Positions 1-64,000 of a DNA stretch of 64,000 nucleotides are shown here, in pieces (the first letter of the stretch is position 1; every line of letters starts with the position of its first letter). Source of the stretch: an uncultured cyanobacterium (GTDB taxonomy: Bacteria; Cyanobacteriota; Cyanobacteriia; Pseudanabaenales; Pseudanabaenaceae); assembly GCA_963703315.1 (NCBI GenBank), contig OY969811.1, positions 4,032,001-4,096,000 of the forward strand, read 5' to 3'. The notes under the pieces are model-generated. The model saw only the letters and a list, made by a program, of their open reading frames with translations. It had not been told where the DNA came from and made no database searches. The position numbers and the translations under genes are program-made.

Positions 1-2
1 TT

Positions 3-332
3 CAAATTATTATTCCAGAAATTGTTGATTACGAAGTTAGGCGAGAGTTGTTGAGAGCAAATAAGGTTAAGGGGCTGGCAAGGTTAGATGAGTTGATTGA
101 TTCTTTGGAATATTTGCCAATTAATACGGAAGCAATGCGTCAAGCGGCAGTTTTTTGGGCAGAAGCGCGTCAAAAGGGACAACCAACGGCTTCGGATAAG
201 ACTATTGATGCGGATATGATTTTAGTTGCTCAAGTGTTTGTGATGGATGTTCAAAATAAGGTTATTGCGACAACTAATGTCGGTCACTTGTCTCGTTTTG
301 TAGCTGCTGATATATGGCAAAACATCTTATAG
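3..332 (+). CDS. PIN-domain (VapC-like) toxin, 5'-truncated by window edge
   Basis: Frame open from nt 3 (QIIIPEIVDYEVRRELLR...); PIN motifs 'IDADMILVAQ' and 'IATTNVGHL'. Confidence 0.8.
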   Translation, partial: QIIIPEIVDYEVRRELLRANKVKGLARLDELIDSLEYLPINTEAMRQAAVFWAEARQKGQPTASDKTIDADMILVAQVFVMDVQNKVIATTNVGHLSRFVAADIWQNIL

Positions 333-595
333 CTTTTTACTTCTTTCCATTTAACGAGTAAGGGAAGGGTTTGGGTCAAGATTGATGAGGGGATGATGGA
401 TTTGCTATGGTGAAATGCTGAACATCGGATTTGTCTATCGGATTTGTCCATCGCATAGGAAGAATACTTAATGCGGGTATTTTTGATCGCGCTTTGCCAC
501 TTATCAAATTGTTCTGTCAGTATGAAAAATTAAAGGTGGTAAATGATATAATTCGTGGCGATTAGCGAAAAAAATATAAACTCGTTGAAATCACT

Positions 596-973
596 ATGGC
601 TTCAGATTCCAGCATTAAATTTACGATCGCCTTTAACGATCCTGACCTTGACTCAGAGGAACTAGATGAACAGGCGCAACGCCTTGTGTCTGAGTTGAAG
701 CAAATCGATGAAGTCGATGAGGTAAATCGTGTAATTGATCCAAATCCGCCAGAGGGTAATAAATCAATGGGTGGTTTTTTAGTGGGGTTGCTGATGGCTG
801 AGGTGAGTGCGGCTAATGCGAAAAAGCTTTTGGGCTTTCTAGGCGATCGCCTTGGCGGTAAGGCGATCGAGTTTACGGTGGAGGGCAATGGTAAGAAGTT
901 GTCGGTGAAGGCAAATAGCCGTGAAGAACTGGAATCTGCGATTAAGGCGGCTCAAGACTTTTTGGCGGCGTAG
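596..973 (+). CDS. Small protein upstream of caspase, EACC1-like (effector-associated constant component)
   Basis: 125 aa, acidic N-terminus, 'PPEGNKS' turn followed by hydrophobic helix; 25 nt upstream of a C14 caspase, the usual EACC1 context. Confidence 0.6.
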   Translation: MASDSSIKFTIAFNDPDLDSEELDEQAQRLVSELKQIDEVDEVNRVIDPNPPEGNKSMGGFLVGLLMAEVSAANAKKLLGFLGDRLGGKAIEFTVEGNGKKLSVKANSREELESAIKAAQDFLAA

Positions 974-998
974 GTAACTCTCATTTAGGTGAAAGGTC

Positions 999-2942
999 AT
1001 GGCTAAGGTTGCATTGTTGATTGGGGTTAGTGAGTATGAAGTGGGGTTAAATCCTTTACCTGCGGCGGTGAAGGATGTTGTGGCTTTGGAGCGCATCCTC
1101 AAGGACTCAGAGATGGGTGACTTTGATGAGGTGAAAATTTTAACTAACCCTGAGCCTCAAACAATGCAATATGAGGTTGAGACTTTATTTACAAGTTGTG
1201 GCAAGGACGATTTTGTATTGTTGTTCTTTTCGGGACATGGGATTAAGGATGAGTCGAATAATCTTTACTTTGCTACCCGTATTACTAAAAAATCGCCAAA
1301 GGGCAATCTGATCAAGTCAACTGCTGTACCTGCAAAGTTTATCCATGATGTGATGAATGGTAGCCGTGCTAAGCGACAAGCAATTATTTTGGACTGTTGT
1401 TTTAGTGGTGCTTTCGATCCATCTTTGCAGTCTAAGGATGATGGCTCGGTAAATTTACAAGATCAGTTAGGGGCTGAAGGTCGGGTGGTGTTGACTTCTT
1501 CTAGTTCTACGCAGTATTCCTTTGAACAGCAAGGTTCGGATCTATCGCTTTATACTCGTTACTTGATTGAGGGGATCGAGACAGGAGCAGGCGATCGCGA
1601 TGAAGATGGCAAAATCTCGGTGCGGGAGTTGCATGATTATGCAACAAGTAAGGTACAGGAAACTGCGCCTAATATGACCCCGAAGTTAATCACGCTCAAG
1701 GATTTGGGCTTTGATTTGGTGTTAGCGAAGGCAAAAGTCACCGATCCTAGTTTGAGATATCGCAGACAAGTTGCAAGATATAGCAGTCGGGGGAGCATTT
1801 CTTCAATTGGGCGGACGATTCTCGACCAACTTCAAACTCAGTTAGGCTTATCAGCACAGGTTACTAAAGAAATTGAAACTGAGGTTTTGCGTCCTTATCA
1901 AGAGCGTTTGGACAATATACAACGATATCAACAAGCCTTCGCAAATTCTGTGAAGCATGAATATCCATTGAGTCGTTACGTCCAGTCTGAGCTTGAGGAT
2001 TTGTTAGAAATATTGGGATTAAGACGTGAAGATGTAGACTCGATTGAACAAGAAATTATTGCTCAAACTGCTCAAAGATCGGAAGCTACACGCGAAGATT
2101 ATAAACAGAAGTTACAACGTTATGAAAAAGAACTTCGCCGTGCAGTTGAAGCTGAGTATCCTTTGAGTACTTATTCTCGTAACGGTTTAAATGATTTCCA
2201 AAAGTCTTTAGGATTAAAGTTTGAAGATATAGATCTCCTTGAGCGTCCTTTGCTTGATGCTAAAGAAACTGAGCGTCAGCAACAATTGGAAGCCGAACAA
2301 CAGAAGAAAAAGCTGGATCAAGAGAACCTAAATCTACAAAAAGAACTTGAGTATCAACGAAATTTAAATCGGAATTTAGAAACAGAACGTATGAGACAGG
2401 CTGAAATATCAGAACGACAAAACCAGTATGAAGATGATGAACAGATAGTTTCTAGAAATAGAAGCAGAGCAGAAATCCCATCTCACCAATTGCATAAATA
2501 TATATGGCAAAGATCGTTTGCATTTGTAGTAGATGCTTCGATTTCTATTGGGGCTGCTACAGCATTAGGACTAACTATTTTCAATTCAATAGAAAGTAAT
2601 AATGGTGGTTTTATTGGAAAAACTGGCGACTACATAACTAGTGTTAGAATTGTTTCGTGTATTCCTGCAATCTTTTTTATAATTCTTTACCATATATTAT
2701 TTGAGATTTCGCCTGCCAGAGCAACTATAGGTAAATTGATATTTGGCTTAAGAGTAACCGACCTTCATGGAAGGAGAATTGGCTTTTTTAGATCGTTACT
2801 TCGTTTTGCTGTCAAATCTGGATCAATTGCTGCTTGGGGGATAGGGATTATATATTTAGTAATAGCTCTAATTAGCTTAAAGAAAAAGCAAGCTATTCAT
2901 GATCTAATAATGGGTTCCGTAGTTGTGATAAAAGAGAAGTAG
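999..2942 (+). CDS. Caspase-like peptidase C14 with helical repeats and C-terminal RDD membrane domain
   Basis: N-terminal 'KVALLIGVSEY', catalytic His (FSGHG) and Cys (LDCCFSG); three 'RY...LGL..E/D..IE' repeats; C-terminal 'WQRSFAFVVD...ATIGKLIFGLRV...QAIHDL' RDD pattern. Confidence 0.85.
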   Translation: MAKVALLIGVSEYEVGLNPLPAAVKDVVALERILKDSEMGDFDEVKILTNPEPQTMQYEVETLFTSCGKDDFVLLFFSGHGIKDESNNLYFATRITKKSPKGNLIKSTAVPAKFIHDVMNGSRAKRQAIILDCCFSGAFDPSLQSKDDGSVNLQDQLGAEGRVVLTSSSSTQYSFEQQGSDLSLYTRYLIEGIETGAGDRDEDGKISVRELHDYATSKVQETAPNMTPKLITLKDLGFDLVLAKAKVTDPSLRYRRQVARYSSRGSISSIGRTILDQLQTQLGLSAQVTKEIETEVLRPYQERLDNIQRYQQAFANSVKHEYPLSRYVQSELEDLLEILGLRREDVDSIEQEIIAQTAQRSEATREDYKQKLQRYEKELRRAVEAEYPLSTYSRNGLNDFQKSLGLKFEDIDLLERPLLDAKETERQQQLEAEQQKKKLDQENLNLQKELEYQRNLNRNLETERMRQAEISERQNQYEDDEQIVSRNRSRAEIPSHQLHKYIWQRSFAFVVDASISIGAATALGLTIFNSIESNNGGFIGKTGDYITSVRIVSCIPAIFFIILYHILFEISPARATIGKLIFGLRVTDLHGRRIGFFRSLLRFAVKSGSIAAWGIGIIYLVIALISLKKKQAIHDLIMGSVVVIKEK

Positions 2943-2978
2943 TTCTAAAATTTTGAAGGCTAAAAAGGAGTGATTTTT

Positions 2979-3122
2979 ATGACTATTCGCGAAAAACCCA
3001 TTGCTATATTACAGCGACTTTCTGAATCACTTCTACAAGAAATAACTGACTTCATTAATTTTTTCATCCACAAACATCAAACTCAAATAAAAGCCATGCG
3101 ATATAATGAAATTGTAGTTTAG
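2979..3122 (+). pseudogene. Short DUF2281-like antitoxin remnant (47 aa)
   Basis: AAGGAG RBS, then MTIREKPIAILQRLSESLLQEITDFINF... resembling the DUF2281 'L.E..DFI.F' motif; appears truncated. Confidence 0.4.
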
Positions 3123-3218
3123 GTACTTAACTATGCAAGCAAACACAATTCAATCCGATGTCAAATCCGAACAAAGAATACTAGAAAAAATGGTAATGTG
3201 TCACATTTGTTGGAGCGT

Positions 3219-3608
3219 TCAATGGGATTGAAACGAAAACTCATATCTGTTGATAAACAGACCAATGACAATATCATGCATCACAATCGATTTAGAAAAG
3301 CAAATCGTCTTTCTAGCTAAACGCTTAATCCTCGTTCTCAAAGTTAGATGCTTTCGTTCAATCTTCTGAGTATTTTTCTTGCCGATTAGGTGAGTGTGAG
3401 GATCAAGAATCCTTTCGTATGCACCCCATGCATCGGTGAAAAAATGCTTGATTCCAAACGGTTTTAGCAAATTCACGAGCTTAACCAAGGCTTCATCTTT
3501 ATGCGGAGCTAAAACATAAGCTAAGACCCTTCCAGTCACATGATCAATAGCGTGCCACAGCCATCTTTGCTGTTTCTTGCTGCCAACAAAACTCCACATC
3601 TCATCCAT
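3219..3608 (-). CDS. insB: IS1 InsB transposase catalytic part (expressed by frameshift)
   Basis: 'DEMWSFVGSKKQQRWLW', 'FTDAWGAY', 'TQKIERKHLTLRTRIKRLARKTICFSKS'. Confidence 0.9.
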   Translation of the reverse strand: MDEMWSFVGSKKQQRWLWHAIDHVTGRVLAYVLAPHKDEALVKLVNLLKPFGIKHFFTDAWGAYERILDPHTHLIGKKNTQKIERKHLTLRTRIKRLARKTICFSKSIVMHDIVIGLFINRYEFSFQSH

Positions 3609-3679
3609 TTCTGCTTCTTCTACTTGATAAAGGTCAACATCAAGCGTTTCTATGTCAAGTTGCTCTAGCAGAGAATAGT

Positions 3680-3967
3680 TTACAGATTCGATGTCTTCCT
3701 CTTTTTTTTTAACTCTTTGATGACAGTATTCGGACTAATCTTTAATACTCGACTTGTATCTCTAATGCCACTGCCATTGACCGCCATTTCTGACACTTGC
3801 TCTTTTACTTCTGGACGATACCCTTGATAGGTGTAATCAAGAATAAACGTCTTTCGCATACATTCTATGTTTAAGCAAATGTATCGTTTTTTACCTGTGG
3901 CACTTTGTCCATGTCGGTGGATGTTTACACCTCCGCAGGTTGGACATTCGACTACTTCAAATACCAT
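3680..3967 (-). CDS. insA: IS1 InsA (Zn finger + HTH)
   Basis: CPTC...C..C zinc motif, 'GSGIRDTSRVLKISPNTV' HTH; A9G slippery run at about 3701-3710 (minus strand) for -1 frameshift into insB. Confidence 0.9.
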   Translation of the reverse strand: MVFEVVECPTCGGVNIHRHGQSATGKKRYICLNIECMRKTFILDYTYQGYRPEVKEQVSEMAVNGSGIRDTSRVLKISPNTVIKELKKKRKTSNL

Positions 3968-4192
3968 CTTTTTTTCCTACTTATTCTTACCCTTGTTACT
4001 ATACCTTCCAACAAGTCTGACACATTACCGAAAAAATACGCAAGCTTCCATTCGATAAAATTGTTGAATTAGAAAACTTTATCGACTTCCTCTATCAACG
4101 CGCAAACCATTCTCAAGACCTAGTAACCGCATCCACTAAACTCTCAGAAGCTAGTTTTGCCAAAATATGGGACAACCCCGAAGATGCCGCCT

Positions 4193-4553
4193 ATGACAAC
4201 CTATAGTTTTGGTGATGTGCTTTTAGTCCCATTTCCATTTACCGACCAAACCACAACCAAAAAACGCCCAACAATCGTTATTAGCTCAAATACCTACAAC
4301 CGACAAAAGCCAGACATCCTTTTAATTGCAGTCACCAGCCAAATCAATACGCAATTAGAATTTGGTGAAATGCTCATAGATGAATGGGAAAAAGCAGGTT
4401 TGATAAAGCTTTCAGCAGTTAAGCCCATCATTACAACCCTTGAAAAACATCTTGTTAATTAAAAAACTTGGCAAATTAGAAACAAAAGATATTCAGTCAT
4501 TAAAGAACTTGCTGCAACAAATTATAGGTGCAAAAATTTCTAAACCTCTCTAA
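4193..4553 (+). pseudogene. PemK/MazF-family toxin, frameshifted
   Basis: MTTYSFGDVLLVPFPFTD...KKRPTIVIS; stop at 4460-4462, but the +1 frame continues IKKLGKLETKDIQSLKNLLQQII, the typical MazF C-terminus. Confidence 0.8.
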
Positions 4554-4570
4554 AAATAAGGAAAATAACC

Positions 4571-4873
4571 ATGATGCAAACAACTTTTCAAAATATTGAA
4601 GAAAGCTTGAAGCAACTACCTCATTCTTTACAGATTAAAATATTTCATTATATTGAATTTCTCAAGAGCAATCATGCGAAGCAAAGTAATAGTAATGTTA
4701 CTCAATCTCTTGAACCAAATTATACAGAAGGTTCAGAAGTAAAACAACCTAAAAAACGTGATGGTTTTGGTGTCTGGCAGGGAAAGATTTCGATCTCAGA
4801 AGATTTTAATGCGCCAATGGGAGAATTTGAGGAGTATATGCGCCAATCCAAATATTGTGGAAGTGATATATGA
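4571..4873 (+). CDS. DUF2281-family antitoxin-like protein
   Basis: 'LKQLPHSLQIKIFHYIEFL' and 'KRDGFGVWQGKISISEDFNAPMGEFEEYM'. Confidence 0.75.
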   Translation: MMQTTFQNIEESLKQLPHSLQIKIFHYIEFLKSNHAKQSNSNVTQSLEPNYTEGSEVKQPKKRDGFGVWQGKISISEDFNAPMGEFEEYMRQSKYCGSDI

Positions 4874-4939
4874 ATAATTGAATCTGTGATGCATTATAAA
4901 TGCCTCAGATAAATTCTTTACCCATCACCAGAAACTTTT

Positions 4940-5335
4940 ATGCAACATGACATTCGTTGGAAACAACGCTTTTATAACTATCAAAAAGCACTCGTACAAC
5001 TTACCAAATTTATTGAAAAAGGTGAACTGAGCGAACTAGAAGAACAAGGAATAATTAAAACCTTCGAGTACACCTACGAACTCGCATGGAACGTGATTAA
5101 AGACTACTACGAAGAACAAGGAGACGTTAGCATTCAAGGCAGCCGCGATGCCTTACAGTTAGCCTTTCAACGTGGATTAATTGCTGATGGTGACAACTGG
5201 ATGAAGATGATCAAAAGTAGAATAGCCTCAGTACATACCTATAATCTCGAAGTAGCCCGACAAATCAATCAAGATATTCATGATGTCTACTTTCAGCTAT
5301 TTATCGAACTAAAAGAAAAAATGGAATCCCTATGA
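4940..5335 (+). CDS. HEPN / HI0074-family nucleotidyltransferase substrate-binding protein
   Basis: 'RWKQRFYNY', 'GIIKTFEYTYELAW', R-x4-H 'RIASVHTY'. Confidence 0.85.
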   Translation: MQHDIRWKQRFYNYQKALVQLTKFIEKGELSELEEQGIIKTFEYTYELAWNVIKDYYEEQGDVSIQGSRDALQLAFQRGLIADGDNWMKMIKSRIASVHTYNLEVARQINQDIHDVYFQLFIELKEKMESL

Positions 5336-5706
5336 ATCAGTTTGGACTAAAACCCGAAGTAATTACCCAGATTAATCAGATTTTTGCTGAATATCCTGAA
5401 ATCAGCAAAGCGATTCTCTATGGTTCTCGTGCTAAGGGAAATTATAAAAATGGTTCTGATATTGATTTAACCTTAATTAGCGATCGCCTCAACCATCGGC
5501 AACTACTGCAAATTCAAAATCAAATTGATGACTTACTTTTACCCTATTCCGTAGATTTATCAATCTTTAGTTCCATCGATAATTTACACCTGATCGAACA
5601 TATTGATAGAATAGGAGTCACTTTCTATGAGAGAACAATCTCAGAGTCAACTATATCTCCCAAGATTTCGCCACTTCCTTGCATGACACCAAAAGCAGGA
5701 CGTTAA
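5332..5706 (+). CDS. Minimal nucleotidyltransferase (MNT) antitoxin
   Basis: 'LYGSRAKG...SDIDL' Pol-beta motif; ATGA overlap with HEPN gene. Confidence 0.85.
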   Translation: MNQFGLKPEVITQINQIFAEYPEISKAILYGSRAKGNYKNGSDIDLTLISDRLNHRQLLQIQNQIDDLLLPYSVDLSIFSSIDNLHLIEHIDRIGVTFYERTISESTISPKISPLPCMTPKAGR

Positions 5707-5879
5707 TTGTGAATGGCACTGGAACTGGACAGTTAAAGCTTGATCGACGTATTTGCATCTTTTTTATCGTCATGAAATGGATGTTTCCGCGACTATCCCC
5801 GCTTAGTTGACCAATGCCAAATATCCTCTAGCCGTTTGCATTTGTTAAAATATAAAAAAATCTCCTATCCCCTAAAAAC

Positions 5880-6479
5880 ATGATTGCGGCTAGAGAAAAT
5901 TTTCCTCAACTCACTCCTCAAGAATACTTTGCTTGGGAAGAACAGCAACTACACAAGCACGAATATATCGAAGGTCAAGTCTATGCCATGAGTGGAGGCA
6001 GTGTTAATCATGGACGCATTGCCATCCGATTTACTTCTATGTTTGATTCTCACTTAGAGGGTAGTAGCTGCATCATCGGTAACTCTGATATTAAAGTTAA
6101 GGTTGTCACAACGGAAAACTACACTTACCCCGATGTCAGCGTCACCTGTGACGATCGCGATAAACTCACCACTCAATACATTACCTATCCATCCCTAATT
6201 GTTGAAGTTTTATCGCCCAGTACCGAAGCCTATGATCGCGGTGGTAAGTTTAGACTATACGCAAATAATCCCATATTACGGGACTATCTATTAGTTAGCT
6301 CTACCAGCATCGAAATAGACCTCTATCATAAAAAAGATAATGGTGAATGGATCATTATCAACTACAAAGAAGGCGACATGATTGAGCTAAAGAGCATCAA
6401 TCTCACCTTTGCGATCGCCCAAATTTATCAAGGACTCACACTTACTCCAGAAAATCCAAAAAATATAGATGTGGCGTAA
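5880..6479 (+). CDS. Uma2-family (DUF820) endonuclease
   Basis: 'HEYIEGQVYAM', 'YPDVSV', 'LIVEVLSPST...DRGGKF'. Confidence 0.9.
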   Translation: MIAARENFPQLTPQEYFAWEEQQLHKHEYIEGQVYAMSGGSVNHGRIAIRFTSMFDSHLEGSSCIIGNSDIKVKVVTTENYTYPDVSVTCDDRDKLTTQYITYPSLIVEVLSPSTEAYDRGGKFRLYANNPILRDYLLVSSTSIEIDLYHKKDNGEWIIINYKEGDMIELKSINLTFAIAQIYQGLTLTPENPKNIDVA

Positions 6480-6491
6480 GCTACGCCGCAT

Positions 6492-8867
6492 CTATATTTT
6501 TTGGATTGGTGCAATTTTAGGATCGATGATTTTTTTGCCTTGCCCTGCGAAGGCTACGGCTAAATACATCTTGTCACCAGTACCTAATAAGTTCGAGACT
6601 TGACCTTCGCCAAACTTGTCGTGCATCACGCGATCGCCTACTTGCCAATTGACACTAGGACGAGGCTTAACCGCATTTGCCTTGACAGGGGCAACGGTTC
6701 GCAGAGATCCCTTGACACTAGTAGCTTCAGCACGTTGACTTGCTTTACTGATAAATTTATCGATACCATGTCCTGTTAAGTATTCCTTTGGTAATTCGGC
6801 TAGGAATTGGGAAGGAATCGCATATTCGCGGTTGCCATAGAGTCGGCGGGCTTGGGCATGACTCAGGAAGAGTTTCTCTTGAGCGCGAGTGATGCCCACA
6901 TACATGAGGCGACGTTCTTCTTCGAGAGCCATTGGATCATTAATGGAACGGAAACTAGGGAATAGTCCCTGCTCTAAACCAACAAGGAAGACTACAGGAA
7001 ATTCTAATCCTTTGGCAGCATGGAGCGTCATCAGGGTGACTTTCTCAGCATTCTCGCTACTGTCATCAAGACTAGAGGCAAGGGCAGCATTGGCTAAGAA
7101 TGCATCAAGGGAAGCATCTTCATTCTCTTCTGCAAACTGGACTGCTGCGTTATAGAGTTCTTGCAAGTTGGCAATGCGATCGTTGGCTTCATCATTACTC
7201 TGGGCCTTCAATTCATCAACATAGCCTGATTCCGCAAGAATGCCTTGAATGATGTCAGCCGCAGGAGTGACAGGTACTTTCTCTTGCCATTTTTGCATTA
7301 ATTCGACAAAGGAGAGAACACCCCGCGCCGATCGCCCTGCTAATGTTTTAACTGTAGTCTCATCGCTGATGATTTCCCAGATCGGGACGCTCAGTTCTTG
7401 GGCGGCTTGTTGGAGCTTATCGAGAGTAGCTTTGCCGATACTACGTTTAGGAACATTGATGATTCGCATCAAGCCGAGGGTGTCGGAGGGATTGGAAAGT
7501 AAGCGCAAATAGGAGAGAACATCTTTGATTTCTTTGCGATCGTAGAAACGTAAGCCGCCTACGACTTTGTAAGGAATATTCCAACGCACTAGCATTTCTT
7601 CAAAGGGACGAGACTGGGCGTTGGTGCGATAGAGGATTGCGAAATGTCCAAGATTGGCGCTAGGATTTTTCGATTTAACGCGGCGGATTTGTTCGATTAC
7701 AAATTGGGCTTCATCAACTTCATCATCGGCACGGAATAACTCAATCAAGTCACCATCGGGTCTAGTTGCTTTGAGGACTTTATCAATACGTTGGGAGTTG
7801 TGATCAATCAGTTGATTTGCGAGTTCCAGAATATTTGCGACAGAGCGATAGTTCTCTTCTAGCTTGATCATTGTGCCAGTGTGATCATCGGGTAGGCGAT
7901 CGCCAAAAGCCTCTTGAAACTCCATCAAAATGGTGAAGTCGGCAGAACGGAAGCTATAAATCGATTGATCTGCGTCACCAACCACAAAAATAGAACGATT
8001 TTCCCAAGTGGGTTTGACATCATTCGTGGCAAGCAAACGAATCAAATCGTACTGGGTGCGATTGGTATCTTGATATTCATCAACGAGAATATGCTTAAAG
8101 CGATCGTGCCAATAGTTGAGAACTTCAGGATTTTGCTGGAATAAACGGACTGGTAAAAAGATTAAATCATCAAAATCAAGGGCGTTATTGGTAGCTAGTT
8201 GATTTTGATAGAGATTGTAAACCTGTGCGATCGCCCGTTTGCGAAAGGGTGAATCATCACTTTGCTTTTCGTATTCTTCGGGAGTCCAGCCTTTGTTTTT
8301 AGCATTACCGATCGCAAAGCGGACTGATTTTGGTTCAAATTTCTTTTCATCAAGATTCAGTTGATTAATCACAATATCTTTAACCAAAGATTGCGCGTCC
8401 GAATCATCGAAAATCGAAAAGTTCTTTGCCCAGCTTCTACCATTGCTATCTTTGTACTTATCAATATCTAGCCGCAAAATCCGACAGCACATACTATGAA
8501 AAGTCCCCATCCATAGCCCATCTTGAGCAAAACTATTGATATAGCGCTTATAAACTTTTTTACGAAGTTTATCCTGTTCCCATTCCGCAATTTCGCTGAG
8601 AGCCTTACCTAATTCTCTTTGAGCAATTTCTTGAGTTAACAAAGATTGAATGCGTTCATTCATTTCTTTGCCAGCTTTATTTGTAAACGTCACCGCTAAG
8701 ATTTGCTCAGGCGCAACATCGTGATTGAGCATTAAGTTGGCGATGCGATAGGTCAATGTCCTTGTTTTTCCCGACCCCGCACCTGCAACCACTAGCATTG
8801 GTCCGTGAAGATGGCTGGCTGCTTTTTGTTGAGCAGGGTTGAGATGATGCAAAAAATTGGAACTCAT
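6492..8867 (-). CDS. pcrA: ATP-dependent DNA helicase PcrA/UvrD
   Basis: 'AGAGSGKT', 'VDEYQDTN', 'VGDADQSIYSFR', 'TLHAAKGLEF', 'EERRLMYVGITRA'. Confidence 0.95.
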   Translation of the reverse strand: MSSNFLHHLNPAQQKAASHLHGPMLVVAGAGSGKTRTLTYRIANLMLNHDVAPEQILAVTFTNKAGKEMNERIQSLLTQEIAQRELGKALSEIAEWEQDKLRKKVYKRYINSFAQDGLWMGTFHSMCCRILRLDIDKYKDSNGRSWAKNFSIFDDSDAQSLVKDIVINQLNLDEKKFEPKSVRFAIGNAKNKGWTPEEYEKQSDDSPFRKRAIAQVYNLYQNQLATNNALDFDDLIFLPVRLFQQNPEVLNYWHDRFKHILVDEYQDTNRTQYDLIRLLATNDVKPTWENRSIFVVGDADQSIYSFRSADFTILMEFQEAFGDRLPDDHTGTMIKLEENYRSVANILELANQLIDHNSQRIDKVLKATRPDGDLIELFRADDEVDEAQFVIEQIRRVKSKNPSANLGHFAILYRTNAQSRPFEEMLVRWNIPYKVVGGLRFYDRKEIKDVLSYLRLLSNPSDTLGLMRIINVPKRSIGKATLDKLQQAAQELSVPIWEIISDETTVKTLAGRSARGVLSFVELMQKWQEKVPVTPAADIIQGILAESGYVDELKAQSNDEANDRIANLQELYNAAVQFAEENEDASLDAFLANAALASSLDDSSENAEKVTLMTLHAAKGLEFPVVFLVGLEQGLFPSFRSINDPMALEEERRLMYVGITRAQEKLFLSHAQARRLYGNREYAIPSQFLAELPKEYLTGHGIDKFISKASQRAEATSVKGSLRTVAPVKANAVKPRPSVNWQVGDRVMHDKFGEGQVSNLLGTGDKMYLAVAFAGQGKKIIDPKIAPIQKI

Positions 8868-8929
8868 GGGTGCAGGAGGGAGAAACTTAGGTAGACTCTA
8901 ATACAGTATGCCAAAAATACAGTACTAAC

Positions 8930-10381
8930 GTGGATATTTACTGCACACGCCCGAATTGTACCAAGCCATTAAATTCTTTTGCCGACCTTGATAGTGGCAA
9001 TACGCTCAAAACGATCGCTCAAAAATTCTGTACGGCTTGCGGGATGCCCTTGCTGCTAGGTGGACGCTATATCGTCGAAAGCCCGATCGCTCAAGGTGGT
9101 TTTGGCGCGACTTTCTTGGCTCGCGATCGCTATACGCCTGCAATGAAACGCTGTGTGGTAAAGCTGCTGCAACCAGTGGGGTTGACCAGTTCGCAGATGG
9201 TCATCGCTAAGCAAATGTTTGAGCGTGAGGCTACGGTTTTAGAAGATTTGGGTACACATCCACAAATTCCTGATTTACTTGCCTATTTTGAGGTGCAGTC
9301 GGGACAGGATGAATTTTTTTATTTGGTGCAAGAGTTTGTCGATGGCTTTACCCTAGAGCAAATTGTTGAGCAGCATGGGGCGATCGCTGAGGCAGATGTT
9401 TTAGAAATCATGCAAAGCCTGTTGCCTGTGTTGACATTTATTCACGAAAAAGGCTCGATCCATCGTGATATCAAACCTGCGAATATCATGGTACGCAAGT
9501 CGGATCAGTCCTATTTCCTATTAGATTTTGGCGCAGTTAAGCAAGTTGCAGGCGCAGCCCAAGGTCAGAAATCTACGGGCATTTTCACCCCCGGCTATGG
9601 CGCACCTGAGCAAATGCGCGGCGACACAGTGTTTCCTGCGACGGATCTCTATGCTTTTGCTGTCACTTGTCTCTTTTTGCTCACAGGCAAAGAGCCAGAC
9701 GAATTATTTGATGTAAGTTACAACAAATGGCAATGGGATCAGTTTGTGAAGCTCAGTCCTAGTTTTGATCAAGTTTTACATAAAATGTTAGAGACGGCTC
9801 CCAGCGATCGCTTTAATTCCGCAGCGAGTGTAATTCAAGCCCTTAGTTCTAAAATAGCGGTGACAGCACCACAAGCTCCGCCGCCAGCAAAATCAACACA
9901 TCAAACCAGTATCCAAGTACCGCCACCGATCGCTTCTCCCAACGCGATTAATGCGCCATCAGTACCAAAATTGCCACGTTCTAATAAAACCCCTTGGTTA
10001 CTATCAGCATCAATTCCCACTCAATTTATTGGTGCTTTTTTAATCGGTGTGGAAACCATGTTGCTATGGCAATTAGCTTCAACGGTGGGACTTGCCGCGA
10101 TCGGTACTCCAGCCAATTTCATCGCTCTTGCCGTTGTGTTACTGGGAATTCTGATGCTCAGACTCAGTGCGATTTTGGATAATAAAGATCTATTCGTATT
10201 TGTCAATTTATTGAGTGTAGCTGCAATCTGGGGAGTGCAAACCTTTGCCAAAATTCCGCAATTTCAAAGTTTCCCCAATTGGCTCGATGTTGCTCAATAT
10301 TGTGGAATTGCAGGATTTAGTGCGATCGCTTTGATGGCAGCTTTTCGCCTCATCTTCCAATTGCTCTATTCGTTGCTTTAA
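8930..10381 (+). CDS. Ser/Thr protein kinase with N-terminal 4-Cys motif and C-terminal TM segments
   Basis: 'GGFGATF', 'HRDIKPAN', 'DFG', 'YGAPEQ'; CxxxxC...CxxC prefix; hydrophobic tail. Confidence 0.9.
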   Translation: MDIYCTRPNCTKPLNSFADLDSGNTLKTIAQKFCTACGMPLLLGGRYIVESPIAQGGFGATFLARDRYTPAMKRCVVKLLQPVGLTSSQMVIAKQMFEREATVLEDLGTHPQIPDLLAYFEVQSGQDEFFYLVQEFVDGFTLEQIVEQHGAIAEADVLEIMQSLLPVLTFIHEKGSIHRDIKPANIMVRKSDQSYFLLDFGAVKQVAGAAQGQKSTGIFTPGYGAPEQMRGDTVFPATDLYAFAVTCLFLLTGKEPDELFDVSYNKWQWDQFVKLSPSFDQVLHKMLETAPSDRFNSAASVIQALSSKIAVTAPQAPPPAKSTHQTSIQVPPPIASPNAINAPSVPKLPRSNKTPWLLSASIPTQFIGAFLIGVETMLLWQLASTVGLAAIGTPANFIALAVVLLGILMLRLSAILDNKDLFVFVNLLSVAAIWGVQTFAKIPQFQSFPNWLDVAQYCGIAGFSAIALMAAFRLIFQLLYSLL

Positions 10382-10472
10382 TCAGTCCATCCTTCGCTAG
10401 GATGTGTGGTTAGCCGCACATCCTGTTGTTCATGATAAAATTGGATAACGGCTCAAGATTTGCTAAGTAATT

Positions 10473-11048
10473 ATGAACGCTTTAACTATCAGCCTAGATT
10501 CTGTAATCGATCTCACCGATGAGCAGTTTTTCCAACTCTGCCGCAAAAATAGCGACCTTAGATTCGAGCGCAATGCTCAAGGAGATATCACGATTATGGC
10601 TCCCGCAGGTAGTGAAACAAGCGCCCGCAACTCTGATTTAAACGCTGATCTCGTATTTTGGAATCGACGCACAAAGTTAGGTATTGTCTTTGACTCTTCA
10701 GGTGGATTTAAACTTCCTAATGGTAGCGATCGCTCTCCTGATGCTTCGTGGATTTTAAGGTCACGTTGGGAAGCTTTAACGCCAGAACAACAGTCTAGAT
10801 TTGCACCAATTTGTCCCGATTTTGTAATTGAGTTGATGTCGCCTAGCGATAGCCTGAAGGTCACACAGGCAAAGATGCAGGAATATCAAGATAATGGTGC
10901 AAGGCTAGGCTGGCTGATTAATCGCCAAGATCGAGAAGTTGAGATTTATCGCATTGGCAAGCCTAAAGAAGTTTTACAAAATCCAAGTTCTCTCTCTGGT
11001 GAAGATGTCTTACCTGAGTTTGTTTTAAGCCTTGAAGAGATTTGGTAA
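10473..11048 (+). CDS. Uma2-family endonuclease
   Basis: 'RFERNAQG', 'FDSSGGFKLPNG', 'SPDASW', 'PDFVIELMSPSD'. Confidence 0.9.
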   Translation: MNALTISLDSVIDLTDEQFFQLCRKNSDLRFERNAQGDITIMAPAGSETSARNSDLNADLVFWNRRTKLGIVFDSSGGFKLPNGSDRSPDASWILRSRWEALTPEQQSRFAPICPDFVIELMSPSDSLKVTQAKMQEYQDNGARLGWLINRQDREVEIYRIGKPKEVLQNPSSLSGEDVLPEFVLSLEEIW

Positions 11049-11061
11049 CATCGCAATAGAA

Positions 11062-12555
11062 TTAAAAACGTTCCACTAACTTATACTTAGCATCATGATT
11101 AGGCTTAGCACCTTCACCACAAGTACGCGGAGTTGGCAAAATCTTGGTCGGATTGGCAATTCCTTGCGGATCAAACGCATCACGTACCCATCGCATCGTT
11201 TCCAAATCTGACTCGCTAAACATCTCTGGCATATAGCACTTCTTATCTGCACCAATGCCATGCTCACCCGAAATACTGCCCCCAACCCGCACACAAAGCT
11301 TCAGAATCTCGCCACCCAGTTCTTCGACAGTTTCTAAAGCACCAGCTTCCGCGTTGTTATACAAAATTAATGGATGCAAATTTCCATCTCCCGCATGGAA
11401 CACATTGGCAACATGATAGCCATACTTCTCGCTGAGCTTGGCAATCTCTTGCAATACATGAGTTAACTTCGTGCGCGGAATCACTCCATCCTGTACATAA
11501 TAGTCAGGGCTGAGGCGACCCATTGCCGCAAAAGCTGCCTTCCTGCCTTTCCAGAGTCGCAATCGTTGTTCAGGATCACTAGCAGAAGTGACATTTCTAG
11601 CACCATTTTTATAACAAATTGCTTCTACCCGTTTAGCATTTTCGAGGACTTCACTTTCTAAACCATCAATTTCAATCAACAGAATTGAAGCAGCATCACG
11701 AGGATAGCAATTGGTGGCAACTGTATCTTCCACAGCATTGATGCTCATATTGTCCATGATTTCCATGCCCCCAGGAATGATGCCTGCGCTGATCACATCA
11801 GAGACCGTCGAACCTGCGGCTTCCACTGTGGTGAAATCAGCGAGAAGCACTTGAATCGACTCTGCCGATTTTAAGATTTTGAGCGTTACTTCCGTCGCAA
11901 TACCGAGCGTTCCTTCTGAACCTACAAAAATACCCGTGAGGTCATAGGCTGGCATTTCAGGTATTTTGCCGCCGATTTCTTGGATAGATCCATCGGGTAG
12001 GACGATCTTGGCTCCAAGTACGTGATTGGTGGTGACTCCATACTTTAAGCAATGCACTCCCCCTGAGTTTTCGGCAACGTTGCCACCAATGGAGCAGATG
12101 ATTTGACTCGATGGGTCGGGAGCGTAATAGAATCCTGCACCGCTTACAGCTTGAGTTACCCAGTTATTAATCACCCCTGGTTGCACGACTACGCGCTGAT
12201 TTTCTAAGTCAACCTCTAAAATCTTTCTCATCCGTGAGGTGACGATCAACACTGAGTCAGGTAATGGTAATGCGCCGCCCGATAGTCCTGTGCCTGAGCC
12301 TCTAGCCACAAAGGGAAGTTGATAGCGATCGCAGACCTTGACAACGGCGGATACTTCCTCGGTGGTGAGTGGCAGGACAACGATCGCAGGTTGTTGTTTA
12401 TAACTGGTCAGTCCATCGCATTCGTAGGCAAGCAATTCTTCGCGAGTGCGGACAACATAGCGATCTCCGACAATCGCAATAAAGGCATTGGCGATCGCTT
12501 GCCAGTCAAATGTTGGTGATGAAGATGTATGAAAATTAGTGGCGATCGCGGTCAT
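11062..12555 (-). CDS. glcD: Glycolate oxidase FAD-linked subunit
   Basis: 'RGSGTGLSGG', 'PDPSSQ', 'GGVHCLKYG', 'HAGDGNLHP', 'GEHGIG'. Confidence 0.9.
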   Translation of the reverse strand: MTAIATNFHTSSSPTFDWQAIANAFIAIVGDRYVVRTREELLAYECDGLTSYKQQPAIVVLPLTTEEVSAVVKVCDRYQLPFVARGSGTGLSGGALPLPDSVLIVTSRMRKILEVDLENQRVVVQPGVINNWVTQAVSGAGFYYAPDPSSQIICSIGGNVAENSGGVHCLKYGVTTNHVLGAKIVLPDGSIQEIGGKIPEMPAYDLTGIFVGSEGTLGIATEVTLKILKSAESIQVLLADFTTVEAAGSTVSDVISAGIIPGGMEIMDNMSINAVEDTVATNCYPRDAASILLIEIDGLESEVLENAKRVEAICYKNGARNVTSASDPEQRLRLWKGRKAAFAAMGRLSPDYYVQDGVIPRTKLTHVLQEIAKLSEKYGYHVANVFHAGDGNLHPLILYNNAEAGALETVEELGGEILKLCVRVGGSISGEHGIGADKKCYMPEMFSESDLETMRWVRDAFDPQGIANPTKILPTPRTCGEGAKPNHDAKYKLVERF

Positions 12556-12829
12556 GTTGCAAGGTCAAAGTAACAACTAAGATTGATCCTACATCGCTTT
12601 GTCCATAACCCAAAGGAGATTTGTTGCTTGGTGGCGTATAAATTTATCTGTTTTTTGTCATGGCTTGTCTACAATTCTCATTAACTTTTAAACTAAGGCG
12701 ATCGCTGAAAACCTATAGATAGCAATCATCAACGCCTCTAGATTTCCACATCTCCTCAAGAAAGCTGTAAATAAGTAAAGGATGGTTACTAGCTATACTA
12801 ATTGATTGCAGGGATTATGAGTAAAAGTC

Positions 12830-15800
12830 GTGGTTAGCCAAACACAGCAAGCAAATACAGGTTTTGATAGTTCTCTGGATGTCTCAAAGTATGAAGCGAA
12901 GACACAGGAAATTGCGAAGAAAATTTTAAGTGGAACCGAAAAAAGTTCTCTTTGGGCAAAACTATCGCAACTTAAGGATGAATTGCGCCTTGATGACAAG
13001 CTGATGGCTTGGACAATGGAAAATGAAGGCTTGCGAATTCAACTATTCAGATTAATTGATTGCTTGCCCGCTTTGCAGAGCAAAGCCGAAATCGCTAGCC
13101 ATATGCACGAATATTTGGCTAGTAATGCGGTGGATGTGCCAGCATTGCGTGGACTGCTCAATTTTAGTACCGACAATCCCAATTCCCTAACCGCAACGGC
13201 GGCAGCAACGGCGCTCTCGACTTCTGTCGCTACTCTCGCCAAGCGTTATATTTGTGGTGAGAACCTATCAGAAGCGACAAAATCCATTGAGAAACTTAGG
13301 CGCGATCGCTTTGGCTTTACGATGGACTTACTCGGTGAGGCGGTGATTAGCGAGGTAGAAGCAGGTGAATATCTCAATCGCTACATTGCAATGATGGAGG
13401 ATTTGTCTGGTAAAGCAAAGGCTTGGGGCTTAATCGATCAAATCGATAAAGCAGACGGTGAGGAATTGAAGCGGGTTCAGGTTTCCGTGAAATTGAGTGC
13501 TTTCTATTCTCAATTCGATCCTCTCGATCCTGTAAAAACGACAGAGAAAGTCAGCGAACCTGCACGGATTTTATTGCGTAAGGCGAAAGAATTAGGATGT
13601 GGCATCCATTTCGATATGGAGCAGTATGAGTTTAAGTCGCTCACATTACAGATTCTCAAACAAGTTTTAATAGAATCAGAATTTCGCGATCGCACTGACG
13701 TGGGAATTACGCTGCAAGGCTATTTGCGCGATAGTGAGCAGGATTTATTAGAACTAGTCGAATGGGCAAAGCAACGCGGTAAGCCTGTGACTGTGCGTCT
13801 CGTCAAAGGAGCCTATTGGGATCGGGAAACAATTCGTTCCTATCAGCAGGGTTGGGCTATTCCTGTATTCTCTGATAAAGTTTCCACCGATGCCAACTAT
13901 GAGCGCTTGATTCAGATTCTACTGGAAAACCATCAATATCTCTATGCGGCGATCGGTAGTCATAACGCGAGATCTTTAGCTAAGGCGATCGCCATCGTCC
14001 AAACTCTAAATATCCCCAGTCGCGCCTTTGAAGCCCAATGTCTCTATGGTATGGGTGACAAATTTGCCAAGGCGATCGCCGATATGGGGTATCGAGTGCG
14101 CGTGTACTGCCCCTTTGGTGATTTGATTCCTGGAATGTCTTACCTGATTCGCCGCCTGTTAGAGAATACCGCCAATAGTTCCTTTTTGAGAATTAGTGGC
14201 GAAGGTAGCGATATTAGTAAATTAATTGCTGCGCCTGTGATGACGGAACGGGATGCGAATTACAATGGCGCACCTGCTCTGAATATTTTTGATGGCTTTG
14301 TCAATTCTAGCGATCGCGACTATGCGATTAATGAAGAGAGAGAAGCCGCCCAAACTGCTTTACAACAGGTTCGCCGCCAACTTGGGAAAACCTATTTGCC
14401 AATCATCAATGGTCAAGCGGTAGAAACAGAAACCTATATCGAATCTGTTAATCCTGCCAACTCTTCGCAAGTAGTCGGCAAGATCGGGCTAGCCAGCATT
14501 GACCAAGCCGAAGCAGCCGTGAAGTCAGCAAAATCTGCCTTTGCATCATGGAAGAAACTCAGCGCTAAACAACGGGGTGATATTCTCCGCAAAGCTGCTG
14601 ACATCATGGAAGAGAAGCGCGAAGAATTAATTGCGTGGATTTGCTGGGAAGTTGCTAAACCGATCCGTGAAGGTGATGGCGAAGTTTCCGAAGCGATCGA
14701 TTTCTGCCGTTACTATGCCAAAGAAATGGAACGCCTTGAATCGGGTGTACAGCGCAATCTGCCGGGGGAAGACAATACTTACATCTATCAACCTCGCGGC
14801 GTAGTTGTGGTGATTTCGCCTTGGAACTTTCCCTTTGCGATCGCCTTGGGTATGAGTGTCGCTGCGATCGCCGCAGGTAACACCGTCATTCTCAAACCCG
14901 CCGAACAGTCCTCGGTAATTGGTGCAAAAATCGCTGAAGTTCTCCAAGCCGCAGGGTTACCCACAGGCGTATTCACCTATCTTCCTGCGAAAGGCTCGAC
15001 CGTTGGTTCACACTTAGTCAAACATCCCGATGTGCATCTGATTGCTTTCACAGGTTCTCAACAAGTCGGCTGCCAGATCGTCACCGAAGCCTCGATCCTG
15101 CGTCCTAAGCAAAAACACATGAAGCGCGTCATTGCGGAAATGGGCGGCAAAAATGGCATCATCATCGATGAGAGCGCTGACCTCGATCAAGCCGTCGTGG
15201 GCGTAATGAATTCTGCCTTTGGTTTCGCTGGTCAGAAATGTTCCGCTTGTTCGAGAGCGATCGTTCTTGCTCCTGTTTATGACAACTTCATGGAGCGATT
15301 GGTGGAAGCCACACGTTCCCTCATTGTCGGTGAAGCTCACCTTCCTGACACCAAACTCAGCGCTGTGATTGATGCTGCGGCTCAACGGAATATCCAGAAC
15401 TACATCGCTAAAGGTAAGGAAACTGCGACATTAGCCTATGAAGGAGAAGTTCCTAATCATGGTTTTTATGTCAGTCCCACTATTTTTGGTGATGTCGATC
15501 CTAATAGTGCGATCGCCCAAGAGGAAATTTTTGGACCTGTACTGGCGGTAATCAAGGCACAGAGTTTTGATGAGGCATTGGCGATCGCGAATGGTACAAA
15601 CTTCGCACTTACGGGCGGTTTATATTCGCGCACTCCTTCCCATATCGAACGCGCCTACCGCGAGTTTGAAGTGGGCAATCTCTACATCAATCGCGGCATC
15701 ACTGGCGCATTGGTAGATCGCCATCCCTTTGGTGGTTTCAAACTAAGCGGTATCGGTTCCAAAGCTGGCGGACGCGATTATCTATTGCAGTTCTTAGAGC

Positions 15801-15862
15801 CAAGGTCAATCACCGAAAACACACAGCGTCAAGGTTTTGCGCCTCTTGATGGGATTGAGTAA
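12830..15862 (+). CDS. putA: Bifunctional proline dehydrogenase / P5C dehydrogenase
   Basis: 'RLVKGAYWD', 'YLIRRLLENTAN', 'AEMGGKN', 'GQKCSA', 'EEIFGP'. Confidence 0.95.
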   Translation: MVSQTQQANTGFDSSLDVSKYEAKTQEIAKKILSGTEKSSLWAKLSQLKDELRLDDKLMAWTMENEGLRIQLFRLIDCLPALQSKAEIASHMHEYLASNAVDVPALRGLLNFSTDNPNSLTATAAATALSTSVATLAKRYICGENLSEATKSIEKLRRDRFGFTMDLLGEAVISEVEAGEYLNRYIAMMEDLSGKAKAWGLIDQIDKADGEELKRVQVSVKLSAFYSQFDPLDPVKTTEKVSEPARILLRKAKELGCGIHFDMEQYEFKSLTLQILKQVLIESEFRDRTDVGITLQGYLRDSEQDLLELVEWAKQRGKPVTVRLVKGAYWDRETIRSYQQGWAIPVFSDKVSTDANYERLIQILLENHQYLYAAIGSHNARSLAKAIAIVQTLNIPSRAFEAQCLYGMGDKFAKAIADMGYRVRVYCPFGDLIPGMSYLIRRLLENTANSSFLRISGEGSDISKLIAAPVMTERDANYNGAPALNIFDGFVNSSDRDYAINEEREAAQTALQQVRRQLGKTYLPIINGQAVETETYIESVNPANSSQVVGKIGLASIDQAEAAVKSAKSAFASWKKLSAKQRGDILRKAADIMEEKREELIAWICWEVAKPIREGDGEVSEAIDFCRYYAKEMERLESGVQRNLPGEDNTYIYQPRGVVVVISPWNFPFAIALGMSVAAIAAGNTVILKPAEQSSVIGAKIAEVLQAAGLPTGVFTYLPAKGSTVGSHLVKHPDVHLIAFTGSQQVGCQIVTEASILRPKQKHMKRVIAEMGGKNGIIIDESADLDQAVVGVMNSAFGFAGQKCSACSRAIVLAPVYDNFMERLVEATRSLIVGEAHLPDTKLSAVIDAAAQRNIQNYIAKGKETATLAYEGEVPNHGFYVSPTIFGDVDPNSAIAQEEIFGPVLAVIKAQSFDEALAIANGTNFALTGGLYSRTPSHIERAYREFEVGNLYINRGITGALVDRHPFGGFKLSGIGSKAGGRDYLLQFLEPRSITENTQRQGFAPLDGIE

Positions 15863-15956
15863 ACATAAAAAAGGGGGCTATATGCCCCTTCTTTTATGTG
15901 ATACTTTAGTAAGTATATTTACTTTCTACATTCTGCACAACATTGTTTTTTTTCAT

Positions 15957-16736
15957 ATGCCATATCCTACTCAATCCGAGACAGAAGAAGCACTAATTAG
16001 TTTGATATATTTCCATGGCGGCTCAGATTTTAGTATTAAATGTTCAGATACATATCGACCATTAGCCAACTATTTTCAATTGACTGAAAAGGAAAGACAA
16101 ATACTTAGGACATCTGAAGGAAATGAAAGGAAACGCAAATGGGACAGTATAGTGTGCTTTGCTAGAAGAAAACTTAAAGACTCTGGCTATCTTTCTTCTA
16201 ATTCCTCAAGAAGCATTTGGCAATTATCAAGTTCAGGCATTACTGCTGCTGAAAAGGTTTCGCTCAATTATAAGGAATTACAAAATGGTTTAAATACAAA
16301 TAGGTCAAAACAAATAATAGTTGAACCTAAATTACCTGATCAACTTCAACCTAGTTCTTCATCAGAGCCTGCTCAAAATACCTTTTCTGTAACTGAAGGT
16401 AGGGAAAAGCTGGCTATTCACAAGGAGCGTGAACGTAATCGTAAAATTATTGAGCAGAAGAAAAAAAGGATTTTAAGTGAAACAGGGAAATTAATTTGTG
16501 AGGTATGTGAATTTGATTTTGAAAGTCGATATGGTGATTTGGGAAATGGGTTCTGTGAGGTTCATCATAAAAATCCTCTAGCTAAAGTTGACAACGAAAC
16601 TCAAACAAGTTTGGAAGACTTGGCTATTGTATGCGCTAACTGTCATAGAATGATTCATCACAGTCAATGCATTCAACCTACTATGATGAGTATTGAGCAG
16701 CTTAAAAGCTTAATAGAAAATAAAAAAGTAGCTTAG
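15957..16736 (+). CDS. Mrr_N-like winged helix fused to McrA-type HNH endonuclease (candidate type IV restriction)
   Basis: N-terminal 'LANYFQLTEKER...W...ARRKLKDSGYL...IWQLS'; C-terminal 'EGR...HKERERN...CEVC.FDF...EVHH...CANCHRMIH'; ATG at 15957 preferred over the upstream overlap start. Confidence 0.8.
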   Translation: MPYPTQSETEEALISLIYFHGGSDFSIKCSDTYRPLANYFQLTEKERQILRTSEGNERKRKWDSIVCFARRKLKDSGYLSSNSSRSIWQLSSSGITAAEKVSLNYKELQNGLNTNRSKQIIVEPKLPDQLQPSSSSEPAQNTFSVTEGREKLAIHKERERNRKIIEQKKKRILSETGKLICEVCEFDFESRYGDLGNGFCEVHHKNPLAKVDNETQTSLEDLAIVCANCHRMIHHSQCIQPTMMSIEQLKSLIENKKVA

Positions 16737-16870
16737 GCAATGCATTAAGGATCACAAATAAACTTAACATTAACCTCAATCTTTCTATTAAAGACCAATC
16801 TAGTAAGGACAAGAAGCCCGTTGTTCTTTGGGATATACTTGATAAATGCTGTATCGCATCGCCTAAACCT

Positions 16871-17329
16871 ATGCCCCAGACTATTGAGCAAAAATCCACG
16901 CTATACGATCGCGATCTTAATTTGTGGTTAGAAGAGGCGATCGCAAAATTAAAAACTGGTGATTTTCAAAATCTAGATGTCGAAAACTTAATTGAGGAGT
17001 TAGAGGGTTTGGCGGGTAGAGATCGGCGCGAATTAGAGTCACGTTTGACTAGATTGATTGAACATATCCTCAAGCGTTGTTATGTCAACCTACCTGAATG
17101 TTATCGAGGTTGGGAGTTAACAATCATCGGACAAAGAAACGAGATTAAAAAAATCATTAAACAGTCTCCTAGCCTAAAACGCCACATAATCTCAGTGTTT
17201 GATGAATTGTTTAATGACGCACTAGAAATCGTACAAACAGAATATGAAAATACGATTTTTCCTGAGACATGGCAATTTACCTATGAGATTCACTTGCTGT
17301 TAAATACTAATTTTTGGAAAAAATCTTAA
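16871..17329 (+). CDS. DUF29-family protein
   Basis: 'LYDRDLNLWLEE...LDVENLIEELEGL...LIEHILK...W...I..QR......SPSL'. Confidence 0.9.
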   Translation: MPQTIEQKSTLYDRDLNLWLEEAIAKLKTGDFQNLDVENLIEELEGLAGRDRRELESRLTRLIEHILKRCYVNLPECYRGWELTIIGQRNEIKKIIKQSPSLKRHIISVFDELFNDALEIVQTEYENTIFPETWQFTYEIHLLLNTNFWKKS

Positions 17330-17496
17330 ACCTTGATGGATGATGTATCGCATCGCCTAAACCTATGCCCCAGACTATCGAGCAAAAAACAGGGCTATAC
17401 GATCGCGATCGCAATTTGTGGTTAGAAGAGGCGATCACCAAAAAAGCACTAAACTTAAATTTTAAAAAAAGCATTTGGAAAACTATTGATATTTGC

Positions 17497-18330
17497 ATGG
17501 ATAAACAACAAAGAATTGCTCAAGCTATAAAGGATGTCATATCTAAAATGATGGATCGGGTAATGGATCGTGTTCTAATTACTGATCCTTTTATCAAAGA
17601 AAATCATCGAGCAAACAAACCACTGTACGCAGCGTTAGTTCCTGATGAAATTTTTAAAGGTTCACATTTTGAGAGAAGATTTGTAACTCCATTTGGTCTT
17701 GTATGGGAAAAGTTAGCTCAAGTTGTTGCCCTAGAAGCTTATGGCAATTGCCAAATGGGGTATACAATTAGTGGTACAGTTGGGCAAGAGAGTCTGAGAA
17801 GAATTCAAGAAGTATTAAATAAATTAGAACATAGCAAAGGAAAAAACAAAGTCAAACCTAATTGGAATGAAGAATTACAATATATTCAAGAAGGCGGTGG
17901 TAACCAGATTCCAGTAAGCGTAGTTTGTGATATCTTTATTCAGAACGAAGAAAATGGAAAGCGGTATGCCTTTGAGCTTAAAGCTCCATTACCAAATAGT
18001 GATCAAACAAAAGTAAGCAAAGAGAAGCTATTTAAACTTCTGGCAATGGAACCCAAGTTAGTTGATTACGCATACTTTGCCTTGCCATACAACCCTTATG
18101 GCAAAAAAGAAAACTATAAATGGGACTTTCCGATGCGATGGTTCAATATGCACAAAGATGAATCTGTATTAATAGGCGATGAATTTTGGGATCTGATTGG
18201 AGGGGAAGGCACTTACAACAATTTTATTCAGGAAGTCAATTCATTAGGAAAAGATTACAGAGAACGCATCTATCGTGAATTCTTAGGAATAGAACCACCT
18301 CCAGATTTTGACGAGTATTTGTTGAAGTAG
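17497..18330 (+). CDS. Type II restriction endonuclease, TdeIII/HgiEI-like family
   Basis: 'FERRFVTPFG..WEKLA', PD-(D/E)xK core 'CDIFI...AFELKAPLPNSDQ', 'ALPYNPYG', 'IGDEFWDLIGG'; adjacent to a C5 MTase; ORF is also open from the repeat ATG at 17365. Confidence 0.8.
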   Translation: MDKQQRIAQAIKDVISKMMDRVMDRVLITDPFIKENHRANKPLYAALVPDEIFKGSHFERRFVTPFGLVWEKLAQVVALEAYGNCQMGYTISGTVGQESLRRIQEVLNKLEHSKGKNKVKPNWNEELQYIQEGGGNQIPVSVVCDIFIQNEENGKRYAFELKAPLPNSDQTKVSKEKLFKLLAMEPKLVDYAYFALPYNPYGKKENYKWDFPMRWFNMHKDESVLIGDEFWDLIGGEGTYNNFIQEVNSLGKDYRERIYREFLGIEPPPDFDEYLLK

Positions 18331-18353
18331 AAAAATGTAAGAGGAGATATCAA

Positions 18354-19898
18354 ATGAATAACGCTAAATTTACCTTTATTGATCTTTTTGCTGGAATTGG
18401 CGGCTTTAAAATGGCATTAAGTAATAATGGTGGTCATTGCCTTGGATTTAGTGAAATAGATAAAGATGCAATAAATACATATTGTGACAACTTTCAAGTT
18501 GAATCGAGTTACAACTTAGGGGATATTACAAAAATAAAAGAGTTACCTGAACACGACTTATTAACTGCTGGAGTTCCTTGTCAAAGTTGGTCTATTGCGG
18601 GTAAAAATTTAGGTTTTGATGATGACAGAGGACAGTTATGGAATGACACAATTTACCTACTTCAACAATCTCAGCCCAAAGCCTTTATTTTTGAAAATGT
18701 GAAAGGCTTAGTTGATCCTCGCAATAAAAAAGCTTTATCATACATTTTAGAAAGAATTCAAAAAGCAGGATATTACGCTAATTACTTTGTGATTAACTCA
18801 TTTGATTATGGCGTACCACAAAATAGAATTCGCATATACATAATTGGTTTTAAAGAAAAGAAGTACTTTCAAAGATTTATACTACCTAAATGTATTGACA
18901 AGAAGCTAAAACTTGGCGACATACTAGGTATTGAGCCAAAAAACTCAACAGACAAAAGAATTATGCAAATGGACTTATTTGGAAATGTTGTCGAATCAAA
19001 AACAATGAGTCTTTCAAATACAAATGGGTTTAATGACTATTTTTTATTTAATGATCTTAGGAATGGTCATACAACAATCCATTCATGGGATATTAGTGAA
19101 ACCACTCAGCGACAAAAAGATATTTGTTTGTTATTGCTTAAAAATAGACGTAAAAGCACCTATGGAGAACTTGATGGCAACCCGTTGTCATTAGAACACT
19201 TTCAAAGCCTAGACTCATCCATTAATCAAGATGAAATTAATCAACTGATTGAATTAGAAATCTTAAAGTCCGAAGAGTACAGTTTTACTATAAAAGACTA
19301 TAGTATTAGCAATTTAACAAAAGAAGAAGAAATACTACTTTCATTTGCAAACGATCGCAAAATTATTATTGATAATTTAAATACTCAAAGAATATTTAAA
19401 ACTGAGAAAATATCCATTGAAAAAACTATTGAATCTCTTAAGGGAAAAAGAATTATTGAATGTCATGAGGTTCGTTATGATTTTAAAAATACTAAGATAA
19501 GCACAGGATTATTTGGAGTGAATCGCATATTTTTACCAAGTTCTGACATTTTCCCAACTTTGGTGGCAAGTGACACAAATGATTTCATAACTTTAAAAAC
19601 TATAGAAGCCTCAAATCATGAGGAATTTAAAAATAAATTTATCCAAGAAATTTATAAGCCTAAAGCATTTAGAAAGATTACTAAAAGTGAAGCTTGTTTA
19701 ATACAGGGATTCCCTAAAGATTTTAAGTTGCCAGAATCAAGAGCAAAATGGATGAAGTTAATCGGTAATAGCGTTTCAGTTCCTGTAATCGATAAGTTAT
19801 GCAAAGCAATTATTGAAACTGGTGTATTTGAAAATAGGCAAACTATTAGCTTGGACAGTATCAATGATGAGAAATTAGTTATTTCTCTTTGTGCTTAG
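18354..19898 (+). CDS. DNA (cytosine-5) methyltransferase, cognate of the upstream REase
   Basis: Motif I 'DLFAGIGG', IV 'GVPCQSWS', VI 'ENVKGL', VIII 'PQNRIR', IX-X 'QGFP...GNSV'. Confidence 0.95.
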   Translation: MNNAKFTFIDLFAGIGGFKMALSNNGGHCLGFSEIDKDAINTYCDNFQVESSYNLGDITKIKELPEHDLLTAGVPCQSWSIAGKNLGFDDDRGQLWNDTIYLLQQSQPKAFIFENVKGLVDPRNKKALSYILERIQKAGYYANYFVINSFDYGVPQNRIRIYIIGFKEKKYFQRFILPKCIDKKLKLGDILGIEPKNSTDKRIMQMDLFGNVVESKTMSLSNTNGFNDYFLFNDLRNGHTTIHSWDISETTQRQKDICLLLLKNRRKSTYGELDGNPLSLEHFQSLDSSINQDEINQLIELEILKSEEYSFTIKDYSISNLTKEEEILLSFANDRKIIIDNLNTQRIFKTEKISIEKTIESLKGKRIIECHEVRYDFKNTKISTGLFGVNRIFLPSSDIFPTLVASDTNDFITLKTIEASNHEEFKNKFIQEIYKPKAFRKITKSEACLIQGFPKDFKLPESRAKWMKLIGNSVSVPVIDKLCKAIIETGVFENRQTISLDSINDEKLVISLCA

Positions 19899-19927
19899 CA
19901 TCTTTTTAAATAAGTAGACAAAAAATT

Positions 19928-19993
19928 GTGATCAAAACTCAAATTTTAGAAGCAATCAAACAAATGCCGAATAGCGATCGCCTAAACCTATGA
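19928..19993 (+). pseudogene. 5' fragment of a small antitoxin-like gene truncated at HIP1
   Basis: GTG-IKTQILEAIKQMPNSDR(LNL*); the gene-like sequence runs into GCGATCGC at 19974-19981, where repeat copy 3 begins. Confidence 0.4.
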
Positions 19994-20313
19994 CTAAACC
20001 TATTGAACAAAAAATAAAATCACTCGCTCGTGCAGACGTTATGCAAACGCTCTCCATGCATCGCCATGAACTAAAAAGACTCGGCGTAAAATCTTTGCGA
20101 CTATTTGGCTCTGTCGCAAGAGATGAGGCAAGACCTGATAGCGATATTGATTTCTTAGTTGAGTTTGTTAACGATCCCTCATTCTTTGAACTATTTGAAG
20201 TGCAATATTTTCTTGAAGATTTATTCCATTGTAAAATTGATTTAGGAATGGAAGAATCATTAAAAGAACATTTAAGAGAGCCAGTACTCAAGGATGTGAT
20301 CCATGCCCTCTAG
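19990..20313 (+). CDS. MNT nucleotidyltransferase antitoxin
   Basis: 'LFGSVARDEARPDSDIDFLVEF'. Confidence 0.9.
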   Translation: MTKPIEQKIKSLARADVMQTLSMHRHELKRLGVKSLRLFGSVARDEARPDSDIDFLVEFVNDPSFFELFEVQYFLEDLFHCKIDLGMEESLKEHLREPVLKDVIHAL

Positions 20314-20644
20314 AGACTGGCAACTAAGAATCGCAGATATTCTGCAAGCTGTTCAAGATATTGAGCAATTCACACAGGAGATGACCTTTGAAGAATTTAG
20401 CAATAACAAGATGGTTGTCCAATCCGTACTTTACAACTTCGTGATTATTGGTGAAGCATCCGCTAACATACCTGATGAAATCCAATCACTCGATCCCACA
20501 ATTCCTTGGCGTAAAATGAGCGATATGCGTAACGTGATGGCTCATGAGTATTTTCAAGTAAATCTTTCTATCGTTTGGCAAACAATTCACAGAAATTTAC
20601 CACCAATTTTACCAAAACTGGAAAATCTCATAGAGAATTCATGA
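20303..20644 (+). CDS. DUF86/HEPN RNase toxin
   Basis: 'IIGEA', 'IPWRKMSDMRNVMAHEYF' (R-x4-H); overlaps MNT. Confidence 0.9.
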   Translation: MPSRDWQLRIADILQAVQDIEQFTQEMTFEEFSNNKMVVQSVLYNFVIIGEASANIPDEIQSLDPTIPWRKMSDMRNVMAHEYFQVNLSIVWQTIHRNLPPILPKLENLIENS

Positions 20645-20868
20645 TGCTAAACCTATACCCCAGACAATTGATCAAAAAACAACGCTGTGCGATCGCGATC
20701 GCAATTTGTGGTTAGGAGAAGCGAATCTCTGGGACAAGAGCGCTATATGCTCCTTACATTTTGACACTTTAACGTACCAAAAATGATACAATAATAAAAT
20801 CAAATTTAAGTACTCACTTATTTACCACTTGATTTCTATCTTTTGTGAGCTTCTGCTGTAATTTTCCT

Positions 20869-21225
20869 ATGAGCAATATTAAGAGAATTAAAGCAAGCTT
20901 TTTCAAAACCGAATCTGGTAAAGAACCTGTTAGGGATTGGCTGATGACTTTATCGAAAGAAGATAGACAAAAAATAGGAGAAGATATTAAAACAATTGAG
21001 TTTGGATTTCCTATCGGAATGCCTACCTGTCGCCCTATGGGTAAAGGATTGTATGAGGTGCGTACTAACCTTGAGAATACGATTACCAGAGTTTTGTTTT
21101 GTGTGGAAGGAGAGCAAATGATTCTTTTACACGGGTTTACTAAGAAAACGCAAAAAACACCTAAGGAAGATTTGAATTTAGCCATCAAGCGACAAACTGA
21201 GTTTAAGAACAAAATTAGGAGTTAA
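20869..21225 (+). CDS. RelE/ParE-family (Gp49-like) toxin
   Basis: 'GKEPVRDWL', 'GLYEVR', 'ILLHGFTKKTQKTP..DLNLA..R'. Confidence 0.85.
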   Translation: MSNIKRIKASFFKTESGKEPVRDWLMTLSKEDRQKIGEDIKTIEFGFPIGMPTCRPMGKGLYEVRTNLENTITRVLFCVEGEQMILLHGFTKKTQKTPKEDLNLAIKRQTEFKNKIRS

Positions 21226-21227
21226 CC

Positions 21228-21521
21228 ATGTCTAACAATTGTCATTTAGGTTCTGCTTTTGATGACTTTCTAGAACAGGAAGGAATTTTAAATGAAGTAA
21301 CAGAAATTGCGCTGAAGCGGGTCTTGGCTTGGCAAGTTGAGCAAGCAATGAAGGAACGGGGCTTAACTAAGTCCAAGATGGCTAAGTCTATGCAAACTAG
21401 CCGTGCGGCGCTAGATAGACTTCTTGATCCTGAGTATGATTCTGTAACTCTACGAACTTTAGATAAGGCAGCTAGAGCAGTGGGTAAAAGAATTAAGATA
21501 GATTTGGTTGATGTTATCTAA
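21228..21521 (+). CDS. XRE/HTH antitoxin
   Basis: 'GSAFDDFLEQEG', 'TKSKMAKSMQTSRAALDRLLDP...VTL.TL.KAA'; candidate operator GTACCA-N4-TGATAC at about 20774-20789 upstream of the toxin. Confidence 0.85.
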   Translation: MSNNCHLGSAFDDFLEQEGILNEVTEIALKRVLAWQVEQAMKERGLTKSKMAKSMQTSRAALDRLLDPEYDSVTLRTLDKAARAVGKRIKIDLVDVI

Positions 21522-21816
21522 ATGATTCGATTCCCTTAATAAAACCCATGCCCCATACTATTGAGCAAAAAATAACCCTGTGCGATCGCGATCGCAGTTT
21601 GTGGTTATCGAAGAGGCGATCGCGAAGTTAAAAGCTGGTGATTTTCAAAATCTCGATGTCGAAAACGAGGTAGGTCAATTAAAAATTCTCAACGATCGCA
21701 CCCGAGCCTCAGCAAACTAGCAAATAACTTTTTCCTAACCACAGAGTTGTCACTTACCAATATTTCATGTAAGAATTCATGGGATATTTTGTGCTTGTGA
21801 CAAGGGATTAGGAATT

Positions 21817-23313
21817 ATGCGTTTAGGACAATTGCTCGCGTTAGCAGGGTATCAAAATTCTCAGCCTGAATTAGATGGGCTAGAAGTAAAGCGTGTAATT
21901 ACCGATTCGCGGGCTTGCCAAGATGGGGACTTGTTTATCGGCATGACGGGTACACAGGTAGATGGCGGCAAATTTGCACCACAGGCGATCGCACAGGGCG
22001 CGATCGCGGCGATTATTTCTCATGAGGCTTATGCAAATTTGACGATTAAGGACAAAGCGATCGCCGTTGATGATGTGGTTGTCGCTTGCAGCAAATTGGC
22101 GACCGCATTTTATGACTACCCTGCTCAAAAGCTAAAACTGGTGGGCGTGACGGGGACTAATGGTAAAACCACCACCACCCACTTGATCGAGTTTTTATTG
22201 CAAACTCAGTATGCAGCCGCTTTGTTTGGGACTTTGTATACACGCTGGGCAGGCTATTCCAAAACTGCGAGTCATACCACCCCCTTTGCGGTGGACTTAC
22301 AGGCACAACTAGCTGAGGCGATCGCGGCGGGGTGCGATGTGGGCTTGATGGAGGTTAGCTCCCATGCTTTAGACCAACGGCGTGTGTTAGGTTGCCCCTT
22401 TGAGGTGGCAGTATTTACCAACTTAACCCAAGACCATTTGGACTACCACAAAGACCTAGAGTCTTATTTTCAGGCAAAGGCTTTGCTGTTTAGCGATACC
22501 TATTTGCAAGGTCGTGCCATTATTAATTTGGATGATCCCTTTGGACAGAGACTAGTACAGAGCCTTACGGACAAACCAGTTTGGACTTACAGCATTAGCA
22601 ATTCTCAAGCCGATTTTTATACCGAGAATTTGACCTATTTACCTAATGGCGCAACAGGTATTTTACACACGCCACAGGGGGGGATCACTTTTAATTCACC
22701 TTTAGTCGGTCGCTTTAATGTCGAGAATATCTTGGCAGCGATCGCTACGGCTTTGCATCTAGGGCTGAGCTTGGAAGAAGTAATTAGCCGTTTACCACAA
22801 TTTAAGAGCGTGCCTGGGCGTGTAGAACGGGTGCAGGTTAGCGATGATCAAGATGTCACGGTGGTGGTGGACTACGCCCATACTCCTGACAGTCTCGAAA
22901 ATTTACTCAAGGCAATGCGCCCCTTTACCCAACGTGACTTAATTTGTGTATTTGGCTGTGGCGGCGATCGCGATCGCACTAAGCGTCCGCTTATGGGTGG
23001 GATCACCGCTAGACTTGCTGATCGCGTTTATGTCACTTCTGATAATCCCCGTACCGAAGATCCCCAACGCATCCTTGATGATGTCGTGGTGGGCGTAATG
23101 GCGGATATTGGCGACAAACCCTTGACTATTGAGGGCGATCGCCGTAAATGTATTCAAACTGCTATTGCTGAAGCTCAATCAGGGGATACAATCCTGATTG
23201 CGGGGAAAGGACATGAAGACTATCAAATTATCGGACATGAGAAAATCCATTTTGATGATCGAGAGGAGGCGCATTTAGCTTTAATCAATCGTCAAAGTTC
23301 AAATCTTCGTTAG
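21817..23313 (+). CDS. murE: UDP-MurNAc-tripeptide synthetase
   Basis: 'GVTGTNGKTT', 'MEVSSH', 'NLTQDHLDYH', 'DYAHTPD', 'DNPRTE', 'GKGHE'. Confidence 0.95.
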   Translation: MRLGQLLALAGYQNSQPELDGLEVKRVITDSRACQDGDLFIGMTGTQVDGGKFAPQAIAQGAIAAIISHEAYANLTIKDKAIAVDDVVVACSKLATAFYDYPAQKLKLVGVTGTNGKTTTTHLIEFLLQTQYAAALFGTLYTRWAGYSKTASHTTPFAVDLQAQLAEAIAAGCDVGLMEVSSHALDQRRVLGCPFEVAVFTNLTQDHLDYHKDLESYFQAKALLFSDTYLQGRAIINLDDPFGQRLVQSLTDKPVWTYSISNSQADFYTENLTYLPNGATGILHTPQGGITFNSPLVGRFNVENILAAIATALHLGLSLEEVISRLPQFKSVPGRVERVQVSDDQDVTVVVDYAHTPDSLENLLKAMRPFTQRDLICVFGCGGDRDRTKRPLMGGITARLADRVYVTSDNPRTEDPQRILDDVVVGVMADIGDKPLTIEGDRRKCIQTAIAEAQSGDTILIAGKGHEDYQIIGHEKIHFDDREEAHLALINRQSSNLR

Positions 23314-23665
23314 CTTAAATCGATCGCTATTTAAGGGGAAATAATGCTCAGATGACAGGCAAATCCTAGGCAAAAACACGTAAAGAGGATCGGTTATGAT
23401 GCAAAAGGAAGTATATTCAAAACCAAATCGAGTTTATCAAAGCTAGACTCATCTTAATATTTAGTTGTGATATTTAGTACTCCCTGATACCTTGTCTTAC
23501 ATCCTAAAAATAGCTTGGCTACTTTTAGAATGTAAGACAAGATCTAGATCGAGATCTGTTCATCTATTCCATGTTGGTCAGTTCTCTAGAGTACAGATTA
23601 GTGATATATCACTCAGCTAATCTACATCAGACCACTTTGGTAAAAGTTTAGGAAGAAGTAGCTAC

Positions 23666-26600
23666 ATGGGTTCGCGCATTGCCCCCAAACCTAAATTGTT
23701 AGTTATCGATGATGAACCCGATAACTTAGATTTGCTATTTCGGACTTTTTATCGAGATTATCAAGTCTTTCGAGCCAATGGTGGTCTAGAAGCGTTGGAA
23801 TTACTGGATCGCGAGGGGGAAGTTGCGGTAATTATCTCTGATCAGAGAATGCCGATCATGAGTGGAACGGAATTTTTGAGCCAAATGGCGGTGAAATATC
23901 CAGACACCATGCGGATTATTTTGACAGGCTATACCGATGTTGAAGATTTAGTCGAAGCAATTAATACTTGCAAAGTCTTCAAATATGTCACGAAACCTTG
24001 GGATGAAGGAGAACTCAAAAATGTAGTCAGTCAGGCGATCGATACTCATAATGTATTGCGAAATCGGACTGCGGAACTGCGACGTACTTTACGTCAACAG
24101 TCACTCCTCAATGCGATCGCCTCCTCTGTCGATAGTGCGGCTCCCTATCATGAAAGTATTGCCGCGATCGCCGAATCAATTGCCCGTAACTTTGAAGTTT
24201 CAGGCAGTATCCTGCGACTATTTGAGAATAATGAACTTACTCAAGACTATTCCGCTTATTCGCAATCAGCCGATGATCCTAGCCTTGATTTATCCGAACT
24301 AGCGCAAGTCATCACTTTGCAGTCAAAAATCGTAGTGATCAACGATATTGCTAATGATCAGCGTATTTCGGAAACTGATAAATTGATTTATAACCAGCTC
24401 AATATCAAATCAGTTTTGTTTGTCCCTCTCGAAGTGCAGCAAGAATGCTTGGCAATGCTGGCGCTCTATCATTGCGAAATTCCACATTTGTGGAGTAGTG
24501 ATGAACTAGATTTAATTGAGTTAGCTGCTGACCAAGCGGCGATCGTCACTTCCCGCGCTAGAGCCTATGATCGCATTCAGGAACTTGCTAAGCGAGAATC
24601 ATTACTGAATACAATTACTAGTACAATTCGTTCTAGTCTTGAACCCCAAAAGATATTTGCCTCCATTACCCAACAGTTAGGACAAGCCTTAAACGCAGAA
24701 AGCTGTGCTTTGTCATTATGGACAGAAGAAGAACATTACTTGCGTTGTGTGGGACTCCATTTACTCGATCCCGATGAAGCGGCGAAAAACACAATTAAGT
24801 TCGATGAAGCAGAATTACCACAATCAATCGTCAATATTGGCATTAATCCTGTTTTTCGAGCTTTGATTGAATCCAAGCAACCTGTCGCGATCACCGATTT
24901 ACTCGAAAGCCCAGAATGGAATATGGCAGATTTGCCATTGCGCTCAACTTCGCGATCGCTACTGATTGTGCCACTACTGTCCGATGGCAAGATTATTGGC
25001 AGTATTTCCATGCGTCAAAACCAGCATCCCCGTCAATGGAAACCTGAAGAAATCTCTCTAGTCCAAGCAGTTGCCGCTCAAGCGGCGATCGCTGTCCAGC
25101 AAGCTAATCTCTTTCAAACAACGCGCCAACAAGCTCAGCAACTACTAGAACTCGATCGCCAAAAAACTGAATTCTTTCAAAATCTTTCCCATGAGTTTCG
25201 CACACCGCTAACCCTAACGATTGGACCTTTAGAAGCCGCGATCGAGCAATCACTACCTCTACCCTACGATCAATCAGTAATTGCTTTACGAAACTGTCGT
25301 CGTCTATTGCGCCTAGTCAATCAACTGCTAGATATTCAGCGTCTTGATGCTGGTAAGATGCAATCTTGCTTCCGACCCTGTAGCCTCATTGAATTTGCCA
25401 GCCAAACTATTGAATCTTTTCGACCCTATTGCGATCGCAAAAATATTCATCTATTTAGCGAATTTAGTGAAGAATGTCCTGAAATTTATTTGGACTTAGA
25501 GAAGTTTGATAAAGTTCTCTATAACTTGCTGTCTAATGCGATGAAATTCACTCCCAGTAATGGCAGTATCACCGTGCATATTGGTATAGATAGCATGGGA
25601 GAACACTGTATTCTCAGCGTTCGCGATACGGGAATTGGGATTCGTGAAGATCAACTTCCCTTTCTATTTGATCGCTTTCGTCAAGCGGAAGGCTCAGTTA
25701 ACCGTAGCTATGAGGGCAGTGGTTTAGGCTTAGCACTGGTTAAAGAACTAGTCAATCTGCATGGTGGTAGTATTTCTGTCTCCTCCGACTATGGCTATGG
25801 TACTACCTTCACTATCTCTATTCCCACAGGTAAAGCGCATCTACCTGCTGAACAAGTTACCAACTTACCTGCGGACTTGCAATTATCACGAGCAGCTATT
25901 GAATTAGCAGATCTAGAAATAGATGGTAATTTGGAAGAAGATGCGATCGCGATTGACAATGATCACGAAGATTTTGACAACACTACTCAAACGGGCAAAA
26001 TCTTAGTCGTTGATGATAATCGGGATCTGCGCGGGTATTTGCTGCGCGTGCTTAACCAAGCTGGCTATAGCGTGATCCTTGCCCGTAATGGCTCTCAGGG
26101 CTATGTCAAAGCGAAACAACATCAGCCTGATTTGATTGTGACGGATTTGATGATGCCTCAAGTCTCAGGTTTAGATTTAATTGCCCTAATTCGCCAAGAT
26201 GAGCATTTATCAGGTACTCCCATAATTTTGCTAACTGCTAAGGCTAATGAAGAGACCCGCATCGAAGGTACGGAAATGGGTGCTGATGGCTATTTAGCTA
26301 AGCCTTTTAACGATCGCGAACTGTTAGCAGAAGTTCGTAATTTATTAGCTCTCAAAAATAATGAACGTCGTGTTGCCCAACTCAATCTTTATTTAACAGA
26401 ATCAGTACTAAAACGTTTTCTCCCACCGAGTCTAGTTTCCAAAGCTGCCACAGGGGAACTGAGCCTTGATTTACATCCCGAACCAAAGATGATCACGGTT
26501 CTTTTTACCGATATTGTCGGCTTTACTTCTTTATCCAATACGTTGCGATCGCTCCGTGTTGCCGAACTGCTCAATCAATATTTAGGAGCCATGACCGAAG

Positions 26601-27037
26601 CTATTTTTGCCAATGGCGGTACGGTGGATAAGTTTATGGGCGATGGCATCATGGCGCTGTTTGGCGCTCCTGAAGATTGTAGCCCCAATGAGCAAGTCCG
26701 CCGCGCTGTGCAAACAGCCAAAGATATGCAGCGATCGCTGGCTAAGCTCAATAAACAATGGCAAACCCAAGGGATTCCCCAAGTCAAGTTTCGCTGCGGT
26801 ATTCATCAAGGTACGGCGGTAGTGGGAATGTTCGGTAGTGCGGAGCGTGCAGACTATACCGCGATCGGTCCAACGGTAAATATTGCGGCACGGATTCAAG
26901 CTGCTGCCGAACCTGACTGTATTCTCGTTTCCGCCGCCGTAGCTGACTATCTCAATGAGGAGGAACTGCGTAAACGTGAACCACTCAAGCTCAAGGGGGT
27001 CGATGAGACTGTGTTGACTTTCTTTGTAGACAGTTAG
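23666..27037 (+). CDS. cyaC: Hybrid sensor adenylate cyclase REC-GAF-GAF-HisKA-HATPase-REC-AC
   Basis: REC 'ISDQRMP', two GAFs, 'SHEFRTPL', 'GSGLGL', REC 'TDLMMP', cyclase 'FTDIVGFT...DKFMGDG...YTAIG'; matches CyaC architecture. Confidence 0.85.
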   Translation: MGSRIAPKPKLLVIDDEPDNLDLLFRTFYRDYQVFRANGGLEALELLDREGEVAVIISDQRMPIMSGTEFLSQMAVKYPDTMRIILTGYTDVEDLVEAINTCKVFKYVTKPWDEGELKNVVSQAIDTHNVLRNRTAELRRTLRQQSLLNAIASSVDSAAPYHESIAAIAESIARNFEVSGSILRLFENNELTQDYSAYSQSADDPSLDLSELAQVITLQSKIVVINDIANDQRISETDKLIYNQLNIKSVLFVPLEVQQECLAMLALYHCEIPHLWSSDELDLIELAADQAAIVTSRARAYDRIQELAKRESLLNTITSTIRSSLEPQKIFASITQQLGQALNAESCALSLWTEEEHYLRCVGLHLLDPDEAAKNTIKFDEAELPQSIVNIGINPVFRALIESKQPVAITDLLESPEWNMADLPLRSTSRSLLIVPLLSDGKIIGSISMRQNQHPRQWKPEEISLVQAVAAQAAIAVQQANLFQTTRQQAQQLLELDRQKTEFFQNLSHEFRTPLTLTIGPLEAAIEQSLPLPYDQSVIALRNCRRLLRLVNQLLDIQRLDAGKMQSCFRPCSLIEFASQTIESFRPYCDRKNIHLFSEFSEECPEIYLDLEKFDKVLYNLLSNAMKFTPSNGSITVHIGIDSMGEHCILSVRDTGIGIREDQLPFLFDRFRQAEGSVNRSYEGSGLGLALVKELVNLHGGSISVSSDYGYGTTFTISIPTGKAHLPAEQVTNLPADLQLSRAAIELADLEIDGNLEEDAIAIDNDHEDFDNTTQTGKILVVDDNRDLRGYLLRVLNQAGYSVILARNGSQGYVKAKQHQPDLIVTDLMMPQVSGLDLIALIRQDEHLSGTPIILLTAKANEETRIEGTEMGADGYLAKPFNDRELLAEVRNLLALKNNERRVAQLNLYLTESVLKRFLPPSLVSKAATGELSLDLHPEPKMITVLFTDIVGFTSLSNTLRSLRVAELLNQYLGAMTEAIFANGGTVDKFMGDGIMALFGAPEDCSPNEQVRRAVQTAKDMQRSLAKLNKQWQTQGIPQVKFRCGIHQGTAVVGMFGSAERADYTAIGPTVNIAARIQAAAEPDCILVSAAVADYLNEEELRKREPLKLKGVDETVLTFFVDS

Positions 27038-27143
27038 GTTTCTGCGACTTAATGGCGGCGCGAAGCGCCGCTATAGCTCTTTATGTAGGTACAGCCAAGT
27101 CGGTATACATACCTTTAGTTAGATTCGCATTTTGAAATACTTT

Positions 27144-27161
27144 GTTATATTTCTTTACATA
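27144..27161 (+). promoter_or_regulatory. HLR1-like (RpaB) direct repeat upstream of hli copy 1
   Basis: GTTATATT-TC-TTTACATA fits (G/T)TTACA(T/A)(T/A)-N2 repeat with one mismatch. Confidence 0.6.
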
Positions 27162-27186
27162 AGGAATTCAAACGAAGGAAAAAGCA

Positions 27187-27396
27187 ATGACTAACAGCTA
27201 CAGAGTTGACGAACGCGGTGTACTTAACAACTTCGCAATTGAACCAAAAATGTATGTTGATGATACTGACAAAGCTGGTTTTACACCTTATGCCGAATTA
27301 CTAAACGGTAGACTTGCCATGATTGGTTTTGTCTCTCTCCTAATTCTTGAAGCTGCTACGGGGCATGGATTAATTTGGTGGCTTGGAAATCTATAA
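27187..27396 (+). CDS. High-light inducible protein (Hli/Scp), copy 1
   Basis: '[10 protein letters not shown]' and chlorophyll-binding '[13 protein letters not shown]'. Confidence 0.9.
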
Positions 27397-27571
27397 ATTC
27401 TGAATGTTTCCAATCAAAATGTTTGAGACAAAGTAAAAACGATTCTTTAACCCTACCAATGGTAGGGTTTTTTTATTACAACCCAAGAATTGATTGGCGG
27501 CGCGGAGCGCCGCCAATCAATTCTTGGGTTGTATGTTTTAGTACACTTGGCGACAGATGTAGCTGCAACTA

Positions 27572-27719
27572 ATAAGCGATCGCATATTTGCTGTAAAGTT
27601 CTCGCCTCATCATCGGAGATATGCATAGCAAAATATTCAGAAATTCCCTCGGCGTAGACTACCCACATTTTTTGTTGCATCGCTAAACCTGCCTCAGTTA
27701 AGACTGCGTAAGTCCCGCT
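27572..27719 (-). pseudogene. 3' fragment of a MarR-family regulator
   Basis: Minus frame reads GTYAVLTEAGLAMQQKMWVVYAEGISEYFAMHISDDEARTLQQICDRLL (MarR wing + final helices); HTH part absent. Confidence 0.55.
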
Positions 27720-27720
27720 T

Positions 27721-27858
27721 GATTTAAAAGCGGTTCCTAATAGCCCTTGGAATCAAAATATTTTAGGTGCAGAAGTCAAGCCCAATGTCGAAGCGAGCGC
27801 CTCTCCAAATAATGAAATTCTGTCAGAAATTAAACGCCTATGGGAACGTGCTAATTAA
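27721..27858 (+). pseudogene. 3' fragment of an unidentified gene with its terminator
   Basis: DLKAVPNSPWNQ...EILSEIKRLWERAN*, with no start (in-frame TAA at 27709), followed by AAAACCCC...GGGGTTTT hairpin. Confidence 0.4.
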
Positions 27859-28046
27859 AACCCCTTACGAGATTGGGGTTTTATAGCTGTCGCCATTCTT
27901 GTTAGAACATAAAACCCAAATAGTGTGAGGCGGCGCGAAGCGTCGCCTCACACTATTTGGGTTTTGAAGCTATAGCTACCTCTTTGTACTGGTATAGCCA
28001 AATAGTCATCCATACCTTTAGCTAGATTCACATCTTGAAATACTTT

Positions 28047-28064
28047 GTTATATTTCTTTACATA
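28047..28064 (+). promoter_or_regulatory. HLR1-like (RpaB) direct repeat upstream of hli copy 2
   Basis: Identical GTTATATTTCTTTACATA motif. Confidence 0.6.
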
Positions 28065-28089
28065 AGGAATTCAAACAAAGGAAAAAGCA

Positions 28090-28299
28090 ATGTCTAACAG
28101 CTATAGAGTCGATGACCGTGGTGTACTTAACAACTTCGCAATTGAACCAAAGATGTATGTCGAAGAAACCACAAAAGCTGGCTTTACTCCTTATGCTGAA
28201 TTGCTAAACGGTAGACTTGCCATGATTGGCTTCGTATCTCTCCTCATTACAGAAGCTGCTACAGGACATGGGTTGATTTGGTTGCTAGGGAATCTATAA
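28090..28299 (+). CDS. High-light inducible protein (Hli/Scp), copy 2
   Basis: Near-identical paralogue of 27187-27396. Confidence 0.9.
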
Positions 28300-28424
28300 A
28301 TCTTGACTGTTCCCGATCAAAATGTTTGAGACAAAGTAAAAACGATTATTCGACCCTACCCAAAAGGTAGGGTTTTTTAGTCTAAATAAAACAATGGCGT
28401 TGCTTTGCAACGCCATTGTTTTAT

Positions 28425-29273
28425 TTAGACTTTCTGCCAAAGCTGAATTTCATAGCACAGATGCTGATGGAAAAGGGATGATGCTTGGAGACCTTCAGTA
28501 ATCAATTTTTTGATTGATTGTCCGAAAAAGTAGTGCAGAACTTTATAGATTGGAGGCACTGCGATCGCGATTAAATTGCCGATATATTTCATCGTGGAAA
28601 CGCCAAAGGTTTGGAAGCTCTGCACACAAATATCCAAAGTTGGGGCGATATGTGCCGAAATATCGTCAGTCTTGACTAATTTAAATCCAGCATTCTCCAT
28701 TGATTTGTGTAGATCAGCATTAAGCAAACAGTTGGAAAACATACCTTCCTTATATTCAGGATCTTTTCGCAACATATCTGCTAATAGTACATAACTGCCA
28801 GATTTCACCACCGCAGCCGAACCATCAGCTATCATTTCTGATGACATATATTGAGTGCTTTCGCTAAATAAAATGAGATCATAAGTAAGCTGTGAAGAAT
28901 ACTTTTCAGGGGCTTTCACAAATTCTTGAAAGGTATCGACATGGAATAAAGCTTTGCCATTGGTGCGTTCTAGGAAATTAGCTTGTTGCAGTGGATCGGG
29001 AGCTAATCCCTCAACTTGCAAACCCTTCTCAATCATTGCTACAGCATTATCACCATTGCCACAACCGACATCTAATACAGTGTGAATATGTGCGGGTAAA
29101 AAAGATAGAAGATGTGTTGCATAGGCTTCTTGAGCGACACGTAGCTTGGTAACAGTCAACTCATCTGTGGGTGATGGAATTGGTTCCCAATAACCATAGT
29201 GAAGGTAGGAAGAACCTGTCAGATCTCGGTAGTACTGGAGTGCAGCGTTTTGGTAGCGAATTACATTGTTCAT
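28425..29273 (-). CDS. Class I SAM-dependent methyltransferase (tocopherol/sterol MT-like)
   Basis: 'LHYGYW', 'VLDVGCGNG'. Confidence 0.8.
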   Translation of the reverse strand: MNNVIRYQNAALQYYRDLTGSSYLHYGYWEPIPSPTDELTVTKLRVAQEAYATHLLSFLPAHIHTVLDVGCGNGDNAVAMIEKGLQVEGLAPDPLQQANFLERTNGKALFHVDTFQEFVKAPEKYSSQLTYDLILFSESTQYMSSEMIADGSAAVVKSGSYVLLADMLRKDPEYKEGMFSNCLLNADLHKSMENAGFKLVKTDDISAHIAPTLDICVQSFQTFGVSTMKYIGNLIAIAVPPIYKVLHYFFGQSIKKLITEGLQASSLFHQHLCYEIQLWQKV

Positions 29274-29402
29274 AGATTAGTTAATATAGCAGTTTTCAGA
29301 TTAGGAATTTGGAACTTAATACTTAATAAAGAACCCATTTTTGATGCGGGCAGCTAAGCCGCCCTCATCAAAAATGGGTTCTTTAATTACAGGTTTTTAC
29401 GC

Positions 29403-29849
29403 TCATTTATGTGTTTCTAAACAAGGCTGAAATTCTTCCCATCGGCGGCTGACTTGCTCGTAACAGTCAGGTGGAAATATTTTCAGATTTTGAAAAAGAT
29501 TGATTTCGAGATGCTGCTCCATCTTCATCAGTAGAACAATCTCTTTGTCTGGGGCATAATTCTCGACAGCTTGCACAAGAATAGCGATCAATTCTTGATC
29601 GAGAGAAAAAGCTTGAATTGAAGAGATTAATTCTTGTGCAGCAATAAATTGGGATTTGAATTGGGTAACTTCTAAGCCTGTGTTACTGGGAGCGATCGCA
29701 CTGTGATCGACATCACAAACTACGACTCCACGACCATGTTGCAAAAAGCCTTGCCATGCAGAATAGCCGATCATCATTAAGTTGTTGTGAATAAAGCTTT
29801 TTTGCCAATAGCCAAAATTGCCTTGCCAATCGCTATCTTTTAACTTCAT
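29403..29849 (-). CDS. Hypothetical protein downstream of cobalamin riboswitch
   Basis: 148 aa ORF with GAGG RBS; no recognised domain. Confidence 0.7.
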   Translation of the reverse strand: MKLKDSDWQGNFGYWQKSFIHNNLMMIGYSAWQGFLQHGRGVVVCDVDHSAIAPSNTGLEVTQFKSQFIAAQELISSIQAFSLDQELIAILVQAVENYAPDKEIVLLMKMEQHLEINLFQNLKIFPPDCYEQVSRRWEEFQPCLETHK

Positions 29850-29887
29850 CTATTACCTCGTAGATGTAGATTTATGGATTTGAAATG

Positions 29888-30015
29888 AGCTTCGGCGGGC
29901 GTTCTGACTCTTTCTGCTTACCAACAGAAAATCACAGTTGCGGGACAGCGTTGGATTTGCACCAATCTTTCCCCATTACTTTCAGTGACTGCTCCTCACT
30001 AAAACCGAAAGCTGA
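29888..30015 (-). ncRNA. Cobalamin (AdoCbl) riboswitch
   Basis: Minus strand: GGTT...AATGGGGAAAG-ATTGGTGCAAATCCAAC-GCTGTCCCGCAACTGTGA...GAGTCAGAACGCCCGCC (B12-box pattern); extended -10 TGnTATACT at about 30022-30030. Confidence 0.9.
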
Positions 30016-30126
30016 AGTCAAAGTATAACATCTATGGCGATTGGCAGTTTTTCATAGACAAGCTGCAACGGCTATATTAGTATAGGCGGCACTTAGTACG
30101 GCTCATCCTCATCCTAAAATCCGACT

Positions 30127-31419
30127 ATGGATCTTGAACTTTCGCGATTTTATAAGGCTTGTAACCCGACACATCCCCTTGACTCCAGTAATGAAGAGGA
30201 TCGCAGCTATTATGTCGATCTCTCAACGGTGCGAGGCGAAAAGCTGATTCAGAGTTTGTCGCGCAAGATTGTCAAGATTTCGCCCGATGAGTCCACCTGT
30301 CAGTTATTTACAGGACATATCGGCTGTGGCAAATCGACGGAGCTTTTGCGGCTGAAGCATGAACTAACCGAGAAAAAATTTCATGTGGCGTATTTTGAAT
30401 GCGATCGCCAGTTAGAACTAAGTGATGTCGATGCGAGTGATATTTTATTAGCGATCGCAGGACAGCTTAGCAATGGTTTAGAAAAGGAAGGGATTAATAT
30501 TATTCCTGAATACTTCAAAAAGCTATTTGGCGAACTGAAGGATATCTTACAAACAAAGCTTGATTTGAGCGCAAATTTCAAGCTGTCAGTGGGGATTGCC
30601 GAGATTACGGCTCAAGCTAAGAATAGTCCGTCATTGCGGCGACAAATGCGCGAACGGTTAGAGTCACGCACCAATAGCATTATCAATTCGATCAATAGAG
30701 AATTACTGGCTCCTGCTAAGGAAAAGCTGAAAGCTAATGGCATGAATGGCTTAGTCGTGATTGTGGATAATCTTGATCGCATTGAAAATCGTATCGATCT
30801 GAAGGAGCAGTCAAGGGCTGGATATTTGTTTGTCGAACGGGGCGATCAGTTGCGGGGGCTAGATTGCCATGTGGTGTATACAGTTCCGTTGTTGCTGACT
30901 TTTTCCAACGATGCGGCGATCGTGCAGAGTCGATTTGGAACCGATATTAAAACTTTGCCGATGGTTCCTGCGCGGTTGCAGGATGGCAGTGAGTGCGAGG
31001 CAGGAATGGCGCTACTCAGACAAATTGTGATGGCGAGAGCGTTCCCAAAGGTTAATTCCGTGCAACGGATTAATAGTGAATTTGTGAATAAAGTATTTGA
31101 TACTCCACAAACTCTCGATCGCCTATGTCAAGCTAGTGGTGGTCATGTTCGCAATTTATTTCGCTTACTGTACGGTTGCTTAGAGCAAGATGATCCACCG
31201 ATTACGGCTAAATTAGTCGAGAGTATCATCGCTAAGGAACGGAATAAGATGTTGAAGACGATTGATGAAAAAGAATTAGAATTAATCCAGAAAGTACGGC
31301 AGGATAAGCGGGTACGTGGCGAGTCGGAGTATCAGACTCTAATCAAGAGCCAGTTTGTGTTTGAGTACGAGTATCAGGGTAATAGTTGGTTTGATGTGAA
31401 TCCAATTTTGGATGACTAG
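30127..31419 (+). CDS. P-loop ATPase (AAA/KAP-like)
   Basis: Walker A GHIGCGKS, Walker B LVVIVDNLDR, 'SGGHVR'. Confidence 0.85.
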   Translation: MDLELSRFYKACNPTHPLDSSNEEDRSYYVDLSTVRGEKLIQSLSRKIVKISPDESTCQLFTGHIGCGKSTELLRLKHELTEKKFHVAYFECDRQLELSDVDASDILLAIAGQLSNGLEKEGINIIPEYFKKLFGELKDILQTKLDLSANFKLSVGIAEITAQAKNSPSLRRQMRERLESRTNSIINSINRELLAPAKEKLKANGMNGLVVIVDNLDRIENRIDLKEQSRAGYLFVERGDQLRGLDCHVVYTVPLLLTFSNDAAIVQSRFGTDIKTLPMVPARLQDGSECEAGMALLRQIVMARAFPKVNSVQRINSEFVNKVFDTPQTLDRLCQASGGHVRNLFRLLYGCLEQDDPPITAKLVESIIAKERNKMLKTIDEKELELIQKVRQDKRVRGESEYQTLIKSQFVFEYEYQGNSWFDVNPILDD

Positions 31420-31430
31420 AGGAAAGTTCT

Positions 31431-34400
31431 ATGAGCGATCGCACCGATATAATTGCAGAAAATAATCGCGATGCCCTGCGGCGATTGATGCGAATTGTGA
31501 CGCGATCGCAAGGGTTTTCTTTGTCGATCGCTTTGTGTAACTATCGCGTATTGCAGGAGCGCGTATTGCATGACTTGCGATCGCACCTAGCGGAGCATGA
31601 CTTACCAGAAACTGCGATCGCCATACTTGAACTGGAACCTGATGCGAAGACTTTACTTGCGCCAATTCAGAAATTAATGGCAGAGGTGCATAAACTTCCA
31701 TCTGAACAGAAACCCAAGGTGTTAATGGTTTTGGGATTGGATGCAGTTATAGAAATCGAAGCAGTTCTCAAATCGGCAAATCGGGTAAGAGAAGAATTTG
31801 CCAATTGCTTAGAATTTCCGATGGTGTTGTGGTTGAGCGATCGCACTCAGGACATTCTCACTCGCGAGGCTAGTGATCTGGCGAATTGGACGACAGCAGG
31901 GGCGATCGAGCTTCAGCTTGAGGCTGTAGAACTAAAAGTATTAGTGCAAGATTCTTTAAATGCGATATTTAATCGCTATTTACAACCTCAAGGCTTAGGC
32001 GATTGGGATGCGAGTTTGCAGCAAATGGAACTGATGACTGCGATCGCTGAATTAGAGGGTCAACAAATTGAGATCGATCCAGAATTAAGGGCAGGGCTAG
32101 ATTTTGCCTTTGGTTCTATGGCGATGACTGAGGGAGAAATTGAAAAAGCGAAAGATTTGCTGCAAAGGAGTTTAGGATTTTGGCGGCAATCAGGAGCGCA
32201 ACCGCAACAGGCAATTTGTCTGTTGCAGTTAGGGATGTGCGATCAAAATAAAGCTTTTCGCGATCGCTATCACAAGCAACCCTTTTATAAATCCGCTCAA
32301 GCCTATCTGGCAGAATGTATCGCCATCTTGCGGAACTTGCAACGATGGGAACTGGTGGCGCTATATATCAACTTTTTGACAGCGATTATGGAAGAGTTGT
32401 TAGCCCTCACCCCCAGCCCCTCTCCCAACGGGAGAGGGGAGCAATCCCTCACCCCCAGCCCCTCTCCCATTGGGAGAGGGGAGCAAGAAATTACTCTCGT
32501 TCCCCATCTCTTGTGGGAGAGGGGGCTAGGGAGTGAGGGATTAGAATCTCTCGCTCAAGAAGCTTTGGCTTTACATCAGACTTATCCTAATCAACTGCGG
32601 GAAGCTCACGATCGCGGTATTCTTGCCTCGGTGAAACTATGGCAAAAAGACTATAGTGCGGCGAAGGAGTTGGCGGAGTCGTCACTGGCGCTATATCACG
32701 AAGGGGAAGCTTTGCAACTGTCCAATTTTGTTCCTTCTCAACGCTATGCCTATTGTAAGCTGGAACTTTGGTTAGCAAGGGCTTTGGAGGGATTGGGCGA
32801 TCTCCAAAGTGCGATTAGGCAATTAGAAGCAGTAAGAGATCGCTGGAATCATCAATACGATGCTCAGATCTATGTATTGGTATTAGAGGAGTTGCGATCG
32901 CTTTACACCGCCGCAGGGCTATATCTGGAAGCCTTTAAAACTAAGCAACATCAGCGATCGGTGGAGCAGCAGTATGGCTTACGCGCTTTTATTGGTGCGG
33001 GTACGCTGAATCCAAAACGAGAAGCGAATAATCCTGAACTATATGTAAATGATGTCACTTCGCAGTCCGATGAAATTGCTCAAGAGATAGAAGCTTCGGG
33101 ACGGATGCCAGATGTGGAGAAGTTGGTCGATCGCATTGGTCAGGCGCGATTCCCTTTAACGATTGTGCATGGTGATTCGGGGGCAGGGAAAAGTTCGATC
33201 TTGAGTGGTGGGGTGATTCCTGCGTTACGTCTCAGGGAAAGCTTTGATGGGCGCAAGGTGTTAGTTTTGGCGGTAAAAACCTATAAAGATTGGAGTGCGG
33301 AAATTCAGCAACAGTTACAGAACTATTTTGGCGATCGCCGCCCATTACTTGACCCCATCCATCATTTCAAGCTGAATATCGAGGCGAATTATTTGACGGT
33401 CTTAATATTCGATCAGTTTGAGGATTTCTTTTTTAAGAAGGAAGATTTTCGCGATCGCCTTCCGTTTTATCGATTTCTTAAAGCTAGCCTATATATAGAC
33501 TTTGTACAGGTGGTTTTATCCATGCGTGAAGATTATTTGCATTATCTTCTAGAGTTTGATCGCTCAGTAAAAGTAAAGGAGCTACCCAAAGATTTTGAAG
33601 GTGACATTCTCGGTAAACAGGTGCGGTACTACTTGGGGGATTTTACGCAGGAACAGGCGCGACAGGTAATCGAGGCATTGACTAGGCGATCGCAGTTACG
33701 CTTAGAGCCTGAGTTGATCGAGCGTTTGGTAACGGATTTGAGTAATGAGCAGCATCGGATTTTGCCGATTGAGTTGCAGGTGGTGGGGGCGCAGTTGGAG
33801 TCGGAGAATCCTCCTGTTTCTACTCTTCAGCAATATCTGGCTCTGACGGGTAATACTGCTGAGAATAGGGGGCGAAAGCCAAGTGAGGTGTTGGTGGAGC
33901 GGTGGTTGGAGAATGTGGTGCGGGATTGTGGAGTGGCGAATCAGGATTTGGCGGAGAGGGTGTTGTATGCGTTGACGGGGAATGAGGAGAAGCGTCCGCA
34001 AAAGACGCAAGCGGAGCTTGCCAGTGAGTTGTTGGCTGAGGAAAATCTCTCGCTAGTACTAGCGGTTCTGGTTGGTTCTGGGCTTGCTTTTCGGGTGAGT
34101 AGTTCGCCTGATGACCGTTTTCAGTTGATTCATGATTATTTGGTTAGCTTTATTCGCAAGAAATATGTCTTTGGTATGGCGGAAGAGTTGCGGATGACCA
34201 AAGAACAATTGCGATCGGCTTTAGTAGAAAAAGAAAAAGAACTCCAACGAGCAGAAATTGCCGAAATCGAAGCCTTGAGTATCTCTTGCGAGTCTTACTG
34301 GTTGGCACATCATCAACTTGAAGCCATGATTGCAGGAGTGAAGGCTGGACAACGGATTCTTAGTCCAAGCACTGGTAAAATAATTCCTGAATATCTAGCT

Positions 34401-36281
34401 AAGAAAAGTTTTGGACAGCTATGGAAATTTACTCACAACATTTATGAATATAATTGCCTTGAAGGTCATAGTAACTGGGTCAGAAGTGTAGCATTTAGTC
34501 ACGATGGCAAAATAATTATTTCTAGCAGTGGTGATAAAACAATCAAATTATGGAACTTACAAGGTAAAGAATTACGAACCTTAAAAGGTCATACCAGTGA
34601 TGTTTTAAGCGTTGCATTTTCTCCAAATGACAAAGTTATAGCTTCTGGAAGCTTTGACAATACACTAAAATTATGGAACTTAGAAGGTAAAGAATTATAC
34701 ACTCTTAAGGGACATAGCAAAGAAGTAAGAAGTGTTGCATTTTCTCCAGATGGTAAGCTTATTGCTTCTGGCAGTGCTGACAAGACTATAAAAGTATGGA
34801 ATCTAGAAGGAAAAGAATTATCTATTTGTGAAGGACATCATGCTGGAGTTAGAAGCCTATCATTTTCTCCAGACGGTAAAATGATTGCTTCTGGAAGCTT
34901 AGATAGAACTATCAAGTTATGGGATCTCGAAGGGAAAGAATTATTAACTTTTAAAAGCCATATGGGTGCAGTCTTGAGCGTGGCATTTGCTCCAAACGGT
35001 AAATATATTATCTCTGCATCTGATGATCATACAATCAGGTTGTTGGATCTAGAAGGACAAGAATTACGCATATTCAAAGGTCATTATGCTGGAGTTAGGA
35101 GTGTTTCCTTTAGTCCTGATGGCAAAATAATTTTATCTAGTAGTGACGATAAAACAATAAAATTGTGGAATTTAGAAGGTGAAGAAATTCTTACACTGGA
35201 AGGTCATAGCAATAAAATTTGGAGTGTAGCTTTTTCCCCCAATGGTAAAACAATAGCTTCTGGAAGTAATGACAAAACAGTCAAGTTATGGAACTTGAAA
35301 GATAGAGAACAATGTACTATTTTCAAGGGTCACAACGAGAAGATTTGGAGTGTAGTATTTTCTCCTGATAGTAAAACTATTGCCTCATGTAGCTTTGATA
35401 AAACTGTAAAATTGTGGGATCTTGAAGGGAAAGAATTAATTACCTTTAAAGGACATACAGAGGTTGTTAGAAGTGTAATATTCTCACCCGATGGTCAAAC
35501 AATAGTTTCTGGAAGTAGTGATAAAACAATTAAGTTGTGGAACTTAAAAGGTAAAGAACTACTTACGATTAATGGACATAGCGGAGGGATTTTAAGTTTA
35601 GCATTTTCCCCAGACAGCAAAAAAATTGTCTCTAGTAGCTTTGATCAAACACTCAAATTATGGAATTTAGATGGTAAAGAACTACTTACCCTAAACGGTC
35701 ATAATAAAGAAATTCGGAGCGTTGTCTTTTCACCTAATGGCAAAATGATTGCTTCTGGCAGTAACGATAACACTATTAAATTATGGGATTTAGAAAGTAA
35801 AAAAGTTCTTACTATTGATGGTCACAGTAGTGGAGTTTTGAGTGTAGCATTCTCGCCAGATGGCAAAATGATTGCCTCTGGCAGTAACGATAACACCATT
35901 AAATTGTGGGATTTACAAGGTAAAGAAGTTCTTACTATCGATGGTCATAGTAGTGGAGTAGTGAGTGTAGCCTTTTCTCCAGATGGGAAAACGATAATAT
36001 CTGGTAGTTTTAACAACACTATCAAATTATGGTATTTGGATGGCAAGGAACTACTTACGATTGAGGATATTGATTACAAATCATTTCGGAGTGTAGTCTT
36101 TTCACCCAGCGGCAAAATGATTGCTTCTGCCAGCAATAAGCACAAATATCATACGATTAAATTATGGGATATAGACTACGATCGCGCAATTTCTCAAGCC
36201 TGCGATTGGCTACGTCCCTACCTCACCAATAACCCCAATGTTTCTGAGAGCGACAGACAACTTTTGACAAGTAAAAAGTAG
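31431..36281 (+). CDS. Large NLR-like protein: degenerate N-terminal NTPase-like region, TPR-like helices, STAND (nSTAND1-like) NTPase, 14 WD40 repeats
   Basis: Walker A GDSGAGKS, Walker B VLIFDQFED, 'LSMREDYL', 'LPIELQVVG', 'LIHDYL'; 14 GH...W(D/N) repeats at about 34455-36175. Confidence 0.85.
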   Translation: MSDRTDIIAENNRDALRRLMRIVTRSQGFSLSIALCNYRVLQERVLHDLRSHLAEHDLPETAIAILELEPDAKTLLAPIQKLMAEVHKLPSEQKPKVLMVLGLDAVIEIEAVLKSANRVREEFANCLEFPMVLWLSDRTQDILTREASDLANWTTAGAIELQLEAVELKVLVQDSLNAIFNRYLQPQGLGDWDASLQQMELMTAIAELEGQQIEIDPELRAGLDFAFGSMAMTEGEIEKAKDLLQRSLGFWRQSGAQPQQAICLLQLGMCDQNKAFRDRYHKQPFYKSAQAYLAECIAILRNLQRWELVALYINFLTAIMEELLALTPSPSPNGRGEQSLTPSPSPIGRGEQEITLVPHLLWERGLGSEGLESLAQEALALHQTYPNQLREAHDRGILASVKLWQKDYSAAKELAESSLALYHEGEALQLSNFVPSQRYAYCKLELWLARALEGLGDLQSAIRQLEAVRDRWNHQYDAQIYVLVLEELRSLYTAAGLYLEAFKTKQHQRSVEQQYGLRAFIGAGTLNPKREANNPELYVNDVTSQSDEIAQEIEASGRMPDVEKLVDRIGQARFPLTIVHGDSGAGKSSILSGGVIPALRLRESFDGRKVLVLAVKTYKDWSAEIQQQLQNYFGDRRPLLDPIHHFKLNIEANYLTVLIFDQFEDFFFKKEDFRDRLPFYRFLKASLYIDFVQVVLSMREDYLHYLLEFDRSVKVKELPKDFEGDILGKQVRYYLGDFTQEQARQVIEALTRRSQLRLEPELIERLVTDLSNEQHRILPIELQVVGAQLESENPPVSTLQQYLALTGNTAENRGRKPSEVLVERWLENVVRDCGVANQDLAERVLYALTGNEEKRPQKTQAELASELLAEENLSLVLAVLVGSGLAFRVSSSPDDRFQLIHDYLVSFIRKKYVFGMAEELRMTKEQLRSALVEKEKELQRAEIAEIEALSISCESYWLAHHQLEAMIAGVKAGQRILSPSTGKIIPEYLAKKSFGQLWKFTHNIYEYNCLEGHSNWVRSVAFSHDGKIIISSSGDKTIKLWNLQGKELRTLKGHTSDVLSVAFSPNDKVIASGSFDNTLKLWNLEGKELYTLKGHSKEVRSVAFSPDGKLIASGSADKTIKVWNLEGKELSICEGHHAGVRSLSFSPDGKMIASGSLDRTIKLWDLEGKELLTFKSHMGAVLSVAFAPNGKYIISASDDHTIRLLDLEGQELRIFKGHYAGVRSVSFSPDGKIILSSSDDKTIKLWNLEGEEILTLEGHSNKIWSVAFSPNGKTIASGSNDKTVKLWNLKDREQCTIFKGHNEKIWSVVFSPDSKTIASCSFDKTVKLWDLEGKELITFKGHTEVVRSVIFSPDGQTIVSGSSDKTIKLWNLKGKELLTINGHSGGILSLAFSPDSKKIVSSSFDQTLKLWNLDGKELLTLNGHNKEIRSVVFSPNGKMIASGSNDNTIKLWDLESKKVLTIDGHSSGVLSVAFSPDGKMIASGSNDNTIKLWDLQGKEVLTIDGHSSGVVSVAFSPDGKTIISGSFNNTIKLWYLDGKELLTIEDIDYKSFRSVVFSPSGKMIASASNKHKYHTIKLWDIDYDRAISQACDWLRPYLTNNPNVSESDRQLLTSKK
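32404..32539. repeat. In-frame palindromic repeat element (CCCTCACCCCCAGCCCCTCTCCC...GGGAGAGGGG)
   Basis: Two direct copies plus one inverted copy, translating as LTPSPSPNGRGEQSLTPSPSPIGRGEQ...ERGLGSEG. Confidence 0.85.
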
Positions 36282-36321
36282 AAAGTAAAAAGGAAAAAAT
36301 TTACATTGATTATTCCATCCC

Positions 36322-36541
36322 GTAGGGGCGAAGCATTTGCACCACAATCTTGAACACCAACAGACAACCCCAATCCGCAAATGCTTCGCCCTCTTCGCCT
36401 TCACCGATCGCCTTTCCCTGCGTTGACCTCCCCACCTTCATCGATCGCTTGTCCCTACATTGCAAGGTTAAGGGCATAGCATTCCCAAAATAAAGCGATC
36501 TTAAAAATTGATAGATTACGGCGGGAATGCTTTGCCCCTAC
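36322..36541. repeat. Two GTAG-type REP doublets
   Basis: GTAGGGGCGAAGCATTTGC...GCAAATGCTTCGCCCT (36322-36392) and AGGGCATAGCATTCCC...GGGAATGCTTTGCCCCTAC (36471-36541). Confidence 0.7.
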
Positions 36542-36667
36542 ATGACAATCTGTAATTAATTGCCAATAAATAATTTTTTGTTTGAAGCGATCGCAAAAAA
36601 TCATGGTTAAAATAACAGCACGAAATACCTAACGTTCTGCTCTTAACCACCAAGTCCCCTAATAACC

Positions 36668-62823: not shown

Positions 62824-63177
62824 AGCAAAGCCCCAATCATTTAAATAGAAACACTAGAAAGCTGACTTGCCCTAATACCCTATAATTACTATTCCCACAA
62901 ATTGCCTTGAAATTAATTCAAAAAATATAGAGTGCTTGAAAGGGGTGATCCTCTGCATTGACAGCGATCGCCGCCAATCCAAAGATCGGGCGATCGCCCA
63001 TGCTTTAGGATTTAATGACACCTTAGTTTATGATGATTAAGCTGTAATGCTGATAACTAAGGTTAAAGTGCTAACGTCAATAAGTGACATAGCCTAGAAT
63101 AAGCATATAGCTTTTATAAAACGGTTTGTAGACAAGGACTAGTAAATTGCTAGCCGCACCTGTTGTTTTGATGATTT

Positions 63178-63528
63178 ATGGCTAGATACACTCAACATTT
63201 CTTAGTTGAAATCGCTCCCGAAGACCTGCATTCAACGATTGTCAAGACGTTGGAAGCTTGCAGCTTGGTTATCACCTATGAGACCGATGACTACGTGCTT
63301 GCTCAAGAAATCGAGACTAATGCCTCGTTTGCCAAAATGGTAACGGTTGAAGTCTTGATCCATCGTTCCGAAATCGAAGGCAATCAAGCAAAATTAACTA
63401 GCGTTACCAAAAATGCTGAACTCCCTTTACGGGTTAACAATTACTGTCATGGAATTTCTGACCGTGTTTCTAAAGCATTCTGTGACAACTCAGCATGGAA
63501 ACTCCTAGAAGTTACTTCAGGATATTAG
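63178..63528 (+). CDS. Conserved hypothetical cyanobacterial protein
   Basis: 'MARYT', 'KMVTVEVLI', 'KNAELPL..NNYC'. Confidence 0.7.
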   Translation: MARYTQHFLVEIAPEDLHSTIVKTLEACSLVITYETDDYVLAQEIETNASFAKMVTVEVLIHRSEIEGNQAKLTSVTKNAELPLRVNNYCHGISDRVSKAFCDNSAWKLLEVTSGY

Positions 63529-63529
63529 A

Positions 63530-63634
63530 TATAGCGGTTTTCATTTTGCTGTAGGCAAAATGAAAACTCAAAACTGTTACTGGGATTGATTTTTTGTTTG
63601 CAAATGAGTACGCACTCATTTGCAAACCGCTATA
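63530..63634. mobile_element. TATAGCGGTTT...AAACCGCTATA MITE-like element
   Basis: 11-bp TIR enclosing two hairpins (TTTTCATTTTGC/GCAAAATGAAAA; TTTGCAAATGAGT/ACTCATTTGCAAA). Confidence 0.7.
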
Positions 63635-63650
63635 GTATTAATGGGAATAA

Positions 63651-64000
63651 ATGGCAAATTATTATCGGGTTCTCGCCGAAAATCGGCAAGCTAGATTTAA
63701 TTACGAAATCCTCGAAACCTATGAAGCAGGGATCGAGTTACTTGGCACAGAAGTTAAATCGATCAAAGGGGGCAAAGCAAATCTACGGGATGCTTATGGC
63801 ATTGTGCGTAAAGGGCAGATTATGTTGCTCAATATGTATATTGCCCCACACCACACCACCAGTGTCTATTTTAATCATGAGCCAACGCGCACTCGTCGCT
63901 TGCTTCTGCATAAGTTGGAAATTCGTAAATTGATTGCCGAAGTGCAGCAAAAGGGTTTGACTCTAGTACCGCTTAAGGTGTATCAGAAAGACGGTTGGAT
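63651..64000 (+). CDS. smpB: SsrA-binding protein, 3'-truncated by window edge (absent from ORF track)
   Basis: MANYYRVLAENRQARFNYEILETYEAGIELLGTEVKSIK...NHEPTRTRRLLLHK.EI...GLTLVPL. Confidence 0.95.
   Translation, partial: MANYYRVLAENRQARFNYEILETYEAGIELLGTEVKSIKGGKANLRDAYGIVRKGQIMLLNMYIAPHHTTSVYFNHEPTRTRRLLLHKLEIRKLIAEVQQKGLTLVPLKVYQKDGW

Follow-up and report, generated by a model that had tools for sequence, protein, structure and literature searches.

A putA-anchored array of defence and toxin-antitoxin cassettes with HIP1-linked repeats in Pseudanabaena, probably exchanged by host recombination

The island downstream of putA

We analysed a 64-kb window (the whole stretch of DNA under study) from the genome of an uncultured Pseudanabaenaceae cyanobacterium, hereafter G000. 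Downstream of putA, an island with a GC content of 0.349 (versus 0.42 for the genome) carries nuclease, restriction-modification (R-M) and toxin-antitoxin (TA) cassettes punctuated by copies of the leader and first codons of a DUF29 gene (Table 1). A previous sequence-only reading had listed five such copies. These are real and in register (BLAST E-values of 1e-36 to 7e-6 in a whole-genome search), and the cargo was named in the right order, with HNH, DUF29, R-M, MNT-HepT and RelE-HTH all assigned by Pfam or PADLOC. A sixth, degenerate leader directly 3' of putA had been missed. Copies 2 to 5 are truncated or mutated as described, including the ATG>ATA change of copy 4 and the 2-bp insertion of copy 5; yet copy 2 is a collapsed paralogue and copy 3 a fusion with a second repeat, R2. 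As stated, no integrase or transposase ORF lies inside the island, and no attC site belongs to the array. The claim that all genes lie on the plus strand is true for this island but not general among relatives, where 6 arrays have a PD-(D/E)xK cassette in minus orientation.

Table 1. Features of the putA-anchored island (positions in the 64-kb window)
Feature	Position	Strand	Basis or remark
putA	12830..15862	+	Pfam; conserved left anchor of the array
Copy 0, degenerate leader	15863..15905	+	Terminator-like hairpin 15867-15894 and -10-like box
Cassette 1, Mrr_N + HNH nuclease	15957..16736	+	Pfam/PADLOC; type IV methyl-directed REase-like
Copy 1 of the DUF29-leader repeat	16814..16944	+	Right arm of putA terminator through DUF29 codons 1-24; TATACT box 16834-16839; perfect HIP1 16937-16944
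Intact DUF29 gene	16871..17329	+	Pfam
Copy 2, collapsed DUF29 paralogue	17332..17480	+	5' end fused to own 3' end; internal joint is a HIP1-like site, 17431-17438
Cassette 2, type II REase, TdeIII family (RE_TdeIII)	17497..18330	+	Pfam/PADLOC
Cassette 2, C5 cytosine methyltransferase	18354..19898	+	Pfam/PADLOC
R2, second repeat	19919..19981	+	Decayed 5' end of a small antitoxin-like gene; terminal HIP1 19974-19981
Copy 3, short leader copy fused to R2	19962..20013	+	Sequence comparison
Cassette 3, MNT	19990..20313	+	Pfam/PADLOC
Cassette 3, HepT-like HEPN	20303..20644	+	Pfam/PADLOC
Copy 4	20647..20724	+	ATG>ATA at 20655-20657; 3' end is the left half of HIP1
Cassette 4, RelE/Gp49-like toxin	20869..21225	+	Pfam
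Cassette 4, HTH antitoxin	21228..21521	+	Pfam
Copy 5, DUF29 nt -5 to +117	21542..21666	+	2-bp insertion 21608-21609; extends beyond HIP1 (21616)
Rearrangement joint to murE upstream region	21667..21816		Homology comparison; homology to the murE leader of one relative begins at CGATC, 21693
murE, Mur ligase	21817..23313	+	Pfam; right neighbour in G000 only

The repeats reach into the cargo genes. The MNT gene takes its in-frame start codon and roughly 8 initial codons from copy 3, and an ATG of copy 2 (position 17365) is in frame with the REase ORF. Among the arrays of the genus, the TATACT box is present in 39 of the 45 long copies, those reaching -43 or further; hairpin and box are restricted to these 45, and most other copies start between -5 and -27. 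The box was not called by a promoter scan (19 found versus 19.3 expected). Within the set of repeat SNPs, ATG>ATA is common to all 6 copies downstream of MNT-HepT.

With respect to the R-M cassette, GGNCC, which we take to be the TdeIII recognition site, is depleted in the genome (0.13); CCNGG is depleted as well (0.18), so this says nothing on REase activity. For the DUF29 protein, no match supporting a recombinase or nuclease was found. Its alignment-based structure model (pLDDT 86.5; the single-sequence model, at 47.6, was unusable) had 3fcn as its sole structural match (Z 11.2, rmsd 5.7, 132 aligned), so that the protein may have an all-alpha, 3fcn-like fold among other possible folds. Sequence searches gave no PDB match for DUF29, and the Atlas returned only DUF29 clusters. 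A literature search lying outside most subscription papers, the 1990s HIP1 papers among them, returned a single DUF29 paper, on an unrelated matter.

Gain, loss and reordering of cassettes across the genus

Among 45 putA loci of the genus Pseudanabaena, 40 carry the DUF29-leader repeat and 29 at least two copies of it. The relatives compared are different species with putA 82-92.5% identical; no closely related pair shows a single event, and the counts include non-independent kin and many arrays interrupted by contig ends. R-M, RelE-HTH, MNT-HepT, TacA-GNAT, MazF, AbiP2 RT and other cassettes recur; the Mrr_N + HNH cargo is present in 3 other arrays, and several recurrent cargo families have no Pfam or PADLOC match. 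In other genera, the array was absent from 17 putA-downstream loci (20 genomes with putA; several loci short).

Across the genus, cassettes are seen to be gained, lost and reordered one by one at the repeats, as postulated from the single sequence. A given cassette keeps its leader and the repeat variant that follows it while its neighbours change (up to 7 different ones), and both orders were found for 22 of the 38 co-occurring cassette pairs (15/25 excluding DUF29), so that loss from a single ancestral order is insufficient. The interval from putA to murE, by contrast to what had been assumed, is not a unit: the two genes are neighbours in none of the relatives examined, putA alone is conserved, and the right flank varies (lpxA-like at 7 loci, many others). 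A comparison built on this interval was abandoned, as all of the 20 murE-upstream loci lacked the repeat (5 of them shorter than 3.1 kb). The first recurrent module is a non-TA one in 19/23 arrays versus 14/50 later positions; TA modules persist distally, and newer defence genes tend towards putA.

We then mapped where homology between arrays stops. Of 411 inter-array homology ends, 237 fall inside R1/R2 fragments, which make up 9% of array length; 135 lie outside repeats, which counts against homologous recombination at the repeats. Between hosts, the R-M cassette has diverged far less than putA: it is 90-97% identical among 11 hosts, its synonymous difference between G000 and G001 is 0.05-0.07 (versus 0.28 for putA), and its distance is uncorrelated with putA distance (Spearman 0.09, -0.12). 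For HTH, GNAT and HepT, cargo distance correlates with putA distance (0.39-0.58), which indicates that much of their inheritance is vertical. The association of repeat SNPs with the cassettes on either side is weak, and SNP mapping therefore does not fix the crossover position.

These data bear on the explanation that the locus is a passive hotspot, in which tandem DUF29 genes decayed, insertions occurred independently, whole putA-downstream blocks were swapped between strains, in the manner of minimal mobile elements, and the repeats are scars. Tandem runs of two or three intact DUF29 genes are indeed frequent at putA loci, and copy 2 clearly arose by the collapse of a paralogue, so that the decayed-paralogue alternative named in the earlier reading is partly right. 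Moreover, no event was caught in progress: contigs from four sequencing runs, an assembly form that drops rare variants, showed no excision circle or deletion allele, and no deletion between copies occurred in the near-identical contig set X1, which is possibly the source sample. But fragment ends coincide with cargo boundaries, homology ends are concentrated in the repeats, the unconserved right flank would leave whole-block replacement without a second arm, and the same cassette, with its leader and downstream repeat variant, recurs beside different neighbours and in both orders. We thus consider a purely passive hotspot unlikely. The X2 and X6 joints (16941>19919, 21524>17359) match arrangements of other strains and were left uncounted.

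Repeat ends and HIP1

The fragment ends fall on HIP1, which the sequence-only reading had overlooked. HIP1 is an abundant cyanobacterial word whose function has been debated for three decades, according to the available portions of two reports (PMC5861425, PMC13756078). Thirty-four of 37 intact DUF29 genes have their sole perfect HIP1 at relative positions (rel) 66-79, and 83 of the 107 truncated copies end at this site. Counted as independent junction types, 18/35 end at rel 66-79 (binomial p 4e-8, 110-nt null); the other 17, copies 3 and 5 of G000 included, end away from HIP1. The full 8-base HIP1 is kept at 22 of 85 joints and most keep half of it. Both this and the 17 other types count against the model set out below. 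GAT, GATC, GATCG or GCGAT microhomology was found in 5/5 recurrent junction types for which the un-joined form was seen. Two unrelated repeats have been joined to the TacA-GNAT leader, in each case at HIP1.

Shuffling by homologous recombination could be right and HIP1 nevertheless incidental, if ends near +70 mark the minimum useful arm or if HIP1-like words arise or are kept afterwards. The genome holds 1.8 HIP1 per kb anyway. In addition, the upstream CGATCG at rel 36, present in 28/37 intact genes, is not a break hotspot (1/35 junction types), and decayed copies have gained new HIP1 sites inside, with a perfect HIP1 at this position in 45/85 fragments. Against this stands the clustering of copy ends: for 18 junction types they lie within 14 nt of one another, whereas starts range from -56 to +13. 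Two unrelated repeats, R2 and R4, also terminate at HIP1 and serve as joints, and genome-wide, 22 of 36 low-GC repeat-flanked loci have CGATC or GATCG at an end (versus 12% and 24% under two nulls). An incidental HIP1 is hence improbable in our judgement. About 20 further TA or defence cassettes bounded by HIP1 repeats lie elsewhere in this genome.

The landing-pad role proposed for the DUF29 5' end is probable, but not its specificity: the 5' end of an antitoxin gene, the 3' end of putA (whose last 19-60 nt are duplicated 3' of some cassettes in relatives) and an unrelated HIP1-bounded repeat are equivalent. Nor is duplication of the pad upon gain required, since a donor could carry its own.

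Recombination route and related systems

In integrons, cassettes are separated by attC sites, imperfect hairpins of the form RYYYAAC...GTTRRRY, and sedentary chromosomal integrons and CALINs are ordered arrays of cassettes spaced by them. A site-specific recombinase acting in trans (IntI, Xer-like or hairpin-recognising) on the repeat, or on a hairpin of its CGATCG palindromes, would account for the integron-like, polar cassette order. The two palindromes can pair as a stem with its base near the break. IntI exceeds the cut-off in 23 of 48 genus genomes, away from the array, and attC-like matches occur in G000 as orphan sites outside it. However, rich arrays exist in genomes without a full IntI (G000, G005, G017, G042); in G000, the best IntI match (TIGR02249, E 1.9e-7) is below the cut-off, and our searches found no resolvase and one Xer-like gene 2.3 Mb away. 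The repeat folds no better than shuffles (z -0.17 to -1.9), attC sites of 6 integron loci of the genus gave no BLAST match to the arrays, breaks fall some 14 nt 3' of the GTT in the repeat, the joints are ragged (rel 66-79) and mostly half-sites, and unrelated repeats are equally usable. We regard such a recombinase as very doubtful. An attC or structured-RNA reading of the repeat was likewise discarded, as the fold was not significant and the Rfam match at chance level. As vectors, phages and plasmids were rejected: the repeat had no match in IMG/VR (exact 29-mer) or GenBank phages, and the plasmid search gave one weak DUF29 match.

Taken together, we favour as probable that defence and TA cassettes are exchangeable units of an array anchored at putA throughout the genus, moved by host recombination at HIP1-linked repeats. 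Foreign genes would be captured at the putA 3' end, terminator and DUF29 leader, with a new copy of that stretch following them, and would often use the promoter-like box and start codon of the leader. Spare DUF29 copies would then collapse by microhomology deletions with the perfect HIP1 as left end, the pattern seen at the joints, leaving remnants of 75-130 bp with one to three HIP1/CGATCG sites. As short homology arms for RecA-type exchange, these remnants would allow incoming DNA, most likely acquired through natural transformation and with its anchor in putA or in a cassette present in both strains, to insert, delete or reorder whole cassettes between strains. A dedicated recombinase would be needless, and any short HIP1-bearing repeat could be a joint. 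The ComEC and DprA frames of G000 are intact, which speaks for competence at gene level. Homologous recombination at the repeats after transformation is probably the route, although arms of 75 bp are short for RecA, a point against it. More tentatively, a host-encoded, HIP1-directed nicking or strand-exchange activity might both make and exchange the repeats; the genome would then contain a distributed, integrase-free analogue of an integron, with the putA array as the largest site and some 20 or more smaller ones.

The available portions of earlier reports link HIP1 to recombination: integration in PCC 7002 increases when the homology arms contain HIP1 (10.1101/2024.09.10.611283), and HIP1 has also been associated with plasmid recombination of a site-specific kind in that strain, with excision in PCC 7942 and with SDR5 insertion (PMC4390886, PMC5861425). 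HIP1 or its GATC core thus lies at recombination joints there as here; those cases are laboratory constructs or single elements, whereas the joints described here are natural, genus-wide and part of a multi-cassette array. PeSL shuffling in T4-type phages, where repeated terminator and promoter units are homologous exchange points (PMC2839356, PMC4122927, as far as available), shares short repeats between variable genes, module shuffling without integrase and indel or replacement ends that map to repeats (the 237 ends above); long array copies likewise combine a start codon with a hairpin and a -10-like box. In contrast, the array is chromosomal rather than part of a T4-type phage hyperplastic region, has defence/TA cargo, a repeat that is mostly a DUF29 coding remnant, and HIP1-defined ends, and it is known from sequence alone, whereas mini-circles and promoter activity were shown for PeSLs. 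Minimal mobile elements of Neisseria, in the accessible part of PMC3787668, carry changing cargo at one constant housekeeping locus and spread, in a naturally competent host, through homologous recombination without a mobility gene. The array resembles them in fixed locus, lack of a mobility gene and intact competence genes of the host; they have two conserved flanking genes, whereas the array has putA as its one conserved flank, and its internal repeats permit stacking and reordering cassette by cassette.

The array is not an integron. It shares with integrons and CALINs the mostly co-oriented defence/TA cassettes, shuffled order, apparent polarity from the anchored end and an upstream promoter-like box, and gain, loss and reordering of cassettes as units are a functional likeness, not membership. 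But there is no IntI at the locus or in the genome, the repeats are not attC, the joints are imprecise and HIP1-centred, and several unrelated repeats serve as joints. Our literature search, with most subscription papers outside its coverage, found no paper matching the integron-like, defence-island or repeat themes or combining Pseudanabaena, integron and attC.

A bacterium can thus stack and reorder defence systems in an integron-like manner without an integrase, at sites which integron finders would overlook. Recurrent cargo without a Pfam or PADLOC match offers candidates for new anti-phage systems. The locus presents dozens of natural recombination joints on HIP1, amenable to a simple assay, and if the HIP1-directed activity proved true, HIP1 would gain a concrete role in the turnover of anti-phage defence.

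A cassette array anchored at putA

The genome of the studied stretch (G000) is complete, comprises 4.57 Mb and is rich in HIP1, an abundant cyanobacterial DNA word (8231 GCGATCGC). The island has a GC content of 0.349 versus 0.42 for the genome, and its closest named DUF29 homologues are from Pseudanabaena. The sequence-only reading was confirmed for the five copies of the DUF29-leader repeat (R1), the order of the genes, the change from ATG to ATA in copy 4 and the 2-bp insertion in copy 5; an extra, degenerate sixth leader lies directly after putA. Copy 3 is a fusion of the leader with a further repeat (R2), namely the 5' end of a small antitoxin-like gene that has a HIP1 of its own. Copy 2 is a decayed DUF29 paralogue whose collapse runs from HIP1 to a GATC close to the 3' end, and two relatives carry an uncollapsed DUF29 in its place, ahead of the same R-M pair; the repeats nevertheless sit at cassette edges. 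Genome-wide, about 25 DUF29-like loci were detected, with the leader repeat restricted to the putA island, and 18 other DUF29 neighbourhoods (19 positions) contained no comparable array.

The interval between putA and murE had been proposed for comparison. Among 48 genus genomes putA was matched in 46 and murE in 47, but the two are adjacent in G000 alone. At least one repeat copy lies downstream of putA in 40 of 45 loci (G000 counted) and at least two in 29, with a maximum of seven; three of the five loci without a repeat comprise less than 2.6 kb. In other genera of the family, the 17 loci downstream of putA that were compared showed no array. The murE upstream region, which is not alike even in the five closest relatives, is a separate rearrangement hotspot.

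Coordinates of the array and of related features
Feature	Sequence	Position
Island	window	15863-21700
5' of murE, a different gene in nearly every close relative	window; L001-L005	21667-21816 (window)
DUF29 interrupted by IS-like element, then short DUF29 5' fragment, then radC	G000:C1	3233572-3235377
43-nt repeat pair flanking GmrSD gene	G000	974138-976178
Orphan attC-like sites away from the array	G000:C1	653039-653123; 2746920-2747909
Second array type (80-nt repeat)	L088	2163-6494
Second array type	L089	5582-9170
Second array type	L067	6033-7211
Insertion (IS or reverse transcriptase) within cassettes	L036	2682-3740
Reverse transcriptase within cassettes, minus strand	L039	
Insertion (IS or reverse transcriptase) within cassettes	L057	514-5891
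Classic integron attC array in relative	L081	2666-8104
Classic integron attC array in relative	L084	421-8693
1.9-kb array piece, another genus (G052)	L095	8105-10029
RelE-HTH homologue, another genus (G062)	L090	3514-4595

Shuffled cargo and HIP1 at the joints

Clustering of 539 ORFs yielded a pool of RelE-HTH (15 arrays), R-M TdeIII (12), TacA-GNAT (10), MNT-HepT (9), MazF, DUF433-DUF5615 and PD-(D/E)xK gene (6 each), and AbrB-PIN, ParE-like and Mrr-HNH cassettes (4 each). Further cargo comprises AAA ATPases, AbiP2 reverse transcriptase, type ISP, HindVP and type I R-M systems and UzuA, together with families that gave no match. Recurrent cargo of 200-450 aa without Pfam or PADLOC match, that is, clusters c12 (L050, L038, L040, L057, L067), c19-c26 (L031, L040, L047, L059) and c29 (L026, L029, L070), represents candidate new defence genes.

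The 43 non-empty arrays, many of them cut by contig ends, gave 39 distinct order strings. Of 38 pairs that co-occur, 22 were seen in both orders (15 of 25 once multicopy DUF29 is excluded), in keeping with the cassette-wise gain and loss proposed earlier. Of 411 ends of inter-array homology, R1/R2 fragments, which make up 9% of the length, contained 237, and intact DUF29 (8% of the length) contained 39; the remaining 135 fell in the other 83%, and many of these are one IS insertion and one deletion counted against many partners. The first recurrent module was non-TA in 19 of 23 arrays, whereas at later positions 14 of 50 modules were (Fisher p 3e-5, with singletons uncounted and kin that are not independent). 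Tandem array DUF29 paralogues (for example in L021, L023, L027, L029 and L055) share near-constant first 55-70 residues but have several distinct C-terminal halves, which suggests swapping or homogenisation at the 5' part.

With intact DUF29 genes and contig ends set aside, 107 copies remain, of which 83 stop within DUF29 nt 66-79, as do 18 of 35 junction types grouped by downstream sequence (p 4e-8, 110-nt uniform null). Of 37 intact DUF29 genes, 34 contain a single perfect HIP1, at this site. Sequence past the joint is specific to each cassette, and for five recurrent types with a detectable un-joined form the partner supplies GAT, GATC, GATCG or GCGAT. Among 33 truncated R2 copies, 13 end at or just past the R2 HIP1 (nt 48-57) and 17 at nt 70. 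In three genomes (G024, G034, G033), cassettes of the same pool have an unrelated 80-nt repeat between them, with HIP1 or GATC-core sites at its ends. The leader of TacA-GNAT occurs attached to one repeat or the other, each time at HIP1. The 47-nt core of the 80-nt repeat is dispersed in many genomes; L088 carries AbrB-PIN twice, around R-M. Against a role of HIP1, the upstream CGATCG of the repeat is no break hotspot (1 of 35 types), and the whole HIP1 is retained in just 22 of 85 joints. SNP linkage within the repeats did not place the crossover position. The arrays combine repeats at cassette edges, shuffled order, HIP1-centred ends and, for the R-M block at least, transfer.

Machinery and transfer

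G000 encodes neither an IntI above cut-off nor a resolvase; far from the array lie a single Xer-like gene and a single weak match to a tyrosine recombinase. True integrons with classic attC occur in the genus (a positive control), and their attC sites do not match the arrays. The sequence-only reading had likewise recognised neither integrase nor attC, and we reject the array as an integron or CALIN on these two grounds: its output is integron-like, but the array itself is no integron. Nothing points to DUF29 as exchange catalyst, its predicted fold resembling 3fcn only.

Foreign genes may instead be captured at the putA end, spare DUF29 copies would collapse starting at HIP1, and RecA or transformation could exchange cassettes via short repeat arms. 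ComEC and DprA are intact in G000. In 10.1101/2024.09.10.611283, HIP1 in homology arms is reported to raise integration up to 7-fold, and >100-fold if methylated, independently of AddAB; older reports of HIP1 site-specific recombination and excision are relayed in PMC4390886 and PMC5861425, and HIP1 is also the subject of PMC13756078.

Of 47 other genomes of the genus, 14 matched the R-M block; of 23 genomes from other genera, none did. Eleven matches are 90-97% identical, all within repeat arrays; three, at 80-82%, lie outside them. Its synonymous distance is independent of putA distance, which points to recent transfer, with the reservation that AT-rich cargo compresses synonymous change and the putA sample comprises 180 codons only. 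HTH, GNAT and HepT distances do track putA. The G052 piece (84-94% identity), away from putA on an otherwise HIP1-poor contig, contains the last bases of putA, terminator, DUF29, reverse transcriptase remnant, MNT-HepT and a DUF29 5' part, and reflects either cross-genus transfer or a binning artefact. In G062 the RelE-HTH homologue, also away from putA, is flanked by DUF29 fragments with HIP1; such cassettes may extend outside the genus.

A general habit of the genome

Low-GC loci with local direct-repeat flanks carried CGATC or GATCG at an end in 22 of 36 cases and higher-GC loci in 5 of 16 (nulls 12% and 24%), in a scan that was a crude filter scoring a single pair per locus. A named TA/defence family was present in 16 of 20 loci picked mostly for such ends (66 of 99 ORFs scanned). 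At about 22 G000 loci (for example L121, L125, L128-L131 and L133), small BrnTA, YoeB, ParE, HicA, MazF, YafQ, TumE, HEPN-MNT or GmrSD modules are framed by short direct repeats, which are particular to each locus and often have HIP1-like sites at their ends. Since HIP1-ended repeats with TA/defence cargo occur genome-wide, the DUF29 array is the richest example of a general habit.

The array works much as PeSL shuffling does (PMC2839356, PMC4122927), and in part as minimal mobile elements do (PMC3787668). In the literature searched, neither this array nor any other array of cassettes with HIP1 joints was found described. The array matters mainly because its natural joints make the HIP1 question testable.
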